From the NCBI GenBank assembly GCA_051883555.1, contig JBJETY010000028.1:1-58123 (forward strand): a stretch of DNA of 58,123 nt, given 5' to 3'. The notes under the pieces are model-generated. The model searched no databases and was not told the DNA's origin. It saw only the letters and a program-made list of their open reading frames with translations. The number at the start of each line of letters is the position of its first letter. Within the stretch, counting starts at the first letter, position 1. Source of the DNA: Christensenellales bacterium (GTDB lineage Bacteria > Bacillota > Clostridia > Christensenellales > CAG-917). This document shows, in pieces, positions 1 to 58,123 of the stretch. The translations under genes were made by a program, and so were the position numbers.

Positions 1-110
1 CTCAAATATAAATACTCAAAAGTTGCCGAAAGTAGCACGAAAAAACGAATTTAATCCTATGATTACAAATAGGTTTTGCTTTAATCTGTTTATAAATTTT
101 TAAAAATAAA

Positions 111-160
111 ATATTCAAATCACGCATATTATATTCAAATCACGCATATTCAAATCGCAT
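111..160. repeat. 20-bp tandem duplication (ATATTCAAATCACGCATATT x2 plus partial copy)
   Basis: Identical units at 111-130 and 131-150, decayed copy to ~160. Confidence 0.9.
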
Positions 161-239
161 ACGTTTTAAACTCAACGAAAAAAGTCGGTTATAAATTATC
201 CGCCTAACTTACCGAACGAAAACGAATTTACAACGCCGG

Positions 240-435
240 TTAAAATAAACGTAAATGAAAAATGTAAATGCAATATGAACGTTAATATAAATGTAAAAGC
301 AATTTTAGATTAAAAGTGAAATTAAAAGTGAATATAAACGTAAAGCAAATATAAGTCTAAAAATAAAAGTAGTATAAATGTAAAAGCAAATTTAAAGGTA
401 AAAGTAAATACAAATTTAAACGTAAAATCAATAAA
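240..435. repeat. Degenerate hexamer-period AT-rich minisatellite
   Basis: Runs such as ATAAAT GTAAAA GCAAAT TTAAAG GTAAAA GTAAAT ACAAAT TTAAAC GTAAAA; frames interrupted by stops. Confidence 0.6.
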
Positions 436-454
436 TTATTAAATAAAAATCGTA

Positions 455-482
455 AAAGAAAAAATCCCCATAAGGGATTCTT
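455..482 (-). terminator. Probable intrinsic terminator of the mraZ-rsmH operon
   Basis: Minus strand GAATCCC-TTATG-GGGATTT followed by T-rich run, ~65 bp after stop at 547. Confidence 0.55.
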
Positions 483-546
483 TCCAAATTCTTAAAAAGA
501 ATTTAATTTGATTCAAGGTGTTAGGATTTTAATGTATTTTGCAGTA

Positions 547-1521
547 TTACATTTTTAACGAATCGCATAATCTGTCAAACCAGTTAGTATTGACTACGTA
601 TCCGTAATCGGAATACGCATATCCGTTCGAAGCCTCTACCCCTTCAAGCGATACGGAATAAGCACCGGTATCGGCACTCGTCACGGCCGTACCGGCATTT
701 ATACCGGCAGCGTTAACGATAATTAAAGTTGCCACCAGAACGATTACGGCAATATAAACGGCAAGAATAATTTTGCCTTTTACGTTTTTCGTTCTACCCT
801 TAGGCGACTTTGCGCCGGACATTTTCAGTCCGCGTCTAGGAGCTATAGCTCTCGGATTTTGTTCTCTTGTGGACGTATACGACAATCTGTCATACAACAA
901 ATCCATGTTTTCATTTGTATAATCTGAATTCATTTCACGGCGAGCATTTTCAAGGAATCTGTCGCCATTTCTATCGGCAAATCTATCGTCCGCACCGTTA
1001 TATCTGTAATCGGTGTATCCGTTATAGTTCGAAGAAGCATACTCATTGTTGTTTTGCTGTCTTCTAAGGTTCGCAAAAGCAGGGTCCTGACCAAAATAGT
1101 TGATTTCCCTTTCATCTGCGTTTCTTACGTTATTTTCATTTGTATACGGGGCGTTATAGCCGCCGTATCTGCTATCCGTATCCGAGTAACCGGCATTTGA
1201 ATAATTTTCGATATTGTTATATGCAGAAGAATACCTTGTTGCATAATCGTCGTAACCGTTTTCGCGTTCTGCATACTTAGGTTCGGCATACTCTCTGTTA
1301 TAGCGACCGTCGAAGCGTTCCTCCGTTTCATAACGTCTGAAATTGTTATGGTTATCGGCATAACGATTATCTTCGCGATATCCGTTTTGTCTAGGAGCAA
1401 ACTTTTGCTCGAATCTCTGCTCGAAATCGTTATAGCGTGACGGCGTATCGTCATAACTATCACGCATATCTCTTCTTGATTTTGTCTGGACGTCAAGAAC
1501 GTCTTGAATTGTCAATGACAT
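547..1521 (-). CDS. Membrane-anchored protein with long Y/N/D/R-rich low-complexity N-terminus, in the ftsL gene slot
   Basis: AAGGAGGG RBS before ATG at 1521; ~250 aa low-complexity region, one TM helix (IILAVYIAVIVLVATLIIV), ~50 aa tail; directly after rsmH. Confidence 0.75.
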   Translation of the reverse strand: MSLTIQDVLDVQTKSRRDMRDSYDDTPSRYNDFEQRFEQKFAPRQNGYREDNRYADNHNNFRRYETEERFDGRYNREYAEPKYAERENGYDDYATRYSSAYNNIENYSNAGYSDTDSRYGGYNAPYTNENNVRNADEREINYFGQDPAFANLRRQQNNNEYASSNYNGYTDYRYNGADDRFADRNGDRFLENARREMNSDYTNENMDLLYDRLSYTSTREQNPRAIAPRRGLKMSGAKSPKGRTKNVKGKIILAVYIAVIVLVATLIIVNAAGINAGTAVTSADTGAYSVSLEGVEASNGYAYSDYGYVVNTNWFDRLCDSLKM

Positions 1522-1534
1522 ATACACCCTCCTT

Positions 1535-2467
1535 TTAAACTCTTTCGGCTATTCTGAGTTTCGCGCTTTCCGCTCTGGAATTTAAGCTCAATTCTTCGTC
1601 AGACGCCGTAATCGGTTTTTTGTTTAATATTTTTATTTCCTGATGTTTACCGCATACGCATTTAGGTAAACTTTTATCGCAGATACAATCTGTTTCCAAA
1701 TCTTTAAAGCAAGTCTTTACTATTCTGTCTTCGAGCGAATGGAATGATATAATCGCAATTCTTCCGCCTTTTTGCAACTTTTTGGACAAAAACTCTACCG
1801 TGCTATATAATTCGTCGAGTTCGCCGTTGACTTCGATTCTGATTGCCTGAAAAGTTCTTTTTGCGGGATGTCCGTATTTCCATCTGAGTGACGGCGGATA
1901 GCACGCTTCGACGATTTTTGAAAGTTCCGTCGTCGTTCTTATGCTTTCTTTTGCCCTTACCGACGCTATACGCTCTGCAATACGTCTTGCAAATTTATCT
2001 TCTCCGTATTCGCTTATGATTTTTTCTAATTTAGAAACCGAATACTCGTTGACCACGTTGAATGCCGTCAGATATTGGTCCTGGTTCATTCTCATATCTA
2101 ACGGAGCGTCTTTCATATACGAAAAACCACGTTCAGAGTTATCAATCTGATAAGAAGAAACTCCAAGGTCAAGCAAAACTCCGTCAAGATTGTCCACCCC
2201 TGCTTTTTCAAGAATTCTCTCGGCGTTTTTAAAGTCATCGTGGATAAAAGTGATTTTATCTTTAAACTCCGATAACCTTTCGGCCGCAAACATAATTGCT
2301 TCGGCGTCTTTATCTACGCAAATAAGTCTGCCGTTAGTCAATTGCTTTGCTATTTCCAACGAATGGCCGCCACCGCCCAAAGTGCCGTCAAAATAAATGC
2401 CGTTCGGGTTGATATTAAGTCCGTTTATGCACTCGTTCAAAAGAACGGGGGTATGATTAAAGTCCAT
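1535..2467 (-). CDS. rsmH: 16S rRNA m4C1402 methyltransferase RsmH (MraW)
   Basis: HTPVLL, DGTLGGGGHS, DLGVSSYQID, RGFSY, PLDMRM, FQAIRIEVN, ISFHSLEDRIVK, SRAESAKLR. Confidence 0.98.
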   Translation of the reverse strand: MDFNHTPVLLNECINGLNINPNGIYFDGTLGGGGHSLEIAKQLTNGRLICVDKDAEAIMFAAERLSEFKDKITFIHDDFKNAERILEKAGVDNLDGVLLDLGVSSYQIDNSERGFSYMKDAPLDMRMNQDQYLTAFNVVNEYSVSKLEKIISEYGEDKFARRIAERIASVRAKESIRTTTELSKIVEACYPPSLRWKYGHPAKRTFQAIRIEVNGELDELYSTVEFLSKKLQKGGRIAIISFHSLEDRIVKTCFKDLETDCICDKSLPKCVCGKHQEIKILNKKPITASDEELSLNSRAESAKLRIAERV

Positions 2468-2903
2468 ATTTCTTCAATTTTTCAATCATTGCGCTGAGAT
2501 TGCTCTTTTCAAGAACGGAGAATTTACGTTCCCAAGTTTCAGCCGCCCAAATTTCGATATAATCGAACTTACCTACAAAAACGATGTCCTTGTTTATCTG
2601 AGCCATCTTTTTTAAATCGGAAGGCAACGTTATTCTGCCCTGAGCGTCCTCTTTAAGCTCGCTGGTATGGCTAAGCAAAAAAGTCGTCGGGTCTTGACCG
2701 TCGCTGTCGAATATAGATATATTCGCACGGCTTTTTTCCATCATTTCTTTTGCTCTTTGCTCAGGTAAAAGTAAAATACAGTCATTGTCTGCCGGAACGA
2801 AATACAAAGGACCCTGCAAACTGTCTTTATACTTTGCAGGTATTCTAGTCCTGTTTTTTTCATCAATGCTATGACGAATGTATCCCGTTAATATCCCTGA
2901 CAT
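2457..2903 (-). CDS. mraZ: Division/cell wall cluster transcriptional repressor MraZ
   Basis: Two DxxxR motifs (IDEKNR, EDAQGRI), IEIWA, 148 aa, overlaps rsmH start. Confidence 0.95.
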   Translation of the reverse strand: MSGILTGYIRHSIDEKNRTRIPAKYKDSLQGPLYFVPADNDCILLLPEQRAKEMMEKSRANISIFDSDGQDPTTFLLSHTSELKEDAQGRITLPSDLKKMAQINKDIVFVGKFDYIEIWAAETWERKFSVLEKSNLSAMIEKLKKYGL

Positions 2904-2932
2904 ATTTCACCTTTTGATACCTTAGTGACATT

Positions 2933-2965
2933 ATACTATCACGAATTTTGACCACCGTCAACCAC
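2933..2965 (-). promoter_or_regulatory. SigA-type mraZ promoter with MraZ-box-like GTGGT repeats
   Basis: TTGACG (2961-2956), 17 bp, TG-n-TAGTAT (2938-2933); GTGGT twice, 10 bp apart (2965-2961, 2955-2951), resembling the GTGG repeats bound by MraZ. Confidence 0.75.
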
Positions 2966-3039
2966 TTTTTAAAAAAATCGCTATATCCCTTTATCCATAC
3001 GGTTTATAGCAATTCGAAAAATTTTTTTTAAAATTTTTT

Positions 3040-3090
3040 TAGTTTATTTGTAAATTATATTAGTTTACATATATACTTTATTAGTTTACA
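3040..3090. repeat. Three TAGTTTA motifs at 21-bp spacing
   Basis: Starts at 3040, 3061, 3082; the last two extend to TAGTTTACA. Confidence 0.6.
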
Positions 3091-3483
3091 AGTATATTAA
3101 ATTTAAATCTACGCTAAATTATTAAAAAAAATTAAGCTTTTTCTATTAAATCGGAAGCAGAAAACAAAACGAACAAGCATAAAACGACTAGTTTTTCAAT
3201 TTAGTGGTCAAAATCTTAACATGGTTTTGAATATAAAACGATTATGCCGATTTTTAAACTTTTATTAAATTTAAAAGCATTTTATTAAATTTAAAATACA
3301 TTCTGAATACGTTCTGAAATTTTCTTTTGTAATTTTTTGTAAAAACGCGAGAAAATGCGTATTATACCGAAAAGATTTATCGTAAAACCATTTAACGTAT
3401 AAGCATATCCAAGCCGTTTAGCCGTTTTTTATAAGCAACTTAACCACCGTTATAAAACGTATAAAACAAATAGGAATTTAAAA

Positions 3484-3650
3484 ACATATTTAAGAGATTT
3501 TAAAGCATATTTAATATCATAAATGATATTTAAAATTATATTTGAATCCATATTTGAATTCACAATTTAATTCATATTTTAATTCATTTTTTAATTCATA
3601 TTTTAATTCATATTTAAAAATATATTTAAAGTGTATTTTAAAACATTTTT
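3484..3650. repeat. 12-bp-period minisatellite (CATATTTTAATT-like)
   Basis: catatttgaatt/cacaatttaatt/catattttaatt/cattttttaatt/catattttaatt/catatttaaaaa with decayed flanks. Confidence 0.8.
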
Positions 3651-3692
3651 TATAGCGAACGTATAACTTACAAATTTAAGGCAAAATTTTGA

Positions 3693-3720
3693 AACCTTTG
3701 CAATCAAACTACATATATTA
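3693..3720 (+). promoter_or_regulatory. SigK-like (late mother-cell) promoter
   Basis: AC (3694-3695), 16 bp, CATATATTA (3712-3720) matches AC-N16/17-CATANNNTA; AGGAGG RBS follows. Confidence 0.55.
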
Positions 3721-3742
3721 AATTAGAACAGGAGGTACGTTT

Positions 3743-4399
3743 ATGTCATTTTGCAATTGTAATGGCGATAAAATTCCGGGGGCAATAAGCGGAAATCCGC
3801 TTTATGGCCTTTGCGAAAAAGCATGTATACAGGTCAACAGAGTGTTTGATGCCTGTATGACCCAATCGTCAAACGAGCAAGTTACGCTCGCCTTATCAAA
3901 TCTTACACCGTCCGACCCTACCACTCCGCTTACCTTTGTCAGCGCCGTATCCAGCTCGACAAAAGGAACTTTAAGCGGCGTTACGGTTACTCCTTTAACC
4001 GACAGACCGGGTTACTCTCGAGTACAAGCAACGGTAACGATTCCTATCGAAGTTATCTATGCCGACGCAAACGGAACGGCAGGCAAAGCTACGTCAAGCT
4101 ATACGACGTCGTTGGACGTTGTTTTATGCGTACCGGACAATTCGGTTATACCTGTAACGATAGACAGCACCGTAAATTTTGTCGCACTGCACGGCACCTA
4201 TCAGGAATCGAATGCGTTTGTAGTTGCGGCGTGTTCTACGGTAATACTTAAAGTCGTTGCGGAAGTTGAACTCTTAGTCCCGACATACGGATACCCGCAA
4301 ATTCCGACTTGCCAACCTTATTCGGAAGAAGTATGTTCGGGAGTTTTCGATTTACCACTTTTCCCGAGCGGCGGAAATTTCACAACCAACAATAGCTGA
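3743..4399 (+). CDS. Cys-rich putative spore coat/exosporium protein
   Basis: N-terminal CEKACIQVNRVFDAC resembles the CIxVxKVYD motif of coat-type proteins; beta-rich; SigK-like promoter; strong RBS. Confidence 0.55.
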   Translation: MSFCNCNGDKIPGAISGNPLYGLCEKACIQVNRVFDACMTQSSNEQVTLALSNLTPSDPTTPLTFVSAVSSSTKGTLSGVTVTPLTDRPGYSRVQATVTIPIEVIYADANGTAGKATSSYTTSLDVVLCVPDNSVIPVTIDSTVNFVALHGTYQESNAFVVAACSTVILKVVAEVELLVPTYGYPQIPTCQPYSEEVCSGVFDLPLFPSGGNFTTNNS

Positions 4400-4447
4400 C
4401 GGCAGTACCTACTGTCAAAAAAAGGAGCATATTGCACCTTTTGCCAC

Positions 4448-4480
4448 AAAAAGAGAAACTCATTATGGGTTTCTCTTTTT
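4448..4480 (+). terminator. Intrinsic terminator
   Basis: AAAAAGAGAAACTCA-TTA-TGGGTTTCTCTTTTT. Confidence 0.85.
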
Positions 4481-4531
4481 TAACCATTTTTTAAAACTTT
4501 TTTACCCTTTTCAAACATCATTTATATTGAG

Positions 4532-4560
4532 TTGCCTGAAAAAACAAATTATGTTAATAT
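4532..4560 (+). promoter_or_regulatory. SigA-type promoter, predicted leaderless start
   Basis: TTGCCT, 17 bp, TG-n-TAATAT, then 6 nt to ATG 4567; no SD. Confidence 0.6.
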
Positions 4561-4566
4561 ATTTTT

Positions 4567-5259
4567 ATGAAAATTTTTGCAATAAGCGATTTACATTTAT
4601 CCACCGCCGTAGAAAAGCCAATGGACGTATTCGGCACCGAATGGACGGGACATTTCGATAAAATTAAAACAGACTGGAATAATAAAGTCGCCGACGAAGA
4701 CCTTGTATTGTTGGGCGGAGACACTTCATGGGGGTCAAATCTTGACGAGGCTGAGGCAGACCTTATTCAACTTAAAGAACTAAAAGGCAGAAAAATTCTA
4801 TTGAAAGGGAATCACGATTATTGGTGGAATTCTTTGAGCAAAATTTCATCGAGATTCCCCTACCTTGATTTTTTACAAAATAACTGCTTTGCTTTCGACG
4901 ATTTTATAATTTGCGGCACTCGCGGTTGGGGAATCATAACCGAAAATTCTCCGGATGAAGACAAGAAAATCTTTGAGCGTGAATTGCAAAGACTTGAATT
5001 ATCTATAAAATCCGCACTCGAAAAAAGAAAAAACAATCAAAAATTAATAGCGCTATTGCACTTTCCGCCTTTTGACGCAGATTTTAAAGACACAAGGGTT
5101 ACAAACCTTATTGAGAGCTACGGAATTGACAAAGTTTTATACGGTCATCTGCACGGAAAAGACGTTCGCATTAAACCGTCTTTTGTCAAAAACGGAACTG
5201 AATATATCCTTACTTCATGCGACCTTATAGATTTTAAACTTGTTGAGGTGAAATTATGA
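4567..5259 (+). CDS. Calcineurin-like metallophosphoesterase
   Basis: DLH, GGD, GNHD, LH, GHLH metal-binding motifs. Confidence 0.9.
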   Translation: MKIFAISDLHLSTAVEKPMDVFGTEWTGHFDKIKTDWNNKVADEDLVLLGGDTSWGSNLDEAEADLIQLKELKGRKILLKGNHDYWWNSLSKISSRFPYLDFLQNNCFAFDDFIICGTRGWGIITENSPDEDKKIFERELQRLELSIKSALEKRKNNQKLIALLHFPPFDADFKDTRVTNLIESYGIDKVLYGHLHGKDVRIKPSFVKNGTEYILTSCDLIDFKLVEVKL

Positions 5260-5840
5260 TTAAACAAGCTAAATTCATATTGTCGGTTGCCGACAAAAAG
5301 AATATACCGGACTACAACGTACCGGAAATTGCAATAGCGGGAAAATCTAACGTCGGTAAATCAAGTTTAATAAATTATTTAACAAACCAGAAAAAACTTG
5401 CAAAAACGTCTTCCGAACCGGGACGAACAAGACTTTTAAATTATTTTCAAATTAACAACGGCGAATATTATTTTGTAGATTTGCCGGGCTACGGTTTTGC
5501 AAAAGTTTCTAAAACGGAGAAAGCGAAATGGGGCGACCTGATTGAAACCTATCTGTCCGCTTCGCCGAATCTGAAAAACGTATTCGTATTGCTCGATATA
5601 CGACACGAACCCACGCAAGACGACCTTACCATGATTGACTATCTATACAAAACAAGCACCCCGTTTACGTTGATAGCGACAAAGGCCGATAAGCTAAGCA
5701 AACAACAAACAAGAAAAGCGCTTATGACGATTTCAAGCGTAACAGGCGTCGGCGTCGACAATATAATCGTCACTTCGGTTCAGGCACGCGTCGGAAAAGA
5801 TGAAATTGAAAAGCGAATCGACCAGATACTATCAAACTGA
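5256..5840 (+). CDS. engB: Ribosome biogenesis GTPase YsxC/EngB
   Basis: GKSNVGKSSLIN, TSSEPGRT, DLPGYG, TKADK; ATGA overlap with upstream gene. Confidence 0.96.
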   Translation: MIKQAKFILSVADKKNIPDYNVPEIAIAGKSNVGKSSLINYLTNQKKLAKTSSEPGRTRLLNYFQINNGEYYFVDLPGYGFAKVSKTEKAKWGDLIETYLSASPNLKNVFVLLDIRHEPTQDDLTMIDYLYKTSTPFTLIATKADKLSKQQTRKALMTISSVTGVGVDNIIVTSVQARVGKDEIEKRIDQILSN

Positions 5841-6150
5841 CTTTAAATTTGCACAATTAAAAATCATAAACATTTTTATACAAACAGTTTATGCCATAGC
5901 AATAAAAACTTATAAAGCCGCCTTAAAATCAGAAATTCAGGATATTGCATTTCTATGAGTTATTGATTTCTATGAGGGCGGTTTTTTAAATTTTAAATAC
6001 AAAATTCTCAATCTTATAATTGCGGCTTAAATTATTTATTAATGTATAAAATTTATTGGAACTATCAATTTATAATATTATAATTTTTGAAATGATGTAA
6101 ATTTAAAACATATAAATTTGAATATATAAATTTTAGTTGAAAATTTAAAA

Positions 6151-6240
6151 TAGAATTAATTTTGATTAATAATTTAAATTTTAGAATTAATTTTGATTAA
6201 TAATTTAAATTTTAGAATTAATTTTTATTATTAATTTAAA
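6151..6240. repeat. ~31-bp tandem repeat x3 in an extremely AT-rich spacer
   Basis: TAGAATTAATTTT(T)GATTAATAATTTAAATT(T) at 6151, 6182, 6213 (third degenerate). Confidence 0.85.
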
Positions 6241-6583
6241 TTTACAAATTAAACGTTTAAATATAGAATTAAATTTTTATTATTTTTTAAACTGTTAAAC
6301 TTAGAAAATACTAATTTTTAAGATTACTAAAATTATAATCAATAAATTTATAAATTATTTAATACATTGATAGATTAAATAGACCAAATAGATTAATTAA
6401 TTAAATGAATTAATAAGATTAATTAATTAAATTAATTAAATAAATTAATTAAAATAATTTATTCAATTTATCATTCTAAATTTAAATTACCTATAATTTA
6501 AATTATAAAACATACTTAATATTGCATACTTAATAAAAAATATTTAAATATAAAATATTTGAATTTAAAACGTATTATAAAAA

Positions 6584-6609
6584 TAAAAGGACGGATAACC
6601 GTCCTTTTA
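6584..6609. terminator. Bidirectional terminator downstream of lon
   Basis: TAAAAGGACGG-ATAA-CCGTCCTTTTA. Confidence 0.85.
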
Positions 6610-6685
6610 GCTTTTAAAATTATTTAACTTACACTATTATGCGATTTTAAGACTTTAAACGTAATAACAAATTTTAAAATTTATT

Positions 6686-8992
6686 TCACATATCCGATGA
6701 TATCGCTATATCAAACACCTGATTTACGTTGCTTACGAAGTCAACCTTTACAGAATCCAAAATACATTGCGGAATTTCTTCTATATCCTTTCGGTTTTCT
6801 TCAGGAACTATAACTTCCAATACGTTTGCTCTGTGCGATGCAAGAAGCTTTTCTTTAAGTCCGCCGATAGGAAGCACTCTGCCGCGTAAGGTTATTTCGC
6901 CCGTCATTGATATATCTGCACGAACTTTTTTACCCGTCAAAGCCGAATAAATTGCAGTTGCAAGCGTTATACCGGCAGACGGTCCGTCTTTTGGAGTTGC
7001 TCCTTCAGGCAAATGAACGTGAATATCTTTTGTCGTAAATATCGACTTATCTATGCCGAGCCTTTCTGCATTAGCTTTTAAATACGTCAATGCAGCACGG
7101 CCCGATTCTTTCAATACGTCACCCAACGAGCCTGTCAGAATAAGTTCGCCCTTTCCCTCCATAACGGAAACTTCGATATTTAGCAACGTTCCGCCATAAG
7201 CAGTCCAGGCAAGTCCGGTTGCCGTTCCCACTTCGTCGGCAGGCAATTTTTTATCCTTCACGGTTTTCGGAATTCCTAAAAATTCTTTCAGGTTTTCTTT
7301 TGTTACAAAAACTTTGCTATCTTTGCCTTCAACTATTTTACGAGCCGCTCTGCGCATTATCTGAGCAATTTCTTTTTCAAGTTGACGAACGCCCGCTTCA
7401 TGAGTGTATAAAGAAATTACGTCTTCAACGACTCCCTCTTCGATTTCGACCTGTTCAGACGACAAACCGCAGTTCTCAAGTTGTTTTCTGATAAGATGCC
7501 TTTTGGCGATTTCCGCTTTTTCAATAGGCGTATATCCGCTCATTTCTATAACTTCCATTCTATCCAAAAGCGGTGCCGGAATGCTCTCCATTGAATTTGC
7601 AGTAGTGATAAAAATTACGTCTTTTAGATTAAACGGAATTTCAAGATAGTTATCACGGAAAGTATCGTTCATTTCCGGGTCAAGAACTTCAAGAAGCGCA
7701 GCGGACGGATCTCCGCGATAATCTTTTGCAAGCTTGTCTATTTCGTCAAGCAAAAATACGGGATTCATCGTTCCGCTCTGTTTTATCGTGCTTATAATTC
7801 TACCAGGCATGGCGCCGATATAAGTTTTGCGGTGTCCTCTGATTTCTGCTTCATCGTGAACGCCGCCAAGACTCATTCTGACGTATGCTCTGTCCAGACT
7901 GTCGGCAATCGACCTAACGATTGTAGTTTTACCGACGCCCGGAGGACCGACAAAACATAAAATCGGTTCTCTATGATTCTTACTCATTGCATGCACGGCT
8001 AAAAATTCAAGTATTCTGTCTTTGATTTTATCCAAACCGAAATGGTCACGGTCTAAAATAGATTTAGCCTTAATTAAATCCGAACTGTCCTCGGTGTAAA
8101 TTCCCCACGGTAAATCGAGAACAAAATCAAGATAGTTTCTGATTAAATTAAAATCCGCCGAACTTGGTTGCATCCTTGCCGATTTTTCCAAATCCTTTTG
8201 CAATTTTAGAATATACTCTTCGTCTATAGGCAGATTATTAATTTTGTTTTTATAATCTTCAAAGTCATCGTCACCGCCAAGCTCTTTTTGAATAACGTTC
8301 ATTTTTTCACGAAGATAAGTTTCTTTCTGAGCTTTTTCAAAAGAATTTTTAACCTTCAAAGTTATTCGCCTGTCGATTTTTGCGATTTCAATATCGCGAT
8401 TAATTGTAACCAAAAGATTTTCAAGCATAATCTGCAAACTTGGTTCGCTAATCTGTTTTAACGCCTCTTCATACGGCAGATATGCGTTTACAGCGTTTAC
8501 CAAATCAAGTTTTACACATTTATCCTTGTCGATATCTAAAACAACGTCGGCTAAAAAAGTATCCTGAACGCTTTCTTTATCATTTAAAAATTCAAGCAAT
8601 TTATTGTAAAGAGCGTCGGTTTCGACGCCGCTCAAATCTTTTTCAATAAAATCTTCCACTTCTGCTTCATCGTACGACTCGCCGCGAATTACGTCCGCAA
8701 CGGTTACTCGTCTGATTCCGGCAACGTACAAATTGTAAATTCCGTTTTCTTCGACTGATTCACAAATTGTAGCTACAACGCCTACGCCGTGATAAATAGG
8801 AGTCTGCCCCGCTTTCATATCATAGTTATATTGCGGAACAAGCAAAACGTTTAACCCGTTAGATATAACGTGTTTTGCAACGGCAATAGACTTCTTTCTC
8901 ACAAGCGAAAGTTTAGTAAATTGTCCCGGAAAGATAACCATCCTGCGAAGCGGCAGGATGGGAAAAATTTGTTTTGAATTCTGATTCATCAT
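6686..8992 (-). CDS. lon: ATP-dependent Lon protease
   Basis: Walker A GPPGVGKT, LLDEIDK, catalytic DGPSAG and PIGGLKEK. Confidence 0.97.
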   Translation of the reverse strand: MMNQNSKQIFPILPLRRMVIFPGQFTKLSLVRKKSIAVAKHVISNGLNVLLVPQYNYDMKAGQTPIYHGVGVVATICESVEENGIYNLYVAGIRRVTVADVIRGESYDEAEVEDFIEKDLSGVETDALYNKLLEFLNDKESVQDTFLADVVLDIDKDKCVKLDLVNAVNAYLPYEEALKQISEPSLQIMLENLLVTINRDIEIAKIDRRITLKVKNSFEKAQKETYLREKMNVIQKELGGDDDFEDYKNKINNLPIDEEYILKLQKDLEKSARMQPSSADFNLIRNYLDFVLDLPWGIYTEDSSDLIKAKSILDRDHFGLDKIKDRILEFLAVHAMSKNHREPILCFVGPPGVGKTTIVRSIADSLDRAYVRMSLGGVHDEAEIRGHRKTYIGAMPGRIISTIKQSGTMNPVFLLDEIDKLAKDYRGDPSAALLEVLDPEMNDTFRDNYLEIPFNLKDVIFITTANSMESIPAPLLDRMEVIEMSGYTPIEKAEIAKRHLIRKQLENCGLSSEQVEIEEGVVEDVISLYTHEAGVRQLEKEIAQIMRRAARKIVEGKDSKVFVTKENLKEFLGIPKTVKDKKLPADEVGTATGLAWTAYGGTLLNIEVSVMEGKGELILTGSLGDVLKESGRAALTYLKANAERLGIDKSIFTTKDIHVHLPEGATPKDGPSAGITLATAIYSALTGKKVRADISMTGEITLRGRVLPIGGLKEKLLASHRANVLEVIVPEENRKDIEEIPQCILDSVKVDFVSNVNQVFDIAISSDM

Positions 8993-8999
8993 TACCTCA

Positions 9000-10220
9000 T
9001 TATGCCGTTCTTCTGCGAATTTCAGGGTCTGCCTGTTTCTTGATTACGGCATCGTTTATAACAACTGCTTCAATGGATTTATCCGACGGAATTTCGTACA
9101 TTAAATCGAGCAAAGCGTCCTCAAGAATTGCTCTTAAACCGCGCGCGCCCGTATTCAACTCCATTGCCTTATGAGCTACCGCCTTTAATGCAGAGTCTTC
9201 AAATTCCAAAGCAACGTTATCCATCTTAAACTGAGATTGATATTGCTTTGTCAATGCATTTTTAGGCTCCGACAAAATTTTGACCAATGCGTTTTCGTCT
9301 AAGGCATTGAGACCGACGACAACGGGAATTCTTCCGACAAACTCGGGAATCAATCCAAACTTGATAAGGTCGATTGGCTGAAGTTCCGAAATGAGCTTGT
9401 CATAATCGTAATCGTTTGTTCCTTTAACCGCCGAGCCAAAACCAAGTTTTGAGCTGTCCTTACGAGTATCGACGATTTTATCCAAATCAACGAACGCGCC
9501 TCCGCAAATAAACAAAATGTTTGTCGTATCGATTTGATAACATTCCTGATTAGGATGTTTTCTCCCTCCCTGAGGCGGAACGGAAGCAACTGTTCCTTCA
9601 ATTATTTTGAGCAACGCCTGTTGAACGCCTTCGCCCGAAACGTCACGGGTTATAGATACGTTCTCGCTCTTCCTTGCGATTTTATCGATTTCATCGATAT
9701 AAATAATGCCCTTTTGAGCCCTTTCGATATCGCCGTCGGCAGCCTGAATAAGTTTTAACAAAATATTTTCGACGTCCTCGCCAACGTAACCAGCTTCGGT
9801 TAAAGTCGTCGCGTCGGCAACGGCAAAAGGCACGTTAAGAATCTGCGCCAACGTTTTGGCAAGCAAAGTCTTTCCCGAACCTGTAGGCCCAATAAGCAAT
9901 ACGTTGCTTTTTTCAAGAACGATACCGTCTTTAGGTTTGGAAGCGATACGCTTATAGTGATTATAAACTGCTACGCTAAGAACCTTTTTGGCTGCGTCCT
10001 GCCCGACAATATATTCGTCAAGTTTTTCATTGATTTCTTTCGGCGTACAAAGCGTAATTTCATCGGACATTTTTGCCATTGGAGTCTGCTTATAAATGTC
10101 AAGGCAAGTCTGAATACATTCGTTGCATATATAAAGGCCGTTCGGACCTGCAACTATCTTTTCGACTTCCTTTTCGTCTTTACCGCAAAAAGAACAATGT
10201 AAAGTTTTGATTTCGTCCAT
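9000..10220 (-). CDS. clpX: ATP-dependent Clp protease ATP-binding subunit ClpX
   Basis: C4 zinc finger CSFC...[30 protein letters not shown] loop. Confidence 0.98.
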
Positions 10221-10829
10221 TTATCCCTTCACCTCTTGATTTCTGGCATAATAAATTTTATCGACAAGACCATAATCTCTTGCTTCTTCAGCAGTCATAA
10301 AGTTATCGCGGTCGGTATCCTTCGCGATTTGTTCGAGAGGCTTACCTGTATTTTCCGATAAAATTTTGTTAAGTCTGTCTCTGGTGCGTAAAATCTGTTC
10401 GGCATGGATTGCAATATCGCTTGCCTGACCGCTTGCTCCGCCCAAAGGTTGATGAATCATTACCTCACAGTTTGGCAACGCATAACGTTTTCCTTTTGTA
10501 CCCGAAGAAAGCAAAAACGCACCCATCGAAGCGGCAAGTCCGATACAAATCGTCGAAACGTCGCATTTAATATAGTTCATAGTATCGTAAATAGCCATAC
10601 CGGCAGTTACGCTACCACCGGGACTATTAATATAGATACTAATATCTTTAGTAGGGTCTTTACCTTCGAGATATATAAGTTCGGCAACGATGGTATTCGC
10701 CATAGCGTCGTCAATTTCGCCAGACAGAAAAATAATTCTGTCGTCCAAAAGTCTTGAATATATATCGTATGAACGTTCGCCACGATTAGTTTGCTCTACT
10801 ACATATGGTACTAAATAATCTTTAATCAT
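10221..10829 (-). CDS. clpP: ATP-dependent Clp protease proteolytic subunit
   Basis: [38 protein letters not shown]. Confidence 0.98.
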
Positions 10830-10936
10830 GTTGCCCTCCTGCTAAGTAAATTTACGATTAATTAAAGCGGTAAACCAAATTAAGCGTTATTGTCAATATA
10901 ATTTATAGAAAAGAATTATATTGAAACGAGTTGAAA

Positions 10937-12268
10937 TTATGCTTTATCTGTTTCAGCCTTTTTTTCTTTAGTAGCCGCTTCTTTAACTAAAAGATTTTCC
11001 TTTTTAAGCATATCCAACAATTTTTCGGTAAGTATCTGCTTTGCGATATAATCGAGCTGACCTTCTTTAAGGTTCAATTTGAATTTTTCAACGTCCATGT
11101 TAGATTGCTTTGCATACTCGCTGACTTTATTTTCAAGTTCTTTTGCGGTATGTTTAATTTTTTCCGCTTTGATGATTGCTTCCATAACAAGTCTGACTCT
11201 TATAGCTTTTTCAGCTTGCGGAGTATAATCTTTCTTGATATCCTCAACGGTAATATTCATATATTTAAGATAATCTTCGAATTTAAGTCCCTGATAACGG
11301 AGTCTTAACGAAAACTCTTCAATCATATCCTCGACTTCGGCGTCAAGCATTGCTTGCGGAATATCGATTTTTGAATTCTTAACGATTTTTTCGATAATAT
11401 CGTTTTCAAAATCGCGTTCGGCTTTTTCTTCCGCTCTTTCTTTGAGTTTCTTTTCTATGCTCTTGCGATATTCGTCAACGGTATTAAATTCAGAAATATC
11501 TTTAACGAATTCATCGTCAAGCTTTGGCAATTCTTTTGTTTTTACGCCGTTAATTTTGCAAGCAAATTCAGCGTCTTTGCCTTTAAGATTTTCTGCATGA
11601 TAATCTTCAGGGAATTTGACTTTGACGATTTTGTCTTCGCCCTTTTTAGCTCCGACGAGTTGGTCTTCAAAACCCGGAATAAAGCTTCCGCTACCGAGTT
11701 CGAGGTCGTAATTGTCCATGCTACCGCCTTCGAATTCCACACCGTCAACGCTGCCTTTGAAATCGATATTTACTATATCGTGCATTTTTGCAGCTTCTTC
11801 CGTATCGACGATACGAGCTTGCTTATTTCTTTCGGCGTCGATTTCCGAATCGACCTGTGCCTTTGTAACTTTGTCTACCTTTTTAGCGATATTAAGTCCT
11901 TTATATTCGCCGAGTTTAACCTCAGGTTTAACCGTAATTTTAAGAGTAAACGTAACTTTACCATCGTCTTCGAAATCGAATTTTTCAACTTCCGGACGAG
12001 CGACAACTTCAACGTTCTTTTCGTCGGCAAGGAATTTTTCGTATCCTTCCGGAATAATTATATCCAATGCGTCTTCATAAAAAACGCCTTTTCCGTAAAG
12101 TCCTTCAATGACTTTTCTAGGAGCTTTGCCCTTTCTGAAACCGCCGATATTAAATTTTCCCTTAACTTTTTGATAAGCTTTTTCGCAAGCCGCATCAAAT
12201 TCTGTTGCATCAGCCGTAAAACTGACCTTAATCTCGCTTTTAGCGGATTTGTCAATAGTGTAATTCAT
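10937..12268 (-). CDS. tig: Trigger factor
   Basis: GFRKGKAP ribosome-binding motif, FKBP domain FIPGFEDQLVG; GGAGG RBS before ATG 12268. Confidence 0.97.
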   Translation of the reverse strand: MNYTIDKSAKSEIKVSFTADATEFDAACEKAYQKVKGKFNIGGFRKGKAPRKVIEGLYGKGVFYEDALDIIIPEGYEKFLADEKNVEVVARPEVEKFDFEDDGKVTFTLKITVKPEVKLGEYKGLNIAKKVDKVTKAQVDSEIDAERNKQARIVDTEEAAKMHDIVNIDFKGSVDGVEFEGGSMDNYDLELGSGSFIPGFEDQLVGAKKGEDKIVKVKFPEDYHAENLKGKDAEFACKINGVKTKELPKLDDEFVKDISEFNTVDEYRKSIEKKLKERAEEKAERDFENDIIEKIVKNSKIDIPQAMLDAEVEDMIEEFSLRLRYQGLKFEDYLKYMNITVEDIKKDYTPQAEKAIRVRLVMEAIIKAEKIKHTAKELENKVSEYAKQSNMDVEKFKLNLKEGQLDYIAKQILTEKLLDMLKKENLLVKEAATKEKKAETDKA

Positions 12269-12479
12269 ATAACCTCCGTAAAGTAACACCTAATTGTATT
12301 CGTCATAGTATAGCACATTTATATATTTTAATCAATCGATTTTTTGAATATGCATACCGTATTTTAGAAAAATTATCGTTGCGTTGCGTTATAAATTTCT
12401 ATCGACCGTTTTAAAGCTTCCGTTTTAAATTATCACCACTTTTTTTATATTTATAATATTTATGCCATTTAATATTTTA

Positions 12480-12507
12480 TTTACATTATTTTAAATTGTT
12501 GTATAAT
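12480..12507 (+). promoter_or_regulatory. SigA-type promoter, predicted leaderless start of rqcH
   Basis: TTTACA, 16 bp, TATAAT (12502-12507), then 6 nt to ATG 12514; no SD. Confidence 0.6.
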
Positions 12508-12513
12508 GTTTTT

Positions 12514-14199
12514 ATGGATTTATTTACAATGAACGCTCTATCAAAAGAGCTCAACGATTCCTTAGAAGGCGCGAAAACAGACAAAATCGTCCAACCTGAA
12601 AGCGATGAAATCCGTTTTTATTTAAGACGAGGCAACAGAAACTATATTTTGGTTATTTCGGCAAACGCAAAAGTTCCGCGTATTCACCTGACTACGCAAA
12701 AAAAGCCGAATCCTATAAACGCCCCGGCTTTTTGCATGCTTTTAAGAAAGCACTTAAGCGTTGGCGCCGTCGAAAGAATAGGCATTTTAAACAACGACCG
12801 CGCTATAAAAATAGATTTCCTTTGCAAATCCGAAATGAAAGATTATAAGAGATTCTCAATCATCGTCGAGCTTATGAGTCGATACTCGAATATTATATTC
12901 ACCGATGAAAAAGGAATCATTTTAGAGGCGATGAAGAAAACAAGCCTTGACGCCCCTAACAATCATCCCGTCTTAAAGGGAATCGAATATACCCCTCTCG
13001 TTCAACCTAAAACAAGCGTTTTCGACGAATTGTTCAAAACGAAAATTTTTGACTTAGCAAAAAAATCGGGAGTTTTTGCAGAAAATATGCTTGCCGATTT
13101 CAGCGGTTTTAGCAAAGCGACGTTAAAGCAGCTTTTTAAACTTGCAGACGTCGATATTAACTCGGCTTCGCTCGACATAGCGGCAATAAAGAAATTGATC
13201 GAAACGGTTGATTTAATGAAAAATTTCAACTCGTCCTCTTTGTTTTCTCCGTGTATTCAAAACGGCGAACCGCTTTGCATGCCTTACGCAGACGATGAAT
13301 TTGAAAAGTGCGAAACGCTCAGCGAGGCTTTCGACAAAAGCGTAAACTTCAGCGACCTTAAGGTCAGAATGGAATCAAAAAGCAAACGCATAAAGCTTGC
13401 CACAAACCGTCTTATAGAAAAGCTTAAAAAGAATATTGCTCTTGCAAAAGACAAACTGTCGGATTGCGAAACAATGGACGACGAACGCATTTTAGGAGAA
13501 TTAATAACCGGCAATATTTATAAAATCAAACGAGGCATGAAAGAAATAGAAGTTTATGATTATTATACAAACGAAAACAGAACCATTACGTTAGACGAAA
13601 CTCTGTCGCCGTCGCAAAACGCAAACAAGCATTTCGATAAGTATAACAAGCTTAAACGAACGAAAGAATTTACGCAAAAAAGACTTAACGAAGAAGAATC
13701 TTTACTCGAATATGCTCTTTCCATTTCCGAAAGTATCGACTCGTTAAAAAACGAAGACTCCATTTCCGAAATCGAAAGAGAACTATCCCAAATAGGCGCG
13801 ATAAAAATTCAGAAGCAATCGACGAAAAACGAAAAGCCTCAAGCTCCGATAGAATATAACGTAAACGGATTTACGGTATATAAAGGAAAAAACAATATAC
13901 AAAACGATAATCTGACTTTTAAAGTTGCAAACGGAAACGACTTGTGGTTCCATCAAAAAAACGCTCCGTCCGCGCATACCCTGCTTATAACAAACGGCAA
14001 AACTCCCGACGATTTAACTCTGCAAATCGTTGCCGAAATCGCTATTTCGGATAAAACGGCAACTGCGGAAGTTGATTATACAAAACGTCAGAACGTAAAA
14101 AGAAAGCAACCATATCATTATGGTCAGGTAATTTATACGGATTATAAAACCATTCTTGCAACTCCGAATGTACACGCCGAACTGATGATTAAAAAATAA
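12514..14199 (+). CDS. rqcH: NFACT-family ribosome quality control factor RqcH (FbpA/YloA)
   Basis: DKIVQPE, FCMLLRKHL, NDR, ELMSRYSNII, SPSQNANKHFDKYNKLKR, C-terminal DLWFH and VDYT. Confidence 0.92.
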   Translation: MDLFTMNALSKELNDSLEGAKTDKIVQPESDEIRFYLRRGNRNYILVISANAKVPRIHLTTQKKPNPINAPAFCMLLRKHLSVGAVERIGILNNDRAIKIDFLCKSEMKDYKRFSIIVELMSRYSNIIFTDEKGIILEAMKKTSLDAPNNHPVLKGIEYTPLVQPKTSVFDELFKTKIFDLAKKSGVFAENMLADFSGFSKATLKQLFKLADVDINSASLDIAAIKKLIETVDLMKNFNSSSLFSPCIQNGEPLCMPYADDEFEKCETLSEAFDKSVNFSDLKVRMESKSKRIKLATNRLIEKLKKNIALAKDKLSDCETMDDERILGELITGNIYKIKRGMKEIEVYDYYTNENRTITLDETLSPSQNANKHFDKYNKLKRTKEFTQKRLNEEESLLEYALSISESIDSLKNEDSISEIERELSQIGAIKIQKQSTKNEKPQAPIEYNVNGFTVYKGKNNIQNDNLTFKVANGNDLWFHQKNAPSAHTLLITNGKTPDDLTLQIVAEIAISDKTATAEVDYTKRQNVKRKQPYHYGQVIYTDYKTILATPNVHAELMIKK

Positions 14200-14275
14200 T
14201 CGCTTAATAGTTATAAAAAATGCGTTAAGATAGAATTCGTTTTAGTTTAAAACTTGTTTGTTTAGAATTAGTTTT

Positions 14276-14350
14276 AATTGAAATTTGTTCATTTTGAATT
14301 AGTTAAATTGAAATTTGTTCATTTTGTAGTAGTTAAATTGGAATTTGTTT
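14276..14350. repeat. 30-bp tandem repeat x2.5
   Basis: AAATTTGTTCATTTTG(AAT/TAG)TAGTTAAATTG at 14281 and 14311, partial third. Confidence 0.85.
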
Positions 14351-14465
14351 TATAATTCGTTTAGCTTTTACGATTTAAGTTAAACAAATTTATTGACAGT
14401 TAACTAAAATTTACCCTTAAACTAAAACTCAATTTTCATAAGGAAACGTGAAAATTTTGCATAAT

Positions 14466-14492
14466 AAAACTGCGACTTTTGTCGCAGTTTTT
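14466..14492. terminator. Bidirectional terminator between rqcH and rnc
   Basis: AAAACTGCGAC-TTTT-GTCGCAGTTTT. Confidence 0.8.
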
Positions 14493-14761
14493 AGCTTTAT
14501 ATTACAAGCAGTTTCTCACACATAAGATTTGAAACTTTTTAAAACCGAAATTAAAATACGTCAATTTAAACGTCAATTTAACGTGGAAACGTCAAGCGGA
14601 ATCTACAAATAAAACGCAAAACCTAATAGCGTCAGAAGAAATCGCAAACAAACAGTTTAAGATTTGCGTATCATTTAGCTATCGATTTAGCAAAATTTCA
14701 GTATGGAAATCTTTTTTATGCTATACGTTCAATCGTAAAAATTACGTTTTTCCCGCAACTA

Positions 14762-15457
14762 TCAGACTTTATTATTTTTGTTCCGTATCTCGTTTAACGC
14801 CGATTGCGCAGCTATCTGCTCCGCTTCCTTTATGCTTTTGCCTTCGCCGACGCCGAACTTTTCGCCGTCAATCAACACTTCGTATTTAAAAATCGGACTA
14901 TGGTCGGGTCCGCTTCTGAAGATTTCGCGATATGCCACGGACTTATTATGTTTCGTTCCGTATTCGTTAAGTTCGCTTTTCGCATCAATCGACTTCCTCG
15001 CCGAATCGACTCCGTCGATGATATCGCTCAAAAGTCGCACGATAAACTTCTCACATTCTGAGACGTCTTCGCTGTCAACGTATATAGCTCCGACGATAGA
15101 TTCGAATAAATCAGCTTTAACGGAGTCGAGGTCGGCAACGTTCTGTTTCTTCTCTCCGACGCCGACAAGCAGATTGTGCGATACGTTAAGACGATCTATA
15201 GCTTCGGCAAGCGGTTTTTCCGAAACGACGCTCGCTCTGATTCTCGTCAGATATCCCTCGTTTTTGTCGGGATAACGATAAAAGAAAATCTTTGCTATTA
15301 CGAAATCAAGAATGCTATCTCCCAAAAATTCGAGATTCTGATAGCTTTTGCATTTTTGATTTGCATAAGAGTTATGCGTAAACGCACGGACTAAAAGCAT
15401 AGGATTTTTAAAAGTATATCCGATTTTCTCTTCAACTTCGGCAAGATTTACAGCCAT
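14762..15457 (-). CDS. rnc: Ribonuclease III
   Basis: AFTHNSY, NLEFLGDSIL signature, DLFESIVGAIY, C-terminal dsRBD. Confidence 0.97.
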   Translation of the reverse strand: MAVNLAEVEEKIGYTFKNPMLLVRAFTHNSYANQKCKSYQNLEFLGDSILDFVIAKIFFYRYPDKNEGYLTRIRASVVSEKPLAEAIDRLNVSHNLLVGVGEKKQNVADLDSVKADLFESIVGAIYVDSEDVSECEKFIVRLLSDIIDGVDSARKSIDAKSELNEYGTKHNKSVAYREIFRSGPDHSPIFKYEVLIDGEKFGVGEGKSIKEAEQIAAQSALNEIRNKNNKV

Positions 15458-16476
15458 TACGTTTCGTCCTTAGCGTCTAAATTTTTTACGTATTCGGTGA
15501 TTTTTCCTACTACGTCGTATTCCGACAGATTCTTCGCCTGAAGAATACTTGAGGTTATCGACTTTGCCTTGCTTGCGCCGTGACTTTTAACGACAACTTT
15601 GTTTACGCCCAAAAAGCAAGCTCCGCCGTTTTCGTTGTAGTCCATTTCTTTCTTTATCTTTTTCAACGTAGGAAGCATTAACCCCGCTCCGATTTTAGCT
15701 TTTAAACCGCCCGTTTTAATTCCTTCTTTCAAAAGACTGAAAACCGCATTAGCCGTGCCTTCGGCCGACTTTAAAGCAATATTTCCGTTAAATCCGTCGG
15801 CAACGATAACGTCGTATTCACCCGACAAAATATCACGGGCTTCGCAGTTGCCCACAAAGTTCAGACCGCTGTCTTTAAGCAATGCAAAGGCCTCGTGACA
15901 AAGTTCGTTACCCTTTTTGTCTTCCGCGCCGTTTGAAAGCAAACCTATTCTCGGATTTTCGATTTTAAGCATAGCGCTACAAAAAGCCGCTCCCATATAT
16001 CCGAAATGAAGAAGGTTTACGGCCTTGCAATCTACGTTTGCGCCGCAGTCGCAAAGTACGACGTTTCCGTGTTTAACCGTAGGCAAAATCGGTGCAAGCG
16101 CAGGACGAGAGATGCCTTTAATTCTGCCGGCTTTCATAAACGCACCGGTCAATACTGCCCCCGTCGACCCTGCCGAAACAAGAGCCGTTGCGTCGTCGTG
16201 AGCCATAAGATAATCAAACGCTTTGACAAGCGACGAATCTTTCTTCAACTTTATAGCCATAGTCGGAGATTCATCGTTGGTGATAACGTCCTTTGCGTCT
16301 ACAACGGTAATACGAGAAAAATCACCCTTTTGCGATTTTAATATATCGTTGATTTGGTTTTCGTCTCCTACGGCGACTATTTCAATATCTTTATCTTCCT
16401 TGACGGCGTTTACGGCTCCTAAAACGACTTCTTTAGGCGCATAATCTCCGCCAAAAACGTCCAATACAATTTTCAT
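15457..16476 (-). CDS. plsX: Phosphate acyltransferase PlsX
   Basis: DVFGGD, SAGSTGA, SRPAL, DCGAN, DGFNGN, KSHGAS; GAGGT RBS before ATG 16476; TAATG overlap with rnc. Confidence 0.96.
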   Translation of the reverse strand: MKIVLDVFGGDYAPKEVVLGAVNAVKEDKDIEIVAVGDENQINDILKSQKGDFSRITVVDAKDVITNDESPTMAIKLKKDSSLVKAFDYLMAHDDATALVSAGSTGAVLTGAFMKAGRIKGISRPALAPILPTVKHGNVVLCDCGANVDCKAVNLLHFGYMGAAFCSAMLKIENPRIGLLSNGAEDKKGNELCHEAFALLKDSGLNFVGNCEARDILSGEYDVIVADGFNGNIALKSAEGTANAVFSLLKEGIKTGGLKAKIGAGLMLPTLKKIKKEMDYNENGGACFLGVNKVVVKSHGASKAKSITSSILQAKNLSEYDVVGKITEYVKNLDAKDET

Positions 16477-16526
16477 ATTAACCTCGTATAAAAAATTTGG
16501 TGAGCGATTGCTCACCAAAAAAAAGA

Positions 16527-16715
16527 TTATTCAGCTTTTTGATTAGGTTCTTTTACCAAAGTGCCTTTATAGTAACCGCACTTAGGACAAACCGTGTGGC
16601 TCTTGATAAGCTCATGACATTGTGGACATTCCACAAGACCTGTTGCCTTCAACTTCCAATTTGCAAATCTAGAATTAGTTTTCGACTTAGAAATTTTATT
16701 TTTTGGTACTGCCAT
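16527..16715 (-). CDS. rpmF: 50S ribosomal protein L32 (zinc-ribbon type)
   Basis: MAVPK, CPQC...CPKCGYYKG; own promoter TTGACA-17-TAAAAT upstream. Confidence 0.95.
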   Translation of the reverse strand: MAVPKNKISKSKTNSRFANWKLKATGLVECPQCHELIKSHTVCPKCGYYKGTLVKEPNQKAE

Positions 16716-16820
16716 CTTTACATTCCTCCTGTCCAGAGTCTTTCAACTTCAAAATTTTACGATAAATCGCCGATATTGTCAAACGAATAACGCCATATTT
16801 TGAGTGGTTTTAACATTTTT

Positions 16821-18014
16821 TTATTTTTTTGCCACTAAAGCTTGTGTTTCTCTTGCGATTGACAACTCTTCGTTAGTCGGAACAATCAAAACTTTAACTT
16901 TCGAACCCGGATTAGATATTTCGCGGATACCGCTTTCCTTTTCGACGTTCTTCTCTTTGCTGAAATCAACGCCGAGATATTCCATACCTTCCATAACGAG
17001 TCCGCGCATAACAAAACTGTTTTCGCCTATACCGCCCGTAAAGACGATAGCGTCCACGCCGCCCAAAACGGCCGCATAACTGCCGATATATTTCTTTACG
17101 CTGTAAGCGACCATATCGAGAGCGAGTTTTGCCTTTTCATCCCCTTGATTTGCCTTTTCGGTAAGGTCACGGCAGTCGCTTGAATATTCGCTTATTCCGA
17201 GCATGCCGCATTTTTTATTGAGGAATTGAACGACTTCCCCGTCTTTCATATTGAGTTTTTGTCTAATATAATCAACGGCGGCAGGGTCAATATTACCCGA
17301 ACGTGTTCCCATAACAAGGCCTTCGAGCGGCGTAAAGCCCATAGACGTATCCTGACACTTTCCGTCTTTGACGGCTGAAATTGAAGAACCGTTTCCTAAA
17401 TGGCAGATTATCATCTTTTTATCTTTGCCGATAATCTTTGCCGTTTCTTCGCTTACGAACTTATGAGACGTGCCGTGAAAGCCGTATTTTCTGACTTTAA
17501 ATTCTTCGTATACGCTATACGGAATTCCGTACATATAAGCCTTAGGAGGCATTGTGCTATGGAAAGTCGTATCGAACACGGCAACCATAGGAACGCCCGG
17601 CATAACTTCTATACAGCTTTTTATGCAAGCTATATTTCCAGGCATATGAAGAGGTCCGAGTTCCGCATTCTTTTCGCATATTCTGATGACTTCATCGTCG
17701 ATAACGACCGAAGAATGGAAATCCTCTCCCGAGTGGAGAACTCTGTGACCTACCGCGCTGATTTCCGATACGGATTTAATTGCACCGTACTGAGGATCCA
17801 ACATAGCTTTCAAAACAAGCTCCATAGCCTCTTTGTGCGACGGCATATCTTGTTGAATCGTATATTCTTTACCGTCCGCAGTTTTTTGCGACAAACAGCT
17901 ACCGCTGAAAGTTATACGCTCGCAGAGTCCTTTAAGCAAAGCGGTTTCGGTTTCCATATCGATAAGTTGATACTTAAGTGAAGAAGAGCCTGCATTAATG
18001 ACTAAGATTTTCAT
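16821..18014 (-). CDS. ackA: Acetate kinase
   Basis: NAGSSSLK, GHRVLH, FDTTFH, YGFHGTSH, HLGNGSS, TGGIGENS. Confidence 0.98.
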   Translation of the reverse strand: MKILVINAGSSSLKYQLIDMETETALLKGLCERITFSGSCLSQKTADGKEYTIQQDMPSHKEAMELVLKAMLDPQYGAIKSVSEISAVGHRVLHSGEDFHSSVVIDDEVIRICEKNAELGPLHMPGNIACIKSCIEVMPGVPMVAVFDTTFHSTMPPKAYMYGIPYSVYEEFKVRKYGFHGTSHKFVSEETAKIIGKDKKMIICHLGNGSSISAVKDGKCQDTSMGFTPLEGLVMGTRSGNIDPAAVDYIRQKLNMKDGEVVQFLNKKCGMLGISEYSSDCRDLTEKANQGDEKAKLALDMVAYSVKKYIGSYAAVLGGVDAIVFTGGIGENSFVMRGLVMEGMEYLGVDFSKEKNVEKESGIREISNPGSKVKVLIVPTNEELSIARETQALVAKK

Positions 18015-18015
18015 A

Positions 18016-19008
18016 TTACGCTCCTTGCAAACACGTGATTGCCGCAACGGCTACTATATCTTCTGCAACGCAGCCTCTTGACAAATCGTTGATTGGTTTT
18101 GACAAACCTTGCATAATAGGTCCGATAGCCATGCAACCGCCGAAACGTTGAGCAAGTTTATAACCGATGTTACCAGCGTCAAGGTTAGGGAAAACAAGGA
18201 CGTTTGCCTGACCTGCAACAGGACTTCCGCTTGCTTTTTGTTTTGCAACGACGTCTACTATAGCGGCGTCAAGCTGCATTTCGCCGTCAACGCAAATTTC
18301 AGGATGTTCGTTCTTTACAATCTGAAGCGCATTTCTGACTTTGTCGATATTTTCATGTTTTGCACTTCCAAGCGTTGAAAAGCTAAGCATAGCGATTTTA
18401 GGTTCAACCTCAACGATATTCTTGGCAGAAAGATATGCCGCTTGGACGATATCTGCAAGTTGATTTTCGTCAGGATACGGAATAACGGCACAATCGCTGA
18501 ATACGTATGCCGGCGTGTCGCTATATTTAAAATCTGCCGGAGGCACCATGATAAAGCAACTTGAAACGCTCTTTATACCCTTAGCCGGTTTAACAACCTG
18601 GAAAGCGGCTCTCGACACGTCTGCCGACGAAAATACCGCGCCTCCGACTACACCGTCTACGTCGCCTTTCTTAAGCGCGACAGCAGCATAATACATATTG
18701 TTTGTCGTGATAAGCTTCTTTGCGGCGTCAAGCGTCAAACCTTTTTCTTTACGAAGTTCATAAAGGAATTCGGTATATTCATCGGTTTTATCGACTGCAG
18801 GATTCATAAAGTTTACGCCGTCAAAATTGATTTCGGGAAACTTTGCAATAATGCCCGATTTGTCGCCGATTAAAACGACTTTACAGATTTTCTTTTCGGT
18901 AAGGATTTCAGCTGCTTTAGCGGCTCTATAATCGTCACCTTCCGCAAGAGCTATGGTTTTGTTAAGTTTTGCTGCTCTGGAAAAGAGATTTTCTAAAAAA
19001 TTGCTCAT
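18016..19008 (-). CDS. pta: Phosphate acetyltransferase
   Basis: AEGDD, DCAV, LSFST, DGEMQLDAA, FPNLDAGNIGYK, GPIMQG, DLSRGC. Confidence 0.97.
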   Translation of the reverse strand: MSNFLENLFSRAAKLNKTIALAEGDDYRAAKAAEILTEKKICKVVLIGDKSGIIAKFPEINFDGVNFMNPAVDKTDEYTEFLYELRKEKGLTLDAAKKLITTNNMYYAAVALKKGDVDGVVGGAVFSSADVSRAAFQVVKPAKGIKSVSSCFIMVPPADFKYSDTPAYVFSDCAVIPYPDENQLADIVQAAYLSAKNIVEVEPKIAMLSFSTLGSAKHENIDKVRNALQIVKNEHPEICVDGEMQLDAAIVDVVAKQKASGSPVAGQANVLVFPNLDAGNIGYKLAQRFGGCMAIGPIMQGLSKPINDLSRGCVAEDIVAVAAITCLQGA

Positions 19009-19137
19009 ATTAACTCCAAAAACTCGGCAATATGATATTGCTTCTTATTTATTTTATTGCTATAATTATAAAAGCTATTTTTCAAAAAATCAACTGTTGA
19101 CAACACAATTTTAAAAACGACAAGCAAACGAGGTAAT

Positions 19138-20271
19138 ATGAAAACAACGGCAATTATCGCAGAATACAATCCTTTTCATAACGGGCATCTTTATCAACTT
19201 ACAAAAGCAAAAACAGAAACAAATTGCGATACCCTTGTTGTCGTGATGAGCGGTTCTTTCACTCAACGGGGAGACGTTTGCATTGCCGATAAATATACCC
19301 GTGCAAATTGGGCGATTGCAGCAGGAGCCGACATAGTAATCGAACTGCCCGTCGTCTATTCTCTCTCGCCTGCCAACAGATTTGCAATGGGGGCAATTAA
19401 AACTCTATCCGTTTTCGACGACGTGACGCTTTCATTCGGAAGCGAAAGCGGCGACCTTAGTTCCTTACAACTTGCCGTTTCGACTCTCAACTATGAGACA
19501 AATGAATTCAAATCGCTACTCAACGACTATATGTCGCAAGGCTATTCGCTTGCAAAAGCCAGGACCATGGCTTTAGACAATGAAAACCCCGTTGTGTCCG
19601 AACTTATAGGAAGTCCTAACAATATACTTGGCGTCGAATATTTAAAAGCATGCCATGCACTCGATTTACCGTTTAACTTTCATACGGTAAAACGCAGATA
19701 TTCTCAGGACGGCGGACCTTTTTTGTCGTCGACCGAAATCAGAAAAATGTTACACTGCGGCGAGAAAATCGATAAAGCCGTTCCGCCTTTTGTAGAAATA
19801 AGCGATATCGACGCAAAGAAATTTTCGGCAATCTGCCTCTATGCAATAAACACAATGTCAGCTGCCGAACTCGAAAAAATCGCCAATATATCCGAAGGGT
19901 TTGAAAACAGATTAAAAAAACTGACTTTTGGCTCAATCGAAGAGCTTATGGCCCTTACTACAAAACGTTATACTAAAAGCACGATTAAACGCATTGTCGC
20001 TTCCGCGACTTTAGGGCTGACAAAAGACCTTGTAAGTCTGGCAGAGGAAAACAATCCTTACGTGAGAGTCCTAGGTATTCGCAAAAACAGAAAAGATATA
20101 TTAAGCGCTATCTCCAAAAAAACTCAACCGTTTTTAAAATATAGCGACTGCGACGCAAACAGCGTTTATCGGCCTCTTTTAGATATGGACGAAAAAGCTC
20201 ATCGGTTTTTGTCGCTTGTAAACGGCAACCCTGAAAAAGTTTTAAATCAGCCGACGTTTTTAAACGAATAA
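19138..20271 (+). CDS. tmcAL: tRNA(Met) cytidine acetate ligase TmcAL (YlbM family)
   Basis: AEYNPFHNGH, MSGSFTQRG, PNNILGVEY, SSTEIR; divergent from pta-ackA. Confidence 0.88.
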   Translation: MKTTAIIAEYNPFHNGHLYQLTKAKTETNCDTLVVVMSGSFTQRGDVCIADKYTRANWAIAAGADIVIELPVVYSLSPANRFAMGAIKTLSVFDDVTLSFGSESGDLSSLQLAVSTLNYETNEFKSLLNDYMSQGYSLAKARTMALDNENPVVSELIGSPNNILGVEYLKACHALDLPFNFHTVKRRYSQDGGPFLSSTEIRKMLHCGEKIDKAVPPFVEISDIDAKKFSAICLYAINTMSAAELEKIANISEGFENRLKKLTFGSIEELMALTTKRYTKSTIKRIVASATLGLTKDLVSLAEENNPYVRVLGIRKNRKDILSAISKKTQPFLKYSDCDANSVYRPLLDMDEKAHRFLSLVNGNPEKVLNQPTFLNE

Positions 20272-20512
20272 ATTGTTTTTAAACGAATAAAATTTAAATC
20301 AAAGCAAAAACAAACGTCACTTTTCGATATCAATGAAAAGGGCGTTTTTTTTGCACTTTTTAAAACCGCTCTGTTTGCCAAACGTTCTGCCAAATGATTT
20401 TTATTTAATTTTTTTATTTAAATTGTTTCCTATTTTAAGTTGTTTTCGCTAAGACTTAACGCTTATACGTAAATTAAATAATTTTTCACTAAAATTTTTA
20501 ATATAATTTACT

Positions 20513-21568
20513 ATGACTCAAAAAGCTCTGCCGACAAATAAAAAAACTGTAAACGAAAAGCAAACTTGCAAATCTAAAATTAAACTTTTCTTTTCCAATT
20601 CTCGTTTTTCAAAAGAAAAAATTAAAAATACCGTTTTGATATTGCTCATTTCAATTTCTCTTATAATGATAATCGCTAAACCTGAAATCTACATAAACTC
20701 AACAAAAAACGGCTTGATAATTTTTACCGCCTCGGTATTGCCTGCCCTGTTCCCTTTCTTCTTTTTTTCTACCGTTCTGACTAAAATAGGTGCGCCGATT
20801 GAACTTGCAAAAATTTTCGACAAACCTTTCAGACGTATGTATAACACGTCGGGAATTTCATCTTACGTTTTTGTTATGAGCATAATTTGCGGATATCCGG
20901 TAGGCGCAAAACTTATTTCCGAATTGTATACCGCAGGGCTGACGGATAAAAAGCAAGCGGAAAAAATGTCGGCATTTTGTTCGACAAGCGGACCGCTGTT
21001 TATATTAGGAACCTTAGGCGTTACAATACTTGAAGACAAAAAATTGTCCGTGATTATTTTACTTTGTCACTACCTATCTGCATTTTTAAACGGATTTATT
21101 TATAGAGGAAAACGTAATGTCGACGACAAAAAAACACTTTCCCTGCCACTGGATACGGATAACGTTTTGGCTTCGTCAATAAGCAATTCAACGTTATCGA
21201 TGCTTAACCTTTGCGGATATATAGTTATTTTCAATCTTATTATCGATTTAATAATTAACAGCGGAATACTATCCTTTCTGCCGTGTAATTTATTTGGAAG
21301 CACCTTCAAAGCAATTTTATGCGGAATGATAGAAATGACAAGAGGATGCATAATGCTCAACAAAATAGCTATCCCTAACTACTTAAAATGCGGATTAATG
21401 TGTTTTACCGTATCATTTGCCGGAACCGGTATTCTTTTTCAATCTATGGGATTCCTGGGAAAATGCGGAATAAAAACAAAAAAGATACTGCTCCAAAAAT
21501 TTACACAAAGCATAATCGCTTTAATTTTAGGAATTATCACAAGTCTTATTTTAAACGGAATTACGTAA
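20513..21568 (+). CDS. ylbJ: Sporulation integral membrane protein YlbJ-like (Gate domain)
   Basis: VLPALFPF, GYPVGAK, GPLFILGT, IEMTRG; multiple TM helices; start uncertain (no SD). Confidence 0.75.
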   Translation: MTQKALPTNKKTVNEKQTCKSKIKLFFSNSRFSKEKIKNTVLILLISISLIMIIAKPEIYINSTKNGLIIFTASVLPALFPFFFFSTVLTKIGAPIELAKIFDKPFRRMYNTSGISSYVFVMSIICGYPVGAKLISELYTAGLTDKKQAEKMSAFCSTSGPLFILGTLGVTILEDKKLSVIILLCHYLSAFLNGFIYRGKRNVDDKKTLSLPLDTDNVLASSISNSTLSMLNLCGYIVIFNLIIDLIINSGILSFLPCNLFGSTFKAILCGMIEMTRGCIMLNKIAIPNYLKCGLMCFTVSFAGTGILFQSMGFLGKCGIKTKKILLQKFTQSIIALILGIITSLILNGIT

Positions 21569-21644
21569 TTTAAAGTACTATAAAATTTAAGGTTTTAAAG
21601 AATTTAAATTAACAATTTTAGACAAAAAACGACAACTTAATTAC

Positions 21645-21695
21645 TTTTCACCTATTTTTCACCATTTTTTCACCTTTTTTTCACTTTTTTGTCAT
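21645..21695. repeat. Phased 11-bp array of TTTTCAC(C) x4-5
   Basis: CAC at 21649, 21660, 21671, 21682 and CAT at 21693. Confidence 0.8.
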
Positions 21696-21701
21696 ATTAC
21701 T

Positions 21702-21731
21702 TTGACTTTGCTACAAATATCTAATTATAAT
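21702..21731 (+). promoter_or_regulatory. SigA-type promoter
   Basis: TTGACT, 18 bp, TATAAT; AAGGAGGA RBS before ATG 21767. Confidence 0.7.
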
Positions 21732-21766
21732 CAAGGCAAATATTCTTTTTTCCCCAAGGAGGACAT

Positions 21767-22258
21767 ATGAAACAAACGTCTTGGAGCAACGCTGTGCTCG
21801 TTGCTTATTCTGCTATTCCGCAAATTATCAAAACAATCGATTTCGGCGTACAAACGCGAATAGAATCGGGATTCGGCTCAAAACATTTAAGAATAGGAAT
21901 TTCAACTGAAGAGTTACTAACGGATATTGCAAATCTGAACGATTCAAAACGAAAGCTATGCAACTTAATATATATAATCGATTCAACTCTATCGTCGCTA
22001 AAAGAGATCGATTCACAAATCCTTATTTTGAGATATTTTAAGAAACTAACTTTTCAGGAAATAGCAACCGAAATGAACGTTTGCATAAGAACGGTTTTCA
22101 GAAGGCACGTAAAAGCCGTAGAAAACTTTTGCAAAACGTTAGAATCGTCTGGTTACGGCGAAATCTGGTTGGAAAACGAATATAAAACAATCCCTATGAT
22201 ACGTGCCATCAAAAAAAGAATGGAAGACAGCGATTATTTGAATTTTTCAAGCATTTAA
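21767..22258 (+). CDS. Sigma-70 region-4-like HTH protein (DUF1492/ArpU-like)
   Basis: ILILRYFKKLTFQEIATEMNVCIRTVFRRHVKA; no sigma region 2 recognisable. Confidence 0.65.
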   Translation: MKQTSWSNAVLVAYSAIPQIIKTIDFGVQTRIESGFGSKHLRIGISTEELLTDIANLNDSKRKLCNLIYIIDSTLSSLKEIDSQILILRYFKKLTFQEIATEMNVCIRTVFRRHVKAVENFCKTLESSGYGEIWLENEYKTIPMIRAIKKRMEDSDYLNFSSI

Positions 22259-22361
22259 AGATTACGATAGAAAAAAATTTTAATTAAAATTATTTAAGAC
22301 AATTAGATAAAATTCATAAAAAATACAAAAGCAAAATTGATATAAAATTTGTATCCGACAA

Positions 22362-22392
22362 GCGGCGGCATTTTTTTGTTGCCGTTTTTTTT
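22362..22392 (+). terminator. Probable intrinsic terminator
   Basis: CGGCGGC stem pairing GTTGCCG, followed by T8. Confidence 0.55.
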
Positions 22393-22471
22393 ATAAAATA
22401 ACGCTACCTATCTTTTTCACCCTTTTTTTGTATGCGTTAAACTTAATTTACGGATTTTTTAATTATTAATT

Positions 22472-22535
22472 AAATGCAAAAAAAATGTGCAAAAAATGAT
22501 TTGCAAATGCAAAAAATGTACAAAAAATGATTTGC
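22472..22535. repeat. ~32-bp tandem duplication
   Basis: AAATGCAAAAAA(AA)TGT(G/A)CAAAAAATGATTTGC x2. Confidence 0.8.
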
Positions 22536-22778
22536 ATTAAAGAAAATGAATATTTATACAAATATACATCTTGGTAAAGTACTTAGATTACCTAGATTCA
22601 TAAGCTAAATAATGAATAGATTCTACAATAAATTAAGCGTAGTTCGGATTTTAAATTCATAAAACTTAGTTAAAGACTAACCCGATTTATTTTCAACATT
22701 CTTTACTTTGTTCAATTAATACGTTTACTTAATTTAAAAATAATTTTCTGAATTTAAAAATTACTGTGATAAAAAACG

Positions 22779-22908
22779 CAACCTTTACGTTTTTTTAAAC
22801 TGCTATAATCTAATTTGAAAGCAATCTTCTACGTTATATAAAACTGCAAAAATCTAATAATTTGAACAACACCTTTTACGTTTTTTTAATTACTATAATT
22901 TAGTTTAA
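22779..22908. repeat. ~44-bp degenerate tandem repeat x3
   Basis: Copies at ~22779, ~22821, ~22867 share ct(t)TACGTTtttt-aaactgctataatctaatttgaa. Confidence 0.6.
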
Positions 22909-23105
22909 CAAAATTTTTACCGAATTTAAAGAAAACTAAATTTTTAGAAAATTTTACTTAATTCAAAATTCAAACTAAACGTCTCAATATTTTTCTTAAT
23001 TTTATAATCGCTACTTGCGCTTTTATATGAATTTTACAATAAAAATTTTTTAAATAATTTTAAAAAATTTTAAATATTTTAAGTGTTAAAAAAAATTTTA
23101 ACGTT

Positions 23106-23135
23106 AAAAAAGTGCGACTTACATCGCACATTTTT
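23106..23135 (-). terminator. Probable terminator after the TIM-barrel gene
   Basis: GTGCGA/TCGCAC stem flanked by A and T runs. Confidence 0.55.
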
Positions 23136-23223
23136 ATATTTTTTTAGTTGCTCTGCCATGCCCCGCAAATTTATTAAAGATAGCTAATAAATCTGAAAAG
23201 CAAGCTACAAGCTGAAATTTCAA

Positions 23224-24021
23224 TTATTTCTGAAAGCGTTTCATATAATTTACGTATTGCGCAAAGACAACTCCCGGTTCCTCTAGGTCGGCGTTCCATC
23301 TTTTTACCCATTCAAGAGTGAAATAACCGTCATAGCCTTTTGACAAAAGCGAATTTACGGCTTCTTCGAGAGGAATATCGCCATAACCCATCATCTTATA
23401 CTTAGGTGAACAGCCGGCAATTACGCTGTCTTTCAAATGAACGTATTTAATTCTATCTCCTAAATTGTCGAGTGTCTGACCGATATATTCATCGCCGAAA
23501 CGATACGGATGATGGACGTCCCACAAAGCGCCTACAGGGCCGCCAACCTCGTCAAGCACTGTCGCAAGTTTTTTGGTATCAACCATAAGGCCGTTAGTTT
23601 CCATAAGAACCGTGACGTTTTTGTCCTTTGCGTAATCGGCAATTACTTCAAGATTTTTACGGCATAAGTCAATATCTCCGCCGTCAAAGTAAGGCGTATC
23701 GGTTGACAGAACTCTGACAAAAGGAACTCCCATTTCGTGAGCTAAATCGATATACGCTTTCGCTTCTTCGATAGCGTCATCCTTTTTGCCGTGCATAGCA
23801 AGCGTTGCGGCGCTTGTAAACATAGAAATTTCAATACCTAAGCGTTTAAGCTCGGCAAGCGTTTTTTCTTTGTCAACCGTAAAAGCCTTCATTGTAGGGG
23901 CATAAAGTTCACGGTCTACACCACGAATTTCTACGCCCTTATAACCTAAGTCTTTTGCAGTAGTAAATATTTCCTGTAGATTCCAACTTGGACAACCAAG
24001 CGTTGAAAATGATAGCTTCAT
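23224..24021 (-). CDS. Xylose-isomerase-like TIM barrel (sugar phosphate isomerase/epimerase family)
   Basis: FSTLGCP, GVEIRG, METNG, WDVHH, HLKD, TLEW. Confidence 0.85.
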   Translation of the reverse strand: MKLSFSTLGCPSWNLQEIFTTAKDLGYKGVEIRGVDRELYAPTMKAFTVDKEKTLAELKRLGIEISMFTSAATLAMHGKKDDAIEEAKAYIDLAHEMGVPFVRVLSTDTPYFDGGDIDLCRKNLEVIADYAKDKNVTVLMETNGLMVDTKKLATVLDEVGGPVGALWDVHHPYRFGDEYIGQTLDNLGDRIKYVHLKDSVIAGCSPKYKMMGYGDIPLEEAVNSLLSKGYDGYFTLEWVKRWNADLEEPGVVFAQYVNYMKRFQK

Positions 24022-24035
24022 TTTTTTGCCCTCCT

Positions 24036-25697
24036 TTATGCGGTTTCGATTTTTGCAGCTTCCTGCAGGTTGAGAATTTCGATAGCTTCTTCACGAAGTT
24101 TGAATTTTTGGATTTTTCCGCTTGCAGTTACAGGGAAAGCGTCTACAAAACGTACGTATGAAGGAACTTTATGCTTTGCCATGTTAGATTTAATTAAGTC
24201 TTTGACTTCCTGTTCCGTCATCGTCTCGCCCTTTTTAAGTATAATAACCGCCATAATTTCTTCACCGTATTGCTGGCTAGGAACACCTATTACCTGAACG
24301 TCGGAAATTTTAGGACACGTATACAAAAACTCTTCGATTTCTTTTGGATAAATATTTTCGCCGCCGCGGATAATCATATCTTTCAATCTGCCGACAACCT
24401 TATAATATCCGTTTTCATCTACCGTGCAAAGGTCGCCCGAATGAAGCCAGCCGTCTTTGTCGATAGCCTGTGCCGTAGCTTCCGGCATTTTATAATATCC
24501 TCTCATTATATTATAGCCTCTTGCACAAAATTCACCGGGTTTATGAGGCGGTAACGTTTCGCCTGTATCAGGGTCGATGATTTTACATTCAACCCCCGGG
24601 AAGGCTTTTCCGACGGTTGATACACGGACTTCGATAGGGTCGTTCGTCGTCGTCATGGTACATCCCGGACTTGCTTCCGTCTGTCCGAAAACTATAACTA
24701 TATCTTTCATATTCATTTCGTCGATAACTTGTTGCATAACCTTTATAGGACACGGCGAACCTGCCATAATTCCCGTTCTGAGCGACGAAAAATCGTATTT
24801 CTTAAAATCAGGATGCTCGAGCATAGCAATAAACATTGTAGGTACGCCGTGAACTGCCGTACATTTTTCTTCGCTTATAGCCTGCATAACCTTTAACGGG
24901 CTGTACGGAAGCGGTACCATTCCCGTTCCGTGAGTGATTGACGCCATCATAGCAAGCACCATTCCAAAGCAATGGAAAAACGGAACACAGATGCAAAGTT
25001 TGTCGTTTTCGGTAAATCCCATACCGTCGCCTATACATTTGCCGTTGTTTATAATGTTAAAATGGGTAAGCATAACGCCTTTAGGGAAACCCGTTGTTCC
25101 CGACGTATACTGAATATTTATAACGTCTTGCGGATTGAGCGTTGCAATTCTCTCTCTGTATTCTTCATCGGAAACTTTTGAAGCCATTTTCTTAATTTCG
25201 GAAAAAGTCATAAATCCGTTAGGCGTTTCATTAACGTCGGCATAAATTATACGTTCGATAAACGGCATCGCTTTTGAACTTACGATTCCGTCCTTGCTGC
25301 TTGGAAGTTCAGGGAAAAGTTCTTCAACGATTTTTACGTAATCTACGTCTTTAGTTCCGTGCATCATGACTAAAAACTTTGAATCGGATTGATTGAGAAG
25401 ATATTCAAGCTCGAATATCTTGTAGTTTGTGTTGACGGTAACCGAAATTGCTCCGATTTTTGCCGTTGCGAAAAACGTAAGCATCCATTCCGACGTATTT
25501 TTGGCCCATATGGCAACCTTATCGCCTTTCTTTATTCCGAGAGCCATAAAGCCCTTGGCATATTCGTCTGTTTCTTTATCGAATTCCGCCCACGTTTTTT
25601 CATATCCTTCGAGCGGAAATTTGCAAGCTAAATTGTTCGGATAAGTATTTGCTAATCCGTTTATTACCTCACCTAAAGTTTTATCTATAAATTCCAT
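24036..25697 (-). CDS. AMP-binding acyl-CoA synthetase (YngI/ACSF2-like)
   Basis: QYTSGTTGFPKG, FFHCFG, FGQTE, HSGD, GRLKDMIIRGGENIYP, TASGKIQK. Confidence 0.92.
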   Translation of the reverse strand: MEFIDKTLGEVINGLANTYPNNLACKFPLEGYEKTWAEFDKETDEYAKGFMALGIKKGDKVAIWAKNTSEWMLTFFATAKIGAISVTVNTNYKIFELEYLLNQSDSKFLVMMHGTKDVDYVKIVEELFPELPSSKDGIVSSKAMPFIERIIYADVNETPNGFMTFSEIKKMASKVSDEEYRERIATLNPQDVINIQYTSGTTGFPKGVMLTHFNIINNGKCIGDGMGFTENDKLCICVPFFHCFGMVLAMMASITHGTGMVPLPYSPLKVMQAISEEKCTAVHGVPTMFIAMLEHPDFKKYDFSSLRTGIMAGSPCPIKVMQQVIDEMNMKDIVIVFGQTEASPGCTMTTTNDPIEVRVSTVGKAFPGVECKIIDPDTGETLPPHKPGEFCARGYNIMRGYYKMPEATAQAIDKDGWLHSGDLCTVDENGYYKVVGRLKDMIIRGGENIYPKEIEEFLYTCPKISDVQVIGVPSQQYGEEIMAVIILKKGETMTEQEVKDLIKSNMAKHKVPSYVRFVDAFPVTASGKIQKFKLREEAIEILNLQEAAKIETA

Positions 25698-25707
25698 AGT
25701 ATCTCCA

Positions 25708-26427
25708 TTAATCGTAAATATTGTTGTTTTTTACAGTAAGTCTTAAATATTGCTCCAAATTAAACAAATTCCATAGCGGCTCGGTTTCGGGTGGGTAAAC
25801 CCTGAAAACCATTCTGTTTCCGCTGATAGGGTGATTAAATCTTAGTTCAACTGCCCAAAGGCATAGCGGTACTTTAAGACCTTTACCGTAACGCGCGTCG
25901 CCGACAATAGGCGTGCCCAATCCTGCCATCTGAACTCTTATCTGATGTCCTCTGCCCGTAACGAGATTAACTGCAACAAGACTGCAATTTGATTTTGTAT
26001 CCAACACTTTATAGTCCAATTCCGCATATTTTGCACCTTCCGTCAAAGCAGGAACGATTTCAGTATTGTTCGTTTTAGGATTTTTCTTTAAATAATTGAT
26101 AACCTTTTTCTGTCTGTCTTTTGGCAAACCATCAACTATAGCGAAATATTTCTTTTCGACTTCTCCGTTAACGATTGCCTCTGATAGTCGTTTAGCAGCC
26201 TTAGAAGTTTTGGCAAACACCATAACGCCGCCCGTAGGACGGTCAAGACGATGAACGAGCCCCACAAAGGCATCGCCCGGTTTATTGTATTTTTCAATTA
26301 AATACTGCTTCAATATCGTCAACATATCTTCATCGCCCGATTCGTCTTTCTGCACGGGAACCATAGGCGGTTTTGTAACCACCAAAATATGATTATCTTC
26401 AAACAGTATTTTTATGTCTTCTCTCAT
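25708..26427 (-). CDS. RluA-family pseudouridine synthase
   Basis: VHRLDRPTGG, TGRGHQIRVQ, PIVGDARYG. Confidence 0.92.
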   Translation of the reverse strand: MREDIKILFEDNHILVVTKPPMVPVQKDESGDEDMLTILKQYLIEKYNKPGDAFVGLVHRLDRPTGGVMVFAKTSKAAKRLSEAIVNGEVEKKYFAIVDGLPKDRQKKVINYLKKNPKTNNTEIVPALTEGAKYAELDYKVLDTKSNCSLVAVNLVTGRGHQIRVQMAGLGTPIVGDARYGKGLKVPLCLWAVELRFNHPISGNRMVFRVYPPETEPLWNLFNLEQYLRLTVKNNNIYD

Positions 26428-26746
26428 AGTGTCTCCAAATTTCTGCCGATACGCATTTAAAAACTGATACGTTTTTAAACTTATACTTTTAAACTTATAC
26501 TATATAACTTTAATTTAAATTCTTATATCAAATTTTAATTCCGCATAATAAATCTGATTTTAATTCCGTATAATATTTTTATTTAACTGAATATTTTTAT
26601 TAGCAAATAATATTCGATAAAATTTAACTGCTCATTGCTTAGTCTAACCTTTTGCAAACATACCTTTCGCAAACATATTCTTTTTCGGTCATAATAAGCC
26701 GAGTCCGAACGACCGTCGCGAACCGAATTAAGCGTGTTTTTTAAAC

Positions 26747-27613
26747 TCAATGCAAACTCTTAAACGTTGCAAAAGCCGTGCAACCTTGCGGCAGAACTAA
26801 GCCTTCCAACGTTGGCAGACCTATTTCGTCCGCTTCGATTTCCGCCGATGCAGGCAACGCAAGTTTAAGTATGTTTTTCATAACCGTTGGCTGAAGTCCC
26901 GTTGTATAAGAATTTAAGCAAACAAACAATGGATTATCGCTAAGCAATTTTGCAATAAGGTCTACAAGGTCGGAAATACCTTCCTCGATTTTCCACTTTT
27001 CTCCGTTTGGACCTCTTCCGAAACTCGGGGGATCCAAGATAATTGCGTCGTATCGTCTGCCACGTTTCAATTCTCTTGCACAAAATTTAAAACAGTCGTC
27101 GATTATGTATCTGACAGCGGACTTTTCAAGCCCCGACAATCTGACGTTTTCTCCGCATCTCTCTACCATTGCCTTTGCGGAATCAACGTGACAAACGCTT
27201 GCTCCCGCACTAAGGCAAGCAACGGTTGCCGCTCCCGTATATCCGAACAGATTCAAAACGCTGACAGGGCGTTTCGCATTCTTAATTAAGTCTATCATTC
27301 TTGCCCAGTTTACAGCCTGTTCGGGAAAAAGCCCCGTATGCTTAAACCCCATAAGTTTAAGTTTGAATTTCAGATTTCTCCATCCAATGAAAAACTCTTC
27401 GGGAACGCCCTTTTTATATTCCCATACGCCACCGCCCGTAGAGTGTCGGGCATAAATTGCGTTTATGCCCTCATAGCTTCTGAGCGGTTTAATCGGTTTC
27501 CATATAACCTGCGGATCGGGTCTTAAAAGTTTGAGATTGCCCCACCTTTCAAGTTTTTCGCCGTCTCCCGTGGCTATAACCTCAAAATCTGTCCATTCAT
27601 CGTTATATATCAT
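26747..27613 (-). CDS. Class I SAM-dependent methyltransferase (RlmI/RlmK-like)
   Basis: GLFPEQ, LNLFGYTGA, VDSAK, ILDPPSFG. Confidence 0.85.
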   Translation of the reverse strand: MIYNDEWTDFEVIATGDGEKLERWGNLKLLRPDPQVIWKPIKPLRSYEGINAIYARHSTGGGVWEYKKGVPEEFFIGWRNLKFKLKLMGFKHTGLFPEQAVNWARMIDLIKNAKRPVSVLNLFGYTGAATVACLSAGASVCHVDSAKAMVERCGENVRLSGLEKSAVRYIIDDCFKFCARELKRGRRYDAIILDPPSFGRGPNGEKWKIEEGISDLVDLIAKLLSDNPLFVCLNSYTTGLQPTVMKNILKLALPASAEIEADEIGLPTLEGLVLPQGCTAFATFKSLH

Positions 27614-30600
27614 ATCTTTTCAACCGAAAGCGTAACCTTATTTCCGTTTACGTCCCATTCTTTTACGTAACCGACAAGTTTCTCGTCTGCGCTCTCACCC
27701 AATACGTCTTTTAAATAAGCCTTTTCGTCAAGAACTTTTTTAGCAAGTCCTTCGGCGCTGTATCCAACCTTAATATGGTCAACAACTTCAAAACCTGCTT
27801 CTTTACGCATTGTCTGAATTTTTGAAACTATTTCTCTTAAAATTCCTTCTTCGATAAGCTCAGGAGTAAGTTCGGTATCGAGAACGACGGTAATTTCGCC
27901 GTCCGTTTCGGAAGCAAAACCTTCTTTATTCGTAACCGATATCAAAAGGTCGCTTTCAGAAAATTCAACTTCTTCGCCGCCTAACTTCGTTTTGAAAACT
28001 CCGCCGTTTTTAACTTTGTTAACAACGTCTTTTGCGTCGCAAGTCGCTAAAAACTCTCTTATCTGATTTAACAATTTTCCGTATTTAGGTCCAAGCGTTT
28101 TAAGTTGCGGTTTCAATTCATAGCAAATGAAATCGCTGCTCGTATCGCTTATAACGCAGTCTTTAACGTTTAATTCGTCTTCAATCAAGCCTTTCAACTC
28201 GTCGGATAAATTCTTGTGTCCGTTGTACATCAATTTCGAAAGAGGTTGACGGTTTTTGATGTTCGACTTGCTTCTTGCCGCTCTTCCGAGGAAAACGACT
28301 TTCAAAACGTCTTCCATACCGTCTTCGAGTTCTTTATCGATATATTTTTCATCTGCTGTCGGATAACTGCAAAGATGCACGCTTAAAGGAGCGTCCTCTC
28401 TGAAAGTTCTGACAAGATTCTGATAAATCGATTCAGCCATAAACGGAGTATAAGGAGCAATGACAAGCGAAAGCGTGCTAAGCACCGTGTAAAGCGTCAT
28501 GTAAGCGGCTTTCTTGTCTTCCGTCATTTCGCTTCCCCAATAACGTTCACGGCAACGACGCACGTACCAGTTGGACAAGCCGTCGACGAATTCGCCTATT
28601 TCTCTTGCGGTTTCCGTAATTTTATATTCGTTGAGTCCTTCGTCGACAAACTTAATCAAAGAATTAAGTTTTGACAAAATCCACTTATCCATAACGGAAA
28701 GCTTGACTTTGTTTATATCATATTCTTTCGGATTGAATTTATCTATCTCCGCATACAAAACGAAGAAAGCGTACGTATTCCAAAGAGTTCCCAAAAATTT
28801 TCTCTGTCCTTCGGAAACAGCTTCCGGATAGAATCTGGACGGAAGCCACGGCGCACTCGACGTATAGAAATGCCAACGGGTTGCGTCTGCACCTTGATTG
28901 TCGAGAACCGTCCAAGGGTCTACGACGTTTCCTTTATGCTTGGACATTTTTATTCCGTCTTTATCGTTGACGTGTCCTAAAACGATACAGTTTTTAAACG
29001 GACTACGACCGAAAGCGATGGTTGAAACGGCAAGCAACGTATAGAACCAACCTCTGGTCTGGTCAACCGCTTCGCTGATAAAATCGGCAGGATAGAATTT
29101 TTCAAACTTTTCTTTGTTTTCAAAAGGATAATGCCATTGAGCAAAAGGCATTGAACCGCTGTCAAGCCAGCAGTCGCAAACTTCCGGCGTTCTTTCCATT
29201 TTTCCGCCGCATTCGCAATCCCACGTTACCTTATCGATATACGGACGGTGAAGTTCAATATCTTCTTTAAGTCCGCTGAGCTTTTTAAGCTCTTCTCTGC
29301 TTCCTATAACGTGCACCTTTCCGCATTTGTTACATACCCAGATAGGCAACGGAGTGCCCCAATATCTTTCTCGGGAAATACCCCAATCGATTACGTTTTC
29401 AAGGAAATTACCCATTCTGCCCGTACCGATTGTAGGAGGCATCCAGTTTACGGAAGCGTTCGATTTCAAAAGTTCGTCGCGAACGGCAGTCATCTTTATA
29501 AACCAACTCGAACGAGCATAATAAAGAAGCGGCGTATCGCATCTCCAGCAATACGGATAGCTGTGAGTGAACATAAGTTCTTTAAAAAGTAAACCGCGAT
29601 TTTTAAGGTCTTCTATAACAAGTTTGTCGCCGTCTTTAGCAAACAAACCTTCGAGTTCTCCGGTGCCTTTCACAAAGCGACCGCGCTCGTCGACCATCTG
29701 TACAAACGGCAATTTATAGTTTCTTCCGACGTTTGCGTCGTCTTCGCCGAATGCCGGAGCGATATGAACGATACCCGAACCGTCGGTCAAAGTTACGTAA
29801 CCGTCGCACGTAACGTAATATGCTTCGTTTTCTTTTACGTCTGCAAAATCAAAAAGCGGTAAATATTTTTCGCCTTCATATTCCTTGCCCTTTTTCGTTT
29901 CGATTTTTTCATATTCATCGAAAAGGCTGTCTATCAATGCGTCGGCTAAAATATAGAATTCGTCGCCGACTTTAATTTTTGTATAGTCTTCGGCAGGATT
30001 CATACACAAAGCGACGTTAGACGGCAAGGTCCATGGAGTTGTAGTCCAGGCAAGGAAGAAAGTGTTTTTGTCTTTTACCGTTCTGAATTTGACAAAAATA
30101 GATTTTTCTTCAACATCTTTATAGCCTTGTGCAACTTCGTGGCTTGAAAGCGCCGTTCCGCAACGCGGGCAATACGGCACGATTTTATGCCCCTTATAAA
30201 GCAATCCTTTTTCGTGTACTTGCTTTAAAAACCACCAGATTGATTCGATATAATTATCGTCGTAGGTTACGTACGGGTCTTCCATATCCACCCAATAACC
30301 TATTCTATCCGACATCTTTTCCCATTCGGACTTATATTTAAATACCGATTCTTTACACTTTTTGATAAACGGTTCGATTCCGTATTTTTCTATTTCAGGT
30401 TTACCGTCAATACCGAGCGACTTTTCAACTTCGAGTTCGACGGGAAGTCCGTGCGTATCCCAACCTGCTTTACGTAGCACGTCATAGCCTTTCATGGATT
30501 TAAAGCGCGGAATGATATCTTTCATAACACGGGTAAGAATATGACCGATATGCGGCTTTCCGTTAGCGGTCGGAGGGCCGTCGTAAAAAGTAAACGGTTC

Positions 30601-30714
30601 TTTACCCTTATTCATTTCAACGCTTTTCTCGAATATCTGATTTTCCTTCCAGAATTCAAGAATTTCTTTTTCTCTTTTTGTAAAGTCCAGATTCGTGTCA
30701 ACAGGTTTGTACAT
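27610..30714 (-). CDS. ileS: Isoleucyl-tRNA synthetase, type 2
   Basis: FYDGPPTANGKPHIGH, GWDTHGLP, WTTTPWTLPSN, KMSKHKGN; ~1034 aa; no C-terminal FPG-type zinc finger; GAGGA RBS before ATG 30714. Confidence 0.96.
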   Translation of the reverse strand: MYKPVDTNLDFTKREKEILEFWKENQIFEKSVEMNKGKEPFTFYDGPPTANGKPHIGHILTRVMKDIIPRFKSMKGYDVLRKAGWDTHGLPVELEVEKSLGIDGKPEIEKYGIEPFIKKCKESVFKYKSEWEKMSDRIGYWVDMEDPYVTYDDNYIESIWWFLKQVHEKGLLYKGHKIVPYCPRCGTALSSHEVAQGYKDVEEKSIFVKFRTVKDKNTFFLAWTTTPWTLPSNVALCMNPAEDYTKIKVGDEFYILADALIDSLFDEYEKIETKKGKEYEGEKYLPLFDFADVKENEAYYVTCDGYVTLTDGSGIVHIAPAFGEDDANVGRNYKLPFVQMVDERGRFVKGTGELEGLFAKDGDKLVIEDLKNRGLLFKELMFTHSYPYCWRCDTPLLYYARSSWFIKMTAVRDELLKSNASVNWMPPTIGTGRMGNFLENVIDWGISRERYWGTPLPIWVCNKCGKVHVIGSREELKKLSGLKEDIELHRPYIDKVTWDCECGGKMERTPEVCDCWLDSGSMPFAQWHYPFENKEKFEKFYPADFISEAVDQTRGWFYTLLAVSTIAFGRSPFKNCIVLGHVNDKDGIKMSKHKGNVVDPWTVLDNQGADATRWHFYTSSAPWLPSRFYPEAVSEGQRKFLGTLWNTYAFFVLYAEIDKFNPKEYDINKVKLSVMDKWILSKLNSLIKFVDEGLNEYKITETAREIGEFVDGLSNWYVRRCRERYWGSEMTEDKKAAYMTLYTVLSTLSLVIAPYTPFMAESIYQNLVRTFREDAPLSVHLCSYPTADEKYIDKELEDGMEDVLKVVFLGRAARSKSNIKNRQPLSKLMYNGHKNLSDELKGLIEDELNVKDCVISDTSSDFICYELKPQLKTLGPKYGKLLNQIREFLATCDAKDVVNKVKNGGVFKTKLGGEEVEFSESDLLISVTNKEGFASETDGEITVVLDTELTPELIEEGILREIVSKIQTMRKEAGFEVVDHIKVGYSAEGLAKKVLDEKAYLKDVLGESADEKLVGYVKEWDVNGNKVTLSVEKI

Positions 30715-30870
30715 ATTTTTATTCCTCAATTAAAATACTATTATAACGATAATTCGCCATATTATTGTTATTTATTATAATTTCAGTAATGCAAAAAAGT
30801 CAAATAAATGAGCATAATTGATTGTATAATAAATAATCATCGACGCAAAAAACAACTGCAAAAATGATAA

Positions 30871-30898
30871 TTGACATATATGGCAAAAAGATTATAAT
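30871..30898 (+). promoter_or_regulatory. SigA-type promoter of the ABC operon
   Basis: TTGACA, 16 bp, TATAAT. Confidence 0.7.
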
Positions 30899-30916
30899 TA
30901 AAGCCAGAGGTAAATT

Positions 30917-31927
30917 ATGGAAGATATTAAACAGGATTTTGAATTTGACTTTTTAAACGAAGAAATTAAATCCTCATCGGAAAACGAAAATAACAAAGAG
31001 TCCGACGCTCTCTCCTCCCGTCCGTACGTTATAAAAACCGATAACTTGATTAAGATTTACAAAAACAAAGCGGCGGTTGACAACGTAAGCATTTCGGTCA
31101 GACAAGGAGATATCTACGGCCTTATAGGAAAAAACGGCGCAGGCAAAACGACGATGTTTAAAATCATTTTAGGGCTTGCCAAACCCGACGGCGGAAATCT
31201 CGCCTTGTTCGGAGAAGACGGCAATCTTCCTGCCGGCAGAAAAAAAATAGGATATCTCATCGAATACCCTGCATTTTCGGCTAAGCTCACGGCTTTCGAA
31301 AACTTAAAATATATGGCTTTGCAAAAAGGTTGCTATGACGAAAAACAAATTTACGAGTTAATCGACCTTGTAGGTTTAGGAAACGAAAGCAGAAAAAGAT
31401 TTTCCGAATATTCGCTCGGAATGAAACAGCGACTCGGCATAGCGTTCGCGCTTATAGGCTCACCCGAACTTTTAGTATTGGACGAACCTGTAAACGGTCT
31501 CGACCCGGAAGCTATACAAGCCGTCAGAAATTTACTGCTTAAACTTAATAAAGAAAGAAACATGACCATCGTTATTTCAAGCCACTTGATTTCCGAACTT
31601 TCAAAAGTCGCTACCTGCTACGGTGTTATGGCAAACGGCAAACTGGTAAAAGAACTCAACGAAACCGAACTTAACGAAACCGTCCGACCGTATATTAAAC
31701 TTATCGTCGACGACGCCGCAAAAGCCGTCGGATTGCTCAAAAATATGGGTGCGGAAAAAATCAAACTTGCACAAAACGGAACTATTTACTGCTTCGATTT
31801 GTTAAACAAGCTGCCCGCAATCAGCAAAACGCTTGCCGAAAACGAAGTGGTTATCTTCTCGATTTCCTTCGTTGAAGGCGACATCGAAAACTATTTTATT
31901 TCTCTACTGGGAGGCGACAAGCAATGA
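30917..31927 (+). CDS. ABC transporter ATP-binding protein (BcrA-like efflux type)
   Basis: GKNGAGKTT, YSLGMKQRLG, LVLDEP, SSH. Confidence 0.92.
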   Translation: MEDIKQDFEFDFLNEEIKSSSENENNKESDALSSRPYVIKTDNLIKIYKNKAAVDNVSISVRQGDIYGLIGKNGAGKTTMFKIILGLAKPDGGNLALFGEDGNLPAGRKKIGYLIEYPAFSAKLTAFENLKYMALQKGCYDEKQIYELIDLVGLGNESRKRFSEYSLGMKQRLGIAFALIGSPELLVLDEPVNGLDPEAIQAVRNLLLKLNKERNMTIVISSHLISELSKVATCYGVMANGKLVKELNETELNETVRPYIKLIVDDAAKAVGLLKNMGAEKIKLAQNGTIYCFDLLNKLPAISKTLAENEVVIFSISFVEGDIENYFISLLGGDKQ

Positions 31928-32724
31928 AAAACCTGTTAAAAGCCGAACTTTACAGAGCAAAATTTTTCAAATCGATTTGGATTGGTCTTATAGTTGTATT
32001 TTGTCTCACTTTAATAAACGTACTCGTCGCACGCGCTTTGAACGTTTCGGTGGGAGATAGCGACGACGCAATGTTGTTTGAACTTATGGGACTTTCATAT
32101 TCGGGCAAAAGCGTAATAATAGGCAACGTTGCGGCAACCGATACCACTTTCCTTTTAGGTATAATTATAAGCCTTATCGTAGGCGGCTCTTTTAAAAACG
32201 GAGCTATAAGAAATGCCGCTATATGCGGAACAAAAAGAATAAACGTTTTCTTCACGTACTTTATCGAAGCCGTGGCGCTCACCTTAATTTACGTTTTGGC
32301 AAATTATATTTTCTCAGGCGTATTGAGCGTTATGATAGGCTATGGCGTGACGTTTACCGCTAAGGAATTCGGAATATTGATCGGAAGAATGGCATTGCAA
32401 TTCTTATCGCTGCTTGCCTATTCTTCGGTATTCATCATGATTTCGCTTTTAATCAGAAAGAGCGGCGGAGCGATAGGAGTTTCAATAGGTTTTTATATCG
32501 TTGAAAATCTCGCTATTTCGGCAATCGTAATAGCCGCTTCGGTTGCAGGCAAAGAGAGCCTTACAAAACTCGCAAATGCGTTTTTAAGCGTATGTCTCTC
32601 TTCAACGGGAACAGTTTCGGCACTAAGCACGGAAACCATATTGCTTTGCACTTTCGTTCCGTTGGCATGGATAATCGTTTCGTCTATTATTTCGATTTTA
32701 ACTTTTGAAAAACGCGACTTATAA
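31924..32724 (+). CDS. ABC-2-type permease
   Basis: About six TM helices, LLKAELYR start, FEKRDL end, ATGA overlap with the ATPase. Confidence 0.85.
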   Translation: MKNLLKAELYRAKFFKSIWIGLIVVFCLTLINVLVARALNVSVGDSDDAMLFELMGLSYSGKSVIIGNVAATDTTFLLGIIISLIVGGSFKNGAIRNAAICGTKRINVFFTYFIEAVALTLIYVLANYIFSGVLSVMIGYGVTFTAKEFGILIGRMALQFLSLLAYSSVFIMISLLIRKSGGAIGVSIGFYIVENLAISAIVIAASVAGKESLTKLANAFLSVCLSSTGTVSALSTETILLCTFVPLAWIIVSSIISILTFEKRDL

Positions 32725-32868
32725 CGATTTAAAAACAGCCGCGTTTAAACAAAGCGGTTAAAATATATAATTAAACGTTTAAAGCCAACCGACAAAAATT
32801 TGTTTAACGCACAATACGACTATGAAAAATGCGTTTTACAAACGACTTCTAGAAACGGTTTTAAAGAT

Positions 32869-32896
32869 AAAAAGCATACGACAGTATGCTTTTTTT
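32869..32896 (+). terminator. Intrinsic terminator
   Basis: AAAAAGCATAC-GACA-GTATGCTTTTTTT. Confidence 0.8.
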
Positions 32897-32931
32897 GCGG
32901 TTAAAAGCAAAAAAAGCGACAAAAAAAGTGC

Positions 32932-32960
32932 TTGCTATAAACAGTAAATTATGCTAATAT
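32932..32960 (+). promoter_or_regulatory. SigA-type promoter of the SRP RNA
   Basis: TTGCTA, 17 bp, TG-n-TAATAT; the predicted RNA 5' end follows after 6 nt. Confidence 0.8.
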
Positions 32961-32966
32961 TATATA

Positions 32967-33233
32967 GCCGTGCTAGACGGGGAGCTAGCGGTGCCCTGTA
33001 AACCGCAATCCGCTACAGCGGTGTTGAATGTCGATTGAGGTGCAAGCTATGGGAGGCTGCACCGTGCAAGGGGTGTTGATAGCAAGGTCTTGTGCAACGT
33101 TATGCTGTGAACCGTGTCAGAGCTTGACCGCAGCAGCACTAAGCAGATTTTAGCGTGTGCCACAAGGAAGCTTTGAAGGAGCTACCTACACGGTTACCGC
33201 TTCGGTAGTTGGTATCGAGAGAGGCTGCACGGT
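32967..33233 (+). ncRNA. ffs: Large (Bacillus-type, Alu-containing) signal recognition particle RNA
   Basis: 5' GCCGTGCTAGACGGGGAGCTAGCGGTGCCCTGTAAACCGCAATCCGCT matches the B. subtilis scRNA Alu domain; helix 8 TGAACCGTGTCAG...AGCAGCA; 3' GCACGGT pairs with 5' GCCGTGC; own promoter and terminator. Confidence 0.93.
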
Positions 33234-33269
33234 AAAACAAAAGGCATCTTATCGGATGCCTTTTGTTTT
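33234..33269 (+). terminator. Intrinsic terminator of the SRP RNA
   Basis: AAAACAAAAGGCATC-TTATCG-GATGCCTTTTGTTTT. Confidence 0.88.
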
Positions 33270-33668
33270 GTGTTTTTTTGTTATAACAACTACTCTTCGT
33301 TTTGCGTTTTACGCCGACTCTTCTTTTTGCATTTTACAACTTCTCTTCGTTTTGCTTTTCATAAACACTATTTTGTCATAGAGTCGATTTACGTTTCGTT
33401 TCCCGTCATAAAACAACTGCACATTTTATTTTTTGCTTTTGCGTCTACTCTGCGTTGCGTTTTTATATTTTACAACAACCGCCGATTTTTTATATCATAA
33501 AACCACCGCTTGTCCGTATTTAGCATAAAATATCCACTGTTTGTTTGGTTTCATATTATTTGTTCTGAATTTTGCGTTTTATTTAAACTACCGCGCACAA
33601 TAAAGCGTTACTTTTTTGCAATTAGACCGCTTATTCGGTACACTTTTTATAGCGTAACAAGCTTAAAT

Positions 33669-33998
33669 TTAATTTGATTTTTTAATATTCTTTTGAGTAT
33701 CTAATATCCCTTGTATATAGCTTTTAGCAAGTTTTTTGTTCCCCTCATCCAACTGGTCGTATAGTTCTTGTATCTCTGTTTTAGGAATATATGAATTTTC
33801 TAACAAACTATCCGACGTTCTTCCTAAAATATAATCTGTTGTAACGTTAAAAAAATCGGCAAGTTTACAAAGCATTTCGGGTGTTGGTTTGTGTGTGTTT
33901 GTTTCATAGCCGGAATACGTTGCATAAGAAATTCCTAGTTTTTCCGCTACGTCAATTTGCTTTATTTTTTTTGATTGTCTGATTTCTTTAAGTCTCAT
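33669..33998 (-). CDS. XRE-family (HTH_3) repressor, ImmR/cI-like, predicted leaderless
   Basis: LKEIRQSKKIKQIDVAEKLGISYATYSGYETNTHKPTPEMLCKLADFFNVTTDYILG; no S24 peptidase domain; ATG 33998 lies 6 nt after a -10. Confidence 0.88.
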   Translation of the reverse strand: MRLKEIRQSKKIKQIDVAEKLGISYATYSGYETNTHKPTPEMLCKLADFFNVTTDYILGRTSDSLLENSYIPKTEIQELYDQLDEGNKKLAKSYIQGILDTQKNIKKSN

Positions 33999-34004
33999 AT
34001 TTCG

Positions 34005-34106
34005 ATTATTAATTTTTTTTGGCAATTTTTCAAGATTTTCTAAATTTTCTATTGACTTTTAGAGTTATTCTAAGTATATTATGATTGTTTAGAGAATCTC
34101 TAAACA
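34005..34106. promoter_or_regulatory. Divergent promoters with three operators at 30-bp spacing
   Basis: TTCAAGATTTTCTAA (34029), TTAGAGTTATTCTAA (34059), TTAGAGAATCTCTAA (34089, inside perfect palindrome 34086-34106); rightward TTGACT-17-TATATT (34052-34080); leftward TTGAAA-17-AATAAT (34033-34005). Confidence 0.78.
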
Positions 34107-34137
34107 CAACGTAACAAAATAAGGAGAAAAAAAAAGC

Positions 34138-34560
34138 ATGGCAAACGAAAAACAAACTTACAAATTACTTTTGAAAACAAACCGCAGTTTAATTAAGTAC
34201 ATTTTACTTTCAATTATCACCTTAGGTATCTATTCAATCTACACTTATTATACCATTGGCGAAGACATTAATATGATTGCTAGCGGATACGACGGTAAAA
34301 AGACAATGAATTACGCGTTATTGTTTTTCCTCATTGGTCCTATTACGTTCGGTATCGGAATTTTGGTATGGATGCACAGAATCTGCAAACGCATAGGTTG
34401 TGAACTCGAACGCCGTCAGATACCATACAGCTTCGGCGCAGGCAGTTACTGGGGATGGCACGTACTCGGCGTTGCAATTATTGTCGGACCTTCAGTATTT
34501 ATTCACAAATTATGCAAAGCAATGAACTTACTTTGCAATGACTATAATGTAAACGACTAA
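34138..34560 (+). CDS. DUF4234-like membrane protein
   Basis: RSLIKYILLSIITLGIYSIY N-terminal motif, 3 hydrophobic segments, AAGGAG RBS. Confidence 0.7.
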   Translation: MANEKQTYKLLLKTNRSLIKYILLSIITLGIYSIYTYYTIGEDINMIASGYDGKKTMNYALLFFLIGPITFGIGILVWMHRICKRIGCELERRQIPYSFGAGSYWGWHVLGVAIIVGPSVFIHKLCKAMNLLCNDYNVND

Positions 34561-34606
34561 TTTTGCAAACGACTAATTCAAGAAATTAGATTTAACCTAA
34601 ACGTTG

Positions 34607-34638
34607 ATAAAGCACTCATAAAGAGTGCTTTATTTTTT
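34607..34638 (+). terminator. Intrinsic terminator
   Basis: ATAAAGCACTC-ATAAA-GAGTGCTTTAT followed by T run. Confidence 0.8.
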
Positions 34639-34774
34639 GCTTTTCTTAATCATGCTATCCATAGACTTAAAAATTTTGTTTTAGCCATAGATAAAAATCA
34701 CAAAATTAAATCTTAAGGTTAAAAATATATGACAATAGCATAACGCCGATTCACAGAATTAAGGAGAATATTTG

Positions 34775-34803
34775 TTGCCACGATTTATTTTTAGTGATAA
34801 TAT
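34775..34803 (+). promoter_or_regulatory. SigA-type promoter, predicted leaderless start of pdxK
   Basis: TTGCCA, 17 bp, TG-n-TAATAT, then 6 nt to ATG 34810; no SD. Confidence 0.6.
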
Positions 34804-34809
34804 AATTTC

Positions 34810-35634
34810 ATGAACAAACGCATTTTATCTCTACAAGACTTTTCATCAATCGGACGTTGCTCACTTACTGCGGCAATTCCTATTATTTCTGCTTTAGGCA
34901 ACGAAATAATTGCTCTGCCTACCGCCCTTTATTCAACGCAAACGGCAATAGACAATTTTACTTTTACCGATTTATCCGACAATGTTTTGCCCGCATACAA
35001 CCACTTTAAGAGTATAAATGCGAAATTCGACTGTCTTTATACGGGCTTTTTAGGTACTCTGTCTTCACTCAATGCCGCAATCGAAATCGCAAAAGATTTT
35101 AAATCAAAAGGACTTTTAGTTGCGGTTGACCCTGCAATGGCAGACGATGGTTCACTTTACAGCGTATTCGACAGCAACTACTTCAACAAAATGCGGGACT
35201 TGGTAGCTCTTGCCGACGTCTTGCTACCGAATTTCACAGAAGGAAGAATGCTCTCTTCCGTAACTGACGAATCGACAGACAAGGACAACGCAACGGCAAT
35301 TCTGACCGCTCTGAAAAAGCAGGGACTTAAATGCGTAATACTTTCAGGCGTTACAAGCGGCAATTTATGCGGAACCGCAACGCTTTGCAACGACGAAATC
35401 TCTTTTCAGTTTAACAGTCGATTCGACAAGCGAATTCACGGTGCGGGCGACATTCTTTCATCGGTCGTTATTTCTTCCGTTTTAAACGGAACACCCTATC
35501 CCGTCGCCGCTCAAAAAGCAGTAGATTTTATACACTTTGCAATTCAGACTACCGTTAAAGATAATACGGATTTAAAATACGGCTTGAACGTGGAAAAATG
35601 TCTTCCGGAATTAATCGACATGCAAAAAATTTAA
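34810..35634 (+). CDS. pdxK: Pyridoxal/pyridoxine/pyridoxamine kinase (PfkB family)
   Basis: QDFSSIGRCS, LPTALYST, TGFLG, VDPAMADDG, PNFTE, HGAGD. Confidence 0.85.
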   Translation: MNKRILSLQDFSSIGRCSLTAAIPIISALGNEIIALPTALYSTQTAIDNFTFTDLSDNVLPAYNHFKSINAKFDCLYTGFLGTLSSLNAAIEIAKDFKSKGLLVAVDPAMADDGSLYSVFDSNYFNKMRDLVALADVLLPNFTEGRMLSSVTDESTDKDNATAILTALKKQGLKCVILSGVTSGNLCGTATLCNDEISFQFNSRFDKRIHGAGDILSSVVISSVLNGTPYPVAAQKAVDFIHFAIQTTVKDNTDLKYGLNVEKCLPELIDMQKI

Positions 35635-36121
35635 GTGCACAGTCATAAAAAGCAAAGCCAATACGATAAAATTGCAAATAATTTGAATTCGATTATTAAA
35701 CAACCATATACGACCAAACAACATCGAGTCTGATTTTAAATTCTGACTCTTTAAATTTTGACTCTTTTTGTTTTTTAATCTTTTAAAATACTTTAAAAAT
35801 CTAAAATTCAGAATCTATAACTTTCGCTATGATTTTTTTCGTTGCCCATTCATTAAACGATTTTGACAAACAAATATTCTAGCTATAAAACAATTTTTCA
35901 AGATAAATTTTAATTTCTTTTTTATTTATAACGTTTTCAGTATCATATCTATAATATTTAAATTTCCGTCTCGCTTATTTCAAGCTTGTTTATTTTACGC
36001 TATCCAAATCATACATATTTACGCTCTCTTTCACGCTCGTTTATGCTACGCTAAATCGTCGCTTTTATATTTAATTTGTGATTTTTGTCAATATTCATAT
36101 TGCTGTTTCATATTGTAAAAT

Positions 36122-36799
36122 ATGAAGATTGCAGTTTATGACAGCGGAATAGGCGGTTTGACAGTCCTTGCCCGTCTGATATCCGCTTTTCCCGATTGCG
36201 ACTATTTATATTATGCCGACAATGCGAATTTCCCTTTCGGGCAAAAAAACGTTAACACTTTGAAAGCTAATATCGCCGATACGGTTAATTTTTTAAAAAA
36301 AGAAAGCGATTTGCAAGTAATCGCATGTTATACCGCCTCAACTCTTATACCTAAAGACAAAACGACCTTTACCGTAAAGCCTGAAATCGAAAACGAAAAC
36401 ACTTTGCTTATTGCAACGCCGAATACGATAAAGAATTTATCGCCAAAATGTAAAATTGCAGATACGCCCTGCCTTGCATACATAATTCAGACAACGCTTT
36501 TGAACGAACGTAATTTTGAGTCGGTCGATAATTATTTGTTCGATACGTTAAGTGAATTTATAAAAACGGAACTCGTATCGATAGGATGCACACATTATAA
36601 CTATATAAAGAAAAACATAAAGGCATTACTCGGTGCGGAAAAAATTCTTGACGGAACCGATTTGCTTTTAGAAGAACTTGATAAAGAAATTTTACCGTCT
36701 GCCCATACAGGAAGACTATCGTTCGGATTTTCGGCAGGCGATGAATCGGAAGTTTATACAAAAATGCTAAAACGAATTTTAAGTCGAGAATTTAATTGA
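36122..36799 (+). CDS. murI: Glutamate racemase-like protein, shortened and divergent
   Basis: YDSGIGGLTV, ADNANFPFGQK, IACYTA, IGCTHY; only 225 aa. Confidence 0.7.
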   Translation: MKIAVYDSGIGGLTVLARLISAFPDCDYLYYADNANFPFGQKNVNTLKANIADTVNFLKKESDLQVIACYTASTLIPKDKTTFTVKPEIENENTLLIATPNTIKNLSPKCKIADTPCLAYIIQTTLLNERNFESVDNYLFDTLSEFIKTELVSIGCTHYNYIKKNIKALLGAEKILDGTDLLLEELDKEILPSAHTGRLSFGFSAGDESEVYTKMLKRILSREFN

Positions 36800-36827
36800 A
36801 ATGAAAACCCGATTTATAATATAAGAA

Positions 36828-36874
36828 TCAACGAAATTCACGATTCAACTAAATTCACGATTCAACGAAATTCA
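36828..36874. repeat. 17-bp tandem repeat x2.8
   Basis: TCAAC(G/T)AAATTCACGAT at 36828, 36845, partial at 36862. Confidence 0.85.
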
Positions 36875-37037
36875 ATCGTATCGTTATGATAATTTAAGTA
36901 AATAGTTTTAAAGAGTTTAATATAACGAAATTAGCGAATCGCAGTTATAAATAAACCATAAAACGATTTGCTTTTGTCGGCATTTCCTTTTGCAATTTTT
37001 GTCTTTGAATTTTTTTTACAATTTATTAAACGGCACA

Positions 37038-37928
37038 TCAGCCGAAAGCTGCAAAGTTTATCGCCGAAGCTATAATTTGCGCAGTATTTTCCGTTAAAAA
37101 ATCAATTTCTTTAGGCGTAACGATAAGTCCCGACAAATTATTTTCGATAAGCGTTTCGGCATATTTTGCGGCGTCGGTTGATGAGCCTCTCTTTGAATCA
37201 TAATTGGAAAAAGCGTTATATAATACCTTGTCCAACTTTGCTACAAGCGGAACGCCGATGGCAAGCGTCGGCACTTTTAAAGTTGAATAATTAAGTCCTG
37301 TTCTGCCTCCGTTAACTCCGCTGGCTGGCTCTATGCCTGCGGTCGACAATTGAAAACTGTTCCCTATTCTGCCCACTTTTGACGTGCACAAAGTATCTAC
37401 GGCAATTACCAAATCCGGTTTAATTTGCGTCACAATGCCTTTTACAACGTCGAACGACTCGATACCCGTTTTGCCGTATACGCTTGGAGCAACGCTTGCA
37501 AGCGACTTCAAAAACCTATCTCCCGTGCCTTCCTTAATTATATTGCGCGTAACTTTTACTCTGTTTGCCACCTCAGGACCTAAACTGTCGGCGACAAGTC
37601 CGCCGTTGCCTAACCCGACAACAAGGATATTCTTTTTTATTCCGCCCGAATAAATGCTCATATCTTTAATTGCGTTGCCGACGATTTTAATCAGCGTACT
37701 TTTTTCGTTTTCGTTCAGACATTTTTTTCTTACGTCAATTGTTACGTAAACGCCTCTCGGCTTTCCAATCTCTCTTGCTATCTGTTCGGTTTTTACGTTT
37801 GTTACGTATTTATCGACAAAACCGTATTGTTGCGATTTTGTATATCCGTTATCTTTATTTTCAACCGCGTCTATCGCCATTTCGGTGTAAAACGTTTCTT
37901 TTAAGTCGTCGCAAATAAAATTTTTCAT
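37038..37928 (-). CDS. gpr: Germination protease GPR
   Basis: VGLGNGGLVADSLGP, APSVYGKTGIES, AVDTL, VPTLAIGVP, LIVTPKEID; divergent from rpsT as in other spore formers. Confidence 0.9.
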   Translation of the reverse strand: MKNFICDDLKETFYTEMAIDAVENKDNGYTKSQQYGFVDKYVTNVKTEQIAREIGKPRGVYVTIDVRKKCLNENEKSTLIKIVGNAIKDMSIYSGGIKKNILVVGLGNGGLVADSLGPEVANRVKVTRNIIKEGTGDRFLKSLASVAPSVYGKTGIESFDVVKGIVTQIKPDLVIAVDTLCTSKVGRIGNSFQLSTAGIEPASGVNGGRTGLNYSTLKVPTLAIGVPLVAKLDKVLYNAFSNYDSKRGSSTDAAKYAETLIENNLSGLIVTPKEIDFLTENTAQIIASAINFAAFG

Positions 37929-38038
37929 AATTTTATTATCTATTAATTTAAAAAAACAATGTAATTTTGTTGCAAAAAAATTCGTCTTATGGTATTATTC
38001 TAAAAGTACAAATCAAGATGTTTTAGAAGGAGAAAAAA

Positions 38039-38311
38039 ATGCCTAACATCAAATCAGCAAAAAAGAGAGTTCGTGTTTCACAAAGACAAAATGCGGAAAA
38101 CGTATCACAAAAATCACAAGTAAAGACAGCTATCAAAAAGTATAACGCTGCAATCGAAGCAAAAGATATTGCCCTTGCAGAACAACTTTTGCCTGAAACT
38201 GTCAAAGTTATAGATAAAGCTAAATGTGACGGAATTTTTCATAAAAACACTGCTGCAAGAAAGGTTTCTCACCTTTCAAAAGCTTTGTCAGACCTTAAAG
38301 CCGCAAAATAA
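38039..38311 (+). CDS. rpsT: 30S ribosomal protein S20
   Basis: MPNIKSAKKR, IDKA, HKNTAARK. Confidence 0.97.
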   Translation: MPNIKSAKKRVRVSQRQNAENVSQKSQVKTAIKKYNAAIEAKDIALAEQLLPETVKVIDKAKCDGIFHKNTAARKVSHLSKALSDLKAAK

Positions 38312-38325
38312 TAACGAACAATCAA

Positions 38326-38358
38326 TAAAGACCTACCGTACGGTAGGTCTTTTATTTT
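38326..38358 (+). terminator. Intrinsic terminator of rpsT
   Basis: TAAAGACCTACCG-TA-CGGTAGGTCTTT with T-rich tail. Confidence 0.85.
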
Positions 38359-38692
38359 TAGTTGATTTAAATTGCTTTTATTATTATTGCTAAAATTGCT
38401 TTTATTATTGCTAATAGCTTTTTTCAATAATTTTAAATCGCTTTTAAAAATTGATAATCCCTATCTTTTAACTACTTTTAATTATGTTCAGTATTTATTT
38501 TTTTAAATACTTTCATTATTTAGTATTAAATTTAAGAATTTGTTTTAAGCATTTAAGTTAAGTATTTATTTTAAACATTTAAGTTAAGTATTAAATTTAA
38601 TATTTATTTTATCAAATACTTTCATTATTTTAATTATTCATTATTTAAATCATTAAAATGCTTTAATTGTTTCAGGTAAAAACGCAAAACGG

Positions 38693-39562
38693 TTATCTTG
38701 CATTCCATTTCACGGTTCCGTCTTTTTCAAGCTGTCCCCACTTACCGTCCTTTTTGACCTTTGCCGAGCCGTCTTCAAAAGGCGTAGCCGCGTCGAACTG
38801 AAAATCTACGATAAGTTTATTATTTTTATCTACGTATCCGCATTTACCGTTTTTTACTACCATGGCAAAACCTTCGGAAAAGCTTAATCCCGCTTCATAA
38901 TCGAACGGTATCACCATATTATTGTTTGAATCGATATAACCGCATTTTTCATCGAGTTCGACGAGTGCAAGTCCTTCCTTAAAGGAAAAAACTTCGTCGT
39001 ATACGGGAGGAATGACGTTTTTTATTCCGTCATAAAATCCCCATTTCGTACCGCGCTGAACCTTGCGCCACTCTTCAGGCGGATACGGCGGTTTAAGCTG
39101 TTTGACTTCTTCAACGCCATAATGCGGACGTCCCTCGCCCTGCCTGAGTTTTCCGCTCAAAGTGAAAAATTTACGGTTCGGCAATTTTTCTTCAACTTTT
39201 TCCTGCTTTACAGGTTGAGCGTTTTGTTTAGCCGCTTTATCGTTTGTCTGTTGTTGCGTTTCATGGACTTTTGGTTGGTCGTTTCTTGTCGCAAAAACAA
39301 AGCCCTTTTTGCGTAAACACTTTGAAATTTCAATAAACTGCTTTTTGCCGAACATTTGAATTTTATACATATCCTTTTCGGTCTTTTTGACCAAATCGGA
39401 AGCGGTTTTTAAATTATTATCGAGCAAAAGCTTTAACGTGTTTTCTGAAAGCCCCAATTGTTCGAGCGGAACTTTTCTGGCGGCTTCTTCCATTTTTGCG
39501 TCGTATACGTTTGTTACTTGTGCTTTTTCGCTCTTTTTATAGTAAAATTTCTTTTTAGCCAT
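38693..39562 (-). CDS. RNA polymerase alpha-CTD-like domain plus C-terminal WG repeats
   Basis: aa 32-90 align gaplessly with the alpha-CTD; C-terminal repeats WGFYD/CGYID/CGYVD/WGQLE with F-EG spacers; GGAG RBS before ATG 39562. Confidence 0.75.
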   Translation of the reverse strand: MAKKKFYYKKSEKAQVTNVYDAKMEEAARKVPLEQLGLSENTLKLLLDNNLKTASDLVKKTEKDMYKIQMFGKKQFIEISKCLRKKGFVFATRNDQPKVHETQQQTNDKAAKQNAQPVKQEKVEEKLPNRKFFTLSGKLRQGEGRPHYGVEEVKQLKPPYPPEEWRKVQRGTKWGFYDGIKNVIPPVYDEVFSFKEGLALVELDEKCGYIDSNNNMVIPFDYEAGLSFSEGFAMVVKNGKCGYVDKNNKLIVDFQFDAATPFEDGSAKVKKDGKWGQLEKDGTVKWNAR

Positions 39563-39740
39563 ATTAACTCCTTTTTTAATTATATCAAAAAGGTTTAAAT
39601 ATAGCAATAATTTAAACCAATTTAAAACCGTACAACTCATTTAAAAACATACAACTCACAATTTGACTTCTTCTCTTACGACTTATCTCAAACTTAATAC
39701 ACAGTGCGTCGCAAAGTATTTATTCTTTAAATCTCGGTTG

Positions 39741-39769
39741 TTGACTTATCGGCATAAATAATTTATTAT
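39741..39769 (+). promoter_or_regulatory. SigA-type promoter
   Basis: TTGACT, 17 bp, TATTAT. Confidence 0.6.
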
Positions 39770-39851
39770 ATTGCTATAAAGAATTGATAAAGGGGTTTTC
39801 GATTTGATTAAATTTTTGCTAAAACGTTTCATAAAATCGACTACTTAAACT

Positions 39852-42263
39852 ATGCATATATTGTCAAACAAAAAATTGAATTATAAAAATAACTTTTCGT
39901 TTTTTTTAGCTTTAACTGCAATACTAATTTTATTTATTGCATTTGTTTTTCCGTGCGTATATAACGACGGCGAAATCGCAAAAGCAGATTCTTCAAATTA
40001 TGAAATAATTTTACCTGCCGGCAATTACGTTCAATTTGCTAATCCCGTCGCTTATTTTTGCGAAAACGGAATACATTACGTAAAAGACGGAAACCGCATT
40101 ATCGTGATTAAAGATACGGATACAATTGATTCAACCGCTTTTATAAATGCAGAATACGACGTCAAATCAATGGTGGTTTTCTTTAATTACCTTATCGTCA
40201 ATACGGGCGAAAAATTCGTAAAAATAAATTTGAACGACAATACGTCTTCCGATTTACTTCTTGAAAACGCAACCGTGGACTACAATCTGCTTAAATGCGG
40301 AAGTTATCTGTTTGCAATTAACCGCATTACCGGAGACACGATAATATACGATTCTACGTTTACAAAAATCAAAAACCAAACGGTAAAAGCATTCACACAG
40401 TGCGAATTATATTCGGCAAACGGTTACGTCTTTTCCGTATGGATTGATTTTAACTTGAGCACGGGCGTACACTTCATTGTCAGCAAAACGTCGCCTGACC
40501 TTACTACCGTAAATCTTTTCGAAATATCTTCTTTAAATAAAATTTACGTCGGAAACTATATCTACGTTTCATCCGACAACGCTCTGACCGCTTACGATGA
40601 AAACGGCAGCAAAGTTTTTACTGCTGAAATACAAACTGAAAACTCGGAAATTTATGCCGAAAACGATAAATTAAACGTTCTTAACAAATCGGAAAAATCT
40701 ATTGATTGCTTTACTGCTACAAAAGACGGCCTGACAATTGAAAAGTCGGTCAGAACAAGCGGCAAAAACGGACATTTCGATAATATAAACGGAGCAATTA
40801 AATCGGGGGATTCTATAGCAGTCGTCGATTCAAACGGTTTATATTTTGAAAACAACTTTATCGAAACTGCAAATTCCGATTCCGTATGTTTTTATAAAGA
40901 AAAAATATGCTATTCAAGCGATAGCAACTTTTTTATAACAGACGGAACAAGCTCTACAATAATCGACGTCGGTTGCAAAATTTCGGATATCGCCGCTTGC
41001 GACGACTTCGTATTTATTTTAACTGAAGACGCCGTATATGAGTTTGACGGACAAAACGTCAAACCGCTCTTAAATTTCGGCGGCAAAAAAATTGCGACGA
41101 CAAAAAGCGGAAATCTCGTTTACGTGCTTAATTCGACCACGGGATTTAAAGCGTTCACAACCGATGGCGAAGAAGCTGTTTTCCCTTTTAACGAAGCTGT
41201 CGACGACGTTATCGATTTCGATATAGATTACGTAGGAAATCTTCTTATTGTCAAAAATAATTCGGCAATAAAATATAAATGTTCTCTTCTGCAATTCGAA
41301 AAAGAAAGCGAAATTGCTCTTTCAAAAGAAAATTACCTTCTCGGCGATATCAAATCCGTTTCCGTTTCCGGCGAAAACGAATTTATCTTTTCAACGACAA
41401 TGAATTTTGTCGGCAAATCTTCCGCGTTTTCTTTTGTTACCGAAAATAACTACGTTCCTACCCTTCCCCCTGAAATTAACAGCGTATGCAATGCCATAAC
41501 GAACAAGCAAACGTTTTTTTACAAAGATTACAAAAACTATGAAAGCGTTGAAGAAATTTCCGACAAATCAAAAATCATATTTCTTGAAAATGCCGATGAA
41601 AATTTTTCATACGTGCTCTGGGGAAATAAAGTCGGATACGTTAAAACGTCAGACGTGACTAAAACCGAAGACGCGTGGAACGGCGACAGCGTTCTAAGAG
41701 TTATGTTGCAAAAAACTCGTCTTTATTACTTCCCTTCACAAGAAAAATCTGAATATATAACCGTTGAAAACGGTACGAAACTTATTATCGTCGGCGAAGG
41801 TTATCAAAACGAGCAAAACTGGTATAAGGTTCAGTACGACGGAAAAAAATATTACGTTATCGTCGCAGGTCTTGCGTTCGACTCGGAACAGGCATTGACA
41901 AACGAAAAGGCCGCATATGGCAGAGCAAAATCGTCTAAGGTCGGCACAAAAGTAGCGTTATACACGCTTCCCGACGAAAAATCCACGCTAATAACAAATA
42001 TTATCGACGGCAAAGAGCTGACGATAATCGGCGAAGAAATAAACGGTTTTTATAAAGTAAAAATCGGCACTCAAACTGGCTACATAAAAACGGAAAATCT
42101 CAAATGGGGCGGATTGACAAACGTACAGATTATTTCAATAACCTGTGCCGCCGTAGCAATTGTTGCGGGAATTATCATTCTAATTGTAACAACAAAATTG
42201 AAAAAGAAAAAAGATTTAGCGAACAAAAACAACGACGATACAAATACTATCCGAAAAATTTAA
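39852..42263 (+). CDS. Surface protein: signal peptide, beta-rich (propeller-like) region, ~3 SH3b-like domains, C-terminal TM anchor
   Basis: Hydrophobic N-terminus ending AKA; WYKVQY, FYKVKIG..TGYI, VGYVKTS; TM helix plus KLKKKK tail. Confidence 0.65.
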   Translation: MHILSNKKLNYKNNFSFFLALTAILILFIAFVFPCVYNDGEIAKADSSNYEIILPAGNYVQFANPVAYFCENGIHYVKDGNRIIVIKDTDTIDSTAFINAEYDVKSMVVFFNYLIVNTGEKFVKINLNDNTSSDLLLENATVDYNLLKCGSYLFAINRITGDTIIYDSTFTKIKNQTVKAFTQCELYSANGYVFSVWIDFNLSTGVHFIVSKTSPDLTTVNLFEISSLNKIYVGNYIYVSSDNALTAYDENGSKVFTAEIQTENSEIYAENDKLNVLNKSEKSIDCFTATKDGLTIEKSVRTSGKNGHFDNINGAIKSGDSIAVVDSNGLYFENNFIETANSDSVCFYKEKICYSSDSNFFITDGTSSTIIDVGCKISDIAACDDFVFILTEDAVYEFDGQNVKPLLNFGGKKIATTKSGNLVYVLNSTTGFKAFTTDGEEAVFPFNEAVDDVIDFDIDYVGNLLIVKNNSAIKYKCSLLQFEKESEIALSKENYLLGDIKSVSVSGENEFIFSTTMNFVGKSSAFSFVTENNYVPTLPPEINSVCNAITNKQTFFYKDYKNYESVEEISDKSKIIFLENADENFSYVLWGNKVGYVKTSDVTKTEDAWNGDSVLRVMLQKTRLYYFPSQEKSEYITVENGTKLIIVGEGYQNEQNWYKVQYDGKKYYVIVAGLAFDSEQALTNEKAAYGRAKSSKVGTKVALYTLPDEKSTLITNIIDGKELTIIGEEINGFYKVKIGTQTGYIKTENLKWGGLTNVQIISITCAAVAIVAGIIILIVTTKLKKKKDLANKNNDDTNTIRKI

Positions 42264-42510
42264 TACTGTTAAAATGCGATATGATAAACGTTTCGAAAAT
42301 TTTCTTACTAATAAATGCGGAATTGAAATAATAAATTGACGATAAATGAATATAACAATAAATCAGTAAATCAGTAAATCAATAAACGATAGATTGATAA
42401 ATAGATTATTTAATAGATAGATTGGGAGAAAAATTAAGTTTAACAATAAAGATATGCCAAAATAAAGCTAAAATAAGAATTAGCAAATATAACAAAATAG
42501 ACAATATTTA

Positions 42511-42546
42511 AAAATAGGCAATATTTAATTTAATATTGCCTATTTT
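42511..42546. terminator. Bidirectional terminator
   Basis: AAAATAGGCAATATT-TAATTT-AATATTGCCTATTTT. Confidence 0.8.
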
Positions 42547-42627
42547 TATTATCATTACATTTATATTTTATCAGCTGTAAAACAATTAACTCTGTCTCTT
42601 GCCACTGCTTTATGCACTGCTTTAAAA

Positions 42628-43137
42628 CTATACAAGCTTACTCTGCAAAGTCGTAGCAAATTGAGACGTCTCACTTTCGGTTTTTAAATTAAAAACGTAA
42701 TAGTTATCCGTTTTGGTTTTGACTATAACGTACTTATTTACGTTGTTATAAATATACAATTTATATCGGCCGTAATCGTCGTTACTAAAAGTGCCGGTAC
42801 TTATTTTATACAAGTCGCTGCCCATTTCTTTATTCCCGGACGAAATATTAGAAGTGCATTCGACAGATTCAATGTCGGAAATTGATACTTTCGACGACTG
42901 GGTGAGCGTTGCCTTAATTTTTAAAACGTCACCGTCGATTGTTGCCGTTACGTCACCGACTAAAAAGAGAACGAGTAGCGTGCACAAAAACATCGCTGCA
43001 CATACCGTCCATAAAATAATTTTTCCGTATTTTATTTTTTGCGTCTTTTTTCGGTCAATAGTACTTTCCTGGCAATTTATGCCGTCAGCCGATTCTTCAA
43101 TATCATAATAATTAGAATCTTTATGGTTTTTTATCAT
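42628..43137 (-). CDS. Small membrane protein, possible bacterial PH-like domain
   Basis: One TM helix then beta-rich domain (YGRYKLYIY, YVIVKT, YYVFN) ending in a helix; GAGG RBS. Confidence 0.5.
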   Translation of the reverse strand: MIKNHKDSNYYDIEESADGINCQESTIDRKKTQKIKYGKIILWTVCAAMFLCTLLVLFLVGDVTATIDGDVLKIKATLTQSSKVSISDIESVECTSNISSGNKEMGSDLYKISTGTFSNDDYGRYKLYIYNNVNKYVIVKTKTDNYYVFNLKTESETSQFATTLQSKLV

Positions 43138-43378
43138 ATACACCTCAGCAATATTTTAACATAATATAGCGAAAAATCAATCATTATTTATTGATTGATT
43201 TCTAAATTTTTACCGTATTAAATTTTAACGTAATGCTTCTCCGATATTCAGATAACGGTGATAAACTTTTATTTAAGACAATTGATGCAATAAGACGCAA
43301 ATGATAAATTTTTTTATTCATATTATGATGATAAAATTTATTCAGATGAATTATGATAATATGAATATTTAACAAAAT

Positions 43379-43409
43379 ATAAACGACTCCGATTTACGGA
43401 GTCGTTTAT
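43379..43409. terminator. Terminator after the helical/uL15-domain gene
   Basis: ATAAACGACTCCG-ATTTA-CGGAGTCGTTTAT. Confidence 0.85.
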
Positions 43410-43482
43410 TTAACTTTAACTTATCTTTAAATACGTCTAGTAATTACGACTTAAACCAAATAAATTTACTCAAAATTATGAA

Positions 43483-45369
43483 TTATTTTTTTGATTCGTC
43501 TTTCTTTTTCTGCTCGTCTTCGTCAGCAGGTTTATACACAAGTTTAGGAACGGTATATACCAACTGAACGACTCTGCCTTTTGACGCTTTAATAGATTTA
43601 ATTGAGGCGAGTTCAAATTCATTAGCGGTTACAGACAATTTAACTTCTATGTTTGCAGAGCCGGTAATTGATAAATGATTGACGTTTTTATCGATAACAT
43701 TTTTTCTCTTTAACGTAGTAACGTCAACCGAACCGCCATATGGGAAAGCTTTAAGTATATCTTTCAATGAAAGCGTAACTTTATTGAGGTTTTCAGGTCT
43801 TTCCACTTCACGAAGAATCATGCTGAATTCTTTTTTGTTTTCTTTGGCTTCAAGAGCTTTAAGCTTCTTTTCGGCGTCTTCTTTTGCCTTTTTAAGCTCG
43901 GTGAATATTTTTTCCTCTTCTTTCAAAGATTGCTTAAACTCAGCTTGTTTTTTCTTAACTTCTTTCTCTTCCTCAGCTTTCTGTTTAGCAACAACGGCCT
44001 TTTCAGCCTGACGTTTCTTTTCGTCTTCCTTTAATTGTGCCAAACGATTCTTTTGTTCTTCTTCGTGTAATTTCTGCTCTTCTGCAGCCTTACGCTTCTT
44101 TTCTTCTAAGATAGCCTTATCAACTTCTGCAATTGCCTTCTGGCTTTCAACGCGTTTCTGTTGTTCGGCTTTTCTTTCGTTCTCAAGCTGAAGCTCTTTA
44201 GCTTTGCGAAGTTTATCTTCTTCGGCTTTCTTTCTTAATATCTCTTTTGCTCTTTCTTTAGCGTCGTTTTCAGCAACTGCACGGTCCATCATAATCTCTT
44301 TTTCACGAGCAAGACCACGTTGACGTTCTTCTTCGATTAAACGTTTCGTGTTGGCAGTTCTTTCTTTTATTTCCTGAGCGCGTCTCTTTTCTTCTTCAGC
44401 TTTTAATCTGTTTCTTTCTTTTTCGTCCGCTTTAATTCTTGCGTCTATTGCCGCTCTCTGCTTAGCGCGCATATCTTCGTAAGCTTTTCTTTCGGCTGCA
44501 AGCTGTTCGGCTCTTTGTTTATCAAGTTCTTCCTGTTCTTTTAATGATTGAGCAATTTTAGCCTTAATGAATTTATCATGTTCAGCCTTTGCTCTTGCAT
44601 CGGAAGACGTACGAAGTTGTCTTTCCTTTTCGCTTTCTTCCTGGAACTTTTTCAGAATCATTGCCTGGCGTTTTTCACGCTCTTCTTTGAATTTAAGGTC
44701 TGCCTGGCGTTCGGCTTCCTTTTCCTTTCTATGCTCTTCAGCCTGCCTTGATGCCTCAGCTAAAATGGACGCCATATAGCGCTCACGCTCTTTTTGATAT
44801 TCGATTCTTTCTTTTTCTCTTTCTTTTTGTGCGAGCTCCTGTTGCTTATCACATTCGGCAGCCTTCTTCTCTACCTCTTTCTGAAGTGCGGCTCTAGCTT
44901 TTTCTGACGCTTTTTGGTCAGCAATCTTTGCTTTTCTAATTTCTTCCTGCTCTCTTTCGATGGAAGCAACATACGCCTTGCTGGCAGCTACACGCTTCCT
45001 TTCATCTTCCAAACGCATTTGTTCAAGCTCTTCGAGACGAGCAGCATATCTTGCCTTTGCCTGTTCTTCAAGTATACGACGCTTTTCTGCCGCTTCTTCT
45101 TCGGCTTTTAAACGTTCCATCTCTTCTTTTTCGCGTATTTCTTGTTGTGCAAGCCACTTTTCTCTTTCTGCAGCCTCAATTTTACGTTTTTTTGCAAGCA
45201 GTTCTTCCTCTTTTGCAAACTTAGCCTTACGTTTTGCTTCTTCGTTAGCCTCACGTTGCTTAATATTCTCAAAGCTACATCCGATCAATGAATCGTCACG
45301 ATGCTTTGCTTTTGCCAAACAACGGTCGTTAAGCACCGGTTCAGCATACTGTCTTGTATTTTTGCCCAT
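43483..45369 (-). CDS. Long E/K/R/A-rich helical protein with C-terminal uL15-like domain
   Basis: aa ~35-520 charged and helix-forming, essentially without Pro/Gly; aa 529-605 resemble the L15 C-terminal domain; AGGAGG RBS. Confidence 0.75.
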   Translation of the reverse strand: MGKNTRQYAEPVLNDRCLAKAKHRDDSLIGCSFENIKQREANEEAKRKAKFAKEEELLAKKRKIEAAEREKWLAQQEIREKEEMERLKAEEEAAEKRRILEEQAKARYAARLEELEQMRLEDERKRVAASKAYVASIEREQEEIRKAKIADQKASEKARAALQKEVEKKAAECDKQQELAQKEREKERIEYQKERERYMASILAEASRQAEEHRKEKEAERQADLKFKEEREKRQAMILKKFQEESEKERQLRTSSDARAKAEHDKFIKAKIAQSLKEQEELDKQRAEQLAAERKAYEDMRAKQRAAIDARIKADEKERNRLKAEEEKRRAQEIKERTANTKRLIEEERQRGLAREKEIMMDRAVAENDAKERAKEILRKKAEEDKLRKAKELQLENERKAEQQKRVESQKAIAEVDKAILEEKKRKAAEEQKLHEEEQKNRLAQLKEDEKKRQAEKAVVAKQKAEEEKEVKKKQAEFKQSLKEEEKIFTELKKAKEDAEKKLKALEAKENKKEFSMILREVERPENLNKVTLSLKDILKAFPYGGSVDVTTLKRKNVIDKNVNHLSITGSANIEVKLSVTANEFELASIKSIKASKGRVVQLVYTVPKLVYKPADEDEQKKKDESKK

Positions 45370-45664
45370 AATTTCCTCCTAACAACGCCAATCATAGTTT
45401 ATAATATTAATACTGCAAATAATCTAATACTATATCTTAATTAATTCTAACAAATAATACAAAAAAAAACAATACCTAATTTAATATTTTTAAAATTTTT
45501 ATATTTTTAGACTTTTCATCATTTTTTTATCATTTATAATGTAAAAAATAAACAAATATATCAAACGTATTTTTTATAAAATGAGAAACAGATTTAAATT
45601 CTATAAGTTTAAAAAAATCAGCCAAGTAAAAGCAACATAAATAGACTTTCAAACTTTTGCAAAA

Positions 45665-45702
45665 TAAAACCTGAAACAGTATTAAACATGTTTCAGGTTT
45701 TA
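45665..45702. terminator. Terminator after the SDR gene
   Basis: TAAAACCTGAAACA...TGTTTCAGGTTTTA. Confidence 0.75.
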
Positions 45703-45883
45703 AATCATTAGCTCTAAAAACTACTCTGCTCCTTGCCGATTTGCATTTAACTTACTTTAATCATAGTCTACGTTTAACATATTTACAATGCTATAAATAT
45801 CTTCCTATTCAGACCGATAGCAAAACAGCAGCATATTTTGAAAGAGACGGACTAAGGCAAGAAACCGCTCCTTCATTTTGCAC

Positions 45884-46687
45884 TTACCATACGCGGGAAT
45901 TGAGCTGACGGAATTGTGCGACAGTGGAAGAGTGAGAGTTAAGTCCGCCGTCTACGTTGATAATCTGCCCCGTTACGTACGCACTTTCGTCGGAGGCAAG
46001 GTATACGCACATATATCCGATATCCTCAGGGCAACCATAGCGATTTACCATAATATTGCTCGTAAAAATGTCTTTGAGCGTTTGTGAAACGTATGCGTCG
46101 TTTTCAGGCGTAACAATCAGACCGGGGCGAACGCAATTACAACGGATATTTTGCTTGCCGTACTGCAATGCAGTATACTCGGTAAGTTTGTCTACCCCTG
46201 CTTTTGCACAGGCATAAGCGGTAGAGCTCAAATCGCCGTTGCACGACGCAACGGAACCAATATTGATGATAGAACCGCCGTTTTCATTCTTTTGCAAATA
46301 AGGCAACACGGTTTTTGTTGCATAAAAAGTACCGCGCATATCGCTCTGAAAAATATTATCCCACATTTCAAGCGTAAGCTCGTCCACACGGCCGTCTTTT
46401 AAAGCGACGTTTGCCGCATTGTTTACCAATACGTCGATTTTGCCGTACTTTTCAACCGTATCAGCAAAAAGTTTCTCGATGCTGTCCGGTACCGTAATAT
46501 CCATATAGTGATACCACGCCTCGCCGCCGTCGTTTATGATTCTGTCCACGACCGCTTGTCCTTTCTCCTGACGTCTTCCGCAAATAACCACTTTTGCACC
46601 TTCTGCCGCAAACAGTCTTGCGATGCCGATACCTATTCCGCTTGTAGAACCGGTAACGATTGCAACTTTGTCTTTTAATCTGTACAT
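45884..46687 (-). CDS. Classical SDR oxidoreductase, 7alpha-hydroxysteroid-dehydrogenase-like, probably NADP(H)
   Basis: TGSTSGIG, GRR, VNNAA, GSV, YACAK, ALQYGKQNIRCNCVRPGLI. Confidence 0.8.
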   Translation of the reverse strand: MYRLKDKVAIVTGSTSGIGIGIARLFAAEGAKVVICGRRQEKGQAVVDRIINDGGEAWYHYMDITVPDSIEKLFADTVEKYGKIDVLVNNAANVALKDGRVDELTLEMWDNIFQSDMRGTFYATKTVLPYLQKNENGGSIINIGSVASCNGDLSSTAYACAKAGVDKLTEYTALQYGKQNIRCNCVRPGLIVTPENDAYVSQTLKDIFTSNIMVNRYGCPEDIGYMCVYLASDESAYVTGQIINVDGGLNSHSSTVAQFRQLNSRVW

Positions 46688-47041
46688 ATATATACCACCT
46701 AAAATTTATTACATAATTAATATTTTTTTATTTTTTTTATTTTATCACATATTTTGAAGAATAAAATCTTTTTTAATTATTATTTTATCTACGTTTTTAA
46801 AAATCTCCCTAATAATATTCTTTTATACGAATCTCACCTAGCAACGCATTCTGACCTTTCGCCTTTAAAAATAAGATTCATCTTTTTTTTGCTTGATTAT
46901 AACACTCCGTCTATTAAAATTCCCCTGCTGAATTTTTAACAGATAAAACCAACATTTTTTGACTTGCGTTACATTTTTATTGATCGATAAAATTTTCTTA
47001 TAGTATTCAATTTTTTAACATACGCCATCATATATAAATAT

Positions 47042-47080
47042 AAAAAAGCCGACGTCTTACCTCCTCGTAAAACGTCGACA
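47042..47080. terminator. Stable hairpin, terminator-like on the minus strand, with SD/anti-SD loop
   Basis: Minus strand GTCGACGTTTTAC-GAGGAG-GTAAGACGTCGGC-TTTTTT. Confidence 0.55.
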
Positions 47081-47252
47081 TAAATCGTTGAATTTTATTT
47101 TGACAAAACCTAATTTCGTAAGCCGCTTTTTACGCCGTGGCAATTTACCGTTCAAAAACTAGCGGATAGCCTTAATAGTTTTAGTTTTGCAAAATAGCAT
47201 ATTCTCTATTAATTACACATTGACAGCGTTAAGCAGTATTTCATTGCAAAAT

Positions 47253-47281
47253 AAAATAGGACAGGCAACCTGTCCTATTTT
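47253..47281 (-). terminator. Terminator after tRNA-Ala
   Basis: AAAATAGGACAGG-CAA-CCTGTCCTATTTT immediately 3' of the CCA end. Confidence 0.88.
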
Positions 47282-47282
47282 A

Positions 47283-47358
47283 TGGTGGAGCTAATGGGAT
47301 TCGAACCCACGACCTATGCGTTGCGAACGCATCGCTCTACCAACTGAGCCATAGCCCC
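47283..47358 (-). tRNA. tRNA-Ala(CGC)
   Basis: GGGGCTATGGCTCAGTTGGTAGAGCGATGCGTTCGCAACGCATAGGTCGTGGGTTCGAATCCCATTAGCTCCACCA; anticodon CGC, G3:U70 identity pair, encoded CCA. Confidence 0.97.
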
Positions 47359-47448
47359 ATATCGAAGCCGCAAATGCGACTTCAAAATTATTATTATTAA
47401 GTTTTAATATTTAGCCGACAAATTTCATCGGATAAAATTTACTCTTTA

Positions 47449-49194
47449 TCAGGAACTTTGCTCTTTATCAGGTTCATTTTCGCCCGAAGAGTTTTTTCCT
47501 TTTGACTTTTTGTTTACCGTAACAACAACGCATATAATTATCGCTACAAGCACAACGCTCATCACAACGCCCATGACTATTGCGGTAATTTTTTCAGATT
47601 CGCTTATGCCGTCAACCGAAGCAACGGTCGGTCTGCCACTGCCCGAACCCGATTTTAACACAATTTCCGAATCTGTTTGCTTAACGTATTTCGGAACGAT
47701 TTCGTTGACGTAAGCAAGACCTGTAAGGTAACTTGGAGCAAATCCGTTTAAGGCGTCACAAGAGTCATTGAGCAACGGTCCGTGTTTTACGCCGTAAACC
47801 AAGTGAACGTTTTTGGCGTCAAGCGCAAAACCTGCAGTTGCACTACCGGCAGGAACAGTTCCGTCACCGGCGCCATAGAACAAACCGTCTTTATATCCGG
47901 TAATTTTCTGTCCCGTTCCGGAAGTCTGACCGTCTTCCCTACCGTTTATGTATTTATCGTAAATTGAGCCGACCGCGCTGAATTCAGTCAAATCTGCATC
48001 GGTGGAATAAAGTTTCCAGTTTCCGTTTTCGTCCGTAACAAGATTTGTTACTTTGCAAGTAGAAAGACCGACGCCCAAAACATATTCCGTAGGAACAAGT
48101 TTTGACACATGCACTTTTTCTGCAGACGATGCGTCCTCAACGTAATGTCCGAGCTTAGAATCATAAGTTGCATTTACATAAAACGCTTCCTGATACTCTT
48201 TAAGATTCTTGATAAACGACTTTGTTTCGCCGTTAGAATCATACGCCCACGATTGTGCTATAAGCGCTTCGTAAAATTCATCATAAGATACGGCAACTCC
48301 GTCAATCGTAATAGGAGAAGTACCTCCGCTATACGAATTGAAATATTCCTCGTTAGGCAACAACTCAACCACGGAAGGGATAGTTCTTGCAACCTCTGCA
48401 AGATTAAACGTCAATCCCATTGCATCCAAAGTAGGCTTTAATGAAGCAAACGCGTCTTCGCTGAACAAGTTCGTAATCGCGTCCATACTACCGAGAAACG
48501 GTGCGCCGAACGGAACGAAAAGTTCTACCTTTTCTCTGTTCTCAGCTTTTTGAAGCCAATTCGAAACAACGATTCCGCCCATTGAATGGGTATAGAATTG
48601 TACTTTTTCGTATCCGCATTTATTTATAAATTCTTCAAGATGTTTAGCCGATTCGACGTTGCTTTGACGCCAGTCGTATTGCCAGACCAAAACGTCGTAT
48701 TGTTCATGATAATTTGCGTATAAAATCTCCCAAAGATATCCCATACCGCCAAAGCTGTCGGCAGGATTCGAGCTTTGCATATTGCAAACTCTTGCCAAGG
48801 TATTAGGTACGCCTTCTTCATCACAAGCAAGATATTCGATTAAAATATTTTGCAATAAATATTTCTTTTTCTCTTTATATTCAGAACTGTCTCTTTGAGA
48901 ATCCGGATACTCTTCATTTAAAGCGGCAAGTCGAGTAGTATATATTTTAGCAAGACGAATAAAACCTGTCGGACACCACATAGGTTCGTCGGTTGATTCT
49001 TCATATAAAGCGCTTGCCATAAGTCCCGGTATAAGAATCATAGCCTTATCTTTTGTAGGCGTATAATCTTCTTCGTATATAGCACCTTTCGGAGCCTCTT
49101 CGTCAGTCTCATTATTGCATGCACTGAGCACGGCAAATGAACAACAGAGAATGGCTACAACCATAAAAAGTGCAAAAAATCTTTTAGCTCTCAT
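47449..49194 (-). CDS. LCAT/PGAP1-like alpha/beta-hydrolase lipoprotein with C-terminal TM anchor
   Basis: Lipobox LSAC (Cys26), LIPGLMAS, YDWRQS, THSMGG nucleophile elbow, GAPFLGS, GDGTVP, KHGPL; TM helix near the C-terminus. Confidence 0.75.
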   Translation of the reverse strand: MRAKRFFALFMVVAILCCSFAVLSACNNETDEEAPKGAIYEEDYTPTKDKAMILIPGLMASALYEESTDEPMWCPTGFIRLAKIYTTRLAALNEEYPDSQRDSSEYKEKKKYLLQNILIEYLACDEEGVPNTLARVCNMQSSNPADSFGGMGYLWEILYANYHEQYDVLVWQYDWRQSNVESAKHLEEFINKCGYEKVQFYTHSMGGIVVSNWLQKAENREKVELFVPFGAPFLGSMDAITNLFSEDAFASLKPTLDAMGLTFNLAEVARTIPSVVELLPNEEYFNSYSGGTSPITIDGVAVSYDEFYEALIAQSWAYDSNGETKSFIKNLKEYQEAFYVNATYDSKLGHYVEDASSAEKVHVSKLVPTEYVLGVGLSTCKVTNLVTDENGNWKLYSTDADLTEFSAVGSIYDKYINGREDGQTSGTGQKITGYKDGLFYGAGDGTVPAGSATAGFALDAKNVHLVYGVKHGPLLNDSCDALNGFAPSYLTGLAYVNEIVPKYVKQTDSEIVLKSGSGSGRPTVASVDGISESEKITAIVMGVVMSVVLVAIIICVVVTVNKKSKGKNSSGENEPDKEQSS

Positions 49195-49241
49195 AAAACC
49201 CCCTTATCATTTTAGTTTTACAGAATAAAAGTAAATTGCTA

Positions 49242-49421
49242 TTACGCTTTGTACATTCTCTTTCTTGCAGCTTCTGCTTTCTTCTTGCGTTTGATAGACG
49301 GCTTTTCGTAAGCCTCTCTTTTTCTCAAATCGCCGATGATACCGTCTCTTGCACACTTTCTTTTGAAACGACGAATAGCGCTTTCTAAAGATTCGTTTTC
49401 TCCGACTTTGACTGTTGACAT
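49242..49421 (-). CDS. rpsU: 30S ribosomal protein S21
   Basis: [23 protein letters not shown]; AAGGAGGTG RBS before ATG 49421. Confidence 0.97.
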
Positions 49422-49519
49422 TGTATTCACCTCCTTTGAGAAAAAACTTAAAGCACGTCGCTACTCGCAACGCACAATGACAATTTTACACTTTGACAAA
49501 ATAATTGTCAACTATTTTT

Positions 49520-49861
49520 CTATGCCATCTTATCAGCCAATTGCTGACCGCCAAGAATATGAACATGCAAATGTTCCACGCTTTGACAAGCGTCTTTTCC
49601 TTTGTTAGAAACAAGTCTGAATCCGTTTGAAAGTCCCAGTTCGTCGACCATCGAAGACAATTTCTTTATGCATTTTGCAAGAGTTGCCGCTTGCTTTTCC
49701 GTCATTTCGATAATGTTGGCATAATGCTCTTTAGGCAATAACAAATAATGTATTTGTGCTTGAGGCGCGATATCTTTTATAATCAACATATCTTCGTCTT
49801 CGTAGATTTTCGTTGAAGGAATTTCACCTTTGATGATTTTGCAAAATAAACAGTTTTCCAT
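49520..49861 (-). CDS. HIT-family nucleotide hydrolase (Hint-like)
   Basis: CLFCKII, DIAPQA, QSVEHLHVHILGG. Confidence 0.93.
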   Translation of the reverse strand: MENCLFCKIIKGEIPSTKIYEDEDMLIIKDIAPQAQIHYLLLPKEHYANIIEMTEKQAATLAKCIKKLSSMVDELGLSNGFRLVSNKGKDACQSVEHLHVHILGGQQLADKMA

Positions 49862-50345
49862 AACGTCTCCTTTTTGCTTTCGGCGTTTAGCTTGCGTCAA
49901 TAAGCATATATTTTTCGTTTATTCGTTTATTATTTTTTTAAATATTTTTAAAATATTCTTAAACTTCTTCGCTCTATTTTAACACTTAAATAACAGCTAT
50001 TTTACGTAAGTTTTGCAATTATTTATACAATGATTTACGTTTTATAAAATGCCGACAAATTTAAAAACTGTATAAAAGATAAATTGAATTTATATAATTT
50101 GAATTTAATTTCTATGCGTTTTACGTAAGTTTTGTCGCCACAATTTATCCTGAATCATTATATCAAAAAATTTCATATTTGCAATTCAACGTTTTATTTT
50201 TTTTTAATTCACTTTCAGAATTCACTTTCAGATTCGTCGTCGGATTAGCTCAGCGACTCGTCGGAATTCAGTTTATCTAACGTTAAATTTAGCAAATAAG
50301 CGTAATTTAAATTTAATATATTCTTTAATCCGTATTTATGAATAT

Positions 50346-51578
50346 TTACTTTAAACCGTCTTTATACAATTCTTTAGGAACTACGGTTTTTAATTCCCCT
50401 GCCTTGCCGTCTCCGTATACCGTAATATAATTGCCGCTATGTCCGCACATACTACCGTTGGCACGATTTTCAAAAAGCGCTTCAAGCGGTCTGCCGATAA
50501 AGGCAGAATTATATTCGTTTTTCAAATTCTGCTTGAGCGAACTCATACGTCTCTGTCTGTCAAGCAAAATATCCCCTGAAAGCGGTTTTAACTTAAAAGC
50601 CACCGTCTTATCCCTTGGGGAATAGGTAAACACGTGAATATCTGCAAAAGCGATTTCTTTGGCAAACTCATAAGATTCGATAAAATCTTCTTCCGTTTCG
50701 GTCGGATATCCTACTATTATATCGGTAGTTATGGCGGCGTCGGGGAAATACTTTCTGATGAGCTTTACCGCGTTTTTATATTCAGTCGTCGTATAATGAC
50801 GATTCATAGCTTTTAAAGTCGCGTCGGAACCGCTTTGCAAAGATAAATGAAAGTGTTCGCAAAATCTTTTTAAATTTTTCAAAGCAAGCAAAAACTCTTC
50901 GGTGACAACGTTGACTTCCAAAGAGCCGAGCCTTATTCTCACGTCGTAATCGCGTACGGCGTTAATCAAATCGGTCAGACTCAAACCGACGTCGAGTCCG
51001 TATGCGGATAAATTTATTCCGGTCAATACGATTTCTTTCGTAGACCTTACGGCTTCGTTCATTTCTTCAAGTACATTTTCAAGACTTCTGCTACGACTCC
51101 TGCCTCTGACGTACGGAACAAGACAATAATTACAGAAATTGTTGCAACCGTCCTGGACTTTAAGATAATGCCTGGTCCTAAGGCTCAACGCCGTGCCCGT
51201 TTCCTCAAACACGGTTGCGGTTGACAAACAAGTGCAATCCGATGATTCAATCTTTTCAAAATCAATCAGCGCAAGTTTATTAGCCGTACCCGAAACGTAA
51301 ACTACGTTATTCTTGCTTTTAAATTGTTCTGCGTCGTTTTGCGAAGCACAGCCGCATACGAAGATTTTGCAATCGGGATTCAACGCCGTTGCTCTTGCTA
51401 CTGCTTGTCTGGACTTTCTCTCCGCTTCGTTAGTTACGGCGCATGTATTAATTATGTATACGTCGGCATATTCAAGTTGCTCGACAACGTCGTATCCTTT
51501 TTGTTTAAGACCTTTTACTATTGCGTCGCTATCGTATTGATTAACTTTGCACCCTAAGGTAAAAACGCATATTTTCAT
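50346..51578 (-). CDS. mtaB: tRNA t6A37 methylthiotransferase MtaB
   Basis: TLGCKVNQYDS, INTCAVT, QDGCNNFCNYC radical-SAM motif, HLSLQSGS, TDIIVG. Confidence 0.93.
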   Translation of the reverse strand: MKICVFTLGCKVNQYDSDAIVKGLKQKGYDVVEQLEYADVYIINTCAVTNEAERKSRQAVARATALNPDCKIFVCGCASQNDAEQFKSKNNVVYVSGTANKLALIDFEKIESSDCTCLSTATVFEETGTALSLRTRHYLKVQDGCNNFCNYCLVPYVRGRSRSRSLENVLEEMNEAVRSTKEIVLTGINLSAYGLDVGLSLTDLINAVRDYDVRIRLGSLEVNVVTEEFLLALKNLKRFCEHFHLSLQSGSDATLKAMNRHYTTTEYKNAVKLIRKYFPDAAITTDIIVGYPTETEEDFIESYEFAKEIAFADIHVFTYSPRDKTVAFKLKPLSGDILLDRQRRMSSLKQNLKNEYNSAFIGRPLEALFENRANGSMCGHSGNYITVYGDGKAGELKTVVPKELYKDGLK

Positions 51579-52294
51579 AAATTCATCTCCCCCATTTTGT
51601 ACAAAATCAACGACGAAGCGACAATCGAAGCCGTTTCGGCACGTAATATTCTTTTGCCGAGAGAAAGGATATTTGCACCGTTAGACTTCGCTTTCTTTAC
51701 TTCTTCGGCAGTAAAACCGCCTTCACTGCCTACGACAATAGCAATTTTACCTTTCGGTATTTCAAAATCAGCAATCGATTTTACGTCCTCGTCTTCATAG
51801 AAAAAGCAAACCACGTCAAAATCTTTAAACGCGGAAATCATCTCTTCGAAATCAACGGTTTCGTTCACAACGGACAGAAACGCCGAACCGCATTGTTTCG
51901 CCGCTTCGAATGAAATTCTGTTTCCCCTTTCAGCATTAAATTTCTTTTCAACCGTATTGTGCGATATAAACGGAGTTACGTATTTAATCCCGAGTTCAAC
52001 GCATTTTTGAATGACTAAATCGAGTTTTCCGCCTTTTAAAACGGACGCAAAAAGCGTAATATCTAAAAGCGGTTCGCTTATCTTTAAACTCTCGTCGATT
52101 TCCGCAACGGCATAATCGTCTGCAATTTCTTTTATCGTGCAATAATGTTCGTATCCGTCGTTAAAACAAACGATAATTTTATAGCCCGTTTTCATTCGCA
52201 AGACTTTTTTTAAATGCAAAAATTCGTCACCCGTTACGGTCACGAATTTCCCATTTCTGAATTCAGGTTGAACAAAAAAGCGTCTTATTTCCAT
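51575..52294 (-). CDS. rsmE: 16S rRNA m3U1498 methyltransferase RsmE
   Basis: HLKKVLRMK, QKCVELG, EAAKQCG, VGSEGGF, LGKRILRAETA. Confidence 0.95.
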   Translation of the reverse strand: MEIRRFFVQPEFRNGKFVTVTGDEFLHLKKVLRMKTGYKIIVCFNDGYEHYCTIKEIADDYAVAEIDESLKISEPLLDITLFASVLKGGKLDLVIQKCVELGIKYVTPFISHNTVEKKFNAERGNRISFEAAKQCGSAFLSVVNETVDFEEMISAFKDFDVVCFFYEDEDVKSIADFEIPKGKIAIVVGSEGGFTAEEVKKAKSNGANILSLGKRILRAETASIVASSLILYKMGEMNL

Positions 52295-53187
52295 GAAAGT
52301 CGGAATGCCCTCCAATCGCCTTCTTCTCTTCTGTCGTCCACGGTAAAACCGAGCGAAAGAAACTGATTTAAAACTTCATTTTCTCTGGAATCGATTATAC
52401 CCGATACGATAAGTTTTGCTCCGTCCGACAAATGTTCGGTTATCTTATCTGAAAGTCGTAAAAGTATATCCGCCGTCAAATTTGCGTAAACGACGTCGCC
52501 AATCTTATCCGTTTTATTCAACAAATCGGCTTGTTCGATAACAACCGCCGAATCGTTGAGTTCGGCGTTCTTTCGTGCCGCTTCAACGCATTGTTCGTCA
52601 AGGTCGCACATATAAACGCTTTCCGCCCCTAAAATATCGGCGGCTATACCAAGTATACCGCTTCCACACCCTACGTCAAGTACTTTTTTACCGTCAAGCG
52701 AAGGCGTAAGGTCCAAACACATCCTTGTAGTTGCATGTTCGCCCGTCCCGAAAGCCATTCCCGGTTCCAATTTTATGATTTTTTCGTTTGCGTCCGCTTC
52801 ATAATCAATCCAACAAGGAACTATCGTTATGGTTGCCGTTTTAATTGGTTTATAGTTCTTTCGCCATTCGGTCGTCCAATCGAGATTTTCAAGTTTTCTC
52901 GTCTCGATTTTAACGGAAACGTTCGGCAAAAGCAATTTTAAAGTATCGTTAAACGCCGAAATAAATTTCTCCGAATTTTCAACGACGGTTGTAATAACTG
53001 CCAGATTTTCCGGCTCATTCAAAACGGCGTCGTCAACGTAATCCCAATTCGAAGTGCTTTTCATAACTTCGTTTACGTCTTCTTTATCTATAACGCTTAC
53101 GCCTTGTGCGCCTACGCTAAACAAAATGGCAGAAATCGTATCTGCCAAATCGTGCGTGGTTTCAATTTTAATTTCAAATTCTTCCAT
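52285..53187 (-). CDS. prmA: Ribosomal protein L11 methyltransferase PrmA
   Basis: EPGMAFGTGEHATTRMCL, LDVGCGSGIL, ANLTA, VSGII. Confidence 0.95.
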   Translation of the reverse strand: MEEFEIKIETTHDLADTISAILFSVGAQGVSVIDKEDVNEVMKSTSNWDYVDDAVLNEPENLAVITTVVENSEKFISAFNDTLKLLLPNVSVKIETRKLENLDWTTEWRKNYKPIKTATITIVPCWIDYEADANEKIIKLEPGMAFGTGEHATTRMCLDLTPSLDGKKVLDVGCGSGILGIAADILGAESVYMCDLDEQCVEAARKNAELNDSAVVIEQADLLNKTDKIGDVVYANLTADILLRLSDKITEHLSDGAKLIVSGIIDSRENEVLNQFLSLGFTVDDRREEGDWRAFRLSWK

Positions 53188-54317
53188 TAAAGCTTATCCT
53201 TATATTCTTTCTGCATAGGGAATTGTTTATTTTCAAACGTAGACTGAAGTTTTTTAAATTCGTCCTTTTGAGTCTTTGTAAGACTCTTAGGAACTTCAAC
53301 CGTCACTGTAACGACCAAATCGCCGTTCGTTGTCTTTTTAAGCTGTTTAATTCCCTGACCGCGAATTTTAAATACTGTGCCCGACTGCGTGCCGGCAGGA
53401 ATATCCAAAGTCGTTGGCGTGGTTAACGTCGGTACGGATATCGTACAACCGAGTGCGGCGTCAATCATAGATATCGGGATATTTACGTGCAAATCATAAT
53501 CGCGTCTTACAAACAGTTTATGCGTCTTAACGGAAATCTGGGCAATGAGCGAACCGTTTTCGCCGCCGTTCATACCTTGATTACCTTCGCCTGCATAATT
53601 AATTCTTTGTCCGTTATCTATACCCGCAGGAATATTGATTGTAATTTCCTTTGAAACTTCCTTTCTCGCCTTTCCGCCGCAAGTCGGACAAACTTCGGAA
53701 ACTATTCTACCCTTGCCGCCGCAATCCGGACAGGTAACCACCTGTTGAATTACGCCGAAAGGAGTACGCTGAGTCTGATTAATCTGTCCCGATCCGTGAC
53801 AGCGGTCACAAGTTTTAAAGGACGAACCGTTTTTAGCTCCCGTACCTTTACAATCCGGACAGTTTTCAATACGCTTTACGGTAATTTTTTTCTTACAGCC
53901 GAAAGCCGCTTCTTCAAACGTTAGGTTTACGTTTATAAGTATATCCTGTCCTCTTCTCGGCGCGTTAGGATTTCTCGTTCTACCGCCTCCCATGCCTCCG
54001 AAGCCTGAGAAAATACTTGAAAATATATCGTCAAATCCGCCTGAAAATCCACCGAAACCTGACGAGCCGCCAAATGCGGACGCATTTTCATCGCCGTATC
54101 TGTCATAAATTTCTTTCTTCTGAGGGTCGGACAAAACTTCGTAAGCGTGGTTTATTTCCTTAAATTGAGCTTCTGCCTTTTTCTTTTCTTCATCGGACGC
54201 CGTAGAATATAAATCCGGATGGTACTTTTTCGCCATCTTTCTGTAAGCCTGTTTTATCTCATCGGCAGACGCGTTTCTTTCAACGCCCAATAATTTGTAA
54301 TAGTCCTTTTCGCTCAT
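53187..54317 (-). CDS. dnaJ: Molecular chaperone DnaJ
   Basis: J domain with HPD, G/F-rich region, four CxxCxGxG repeats. Confidence 0.98.
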   Translation of the reverse strand: MSEKDYYKLLGVERNASADEIKQAYRKMAKKYHPDLYSTASDEEKKKAEAQFKEINHAYEVLSDPQKKEIYDRYGDENASAFGGSSGFGGFSGGFDDIFSSIFSGFGGMGGGRTRNPNAPRRGQDILINVNLTFEEAAFGCKKKITVKRIENCPDCKGTGAKNGSSFKTCDRCHGSGQINQTQRTPFGVIQQVVTCPDCGGKGRIVSEVCPTCGGKARKEVSKEITINIPAGIDNGQRINYAGEGNQGMNGGENGSLIAQISVKTHKLFVRRDYDLHVNIPISMIDAALGCTISVPTLTTPTTLDIPAGTQSGTVFKIRGQGIKQLKKTTNGDLVVTVTVEVPKSLTKTQKDEFKKLQSTFENKQFPMQKEYKDKL

Positions 54318-54330
54318 AAGCTACCTCTTG

Positions 54331-54358
54331 ACTAAACCCACTATACAGTGGGTTTAGT
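54331..54358. terminator. Intra-operon hairpin between dnaK and dnaJ
   Basis: ACTAAACCCACT-ATAC-AGTGGGTTTAGT just upstream of the dnaJ RBS. Confidence 0.7.
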
Positions 54359-54381
54359 ATGTTTGTTGTATTGTAGGTCGA

Positions 54382-56259
<1,878 letters not shown>

Positions 56260-56267
56260 TTAAAGGC

Positions 56268-56891
56268 TTAGCCGGCAACTTTTACCATTGCATATCTCAA
56301 TACCGTATCGCCTTTTAAATATCCTTTTTGTAAAACGTCAAGCACCTTACCGCTCATCTCGGCGTTTTCTTCTCTTAATACCGCCGACATTTTGTTAGGG
56401 TCGAATGCGTCGCCCGCTTTAATTTCAATAACGCTCACGCTGAATTTAGCAAGAAGCGTTGCAATCTGTTGCTCAATCAGTTCAAAACCTTTAAGGCTGC
56501 TCTCTTCCTTTATCATTTCTTTTGCTCTGTCGATATTGTCGACAACTTCAAGAAGTTTTTCAAGTACGGAAGCTTCGCCCAAAGCTCGCATTTCGCTGCT
56601 TAAAGACTCGTTTCGCTTTTTATAGTTTTCAAAATCCGCTCTGAGCCTTTGCGCCGTATTTTTATTCTCTTCAGCAAGAGCGATGTTTTTTCCGAGTTCC
56701 GTTTCAAGATATCCGACGTACTCTTCGGTCGTCATTTCTTCTTTTACAACGCCGTCGGAAGGTTTTTCAGATTCGGTTTCGGCATCTTTATTCGCTGCTT
56801 CTTCCGATTCTTTAACCATCTTTTCAACTTTTTCTTTCAGATTTTTTTCGTCTTCTTTTTCTTCTGAGATTTCTTTTTCTTGTTTAGCCAT
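56268..56891 (-). CDS. grpE: Nucleotide exchange factor GrpE
   Basis: RLRADFENYKKR, FDPN, QKGY, LRYAMVKV. Confidence 0.96.
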   Translation of the reverse strand: MAKQEKEISEEKEDEKNLKEKVEKMVKESEEAANKDAETESEKPSDGVVKEEMTTEEYVGYLETELGKNIALAEENKNTAQRLRADFENYKKRNESLSSEMRALGEASVLEKLLEVVDNIDRAKEMIKEESSLKGFELIEQQIATLLAKFSVSVIEIKAGDAFDPNKMSAVLREENAEMSGKVLDVLQKGYLKGDTVLRYAMVKVAG

Positions 56892-57932
56892 TTATTCCTC
56901 CGTTTTGCCCCCGTCGAATACGTTTTCAAGCGATTTTTTAATTCCGTCGAGAACAGATAAAACTTTTTTATAATCCATACGTTCAGGCCCTATAACGCCT
57001 GCCTGCCCGATTACTTGCCCGTTTATTTTATATTCAGCCGTTACGATCGCGCATTTGTCAATTCCGCCGTTTTCGTCGCTTCCGATTTTTAAAGACAACT
57101 CTATATTGTCATCGGGAGTAGAAACAAGTTTTTCAAGGCTTTCGCTATCTCCGACAAGTTGCAAAAAGTTTTTAACGTCGCTCGGGCTGTCTGAATAGTC
57201 CAATACTCTCAACGCTCCCTCGACGTGTACCGACTTTCTTTTCTCGAGACTATAATTTTTTAATATGTCTATTATCTCGTCGAAAACCTGTCTGTATCCT
57301 TTAAGATTTTCGTCAATCGTCGCAAGGAAGGCGTCCGTATCCAGTTTTGAAACTTTCTTCCCTTTAAACACGCTGTTCAGAAGTTCGGATGCCGTTTCAA
57401 GCCCGGCATGCATTACTTCTTCGGGAAGTTCAATCGACTTATCGGCAATAATTCCGCAACTCGTTACGATTAACACCAAAGCAATGCCGTTGCTGAGTCC
57501 TACAAGTTTTATTTCTTCGATTTCTACGTCTTCGAAATTGTTAGTAACGAAAATCGATGTATAATTTGTAGAATCGGTTATGATTTTGGCCGCCTCTGCC
57601 GACAGTTTTTCTATATCGGAAACTTGTTTAGAAAATCTTCTTGTCATTTCGCTGAGATCGGACTCGCTAAACTCCCTGTTCATGAATGCCTTTTCGCAGT
57701 ACAACTTATACGCTTCAGCCAGCGGCACTCTGCCTGCCGACGTATGCGGTTTATCGATATATCCCAAAGCTTCCAAAGCGTTAAGCTCGCTTCTTATCGT
57801 CGCAGAGCTGACTTCAGGAAGATATTTCGATTGAATATCGTTGCTCGAAACAGGCGCTGCCGATTTGATATAGTCGTCAACCAATGCTGTAAGTATTTTT
57901 TCTTTTCTTTCAGATAATTCCTTTTTTGGCAT
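56892..57932 (-). CDS. hrcA: Heat-inducible transcription repressor HrcA
   Basis: VSSATIRSEL, PHTSAGRVP, GVIGPERMDY; GGAG RBS before ATG 57932. Confidence 0.96.
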   Translation of the reverse strand: MPKKELSERKEKILTALVDDYIKSAAPVSSNDIQSKYLPEVSSATIRSELNALEALGYIDKPHTSAGRVPLAEAYKLYCEKAFMNREFSESDLSEMTRRFSKQVSDIEKLSAEAAKIITDSTNYTSIFVTNNFEDVEIEEIKLVGLSNGIALVLIVTSCGIIADKSIELPEEVMHAGLETASELLNSVFKGKKVSKLDTDAFLATIDENLKGYRQVFDEIIDILKNYSLEKRKSVHVEGALRVLDYSDSPSDVKNFLQLVGDSESLEKLVSTPDDNIELSLKIGSDENGGIDKCAIVTAEYKINGQVIGQAGVIGPERMDYKKVLSVLDGIKKSLENVFDGGKTEE

Positions 57933-57955
57933 TTGGCACTCCGAATTTACTTTTG

Positions 57956-57982
57956 TTAGCACTCTAACCCTTTGTCTGCTAA
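57956..57982. promoter_or_regulatory. CIRCE operator
   Basis: TTAGCACTC-N9-GTCTGCTAA (9/9 and 7/9) just downstream of the -10. Confidence 0.88.
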
Positions 57983-57983
57983 C

Positions 57984-58012
57984 AATATATTACTATTATT
58001 GCTGAATGTCAA
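57984..58012 (-). promoter_or_regulatory. SigA-type promoter of the hrcA-dnaK operon
   Basis: TTGACA, 17 bp, TATATT on the minus strand. Confidence 0.85.
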
Positions 58013-58084
58013 CTGTTTTATGCAACTTTTTTAAAATTTTTTATATAAATTTTTCTACAATTTTTTACAAAATTCCCATAACGC

Positions 58085-58117
58085 AAAAAAAAACGGCGTA
58101 GCCTTTGCTACGTCGTT
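58085..58117 (-). terminator. Terminator of the upstream (off-window) gene
   Basis: Minus strand AACGACGTAGC-AAAG-GCTACGCCGTT followed by T run. Confidence 0.7.
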
Positions 58118-58123
58118 AAAACT

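Follow-up and report, generated by a model that had tools for sequence, protein, structure and literature searches.

The closest described systems to the RNA studied here are the large bacterial SRP RNAs of the Bacillus scRNA type (Rfam family RF01854, Bacteria_large_SRP), whose consensus combines an Alu domain with a pseudoknot, a helix 5 and a helix 8 that ends in a C-GGAA-G apex and has a G at position 49 (E. coli 4.5S numbering). In the symmetric loop of helix 8, an A-C pair and the adjacent G are invariant (PMC4605306), and FtsY is tethered electrostatically to the apical loop via its residue K399 (PMC4091067). Besides GNRA, the URRC sequence has been described as "another widespread alternative loop" of bacterial SRP RNA (Rosenblad et al., PMC4091067), and plastid SRP RNAs exhibit enlarged, non-GNRA apices, with loops of 1-11 nt and an FtsY in which K399 is often lost (PMC4091067, PMC5115805). 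UNAC loops are known to mimic GNRA through a trans sugar/Hoogsteen pair between U and C (PMC5311481), and the CUAACC hexaloop of phi21 boxB, in its N-peptide-bound form, forms a GNRA-like motif with a flanking cWW C-C pair (PMC12550061, PDB 1NYB).

The window analysed here is the whole 58,123-nt stretch of DNA from a Christensenellales bacterium (GCA_051883555.1, contig JBJETY010000028.1, positions 1 to 58,123, forward strand). It contains an SRP RNA gene (Table 1) that cmscan matched to RF01854 with 174 bits (E 1.2e-28) over model positions 1-256 of 256, for a gathering threshold of 60 bits. This confirms the Alu-containing large SRP RNA recognised in a previous sequence-only reading of this DNA and shows it to be full-length; the fear that its unusual tip could cause missed annotation is not borne out for this gene, which scores 114 bits above the cut-off. 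It is the only SRP RNA gene of a genome that is 96% complete, and its product shares with the Bacillus type the Alu domain, helix 5 and A47-G48/C62 of helix 8. Helices 3 and 4, the UGU turn and the loop-loop pseudoknot, by which Alu domains are recognised, are all present. Among 33 distinct sequences of the family, the Rfam structure is 80.8% paired and 51 of its 98 pairs show compensatory changes, against 18-24 for controls with slid partners; the 5-bp Alu loop-loop pseudoknot is 100% paired in the same sequences, with 3 compensatory pairs. The whole-molecule MFE z-score of the source RNA, at -0.70, is uninformative. The probable promoter, a weak one, consists of TTGCTA (32932-32937), a 17-nt spacer and a TG-extended TAATAT (32955-32960), with a predicted +1 at about 32967; it has 8 of 12 matches to the consensus, which is under the threshold of the promoter scan, so that it is absent from the scan list. 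Identity with the congeners begins upstream at 32911-32922. Sequence and covariation show that the Alu domain and the symmetric and asymmetric Ffh-binding loops of the RNA are intact, and the gene is the ordinary, single large SRP RNA gene of this organism, probably a functional one. An SRP RNA of a known family with a published loop type is not a pointer to a new system.

Table 1. Features of the SRP RNA gene and of its surroundings (positions in the window)
Feature	Position	Strand	Remarks
Probable sigma-A promoter	32932..32960	+	Read and inferred by eye
Large bacterial SRP RNA gene (ffs/scr), single copy	32967..33233	+	RF01854 match 32968-33232
Alu domain (helices 3 and 4, UGUAA turn 32997-33001, loop-loop pseudoknot)	32968..33026	+	Rfam alignment
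Helix 8 / domain IV, Ffh M-domain site	33110..33142	+	Asymmetric loop AACC; symmetric loop C46-A47-G48-A49 opposite A60-G61-C62-A63
G49-to-A substitution	33121..33121	+	A.A replaces sheared G.A pair
Apex, 2-bp stem G50-C59 + C51-G58 capped by U-UGAC-C (YURRYC hexaloop)	33122..33131	+	
Intrinsic terminator hairpin and T run	33232..33271	+	18-pair stem, 4-nt loop, T tail; abuts the 3' end
XRE/Cro-type HTH gene	33669-34025	-	
DUF4234 membrane-protein gene	34138-34560	+	

The gene indeed lies outside the tadA-ffs-dnaX context, since the tadA-like and dnaX-like genes of the source genome, identified by motif, are on other contigs (C52 and C72). This position is not unusual: among 17 relatives that belong to other families of the order, only one has dnaX adjoining the SRP gene, no tadA motif was found in the ORFs nearest to the SRP gene in these 17, and SRP genes of this order have as a rule lost dnaX as a neighbour. 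The usual neighbours in the family are pyridoxal-kinase-like, ileS-like and ABC permease-like genes. From the SRP terminator to the pyridoxal-kinase-like gene (33270-34770) there are about 1.5 kb in the source, versus about 360 nt in the congener G005, and the additional DNA, with its HTH and DUF4234 genes, looks like the remnant of a mobile element. No att-site duplicate of the 3' end of the SRP gene, an idea taken from PMC12540744, was found in the source genome. Elsewhere in the window, a 315-aa ORF (38693-39640, minus strand) combines an RNA polymerase alpha C-terminal-like domain (PF03118, E 1e-9) with three WG repeats (PF14903), which is an odd domain pairing.

Helix 8 has the length of the canonical helix and reads CAG-A-GC-U-UGAC-C-GC-AGCAGC, with C46 at 33118, A49 at 33121, U52 at 33124, the loop U53-G54-A55-C56 at 33125-33128, C57 at 33129 and A63 at 33135; the remaining bases are A47, G48, G50, C51, G58, C59, A60, G61 and C62. 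Sequence, length, A49 and the choice between a URRC loop and a hexaloop with a U-C mismatch were all correctly given in the first reading. Where the RF01854 consensus has C-GGAA-G and G49, the source RNA has U-UGAC-C and A49. The apex is thus not a GNRA tetraloop with its canonical closing pair; UGAC conforms to both U-R-R-C and U-N-A-C, and U52.C57 is a mismatch, so that the loop, with no Watson-Crick or G-U pair at its base, is not a true tetraloop. UGAC occupies the same position as in other URRC-loop SRP RNAs, from which the source differs by this mismatch, which shortens the stem to 2 bp and widens the loop to 6 nt. At 50-59, a G-C pair replaces the canonical U-A, a compensated change. 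Both stem pairs are maintained among the 33 distinct family sequences (50-59 is GC in 30 and AU in 3, 51-58 is CG in 33 of 33), whereas the closing position 52-57 is unpaired in 32 of the 33. Loop length and U53-G54-A55 do not vary in 34 family members. The predicted hairpin energy is -4.4 kcal/mol for U-UGAC-C, versus -7.5 for C-UGAC-G and -8.4 for C-GGAA-G.

The substitution at position 49 had been read as part of an altered Ffh-binding stem. The evidence speaks against an alteration that needs compensation: A47, G48 and C62, i.e., the invariant A-C pair and adjacent G of the symmetric loop, are present in the source RNA and invariant in the family alignment, and G49A is a common polymorphism. 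A49 occurs in 18 of 35 family members, scattered on an FtsY tree that is weakly resolved at depth, in 16 of 116 genomes of the order, in 29 of 120 broken-apex matches among those listed (see below) and, always with a GNRA loop, in 13 of about 140 other clostridia (~9%) among the matches listed. It would be an exchange of one purine for another that the symmetric loop tolerates at a position that is not invariant.

The tip itself is a known alternative to GNRA that a large part of the order has inherited. All five other genomes of the genus have an identical helix 8, the loop is UGAC or UGAU in 35 of 35 family members, with a broken closing position (U.C or C.C) in 34, and in a hand tally of 116 genomes of the order (probably Christensenellales) 62 carry URRC (53%), 50 GNRA and 4 GNRG. 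The URRC loop was presented as notable for a clostridial SRP RNA; this stands for Clostridia outside the order, where it is rare (3 of about 140 among the matches listed), but not within the order, where it is ordinary and where its frequency is precisely the outcome that the sequence-only reading had named as speaking against it. Its remark that URRC variants are known from other bacteria agrees with the published record. Regalia et al. are said to have reported in 2002 a UGAC loop in Lactococcus and Staphylococcus. Among the 62 URRC genomes of the order, the loop is closed by C-G in 33, the commonest form (C-UGAC-G), by U-G in 13 and is broken in 16; paired and broken states are found side by side in families f100 and f101. 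Some relatives in these samples deviate in other parts of the RNA. Four genomes of family f26 without a pattern match nevertheless have an SRP RNA; in the three of these that were read (L365, L366 and L369; genomes of 0.8-1.0 Mb), C-UGAC-G is followed by AGCAUC in place of AGCAGC, which breaks the U45-G64 pair beside the symmetric loop. Four order relatives (L055-L058, from G039, G050, G044 and G055) reach only 75-89 bits over 167-235 nt with the large SRP model, so that some SRP RNAs of the order may be shortened or lack the Alu domain.

A scan for the pattern Y-URRY-C, with one genome per species, gave at least 120 broken-apex matches. In each of the 120 matches listed, the two stem positions that the pattern leaves free are paired, which marks them as genuine helix-8 motifs. 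Planctomycetota contribute about 80 of these matches and clostridia about 22; Mollicutes account for 8, and archaea and other phyla for a few. Five of eight broken-apex loci tested pass the Rfam SRP gathering scores, and hexaloop loci of a pacearchaeon (L127), a planctomycete (L134) and an archaeon (L102) fall short of them. In hand tallies, in which kin are not independent, the closing pair is broken in 16 of 62 U-starting versus 0 of 54 G-starting loops in the order sample, 7 of 23 versus 0 of 28 in Planctomycetota (leaving out one odd G-UGAA-A apex) and 14 of 16 versus 0 of 61 in Mollicutes. A search of the whole metagenome collection for the converse arrangement, GNRA with a pyrimidine on either side, gave 44 matches; this collection differs from that of the broken-apex scan, so that the two counts form no ratio. 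Only 4 of the 44 are SRP RNAs, and such RNAs therefore exist and are very rare. U-starting tips, unlike GNRA, often lose their closing pair, and this has occurred independently in several lineages outside the family (Planctomycetota, Acholeplasmatales, some archaea).

Further variants were seen in some of these lineages. Acholeplasmatales-like apices extend beyond URRC to U-UGAG-U, U-UGAU-U, U-UGAA-C and G-UGAA-A (G434, G456, G473, G495, G519 and others), and only U53-G54-A55 is constant among them in the Mollicutes sample. A U-UGAU-C tip is present in Pacearchaeota, Woesearchaeota and a Methanosarcinales archaeon (L077, L127, L128, L102, L093). Archaeal SRP RNA normally has an A as its fourth loop base, which is paired with helix 6 (PMC4605306); in these tips, this tertiary contact must therefore be changed or lost.

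We consider it likely, by analogy with the loops described above, that the shape of U-UGAC-C remains GNRA-like, with the two pyrimidines below the loop paired, and that this tip tethers an unchanged FtsY. U53 and C56 would form a trans sugar/Hoogsteen pair, by which the backbone stays GNRA-like (U_SH-turn) while the two purines between them stack, and U52.C57 would form a pyrimidine-pyrimidine pair comparable to that of the boxB hexaloop. Such a tip would present to FtsY nearly the same phosphate surface as GNRA, and the basic helix of FtsY could bind to it with no change in the protein. This proposal builds on the mimicry of GNRA by UNAC loops, on the fold of boxB, on the presence of CUAACC itself in planctomycete SRP RNAs (7 of 80 among the matches listed) and on the K399 tether. 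The source shares with the UNAC/UMAC mimics and with boxB the U-N-A-C core and the pyrimidine-pyrimidine flanking position; the second loop position is A in boxB (UAAC) and G in the source (UGAC), and boxB serves here as no more than a structural analogy. The ffh and ftsY genes of the source genome are both on contig C12, without stops and over the NCBIfam cut-offs, and FtsY has K399, R402 and R406. K399 is a Lys in 66 of 66 proteins from genomes with GNRA, paired URRY or broken URRY loops, and positions 399, 402 and 406 are basic whatever the loop type. We infer that the closing pair would have drifted first from C-G to U-G and then to U.C or C.C in the family and, independently, elsewhere; all of these states are observed.

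Alternatively, the tip might have partly lost its catalytic role under relaxed selection, as in plastids, with a floppy hexaloop, a weak FtsY tether and slower targeting that is tolerated. The predicted hairpin stability, 3-4 kcal/mol below that of the C-UGAC-G and canonical C-GGAA-G versions, would fit such a decay, as would the small genomes of several hexaloop lineages (the family of the source, f1, with about 1.5 Mb, Acholeplasmatales and DPANN archaea), but the same hexaloop is present in planctomycete genomes of 4-7 Mb. The tips of Acholeplasmatales wander further (UGAG, UGAA, UGAU with U.U), and in moss an enlarged apical loop cuts the affinity for cpSRP54 6- to 11-fold (PMC5115805); the source clade differs from plastids, with which it shares an enlarged non-GNRA apex, in that loop length, U-G-A and K399 are all conserved, K399 being never lost. 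Ffh R398 is relaxed to Q or H in 17 of 34 broken-loop relatives, yet the Ffh of planctomycetes and Acholeplasma retains it. Some loss of function in RNAs with a broken closing pair is possible, and we regard decay as an unlikely explanation of the tip.

It seems to us still more improbable that Ffh or FtsY acquired compensating changes in step with those of the RNA, producing a lineage-specific recognition code. The source Ffh (C12:8277-9545, L061) has the RNA-binding motif SQRKRIAKGSG, in which the usually conserved R398 is replaced by Gln, and non-Arg residues at this position are concentrated in the source clade, Arg being found in 12 of 13 G-loop relatives. Q, H or E at position 398 is common in the family and in the neighbouring families f13, f17, f19 and f23, and R401 is kept in 56 of 56 proteins. 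In E. coli, the structure has R398 in contact with the asymmetric loop, not with G49 or the apex. We considered R398Q as a partner of G49A or of the hexaloop and rejected it: A49 RNAs co-occur with R398 (6), Q (10) or H (1) and G49 RNAs with Q, H or E (11), so that there is no tracking, and Arg is kept in 10 of 10 hexaloop lineages outside the family. No compensation was found in FtsY at 399, 402 and 406 across loop types. The changes in Ffh and FtsY that had been suggested as a check thus appear to be absent at the known contact residues of both proteins. A sequencing error or a pseudogene has practically no probability left, as nothing beyond the departure from consensus speaks for it and the only SRP RNA gene of this 96% complete genome has a helix 8 that is identical in the six genomes of the genus, the five congeners refuting a read error, and of a type found family-wide.

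The sole new point is that URRY tips often lose their closing pair. In the searchable literature, a scope that leaves key reviews and SRPDB outside, we found neither a description of a U.C-closed 6-nt SRP apex nor the coupling between U-starting loops and closing-pair loss; the coupling may already be known, because genomes of planctomycetes and of Acholeplasma have been accessible for a long time. We tentatively propose, as a possibility that we rate somewhat below even, that these apices form a third, undescribed class in prokaryotic SRP RNA, a YURNYY hexaloop on a 2-bp stem that would have arisen repeatedly and only from U-starting loops, whose fold, unlike that of GNRA, would need no Watson-Crick closing pair. 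The class would include Christensenellales-like clostridia, Planctomycetota, Acholeplasmatales, and DPANN and Methanosarcinales archaea.

It seems that the tip on which FtsY docks, in an RNA that is universally conserved, can adopt either of two folds under different constraints: the closing pair is nearly always retained in GNRA and has repeatedly been lost in URRY. For SRP search patterns that require a paired tetraloop, this is a small refinement. The natural apex variants are constructs with which the transient-tether model, which predicts that shape and charge are read and not sequence, can be tested and, if the third-class reading is true, these variants together with an unchanged FtsY K399 would probe whether it is the backbone shape or the sequence of the tip that is read.

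Follow-up and report, generated by a model that had tools for sequence, protein, structure and literature searches.

In the cryptic prophages Qin and Rac of Escherichia coli, the genes controlled by DicA (dicB) and RacR (ydaST) are phage genes that lie inside a large relic. Among the small phage repressors described, RstR of CTXphi from Vibrio cholerae acts on PrstA as a repressing dimer-of-dimers (PMC8402870); LexA assists it and the antirepressor RstC counteracts it, release being brought about by antirepressor/co-repressor and not by self-cleavage (PMC13250501). In the case of AimC, oligomerisation and DNA binding are stopped by AimX (bioRxiv 10.1101/2025.11.23.689978).

The locus compared here with these systems lies in a 58,123-nt stretch of DNA, referred to as the window, from a Christensenellales bacterium (GCA_051883555.1, contig JBJETY010000028.1; genome 1.49 Mb). 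It pairs the gene of a 109-aa XRE protein with a divergent gene for a DUF4234 membrane protein and is neighboured by ffs, an ABC permease, a PdxK-like kinase and a racemase-like gene. Its features are as follows:

32968-33232: SRP RNA (ffs)
33232-33271: terminator-like hairpin abutting the SRP RNA end
33270-34769: stretch without counterpart in the nearest relative, G005 (blastn against L011), made up of the old ffs-kinase spacer (to about 33660) and the inserted cassette
33669-33998, minus strand: repressor gene, 109-aa XRE protein (Pfam HTH_3, 61.7 bits; RstR profile, 70.4 bits)
33678-34112: homologous counterpart of the immunity region in the inovirus-like prophage L037/L035, with 74.5% nucleotide identity over 439 nt (blastn)
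34005-34033, minus strand: predicted leftward (repressor) promoter, TTGAAA (34033..34028)-17-AATAAT (34010..34005)
34029-34043: predicted weak operator O3, TTCAAgatttTCTAA, with two mismatches, overlapping the −35 of the repressor promoter; a degenerate equivalent in matching phase is present in L036, L034 and L035
34052-34080, plus strand: predicted rightward promoter, TTGACT (34052-34057)-17-TATATT (34075-34080), driving DUF4234, with its predicted +1 at about 34087
34059-34073: predicted operator O2, perfect, occupying the spacer of the rightward promoter from −35 to −10
34086-34106: predicted operator O1, a palindrome perfect over 21 nt that lies at the predicted start of transcription, with its perfect core at 34089-34103
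34121-34126, plus strand: Shine-Dalgarno sequence AAGGAG, 11 nt upstream of the DUF4234 ATG
34138-34560, plus strand: DUF4234 membrane protein gene, 140 aa (Pfam PF14018, 74.8 bits against a cut-off of 25.3)
34586-34600: extra one-mismatch site, TTAGATTTAACCTAA, lying past the DUF4234 stop and ahead of the terminator
34606-34634, plus strand: terminator-like hairpin with T run, predicted to close the DUF4234 transcript

A search of the surroundings by ORF and Pfam analysis revealed no S24 domain, integrase, Cro or ImmA near the XRE/DUF4234 pair, in keeping with the description of an orphan unit given in an earlier note on this DNA, and the two terminator-like hairpins, one of them directly at the end of the SRP RNA, agree with the terminator of its own that the same note had assigned to the unit.

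The repressor matched Pfam HTH_3 (PF01381) at 61.7 bits against a cut-off of 23 over residues 12-66 of a 118-aa reading; the TTG start at 34025 that yields this longer reading was rejected for the conserved ATG at 33998 (109 aa). Its AF2 model (pLDDT 86.9) comprises a five-helix HTH domain (residues 1-58) joined by a linker to a C-terminal domain of two helices (residues 73-108), and Pfam gave no Peptidase_S24 match in the 109-aa protein. Comparison with the RstR family profile (NCBIfam NF041951) gave 70.4 bits (E 1.4e-19), under the curated cut-off of 80, with residues 2-103 of 109 covering profile positions 6-104 of 108, while the homologues of the repressor scored 63-70 bits. The top full-length structural matches were the phi106 repressor/AimX complex (9sf2) and 9iaq, which share with our protein an HTH domain followed by a C-terminal helical oligomerisation domain; they differ in that sequence identity is 23-25% (Foldseek E of about 1e-3) and that AimR, AimP, AimX and AimL genes are absent here. 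The DicA profile matched weakly (E 5e-4) and the PADLOC capH profile over its full length (E 2.6e-9); the two-domain plan is shared with CapH of CBASS, but the window holds neither a CapP protease nor CBASS genes. The repressor most closely resembles the RstR family, at a score below that family's cut-off, and the AimC-type small repressors, both of which work with one repressor that an antirepressor or co-repressor releases. The likeness to RstR includes a two-domain XRE protein of about 110 aa, no self-cleaving domain, an orientation divergent from the early promoter, several operator sites as in the RstR/ig-2/PrstA region, and a parental element that appears to be a small integrated Rep-plus-Zot-like phage. 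In contrast to CTXphi, the host here belongs to a Gram-positive gut Clostridia lineage, no LexA box is evident, integration of the parental phage relies on a tyrosine integrase of its own and a tRNA-like site and not on XerCD/dif, and the early promoter in the window would drive a cellular DUF4234 gene and not a rep gene.

A pattern search for TTAGA-N5-TCTAA returned two perfect matches, TTAGAGTTATTCTAA at 34059-34073 and TTAGAGAATCTCTAA at 34089-34103, which are the only ones in 58 kb; shuffles led us to expect 0.13, and two or more occurred in 0 of 100 shuffles. The third site at 34029-34043, TTCAAGATTTTCTAA, has two mismatches to this motif and is by itself at chance level (41 two-mismatch sites observed in the window against 53.6 expected); its position exactly 30 bp off the middle site has a probability of about 1.4e-3 for either flanking position (7e-4 per position). 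The layout described in the earlier note was recovered in full, with three related 15-bp sites 30 bp apart, the middle one filling the 17-bp spacer of the rightward promoter, the perfect palindrome beginning at the predicted +1, and the weakest site overlapped by the leftward −35. The spacing is conserved in part: L036, a contig of the same species, and prophage L035 keep the 30-bp phase of the three sites, a two-mismatch site also standing in the matching phase in L035, whereas in the sister locus L034, which retains the sites, two of them are separated by an additional 15 bp, so that O1 and O2 are 45 bp apart instead of 30 and strict phasing is evidently not essential. In the four homologous loci the central 5 nt vary but the half-sites do not, and all four homologous proteins share one and the same recognition helix, GISYATYSGYETNTHKP. 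Relatives with different helices (L024, L072) carry different repeats, of which L072 again has three, spaced by 33 and 37 bp. The half-site is not unique to the helix of the window repressor, since a distantly related RstR-like repressor from a prophage (L045), whose helix is another one, lies near two TTAGAATTTTTCTAA sites. Overall, the sites behave as predicted operators of the adjacent XRE protein, an assignment that the comparison of loci supports. The extra site at 34586-34600 is identical in L036, where the entire stretch is 99% identical, which makes this identity little informative.

The promoter elements are conserved as well: prophage L035 has TTGACA-17-TATATT at the homologous place, and the overall geometry of promoters and sites is kept in the four homologous loci. 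As the A of the repressor ATG (33998) is the 7th base past the leftward −10 and no space is left for a Shine-Dalgarno sequence, a leaderless repressor mRNA is predicted, which makes the earlier proposal to this effect a fair one; both the −10-to-ATG distance and the missing Shine-Dalgarno sequence are kept in L036, L034 and L035. At the sequence level this arrangement recalls lambda cI and OR1-OR3, since three operators lie between divergent promoters, the strong ones placed to block the 'lytic' promoter and the weak one over the promoter of a repressor whose mRNA is predicted to be leaderless. In contrast to lambda, there is no sign of positive autoregulation, and the sites are spaced by 30 bp versus 23-24 bp. 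The terms 'lambda-like' and 'bistable' used at first for this locus could not be upheld, because neither this locus nor the parental prophage shows a recognisable Cro and a RecA-cleavable S24 domain is missing; it is a captured single-repressor module and not a lambda-like bistable switch.

The parental element was found in prophage L037 of about 10 kb, in which a 59-aa ORF and then a tyrosine integrase gene (phrog_1, 1.3e-27) come after the repressor gene, with a partial tRNA 3' end beyond the integrase. The divergent genes encode a rolling-circle Rep (PF23343; phrog_3419, 1.8e-16) and a protein with a weak Zot-like match; no coat or assembly proteins were confidently recognised in the element. 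The product of its first rightward gene, 110 aa long, matches neither an HTH profile nor any PHROG. In L037 a 62-aa ORF follows the rightward promoter, whose region corresponds to 2890-2960 of L035. The prophage repressor is 78-79% identical to ours and has an identical operator and promoter layout and an apparently leaderless start, and the blastn alignment stops about 25 nt upstream of the DUF4234 ATG. Host GlmS on the prophage contig is 98-99% identical to that of G003 and G004, members of the window's genus, which places the prophage host in the same genus. These comparisons support the derivation of the repressor and its predicted operators from a temperate-phage immunity region, as the earlier note had suspected; of the combination of XRE gene, DUF4234 and operators for which a recurrence had been considered, the XRE gene and operators recur in the prophage, whereas DUF4234 is not part of the shared segment. 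ARAGORN and Rfam found no intact tRNA or ffs at the prophage locus, and phage integration at ffs was dropped as an explanation since only a partial tRNA-like 3' end follows the integrase there. The prophage Rep protein was absent from 41 related genomes including that of the window, and thus no homoimmune prophage is resident, and a search of viral contigs gave no confirmed match to the XRE protein.

In the nearest relative G005, ffs is followed by a 437-bp gap and then the kinase gene, representing an empty site, and as far as the point of insertion the flanks of L034 agree with G005 to 92.9%. The cassette is present in three close lineages and lacking in every other genome of the genus searched. 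Comparison of these genomes shows the cassette to be an insertion in the ffs-kinase spacer. No convincing terminal direct or inverted repeats were found at its borders, and the 400-bp T-rich stretch from ffs to the repressor was rejected as a decayed integrase, being the old ffs-kinase spacer. As with the cryptic-prophage repressors of E. coli, a phage repressor has outlived its phage and is predicted to keep an adjacent divergent gene silent; the relic here differs in measuring only about 435 bp and in controlling a conserved cellular membrane protein.

The DUF4234 protein is modelled as six helices in three pairs (AF2 pLDDT 90.1), for which the PDB held no fold match below E = 4, the PDB sequence search also being empty. 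It has 332 homologues at 56-76% identity. Close homologues of this range are solitary or lie in housekeeping-type contexts, with a divergent XRE partner in 0 of 25 other DUF4234 loci and an XRE-like ORF less than 1.5 kb away in two of the 25, convergent or co-directional. No homologue of the subfamily was found in 50,697 phage records (GenBank), the DUF4234 profile had a single match in 2.9 million viral contigs, and searches of PADLOC and PHROGs and for toxins gave no match. An actinobacterial prophage carries an XRE gene, an ImmA-like gene and DUF4234 adjoining an integrase. From its genomic distribution, the subfamily is a patchily distributed cellular gene, for which the earlier note had proposed superinfection exclusion or envelope stress as possible roles.

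We consider it probable that a functional repressor-operator unit was taken out of the immunity region of a small, temperate phage of inovirus-like type and became joined to the gene of a cellular membrane protein. The steps that we infer for such a unit, from binding, cooperativity and autoregulation to the leaderless start and the trigger, would run as follows. Dimers of the 109-aa XRE protein would bind the 15-bp inverted repeats TTAGA-N5-TCTAA, and the two strong sites in the spacer and at the +1 of the rightward promoter would be filled cooperatively, keeping DUF4234 off; a dimer-of-dimers like that of RstR would be made possible by the 30-bp spacing, equal to about three helical turns, together with the helical domain at the C-terminus. 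The weak O3 over the −35 of the repressor's leaderless promoter would be occupied only at high repressor levels, resulting in negative autoregulation. With no Cro and no self-cleaving domain, the unit would form a default-OFF gate and not a bistable one, to be released by an outside factor, most likely a small antirepressor (compare the pairs RstC/RstR and AimX/AimC) or repressor titration; the window itself contains no antirepressor candidate. Since the phage of the same genus shares the recognition helix and the operators, the orphan repressor should also silence the early promoter of that phage, which would amount to immunity without carrying a prophage, and such a benefit might conceivably be a reason why the orphan repressor was kept.

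An abortive-infection or addiction-type module, in which the repressor would restrain DUF4234 as a harmful membrane effector until an infecting related phage inactivated or titrated that repressor or the cassette was lost, appears unlikely to us. It would fit the placement of DUF4234 under a tightly blocked 'lytic' promoter (as predicted) without co-transcription with the repressor, the circulation of a homoimmune phage in the genus, the actinobacterial prophage described above, and the precedent of cryptic-prophage repressors that restrain toxic genes (RacR/YdaS-YdaT, DicA/DicB). However, the solitary or housekeeping-type contexts of the DUF4234 homologues and the lack of a divergent XRE gene in the 25 other loci make intrinsic toxicity improbable, no PADLOC or PHROGs match was obtained, and a toxin-antitoxin reading is at odds with the divergent genes, type II pairs being operonic. 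We give little credence to the idea that the orphan immunity region serves as a phage sensor, whereby an infecting phage of the same group would induce DUF4234: an antirepressor, or the many operator copies on replicating phage DNA, would strip the chromosomal operators, and the induced membrane protein would block assembly or entry of the filamentous phage or sacrifice the cell. If true, this would be the first function for DUF4234 and a defence built from a decoy switch.

That the locus is a neutral, decaying prophage relic, with DUF4234 expressed by read-through or from another promoter, is very unlikely. All remaining phage genes are gone and the flanking ffs-kinase spacer evolves fast, with repeat-copy changes, but both perfect operators and both promoters are intact while the adjoining non-coding DNA diverges, and the dN/dS of the repressor is 0.05-0.10 versus L036 and L034, with dS up to 0.6-0.7 across three lineages, showing purifying selection and, to judge from these ratios, a retained function; true decay is exemplified by L023, a pseudogenised relative with an in-frame TAG. 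It is highly improbable that an ordinary chromosomal XRE regulator without phage ancestry was passed from the host to the prophage. XRE regulators divergent from their target are indeed very common, and one prophage cannot prove the direction of transfer; against this stand family members adjoining integrases in at least three elements (L037, L024, L045), C-terminal domains mosaically swapped among different HTH domains as in phage immunity groups, and the absence of the cassette from all the other genomes of the genus that were searched. It is scarcely credible that the palindromes are not XRE operators and instead represent RNA hairpins or host Fur/PerR-type boxes (7-1-7 motif TTAGAAT-N-ATTCTAA), even if the O1 RNA folds as a 5' hairpin (−8.2 kcal/mol, z = −3.1) and the two-site pattern in collection scans mostly matches Fur/PerR-like boxes, for example before the rubrerythrin gene of an Akkermansia MAG. 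O2 and O3 lie outside both predicted transcripts, and the stem is invariant while the 'loop' varies, the opposite of RNA covariation, which speaks against the hairpin-only role that the earlier note had named as its own counter-explanation. The central cores GTTAT, GAATC, GAAAC and AAAAC lack AT-N-AT, the sites travel with the repressor gene in the phage, and elsewhere in the 1.49-Mb genome three more perfect sites occur, each of them single and adjoining unrelated genes, at the chance number (about 3.3 expected).

The capture of a phage repressor-operator unit next to a cellular gene neatly exemplifies an event of a kind already known and does not represent a new kind of switch. It offers a clean and datable example of regulatory exaptation, in which about 435 bp of phage immunity DNA, comprising a repressor, three predicted operators and two promoters, would have been re-used to gate a host membrane gene while the parental phage still circulates in the same genus. 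For uncultured gut Clostridia the locus may thereby provide a defined pair of repressor and operator; it may also give access to the immunity system of inovirus-like prophages in Gram-positive hosts and supply an inducible context in which to study the wholly uncharacterised but strongly conserved DUF4234 family.

Exactly two perfect matches to TTAGA-N5-TCTAA, at 34059 (O2) and 34089 (O1), were returned by a pattern search of the 58-kb window, against 0.13 expected by shuffling, and none of 100 shuffles reached at least two. A third site at 34029 (O3) carries two mismatches and is unremarkable alone, as 41 two-mismatch sites were observed against 53.6 expected; its spacing to the middle site is exactly 30 bp. 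A consensus scan identified the following promoters:

34052-34057 (TTGACT) and 34075-34080 (TATATT), 17-bp spacer, + strand: rightward promoter (PR)
34033..34028 (TTGAAA) and 34010..34005 (AATAAT), 17-bp spacer, − strand: leftward promoter

O2 occupies the spacer of PR, O1 forms a 21-nt palindrome (34086-34106) whose start coincides with the expected +1 of PR, and O3 overlaps the leftward -35. Both the placement of the sites, including the 30-bp phase of the third, and their position relative to the promoters agree with the earlier note. Across the 1.49-Mb assembly only three further perfect sites occur, a number at chance level; each is single, and their surroundings are unrelated (a ThiF-family gene, the leader of a glycyl-tRNA synthetase gene, and the spacer of a formyl-THF cyclo-ligase/alanine racemase pair).

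The repressor reading frame should start with the ATG at 33998 (MRLKEIRQ...), in favour of which an upstream TTG was set aside. As the A of this codon is the seventh base after the leftward -10, a ribosome-binding site would not fit, and the leaderless repressor mRNA proposed earlier stays a reasonable prediction. Profile searches confirmed Pfam HTH_3 in the 109-aa protein, and the NCBIfam model of the RstR family (CTXphi repressor) matched it over the full length (E = 1.4e-19) at 70.4 bits, under the curated cut-off of 80, with all relatives tested scoring alike. In the AlphaFold model (pLDDT 86.9) an HTH of five helices is joined by a disordered linker to a C-terminal domain of two. Its best full-length structural neighbours were 9sf2 (phi106 repressor in complex with the antirepressor AimX) and 9iaq, while ImmR was closest to the HTH taken alone. 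In an alignment of relatives, C-terminal domains are common to proteins with differing HTH domains, the mosaicism seen in phage immunity groups.

Close relatives of the repressor were few. The same-species contig L036 (92.7% DNA identity) has the arrangement of the window, and L034, which matches the closest genome, G005, at 92.9% in its flanks, carries an 86% identical repressor in the same cassette at the same position, its contig ending within the start of the DUF4234 gene. A setting unlike the window's was found for the 78-79% identical repressor of the prophage locus L035/L037, which has a 59-aa ORF and then a tyrosine integrase gene (phrog_1, 1.3e-27) behind it and is faced by about a dozen co-directional genes. 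Among the latter are one for a rolling-circle replication initiator (Pfam REP_ORF2-G2P; phrog_3419, 1.8e-16), one with a weak match to Zot-like ATPases and several for small membrane proteins. Past the L037 integrase there is a partial tRNA-like 3' end (11215-11271).

L037 619-10823, about 10 kb: the element, on a 22.6-kb contig of Logan SRR25571644

This element resembles an inovirus-type phage in integrated form and is thus a candidate inovirus-like prophage of a Gram-positive host. Its PR is followed by a long untranslated leader of about 250 nt. Because host GlmS on the contig is 98-99% identical to that of genomes G003 and G004 (85% to the window genome), this phage lives in the genus of the window; it is absent from G003, so it is strain-variable. 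Separately, a solitary repressor homologue in genome G018 (L023 1501-1821; 48% identical, with an in-frame TAG, between rubrerythrin and signal-peptidase genes) is an example of decay, a decayed orphan copy.

Window positions 33678-34112, spanning the repressor gene and the entire control region, share 74.5% DNA identity with this prophage, and the match ends about 25 nt ahead of the DUF4234 start codon. The phage ancestry suggested in the earlier note is thereby supported by direct homology, with transfer in the opposite direction, from host to phage, as the rival reading. The prophage sites are:

L035 2894: TTAGAgaaacTCTAA
L035 2924: TTAGAaaaacTCTAA
L035 2954: TTAAAttttcTCAAA, two mismatches

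They are likewise exactly 30 bp apart. As in the window, the middle site lies inside the spacer of a promoter (TTGACA-17-TATATT), the distal site is at +1 and the weak site adjoins the repressor promoter, where the ATG stands seven bases past a consensus TATAAT. Repressor and operators recur in the prophage and, at ffs, in L036 and L034. The 30-bp spacing is kept in the prophage; one caution is that L034 has 15 extra bases between O1 and O2, so exact phasing can be dispensed with.

The control regions of four loci (window, L036, L034, L035) were aligned. Half-sites are invariant in all four and the central five bases vary, as would be expected for protein recognition and the reverse of how RNA stems covary. 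All four repressors share one predicted recognition region, GISYATYSGYETNTHKP. Homologues with other helices (L024, 44%; L072, 57% identity) lack TTAGA-N5-TCTAA sites and have other repeats, in L072 three copies at intervals of 33 and 37 bp. A rival reading takes the palindromes as hairpins in RNA or as a box for a host regulator of Fur/PerR type. Co-inheritance of sites and repressor, the variable cores and the location of O2 and O3 outside transcripts all argue against the hairpin or box. The look-alike motif is nevertheless real and polluted our collection scans for the two-site pattern. An Akkermansia MAG (L057 1323-1367) has paired TTAGAAT-N-ATTCTAA boxes 30 bp apart in an nrdR-rubrerythrin spacer, one within a TTGACT/TATACT promoter in the manner of a PerR/Fur-type operator, mimicking the window motif, and several other matches were of this kind. 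A 58-kb viral contig (L071 12206-12370; IMGVR_UViG_3300045988_107606) bears a tandem array of the 30-bp unit CTGGGTTTCATTAGATAATTTCTAAAATCG with a TTAGA-N5-TCTAA palindrome in every unit. Some caution on the conservation argument comes from a Bacillota MAG prophage (L045 4401-5056; JAUZPZ010000002.1) with an integrase and a distant RstR-like 115-aa repressor of different helix, where two identical TTAGAATTTTTCTAA sites lie 30 bp apart, one within a TTGACA/TATACT promoter spacer. That repressor and sites are a neutral relic is opposed by repressor dN/dS values of 0.05 against L036 and 0.10 against L034 (dS up to 0.6-0.7), which indicate purifying selection.

The large SRP RNA (ffs) was assigned by Rfam to 32968-33232, and terminator-like hairpins lie behind ffs and behind the DUF4234 gene. 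In G005 a 437-bp AT-rich gap separates ffs and its terminator from the kinase gene; the window interval is about 1.5 kb, with homology to G005 picking up at 34770. Since L034 retains the G005-like spacer until about 130 nt short of the start of the kinase gene, from where the cassette runs, the T-rich, repeat-bearing stretch at 33274-33660 is old spacer, and its reading as phage DNA was ruled out. This non-coding stretch after the ffs terminator contains 25-nt repeats (TTTTGC.TTTTAC..ACTCTTCG), is about 50 nt (two units) longer than in L036 and diverges far faster than its flanks, with no evident function. Within the genus the SRP RNA gene alone is inverted (window 32968-33232; loci L012-L017), being divergent from the kinase gene in G001-G004, G011 and G013 and co-directional in the window, G005, L034 and L036. 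A near-exact 15-nt direct repeat (TGTAAACGACTAATT / TGCAAACGACTAATT, 34548-34578) spans the DUF4234 stop codon, and a one-mismatch operator-like site follows at 34586-34600.

For the 140-aa cargo protein, Pfam DUF4234 was confirmed. Its subfamily (332 matches, the best 120 of them at 56-76% identity) is patchy, occurring in 19 of 401 genomes of the order and in none of the five other genomes of the genus. The chromosomal contexts of homologues vary: some stand between an ABC exporter and azlCD, some precede an amino-acid ABC importer and some are solitary; none of 25 other loci has a divergent XRE partner, and two have an XRE-like ORF nearby, one convergent and one co-directional. Neither 50,697 phage records nor PHROGs gave a match, and only one of 2.9 million viral contigs contains a relative: a high-GC actinobacterial prophage end (L078 1906-3390; IMGVR_UViG_2718218444_000001) where an XRE protein (174 aa), an ImmA-like HEXXH protein (141 aa) and DUF4234 (184 aa, 58% identical) lie in one direction beside an integrase. 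The structure model (pLDDT 90.1) has six helices in three pairs, a fold search found no PDB analogue, and a literature search gave a bare mention of the domain and no function. An addiction or abortive-infection effector is possible, a reading weakened by the many stand-alone homologues.

The earlier description as a lambda-like bistable switch was overstated, as the repressor has no S24 domain and nothing resembling Cro can be recognised downstream of PR in either the window or the parental prophage. The full-length profile and structure matches point to RstR of CTXphi and AimC/AimX of phi106 instead. RstR represses PrstA as a dimer-of-dimers (PMC8402870), helped by LexA and opposed by the antirepressor RstC (PMC13250501), and AimX prevents AimC oligomerisation and DNA binding (bioRxiv 10.1101/2025.11.23.689978). 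The nearest known systems are thus switches with a single repressor, opened by another factor that has a gene of its own, and the unit is probably an immunity module of RstR/AimC type that was captured and now acts as a local repressor. From the anatomy and these related systems, we infer that repressor dimers would occupy O1 and O2 jointly and occlude PR, keeping DUF4234 off, and that at higher concentration O3 would be filled and the repressor's own leaderless promoter throttled. Lacking both Cro and self-cleavage, the unit would be a default-off gate, opened by an outside antirepressor or by titration. Because a homoimmune phage exists in the genus, the orphan repressor should silence the incoming phage too, a plausible reason for its retention.

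Follow-up and report, generated by a model that had tools for sequence, protein, structure and literature searches.

A conserved protein family of uncultured gut Clostridia joins a diverged RNA polymerase alpha-CTD-like domain to WG repeats

Introduction

The C-terminal domain of the RNA polymerase alpha subunit (alpha-CTD) is among the best-studied transcription modules of bacteria and is normally viewed only as a part of RpoA. In E. coli, the so-called 265 determinant (R265, N268, N294, G296, K298, S299 and E302) reads UP elements. The domain carries two helix-hairpin-helix (HhH) motifs, as seen in structures from B. subtilis (1z3e, 3gfk) and E. coli (1lb2), and is attached through a flexible linker of about 15–20 aa. 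Similar folds occur outside RpoA. The BREX kinase PglW (NF033442/PDLC02512), a defence kinase of roughly 1400 aa, contains an alpha-CTD-type HhH segment, and phage proteins of 111–140 aa annotated in BFVD as 'RNA polymerase, alpha subunit, C-terminal' are single-domain versions of the fold. We know of no described function for either.

Typical proteins with WG repeats (WG_beta_rep, PF14903) are long multi-repeat chains. Many of them are lipoproteins or secreted (the earlier note on this DNA likewise called WG proteins often exported) or are accessory to retrons. To our knowledge, no ligand of WG repeats has been described, and neither a function nor a solved structure for a WG repeat was found in the PDB or the literature. 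As a more distant analogy only, ComEA HhH receptors and RodZ adaptors join a small helical domain that binds DNA or protein to a second module through a basic linker, alongside envelope machinery.

The protein described here was found in the window, the whole stretch of 58,123 nucleotides that was analysed, and has features of all these systems. With RpoA it shares the Pfam family, the two HhH motifs (rmsd 0.9–1.4 Å over 60–65 residues), the equivalents of K297, K298 and E302, the hydrophobic core and the attachment by a flexible linker. Unlike in RpoA, the domain is N-terminal, no assembly domain is present, the linker is strongly basic and about 70–110 aa long, residues R265, N268, N294 and S299 are lost, and the surfaces around 261 and 287 differ. 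Residues 10–114 align to profile positions 774–888 of PglW, and the phage proteins superpose at 0.8–1.0 Å, but neither group has WG repeats. The WG part, which the HMM scores very highly, contains three canonical 34-residue units; in contrast to typical WG proteins, the protein has an array that is short and fixed at about 3.5 units, no export signal, and an alpha-CTD-like head. ComEA and RodZ are membrane-anchored and built on HHH_3 and Xre-HTH folds, whereas the present protein has no transmembrane segment and no such Pfam match. Nothing relevant on an alpha-CTD/WG architecture, or on alpha-CTD paralogues or decoys, was found in the published literature, in line with the statement of the earlier note that no similar system was known to it; the family is conserved yet unstudied in the literature found.

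The gene and its promoter

The open reading frame list and the translation agree with the coordinates and sequence first given for the gene. The features of the gene and its upstream region are as follows.

38693 to 39562, minus strand: coding sequence of the alpha-CTD-like/WG-repeat protein, 289 aa, with its stop codon at 38693–38695
39579 to 39607, minus strand: putative sigma-A-type promoter, TTGCTA-17-TGaTATAAT, scoring 10/12 in a consensus scan, with an extended -10 box and a leader of about 15 nt

Translation starts at an ATG at 39562, preceded at a distance of 5 nt by an AAGGAG ribosome-binding site (39568–39573). A longer frame of 315 aa, starting at 39640, was rejected as an over-extension because the -10 box of the promoter falls within it. 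Across about 60 orthologous loci, the upstream regions contain an equivalent promoter element (TTGCTTGAAA...TGTGnTAATAT), which suggests that the promoter is conserved, strong, of short leader and constitutive in appearance. The gene is under purifying selection, with a dN/dS of about 0.06 against orthologues of 80% identity, and in the only RNA run found 15% of its words were present.

An alpha-CTD-like domain outside RNA polymerase

From its N-terminus to its C-terminus, the protein is made up of the following parts.

39533 to 39562, minus strand: conserved motif MAKKKFYYKK at the N-terminus, of basic and aromatic residues (MANKKFYYKN in the family consensus), with a basic spacer behind it that runs to aa 24
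39293 to 39490, minus strand: alpha-CTD-like helix-hairpin-helix domain, aa 25–90 (PF03118, AF2 model and Foldseek)
39089 to 39292, minus strand: disordered linker rich in K, Q, E and P, aa 91–158 (about 68 aa), with a pLDDT of 43–65 in both models
38696 to 39088, minus strand: WG beta-repeat domain, aa 159–289, consisting of a part unit, three full WG_beta_rep units and a closing strand

The assignment of the N-terminal module as alpha-CTD-like, which had first been made from an alignment, was borne out by profile and structure searches. Pfam RNA_pol_A_CTD (PF03118) matches with 38.4 bits against a gathering cut-off of 23.8 (E 1e-9), aligning aa 25–84 to positions 7–66 of the 67 in the profile, and a precomputed PF03118 match is present in most family members. 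Among the 11 NCBIfam matches at E<=10, six are rpoA equivalog models, matched at their C-terminal ends only (E<=3.3e-5) and with 17–37 bits against cut-offs of 228–523. The AF2 model has a pLDDT of 84–96 over the domain, and Foldseek superposes it on 1z3e_B (TM 0.88, rmsd 1.4 Å), 3gfk_B (0.9 Å) and 8hvr_K (1.3 Å). The earlier note had named a generic HhH fold as the alternative. This reading was rejected: no other HhH family matches the protein in Pfam, even at E<=10; the phmmer matches of the domain in the PDB are all RpoA alpha-CTDs; and with the family profile the top 51 PDB matches are likewise RpoA alpha-CTDs, the first other HhH protein following at E 0.23. The domain is a paralogue of the C-terminal domain of Firmicute RpoA that has diverged but has kept the fold and, in its second hairpin, the Lys-Lys pair and the Glu (equivalents of K297, K298 and E302).

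The RpoA assembly and dimerisation domain (RNA_pol_L, RNA_pol_A_bac in Pfam) is absent from the 289-aa protein. A genuine rpoA lies elsewhere in the genome, on contig C8, and encodes a canonical CTD (103 bits, VRSYNCLK...NLGRKSLEE). Identity between the alpha-CTD-like domain and this host alpha-CTD is about 30% and BLASTP gives no alignment; on these grounds, a recent duplication of the host rpoA CTD was rejected. The 289-aa protein is neither an RNA polymerase subunit nor a faithful copy of the host alpha-CTD.

Loss of the UP-element determinant and a new conserved patch

Residues were mapped in a gapless register, in which G72 corresponds to G296, onto the E. coli alpha-CTD sequence; the resulting numbering is self-consistent. 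The peptide on which the alignment was first based does occur in the protein, as aa 32–88, and not over aa 32–90 as had been given; the gapless alignment and all residue assignments made from it were correct. Thus, three of the seven positions of the 265 determinant are kept (G296, K298 and E302), compared with seven of seven in the host RpoA, and the other four are changed (R265 to N, N268 to K, N294 to M and S299 to Q).

Across 119 family members, the position of R265 is never Arg and is occupied by A, S, T, N, P or K, N268 is mostly replaced by E, N294 by G, and S299 by Ile or Met. Position 296 is N in 92% of these members and G in the clade of the window, and three positions are kept almost throughout (K297 as K in 99%, K298 as K or R in 99%, and E302 as E in 98%). 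The alignment indicates that UP-element reading residues have been lost throughout the family, namely R265, the minor-groove Arg, and most of the remaining contacts. Surfaces that contact protein partners in RpoA differ as well: the E261 equivalent is Gly in 87% of the members, and the equivalent of B. subtilis Y263, reportedly a key contact of Spx according to the work on 1z3e, falls on the A267 position and is variable (C, R, L, V or A). At 287–290, the family has K-D-M-Y compared with V-E-L-L in E. coli and D-D-M-L in the host RpoA. This stretch belongs to a conserved, family-specific patch, TEKDMY(K/R)(V/I)Q, which replaces the 287 region and includes K63, D64, Y66, K67 and Q69.

Tail, linker and WG domain

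At the N-terminus, residues M1, A2, K5, Y7 and Y8 are conserved in at least 90% of 115 family members. The tail has a family median net charge of +6 and is predicted not to be folded, given its pLDDT of 52–66. The linker, described from the start as Q/K-rich, is indeed disordered in the models and rich in K and Q. Ten-residue block means of pLDDT lie between 43 and 65, with values below 50 at aa 97–115 in the first model and at aa 100–107 and 129–145 in the second. In the family, it contains 19% K, 13% Q and 9% E, has a median net charge of +7 and varies in length from 6 to 134 aa. It contains a short motif, RKFFTLSGKL in the 289-aa protein, with the family consensus SKFGLADR present in 77 of the 119 members; docking of this motif onto either domain was not predicted, including in a model built with a 115-sequence alignment.

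The WG domain is recognised by Pfam WG_beta_rep in three stretches (E 1.6e-32, 111.6 bits against a cut-off of 25.6), and a genome scan, in which the 289-aa protein was the only WG protein of this genome, gave 49.8, 44.8 and 35 bits for its units. About four repeats had been proposed; three of them are full Pfam units, whereas the fourth is only an N-terminal part unit (WRKVQRGTKWGF). The domain is modelled with a pLDDT of 96–98 as an all-beta structure with three strands per unit, its weak Foldseek matches are blades of beta-propellers, and its mean pairwise identity within the family is 74%. The WG module is very conserved, mildly acidic and independently folding. For the whole protein, the pTM is 0.48–0.51 in the two models, which predict that the alpha-CTD-like and WG domains fold independently with the disordered linker between them.

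Net charges in the family are +6 for the tail, +2 for the alpha-CTD-like domain (RpoA CTDs range from -3 to 0), +7 for the linker and -5 for the WG domain, the first three parts together amounting to about +15. Neither a signal peptide nor a lipobox or transmembrane segment was found by hydropathy in the 289-aa protein, whose N-terminus reads MAKKKFYYKKSEKAQ; no window of 19 residues exceeds a Kyte-Doolittle score of 0.85, which leaves the protein without a transmembrane segment and, as the earlier note had stated, without a signal peptide. The median N-terminal 12-residue maximum in the family is 0.77, and a few members, including the over-extended P0002, reach a 19-residue maximum of about 1.5, with no export signal evident. 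Export of the 289-aa protein, which the earlier note had named as a refuting outcome, was therefore rejected on hydropathy, and the protein is predicted to be cytoplasmic.

Distribution and gene neighbourhood

The two-domain architecture is present in at least 168 species-level genomes, all of uncultured gut Clostridia of the Christensenellales type, so it is not a one-off. Within the order, 50 of 201 genomes are positive, comprising every sampled genome in nine of 42 family-level groups, and the family is absent from about 370 other sampled Clostridia. These counts do not derive from the profile search of the whole library, which was swamped by long multi-WG proteins: 13,953 clusters at 50% identity matched the family profile at E<=1e-30, and nearly all of them are multi-WG proteins. 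A Rosetta-stone search revealed no additional fused domains in the longer family members, which have the same two domains with low-complexity extensions. The pattern points to an old, lineage-specific and conserved family that is vertically inherited and resembles a core gene. An origin from phages or defence islands was rejected, as the 289-aa protein has no match in PHROGs, the single PADLOC match (20.6 bits) is to the HhH segment of PglW alone, the distribution is vertical and the neighbourhood is of housekeeping type.

Two stretches of DNA flank the gene in the window.

39852 to 42263, plus strand: divergent gene for an 803-aa protein with N- and C-terminal hydrophobic segments, a beta-rich, propeller-like ectodomain and two SH3_3 domains
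38312 to 38692, no strand: intergenic stretch of 381 bp with 18.6% GC and short tandem repeats (TRF), at the position taken in most relatives by an S8 subtilase gene

SH3_3 was identified by Pfam in the 803-aa protein, with weak PQQ_2 and NHL matches in the orthologue at locus L036. The gene for this doubly anchored propeller/SH3b membrane protein is adjacent and divergent in 75 of 80 related loci, and a gene for a membrane S8 subtilase lies directly downstream in 67 of the 80, mostly at a distance of about -50 to +25 nt, so that the alpha-CTD/WG gene is probably co-transcribed with it in most lineages. In the genome of the window, the S8 homologue has relocated to another contig (G000:C52:95521-97287), and tblastn found no S8 remnant or pseudogene in the 381-bp stretch. 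The closest NCBIfam resemblance of the S8 protein is to the type VII secretion mycosin, at 85–108 bits and far under the cut-off of 279. The genes rpsT, gpr and murI are likewise conserved nearby, and the most divergent family members adjoin ABC-transporter or MreB genes instead. MreB follows directly downstream in two of the 80 loci only (L077 and L078); a link to MreB was rejected, the apparent match of the window's ORF 30917 in other loci being an ABC ATPase. In most relatives, the two -35 boxes of the divergent genes stand back to back, about 17–20 bp apart. No operator-like repeat was found in about 60 orthologous upstream regions, where the only conserved motifs are those of the two promoters (the promoter of the gene itself and the -35 box of its divergent neighbour), and the repeats in the intergenic spacer of the window are at the level expected by chance for AT-rich DNA.

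Possible functions

The reading tentatively preferred is that of a polycationic, tethered adaptor that binds nucleic acid or a partner and is tied to the envelope gene cluster. The protein would be a cytoplasmic, constitutively expressed tether of two modules, in which the polycationic alpha-CTD-like half may use the lysines of the HhH hairpins and the basic tails to bind nucleic acid, with duplex DNA as the likeliest target and little sequence specificity, while the WG domain may hold a conserved partner or ligand. Such a design would repeat that of RpoA (anchor, flexible linker and mobile alpha-CTD) in reversed order. Since the gene has those of two type-I-like membrane proteins, the propeller/SH3b protein and the subtilase, as constant neighbours and is usually co-transcribed with one of them, its partner or output is most likely linked to the envelope module. 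However, both the loss of R265 and the acidic side chain that most members have in place of N268 argue against DNA reading in the manner of alpha-CTD, and RNA or anionic lipid would suit the positive charge just as well. The neighbouring proteins lie almost wholly outside the cytoplasm, and the tails that they have inside it are short and little conserved, so that no direct physical tie to a cytoplasmic protein is obvious. Synteny within one order may also reflect inheritance and not function, as it extends to rpsT, gpr and murI; the S8 linkage is lost in the lineage of the window itself, ABC-transporter or MreB genes take the place of the usual neighbours in the most divergent members, and WG repeats have no known ligand. 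A local one-component regulator, with the alpha-CTD-like domain binding DNA and the WG domain sensing a ligand so as to regulate both the subtilase operon to which the gene itself belongs and the divergent propeller/SH3b gene, is rather unlikely. The divergent layout, with the gene at the head of a possibly regulated operon, is a classic arrangement for it, and a DNA-binding type of fold is joined to a repeat domain able to bind a ligand, but conservation between the two genes is confined to their promoters, and no operator-like repeat was found. DNA binding by HhH domains is usually not sequence-specific, the Arg at 265 is absent, the strong and constitutive-looking promoter would be unusual for a low-copy regulator, and the gene is kept where the S8 gene has relocated.

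Other proposals place the protein closer to transcription. That this order of gut Clostridia recruited the alpha-CTD fold as the head of a novel transcription-linked factor is judged unlikely. Such a factor would be either an 'extra alpha-CTD' acting in trans, which docks on RNA polymerase or its regulators by way of the TEKDMYKVQ surface, or a one-component regulator of a new class, with the alpha-CTD fold binding DNA and the WG domain sensing a signal related to the envelope proteins next door. As an accessory factor of RNA polymerase, the WG domain would dock on the polymerase or a regulator and supply an alpha-CTD-like arm in trans. Here, the architecture echoes the anchor-linker-CTD logic of RpoA, the closest relatives of the domain are Firmicute alpha-CTDs, the distribution is core-gene-like and the strong promoter of housekeeping type, and the family-specific surface lies where RpoA has its 287 determinant; nevertheless, the sequence gives no sign of contact with RNA polymerase, the gene is unlinked to transcription genes and the domain lacks the DNA-reading residues by which a third alpha-CTD could serve at UP elements, leaving this role quite improbable. 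The earlier note had favoured a mimic or decoy, governed by the WG domain, that could titrate the partners of alpha-CTD (Spx, NusA, activators or phage proteins). The occurrence of a genuine alpha-CTD fold apart from RpoA would suit such a mechanism, and small free-standing proteins of this fold in phage metagenomes indicate that it is in use outside RNA polymerase. A mimic would, however, be expected to retain the partner surfaces of its host, whereas the domain is invisible to BLASTP at about 30% identity and differs at the 261, 263 and 287 surfaces. The loss of the UP-reading residues in all 119 members together with this low identity leaves the decoy idea unsupported, and an old, vertically inherited core gene that is neither mobile nor phage-linked does not fit it either; it is considered very unlikely. 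Least probable of all is an exported or surface protein acting with the two envelope neighbours, where it might bind the cell wall or DNA outside the cell, or be cleaved by the mycosin-like subtilase. The frequent export of WG proteins, the envelope nature of both neighbours and the resemblance of the S8 protein to mycosins would speak for it, but no export signal is evident family-wide, the mycosin match is far under its cut-off and no secretion motif was recognised.

Significance

The family represents a stable, strongly selected alpha-CTD paralogue outside RNA polymerase, core-gene-like in nine of 42 family-level groups of an abundant and almost uncultured gut order. The paralogue has exchanged its DNA-reading residues and gained a conserved surface of its own. 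Should the protein turn out to be merely a generic basic DNA-binding adaptor, the value of the finding would be modest and annotational. If binding partners of the patch and of the WG domain were found, they would provide a first function for WG repeats, a module of tens of thousands of proteins, and would show whether the alpha-CTD fold serves beyond RNA polymerase.

Domain architecture and predicted structure

The alpha-CTD/WG protein was encoded by an intact reading frame, and its promoter was placed directly upstream:

38693–39562 (−), coding sequence, 289 codons
39607–39579 (−), sigma-70-type promoter TTGCTA-17-TATAAT with a TG extension, upstream of the ATG

Pfam identified an RNA_pol_A_CTD domain (E 1e-9, 38.4 bits against a cut-off of 23.8; residues 25–84 on profile positions 7–66 of 67) followed by three WG_beta_rep units (E 1.6e-32), and no other Pfam domain was found even at E ≤ 10. 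This confirmed the pairing of an alpha-CTD-like domain with WG repeats outside RpoA that had been proposed in the earlier note. Six of 11 NCBIfam matches at E ≤ 10 were rpoA equivalog models aligned by their C-terminal ends only (E ≤ 3.3e-5), three were further rpoA/rpoC models (E 1.4e-4 to 7.6e-3), and the rest were the BREX kinase PglW, aligned through a helix-hairpin-helix (HhH) segment, and, weakly, the 95-residue model PRK07758 (E 0.14). Among PDB sequences, every significant match was an RpoA alpha-CTD. A head-domain profile built on 22 family members placed 51 RpoA chains of the PDB ahead of all else, the best being Firmicute alpha-CTDs (1.7e-13 to 4e-11), and the first other HhH protein appeared at E 0.23; a merely generic HhH fold, which the earlier note had named as refuting its view, was not what emerged. 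The domain assignment is thus solid, and Pfam RNA_pol_A_CTD is the family to which the head belongs. This does not make the protein an RpoA, because the assembly domain is lacking and a true rpoA is present in the genome.

AlphaFold2 models built from 36 and from 115 sequences agreed in predicting a confident helical domain at residues 22–90 (pLDDT 84–96), a disordered linker at 95–155 (43–65) and an all-beta domain at 160–289 (96–98) with three strands per 34-residue unit. The pTM was 0.48–0.51, and head and WG domain are therefore predicted to have no fixed mutual orientation. In Foldseek, the modelled head superposed on the B. subtilis alpha-CTD (1z3e_B, TM 0.88, rmsd 1.4 Å over 65 residues; 3gfk_B, 0.9 Å over 60 residues), and the WG domain gave weak matches only, to beta-propeller blades (hemopexin, clathrin terminal domain, BamB, PROPPINs). 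For WG_beta_rep, no function or solved structure was found.

Start site, promoter and localisation

The start was assigned to the ATG at 39562, with AAGGAG 5 nt upstream, and MA(N/K)KKFYY is the N-terminus of all orthologues. A 315-codon reading frame from 39640 was judged to start too far upstream, as it takes in the −10 box. Upstream-shifted starts set by gene callers were also seen among orthologues in public data (the family member P0002 with 313 aa; the window's frame with 315 aa), and the extension at 39563–39640 would encode a hydrophobic-looking peptide that could pass for a signal sequence.

The protein is predicted to be cytoplasmic. As the earlier note had observed, it has no signal peptide: the N-terminus is polar and basic, and hydropathy over 19 residues (Kyte-Doolittle) does not exceed 0.85. 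As far as the sequence tells, export is therefore highly improbable.

About 60 orthologues shared a 5' element consisting of TTGCTTGAAA, a spacer, TGTGnTAATAT, a leader of ~10–15 nt and AAAGGT. The sole other conserved motif, GTCAA(G/C), lies another ~17–20 bp upstream and, read on the opposite strand, is the divergent gene's −35 box (TTGAC). Repeats in the window's longer intergenic spacer were unremarkable for AT-rich DNA. The strong extended −10 promoter and very short leader suggest steady, fairly high expression; in the single RNA run found, 15% of the gene's words were present.

Distribution and conservation

The architecture, whose distribution the earlier note had proposed to examine, is not unique to the window; the family is conserved and visible in databases but unstudied. 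In a word-indexed search, 260 clusters at 90% identity were obtained; nearly all had 270–340 aa and both Pfam domains, and named members were called 'WG repeat-containing protein' and came from Clostridia MAGs. WG repeats as such are common (13,953 clusters at E ≤ 1e-30 in a whole-library profile search, with about eight full-length two-domain clusters among the top 150). Longer members carried low-complexity extensions only and no third domain.

Relatives were encoded in 168 genomes when one genome per species was scanned, and all 80 kept loci belonged to uncultured Clostridia of the gut or rumen that bear Christensenellales-type labels (CAG:917, CAG:475, CAG:238, Limadaptatus, 'Christensenella sp. 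UBA...'). Of 201 genomes drawn evenly from the order, 50 had full-length matches (E < 1e-36), and these 50 were all the sampled members of 9 of its 42 family-level groups. In the remaining genomes, matches were confined to the resident rpoA CTD or to unrelated WG proteins, and ~370 genomes sampled elsewhere in the class gave WG-only matches and no two-domain relative. In its own genome (1.49 Mb, 96% complete), the protein is the one WG protein.

The WG domain was the more conserved half, with a mean pairwise identity of 74% versus 56% for the head. dN/dS was ~0.06 against orthologues of 80% identity, with dS saturated. In locus L064 (CP091723, a long-read MAG; 6986–9861), the orthologue and the S8 subtilase gene were each frameshifted into several reading frames, most likely owing to long-read indel errors rather than to pseudogene formation.

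Gene neighbourhood

Within its clade, the gene behaves as a core gene and keeps a constant position next to the genes of two envelope proteins. The neighbouring features were:

39852–42263 (+), propeller/SH3b protein, 803 aa, hydrophobic segments at both ends, long beta-rich propeller-like ectodomain, two SH3_3
38312–38692, intergenic spacer, 381 bp, 18.6% GC, between the stop codon and rpsT, at the position of S8 in most relatives
38525–38600, tandem repeat in the spacer, 26-bp unit × 2.9
38349–38409, tandem repeat in the spacer, 24-bp unit × 2.4
38327–38352, hairpin with a perfect 11-bp stem (AAAGACCTACCGTACGGTAGGTCTTT), just after rpsT, terminator-like on both strands
contig C52 of the same genome, 95521–97287 (locus L083, 4471–6519), S8 subtilase, 682 aa, doubly anchored, long acidic C-terminal tail

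The propeller/SH3b gene divergently adjoined the alpha-CTD/WG gene in 75 of 80 loci. It is fast-evolving (20–30% identity across the family), and its main body matched no Pfam or NCBIfam family. Homologues were detectable in 35 of the 201 genomes of the order, 31 of them in families that carry the alpha-CTD/WG gene; because of the fast evolution, the 35 are a floor, confounded with distance from the query.

The second neighbour, a membrane S8 subtilase of 600–690 aa with hydrophobic segments at both ends, lay downstream in the same orientation in 67 of 80 loci (62 of the 70 with room). Its best NCBIfam likeness was to T7SS mycosin, far under the cut-off. For most of the 67 loci the gap was ~−50 to +25 nt, and the two genes there therefore form an operon; it was up to ~300 nt in about one fifth and ~2.95 kb in two. 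S8 was absent from this position in the window's lineage (the window, L003, L004, L005 and L079), where its relocation or replacement undid the operon. A full-length homologue (32% identical) adjoined gltX and radC on contig C52, and tblastn found no S8 remnant in the 381-bp spacer, which was not conserved in the closest relatives except for the rpsT terminator. The hairpin was the sole terminator-like site between rpsT and the convergent alpha-CTD/WG gene.

Further along, rpsT, gpr and a murI-like gene were conserved in 45–59 of 80 loci; the region is thus a slowly rearranging core segment, in which conserved gene order by itself says little about function. The window's glutamate-racemase-like gene (36122–36799, +) was short (225 aa, 100 bits versus the TIGR00067 cut-off of 147, no Pfam match) and either truncated or divergent.

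The six most divergent members lacked both neighbours. ABC-transporter genes (ATPase and permease, fused in L008) directly followed the gene in L008, L011, L073 and L082, with S8 retained further along in L008 and L011; in L082, an 897-aa Big_2 surface protein came after them. In L077 (7891–8889) and L078, an MreB/Mbl gene started 45 nt after the alpha-CTD/WG gene. These two loci, from two related genomes only, are the most divergent subfamily (36% identity) and carried a weak STAND-type NTPase divergently upstream.

Residues of the head domain

Residues were compared in a gapless register (G72 = G296), against the E. coli alpha-CTD sequence, all landmark residues falling on their published numbers. 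The substitutions listed in the earlier note were reproduced exactly: G296, K298 and E302 are kept, with N, K, M and Q at 265, 268, 294 and 299.

Residues of 119 family members at E. coli alpha-CTD positions
265: A/S/T/N/P/K, Arg in none
268: Glu in 56%
294: Gly in 91%
296: Asn in 92%; Gly in the window's clade only
297: Lys in 99%
298: Lys/Arg in 99%
299: Ile/Met
302: Glu in 98%

By the 265-determinant test, the head does not qualify as a reader of UP elements; its hairpin lysines are retained. The host's true RpoA (contig C8, 317 aa, CTD 103 bits) retained 7/7 canonical residues. Head and host alpha-CTD were ~30% identical (19/63, hand count), and BLASTP gave no alignment between them.

Possible function

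The following readings of the mechanism are proposals. Median net charge was +6 for the tail, +2 for the head, +7 for the linker and −5 for the WG domain, and −3 to 0 for RpoA CTDs; the N-terminal 160 residues are strongly cationic through the segments flanking the head. Tentatively preferred, at a probability short of even, is a tether: the cationic HhH half would keep a low-specificity hold on nucleic acid, most likely duplex DNA, and the WG domain would hold a conserved partner or ligand. Such a protein might follow the anchor, linker and mobile head logic of RpoA in reversed order.

A sequence-specific local regulator of the gene cluster is unlikely; no separate operator was visible upstream of ~60 orthologues. 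An accessory arm associated with RNA polymerase has a slim chance. The stretch T-E-K-D-M-Y-(K/R)-(V/I)-Q, specific to the family and strongly conserved, spans the E. coli 287-determinant positions; position 261 is Gly in 87% of the family, and the residue varies at the site where B. subtilis has its Spx-contacting Tyr. The decoy of alpha-CTD partners that the earlier note had proposed found no support and is very unlikely, because the head is unlike the host alpha-CTD on the partner-contact surfaces, where a mimic should match, bears a different conserved surface, and belongs to an old vertical core gene that is not mobile or phage-linked. The protein had no match in PHROG, and in PADLOC matched the PglW HhH segment only.

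Databases already contain alpha-CTD-type domains that lie outside RpoA: PglW includes one as a segment, and small phage-metagenome proteins of 111–140 aa annotated 'RNA polymerase, alpha subunit, C-terminal' superposed at 0.8–1.0 Å. A full-text literature search found no functional study of these non-RpoA domains and no mention of the alpha-CTD/WG architecture. The protein offers a clear example, open to test, of an alpha-CTD fold at work apart from RNA polymerase, and it comes from a gut lineage that is abundant but little known.

What the first reader, a model, noticed from the sequence alone, without database searches (positions are those of the whole stretch)
43483..45369. ~520-aa charged helical rod tipped with a ribosomal uL15-like domain
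Seen: aa ~35-520 are dominated by E/K/R/A/Q with i,i+4 charge alternation and essentially no Pro or Gly, the signature of a single alpha-helix or coiled coil. aa 529-605 (43555-43785; LSLKDILKAFPYGGSVDVTTLKRKNVIDKNVNHLSITGSANIEVKLSVTANEFELASIKSIKASKGRV) follow the uL15 C-terminal pattern as I recall it from B. subtilis (NLDKL..F..G..V....L...VI.K....KILG.G..EKKL.V.AN.FS.SA......AGG). The basic rRNA-threading N-terminal extension of true L15 is absent, and the gene is not in the spc operon. It has no TM or signal, a strong RBS and its own terminator. Inference: an extra-ribosomal L15-domain protein, possibly a long tether or spacer for ribosomes or RNA, or a cytoskeleton-like filament. Best candidate in the window for an undescribed system.
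Basis: partly seen in the sequence, partly recalled or inferred. Interest (0 to 1): 0.8.

Follow-up and report, generated by a model that had tools for sequence, protein, structure and literature searches.

The report
Charged helical rod ending in uL15-like domain
An uncultured gut Clostridia bacterium encodes, besides its normal ribosomal protein L15, a conserved 628-residue soluble protein made of a very long charged single helix capped by a true copy of L15's globular domain; it is an unusual soluble member of a large, unstudied family of non-ribosomal L15-like domains whose binding partner is still unknown.

Summary
ORF 43483-45369 (-) encodes 628 aa. Residues 35-514 are an E/K/A/R/Q rod with no Pro, one Gly, i+3/i+4 salt-pair enrichment and no 3.5-residue hydrophobic periodicity. 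Residues ~530-606 are homologous to the globular C-domain of uL15. Evidence: the family profile hits solved uL15 chains at E 9e-11; the AlphaFold model has pLDDT 92; the top 40 Foldseek hits are all uL15/L27a. A normal 148-aa rplO sits in the spc cluster on another contig.

The gene has its own RBS, promoter-like site and terminator. It is under strong purifying selection (dN/dS about 0.06). It occurs only in this genus (5 of 6 genomes) and one neighbouring genus.

It is not a one-off. The same domain caps the extreme C-terminus of many proteins of 75-5335 aa, about 85% of them membrane-anchored or giant surface proteins, probably with the domain inside the cell. I found no paper describing this.

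The window's protein is a divergent, soluble, more basic branch of that family. Function is untested. My best guess (about 40%) is an RNA- or large-subunit-docking module on a spacer up to ~70 nm long. A protein-protein adaptor is the main rival.

The parts
43483..45369 (-). Whole gene, 628 aa plus stop codon
   Evidence: ORF list and translation. Orthologues of 622-659 aa occur in 4 other genomes of the genus and in one other genus. dN/dS is 0.06-0.07.
45268..45369 (-). N-terminal segment, residues 1-34 (MGKNTRQYAEPVLNDRCLAKAKHRDDSLIG...). Conserved within the genus and absent from the G018 orthologue. Too short to be a fold; possibly a binding peptide.
   Evidence: Alignment A1; dN/dS 0.13-0.14.
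43828..45267 (-). Charged rod, residues 35-514, predicted ER/K single alpha-helix (about 72 nm if one continuous helix), net charge +15
   Evidence: Composition, salt-pair enrichment at i+3/i+4, no 3.5-residue periodicity, one hydrophobic stripe of period 7 (p 0.001). Length varies between orthologues through indels of up to about 50 residues. dN/dS of the rod is 0.06.
44350..44649 (-). Better-conserved patches inside the rod, residues 241-340 (KFQEESEKERQLRTSSDARAKAEHDKFIKAKIAQSLKEQ... and ...IDARIKADEKERNRLKAEEEKRR)
   Evidence: Identity across 4 lineages is 0.25-0.45 here, against 0-0.15 in most of the rod.
43828..43929 (-). Conserved last turns of the rod, residues 481-514, leading into the domain
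   Evidence: Identity across 4 lineages is 0.3-0.5.
43552..43782 (-). uL15-like globular domain, residues about 530-606
   Evidence: PF00828 and TIGR01071 matches; profile against PDB at E 8.7e-11; AF2 pLDDT >=97 over this part; Foldseek top 40 hits all uL15/L27a.
43783..43827 (-). Family-specific extra beta-strand before the domain, residues 515-529 (EFSMILREVERPENL)
   Evidence: Invariant F515, M517, L519, R520, E521 and P525 in A1. Modelled as strand 5-9 of the 115-aa piece with high confidence.
43486..43551 (-). Family-specific tail, residues 607-628 (VPKLVYKP plus a charged end). Most relatives end within 3 residues of the domain.
   Evidence: lower model confidence (pLDDT about 65).
45375..45380 (-). 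Ribosome-binding site AGGAGG, 5 nt before the ATG
   Evidence: Sequence read.
45391..45419 (-). Promoter-like site TTTGCA-17-TATGAT just upstream of the gene
   Evidence: Consensus scan only. The upstream SDR gene has its own hairpin with a T-run in the 515-nt AT-rich spacer.
43379..43409 (-). Intrinsic-terminator-like hairpin (13-bp stem, 6 GC pairs) about 75 nt after the stop codon

Best explanation
Shown: this is a real, selected, cytoplasmic protein with three parts. There is a short N-terminal peptide, a ~480-residue ER/K-type charged helix, and a C-terminal domain that is a diverged homologue of the globular half of ribosomal protein uL15. It lacks uL15's rRNA-threading N-terminal extension. 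The cell keeps a normal rplO, so this protein is not the ribosomal L15. The domain belongs, as a long separate branch, with a large family of non-ribosomal C-terminal uL15-like domains found mostly on the probable cytoplasmic ends of membrane and giant surface proteins of Firmicutes. Inferred: the uL15-like domain is a docking module that has kept its ancestor's kind of target, namely a structured RNA surface, most plausibly the large ribosomal subunit or a late precursor. The precedent is the archaeal/eukaryotic protein eL18, a separate paralogue with the uL15 fold that binds rRNA (own knowledge; both are covered by PF00828). The rod would act as a long semi-rigid spacer, up to about 70 nm. 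Being net positive, it may itself lie along nucleic acid. The N-terminal peptide or the conserved mid-rod patches would hold a second partner. The protein would then tether or space ribosomes or RNA relative to something else. In the membrane-anchored relatives the membrane plays that second role.
For: Homology and fold. Separate intact rplO in the spc cluster. Real gene: orthologues and synteny, dN/dS 0.045-0.09 in all parts, own RBS, promoter-like site and terminator, and short near-identical contigs in RNA-Seq libraries (weak). Rod as single helix; SAH rods are documented spacers and springs and can bind nucleic acid (PMC5378345, PMC4183817, PMC5812594, PMC10335832). Spacer behaviour: rod length and sequence drift while the last ~140 residues are conserved. 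Basic domain: net +6 over 77 core residues, against +1 for the genome's own rplO C-domain and a median of +3 in relatives. Its last helix reads SIKSIKASKG, polar and basic as in uL15, rather than the hydrophobic AVKMIxLTGG of the membrane family. Family context: domain at the extreme C-terminus in 162 of 170 hits, a TM helix upstream in about 85%, and positive-inside charge bias of 22 versus 62.
Against: No experiment or computation here shows RNA or ribosome binding. In real uL15 much of the rRNA contact comes from the N-terminal extension, which is missing. The globular fold could have been reused for a protein partner. The window family sits on a very long branch (stem 1.46) whose placement among the non-ribosomal domains is unresolved (support 45/77). 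The rod shows a significant period-7 hydrophobic stripe, so some self-association is not excluded. Some membrane relatives carry a normally extracellular repeat (List_Bact_rpt) directly after their only TM helix, which clouds the topology argument.
Confidence: 0.4

Rival explanations
1. Protein-protein adaptor. The uL15 fold has been reused as a generic C-terminal interaction or oligomerisation module with no RNA role. The protein is a cytoplasmic scaffold or spacer linking two protein partners.
For: The domain caps very diverse proteins, including the tails of giant surface proteins, which suits a generic docking module. Most relatives have a hydrophobic last helix (AVKMIxLTGG) that looks like a protein interface. 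The rRNA-threading extension is absent.
Against: The window's own domain is more basic (+6) and has a polar, basic last helix. Every solved protein with this fold found here is an rRNA-bound ribosomal protein.
Confidence: 0.3
2. Cytoskeleton-like element. The rod pairs into a coiled coil or bundles into filaments, and the uL15-like domains decorate the ends.
For: A long helical region without breakers, a significant period-7 hydrophobic stripe over 480 residues (p 0.001), and purifying selection on the rod itself.
Against: No 3.5-residue (a/d) periodicity (p 0.94). Only 17% hydrophobic residues. Only 3-4% of 28-residue windows reach coiled-coil-like a/d occupancy. Indels of non-heptad length between orthologues. 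Salt-pair pattern typical of single helices.
Confidence: 0.12
3. Alternative ribosomal protein. It replaces or joins uL15 in a subset of ribosomes as a stoichiometric component, giving specialised ribosomes that carry a long rod.
For: True homology to uL15 and strong conservation of the domain. Some bacteria have uL15 with 2-3 tandem globular domains (hits P0006, P0007, P0040), so extra copies of the domain may be carried on ribosomes.
Against: No N-terminal extension. TIGR01071 scores 22.9 bits against a cut-off of 77.95. The gene is not in a ribosomal operon. It is present in only 2 of 16 genera of the family. The canonical rplO is intact.
Confidence: 0.04
4. Non-functional remnant or chance low-complexity ORF.
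For: Low-complexity composition; no named homologues in public cluster look-ups.
Against: Intact in six genomes of two genera with dN/dS about 0.06, conserved synteny, strong RBS and terminator, and a confidently folding domain.
Confidence: 0.02

Closest known systems
Bacterial ribosomal protein uL15 (RplO; TIGR01071; Pfam PF00828), C-terminal globular domain
   Same: Homologous sequence (about 25-33% identity over about 75 residues) and the same alpha/beta fold. Shared motifs include KAFP.GG.V, L.V.AN.F and the closing G(G). It is basic.
   Different: No Gly/Arg-rich N-terminal extension. 628 aa instead of about 145. Not in the spc cluster. Scores far below the rplO equivalog cut-off. Has an extra N-terminal strand and a C-terminal tail. 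Coexists with a normal rplO.
Archaeal/eukaryotic ribosomal protein eL18 (L18e), the other member of PF00828
   Same: A free-standing paralogue of the uL15 globular fold without uL15's extension, which binds the rRNA surface (own knowledge). It is the evolutionary precedent for a duplicated uL15 domain taking on a separate docking role.
   Different: eL18 is a stoichiometric ribosomal protein of archaea and eukaryotes. The NCBIfam L18e model did not match the window's domain and matched the relatives only weakly.
C-terminal uL15-like domains on membrane and giant surface proteins of Firmicutes
   Same: Same domain at the C-terminal end of a non-ribosomal protein, preceded by a charged linker. 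Found in the same taxonomic family of bacteria (G023, G348, G359). On the non-canonical side of the domain tree.
   Different: No TM helix or signal peptide. An ER/K helix of 480 residues instead of acidic EEPVVEE-type linkers and DUF5655-like repeats. A 22-residue tail after the domain. A polar, basic last helix. A very long separate branch.
ER/K single alpha-helix (SAH) domains, e.g. myosin VI/X levers, INCENP, CAF-1 KER region (PMC5378345, PMC4571873, PMC10335832)
   Same: E/K/R-rich composition, i+3/i+4 salt-bridge pattern, no a/d hydrophobic core, and the role of a spacer between two functional ends. The CAF-1 KER helix also binds DNA.
   Different: About 480 residues is far longer than the 128-A CAF-1 helix or the 98-residue designed SAHs in the papers listed here. 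This one is bacterial, and its monomeric helical state has not been measured.
Eukaryotic ER ribosome receptor p180/RRBP1 (analogy only, from own knowledge)
   Same: A ribosome-binding region combined with a very long charged helical rod. The membrane-anchored relatives of the window protein resemble this layout.
   Different: No homology. p180 is membrane-anchored and binds through basic decapeptide repeats. Ribosome binding of the protein studied here is hypothetical.

Membership tests
Ribosomal protein uL15 (RplO equivalog, TIGR01071) | C-terminal globular alpha/beta domain (PF00828) | tested here: met
   The single sequence is borderline on Pfam (20.6-21.5 bits against 21.5), but the family profile and the fold are unambiguous.
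Ribosomal protein uL15 (RplO equivalog, TIGR01071) | Gly/Arg/Lys-rich N-terminal extension (GRG...KGQ) and a whole-protein score above the cut-off of 77.95 bits | tested here: not met
   No GRG motif and only 2 Gly in the first 80 residues. TIGR01071 scores 22.9 bits and matches only model positions 74-143.
Ribosomal protein uL15 (RplO equivalog, TIGR01071) | Single-copy gene in the spc cluster before secY | tested here: not met
   The canonical 148-aa rplO lies between rpsE and secY on contig C8. The window gene lies between a bPH_5 membrane-protein gene and an SDR gene.
Pfam PF00828 (Ribosomal_L27A: L15, L18e, L27a) domain family | Match at or above the gathering score of 21.5 bits | tested here: inconclusive
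   Window piece: 20.6 bits; 21.2 bits, 21.5 with neighbours in the frame, in the genome search. Orthologues score 16-20.5 bits in the genus and 33.9 bits in G018.
Non-ribosomal C-terminal uL15-like domain family of Firmicutes membrane and surface proteins | Domain ends within a few residues of the C-terminus | tested here: not met
   162 of 170 hits end within 20 residues of the domain, median 3. The window protein has a conserved 22-residue tail after it.
Non-ribosomal C-terminal uL15-like domain family of Firmicutes membrane and surface proteins | Transmembrane helix upstream of the domain | tested here: not met
   About 85% of relatives have one. In the window protein the maximum 19-residue hydropathy is 0.55.
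Non-ribosomal C-terminal uL15-like domain family of Firmicutes membrane and surface proteins | Domain groups with the family rather than with canonical uL15 | tested here: inconclusive
   Canonical uL15 forms a supported clade (99/97) that excludes the window family. The window clade (100/100) sits in an unresolved polytomy with the non-ribosomal domains (45/77) on a long stem. The A2 profile scores non-canonical members at 60-80 bits against 45 bits for the best solved uL15.
ER/K single alpha-helix (SAH) | High E/K/R content with opposite charges enriched at i+3/i+4 and no a/d hydrophobic seam | tested here: met
   E+K+R is about 50%. z is 5.2 at i+3 and 4.2 at i+4. Period-3.5 power is below the shuffles.
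ER/K single alpha-helix (SAH) | Monomeric, stable helix in solution | not testable with these tools
   Needs circular dichroism, AUC or SAXS.
Coiled-coil filament or rod proteins | Heptad repeat with hydrophobic a and d positions | tested here: not met
   No 3.5 periodicity. Mean best a/d occupancy is 34% (49% counting Ala). Only a single-position period-7 stripe is present.

The most novel reading that the evidence does not exclude
Bacteria of this gut Clostridia lineage make a soluble 'ribosome leash'. A duplicated uL15 globular domain would dock on the large subunit or its late precursor, in the manner of eL18 in archaea and eukaryotes. It would hold the particle at the end of a ~70-nm charged single helix whose other end binds a second target. 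The membrane-anchored relatives would then be true bacterial membrane receptors for the large subunit.
Probability: 0.2. Interest if true: 0.85.

Novelty: new variant of a known kind. Interest (0 to 1): 0.6.

Why it matters
Ribosomal protein folds that escape the ribosome and take new jobs are rare and informative. Here the globular half of uL15 has spread as a C-terminal module over many Firmicutes proteins, with no published study that I could find. The window's protein is the simplest form to work with. It is soluble, has no membrane part and no other domains, and consists of the module on a long ruler. That makes it a good entry point for finding the module's partner. If the partner is the large subunit, this would reveal a new class of bacterial ribosome-tethering proteins and explain the tails of giant surface proteins in gut Clostridia. 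A ~480-residue ER/K helix in a bacterium would also be a striking example of this structural element.

Tried and rejected
1. The word-indexed homologue search on residues 500-628 returned nothing, and exact-sequence look-ups of the window protein and its orthologues found none of them in that collection. The orthologues were found instead through whole-genome searches.
2. Single-sequence AlphaFold failed (pLDDT 37); the alignment-based run succeeded.
4. Cluster look-ups gave no database names.
5. PHROGs gave no match for the protein or its neighbours. The tblastn hits in 'phage' records fall in unannotated Enterococcus, Staphylococcus and Listeria phage records and are most likely host rplO sequence, so no phage link is claimed.
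6. Literature searches for PF00828, Ribosomal_L27A, 'L15-like' and uL15 paralogues or extra-ribosomal roles found nothing relevant.
7. The second shows only short contigs from wastewater RNA libraries, which is weak.
8. Rejected readings: recent duplicate of the genome's own rplO (tree); classical coiled coil; LEA-type 11-mer repeats (period-11 and 11/3 power not significant); operon with the downstream bPH gene (a terminator and about 340 nt lie between them).

Full report
THE OBJECT

It has a strong RBS (AGGAGG, 5 nt before the ATG, at 45380-45375). A promoter-like TTTGCA-17-TATGAT lies just upstream, in a 515-nt AT-rich spacer. A 13-bp-stem terminator lies about 75 nt after the stop. The protein has no hydrophobic segment (maximum 19-residue Kyte-Doolittle mean 0.55) and no Gly/Arg-rich stretch.

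THE ROD

Residues 35-514 are 22% Glu, 18% Lys, 16% Ala, 11% Arg and 7% Gln, with no proline and a single glycine. Only 17% of residues are hydrophobic. Opposite charges are enriched at i+3 (z 5.2) and i+4 (z 4.2) and depleted at i+2 and i+7. Hydrophobic residues show no 3.5-residue periodicity (p 0.94). Only 3-4% of 28-residue windows reach coiled-coil-like a/d occupancy.

This is the signature of an ER/K single alpha-helix, a documented spacer and spring element that can also bind nucleic acid (PMC5378345, PMC4183817, PMC5812594, PMC10335832). One caveat: there is a significant single-position period-7 hydrophobic stripe (p 0.001). It fits designed 7-residue SAH repeats (PMC5347031) but leaves weak self-association open. 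As one continuous helix the rod would span about 72 nm. Its net charge is +15.

THE C-TERMINAL DOMAIN

- The last 115 residues match Pfam Ribosomal_L27A over the full model at 20.6 bits (cut-off 21.5). They match the C-terminal half (positions 74-143) of the rplO model TIGR01071 at E 6e-5.
- The whole protein finds only uL15 in the PDB (E 1.3e-5; residues 533-602 against 76-144 of M. smegmatis uL15).
- Orthologue domains score up to 33.9 bits on Pfam.
- A profile of seven family members hits solved uL15 chains at E 8.7e-11, and nearly all 46 matches are uL15.
- With a 53-row alignment AlphaFold2 gives a confident model (mean pLDDT 91.7, at least 97 over the core). The top 40 Foldseek hits in the PDB are all uL15 or L27a chains, with probability 1.0.

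The homology claim is therefore established. The genome's own 148-aa rplO, with the usual GRG...KGQ extension, lies between rpsE and secY on another contig. So this is an additional, non-ribosomal copy of the globular half only.

IS IT A LIVE GENE?

Orthologues of 622-659 aa occur in 4 of the 5 other genomes of the genus and in one other genus of the same GTDB family. In a survey of 108 genomes and 16 genera of that family, the rod type is confined to these two genera. The named records are uncultured gut Clostridia MAGs, including the mislabelled 'Acidaminococcus sp. CAG:917'. Genomes are about 1.5 Mb.

Synteny is kept within the genus: an 800-aa SH3 membrane protein, a 170-aa bPH_5 membrane protein, the rod gene, and an LCAT-like lipase. 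dN/dS in the least saturated pair is 0.061 overall, 0.062 in the rod and 0.045 in the C-terminal block.

Conservation is concentrated in residues 481-615, with lesser peaks at 101-120, 241-280 and 301-340. Elsewhere the rod drifts and carries indels of up to about 50 residues. Short near-identical contigs occur in wastewater RNA-Seq libraries. This is only weak evidence of transcription.

WIDER CONTEXT

A profile search of 1.84 billion representative proteins found 1,523 proteins at E<=1e-3. The best 150 range from 75 to 5,335 residues. The domain ends a median of 3 residues from the C-terminus, and within 20 residues in 162 of the 170 proteins scored (the 150 hits plus cluster members).

About 85% of the 103 hits tabulated have a TM helix upstream of the domain, in two main layouts:
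- signal peptide, large ectodomain (Flg_new, MBG, Ig), one TM helix, a 60-90-residue acidic linker, then the domain;
- N-terminal TM anchor, acidic linkers and a repeated ~150-170-residue module, then the domain.

Basic residues flanking the last TM helix number 22 on the N-terminal side and 62 on the C-terminal side. That places the domain in the cytoplasm. A caveat is that a few N-anchored members carry a normally extracellular repeat just after the TM helix. Pfam PF00828 recognises a sample of these proteins at 30-86 bits. I found no names and no literature.

Per genome the domain is uncommon: nearly all of 300 sampled Clostridia genomes show only rplO. It can be strongly expanded, however, with 14 copies in one 1.6-Mb genome of the same family. 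Earlier agents of this scan reported the same membrane-tethered family. I treat those notes as leads; my results reproduce their main points independently.

WHERE THE WINDOW PROTEIN FITS

In a domain tree canonical uL15 forms a supported clade (99/97). The window family is a 100/100 clade on a long stem (1.46) among the non-ribosomal domains, but that placement is unresolved. It is therefore not a recent copy of the genome's own rplO.

It departs from the typical family in several ways:
- it has no TM helix;
- it has an ER/K rod instead of acidic linkers;
- it has a conserved extra strand (FSMxLRE) before the domain and a 22-residue tail after it;
- its core is more basic (+6, against +1 for its own rplO domain and a median of +3 in relatives);
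- its last helix is polar and basic (SIKSIKASKG) where relatives have AVKMIxLTGG.

MECHANISM

Shown: the architecture, homology, fold, selection and family context. Inferred: function.

I favour (about 0.4) a docking module that has kept an RNA or large-subunit target. It would be held on a long single-helix spacer, with the N-terminal peptide or the conserved mid-rod patches binding a second partner. The precedent is eL18, a free paralogue of the same fold that binds rRNA in archaea and eukaryotes (own knowledge).

Rivals:
- a protein-protein adaptor (0.3);
- a coiled-coil or filament element (0.12);
- a genuine alternative ribosomal protein (0.04; contradicted by the missing extension, the gene's location and its patchy distribution);
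- a dead ORF (0.02; contradicted by selection).

No tool here can test binding. The decisive experiments are co-sedimentation and gel shifts, cryo-EM, and biophysics of the rod.

VERDICT

The protein is a new soluble, rod-bearing variant of a large but unstudied family of extra-ribosomal uL15-like domains. It is interesting mainly as the most tractable handle on that family.

Noticed in passing
window 38693-39640 (-): A 315-aa protein combines an RNA polymerase alpha C-terminal domain (PF03118, E 1e-9) with WG_beta_rep repeats (E 2e-32). This is a second case in this window of a housekeeping-machine domain reused outside its machine. A similar gene is present in the same neighbourhood in same-genus relatives.
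   Followed up: partly
window 42628-43143 (-): A 171-aa membrane protein with a bacterial PH domain (bPH_5, E 5e-8) lies directly downstream of the rod gene in every same-genus locus. A terminator and about 340 nt separate the two genes. It could be a membrane partner of the soluble rod protein.
   Followed up: partly
window 45884-46687 (-): The SDR gene between the rod gene and the LCAT-like lipase gene is absent from the corresponding gap in the two closest relatives (L014, L015). It looks like a lineage-specific insertion.
   Followed up: no
proteins P0015, P0021, P0106, P0140, P0095, P0018 (hits): Many membrane-anchored relatives carry 1-3 copies of a ~150-170-residue module (RYSRSF.A..IQ...YY..LKN.LLSYKGVK.R.SW...) separated by acidic EEPVVEE-type linkers. 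One of three copies tested weakly matches DUF5655 (21.3 bits against a cut-off of 24). A short motif of the type SVTVEEA..L.SDE.A often precedes the uL15-like domain.
   Followed up: partly
proteins P0006, P0007, P0010, P0040, P0044, P0045: Proteins that begin like genuine uL15 (N-terminal GRG-type extension visible in most; P0010 is an N-terminally cut fragment) carry two or three tandem copies of the globular domain.
   Followed up: no
genome G348, same GTDB family: One 1.6-Mb genome holds 14 matches to the uL15-like domain profile, several at the ends of open frames of 1,700-2,533 aa. This is a large expansion for so small a genome.
   Followed up: no
phage records OR846589, OR844994, PQ520107 and others: Unannotated 'phage' records of Enterococcus, Staphylococcus and Listeria contain rplO-like sequence. 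This is probably host DNA in the records rather than phage genes.
   Followed up: no
locus L019 / G023:C3 47326-48301: The 328-aa uL15-like protein of G023 runs to the contig end and is probably N-terminally truncated. Its close relative P0005 (354 aa) starts with TM helices, so this genus carries the membrane type.
   Followed up: partly
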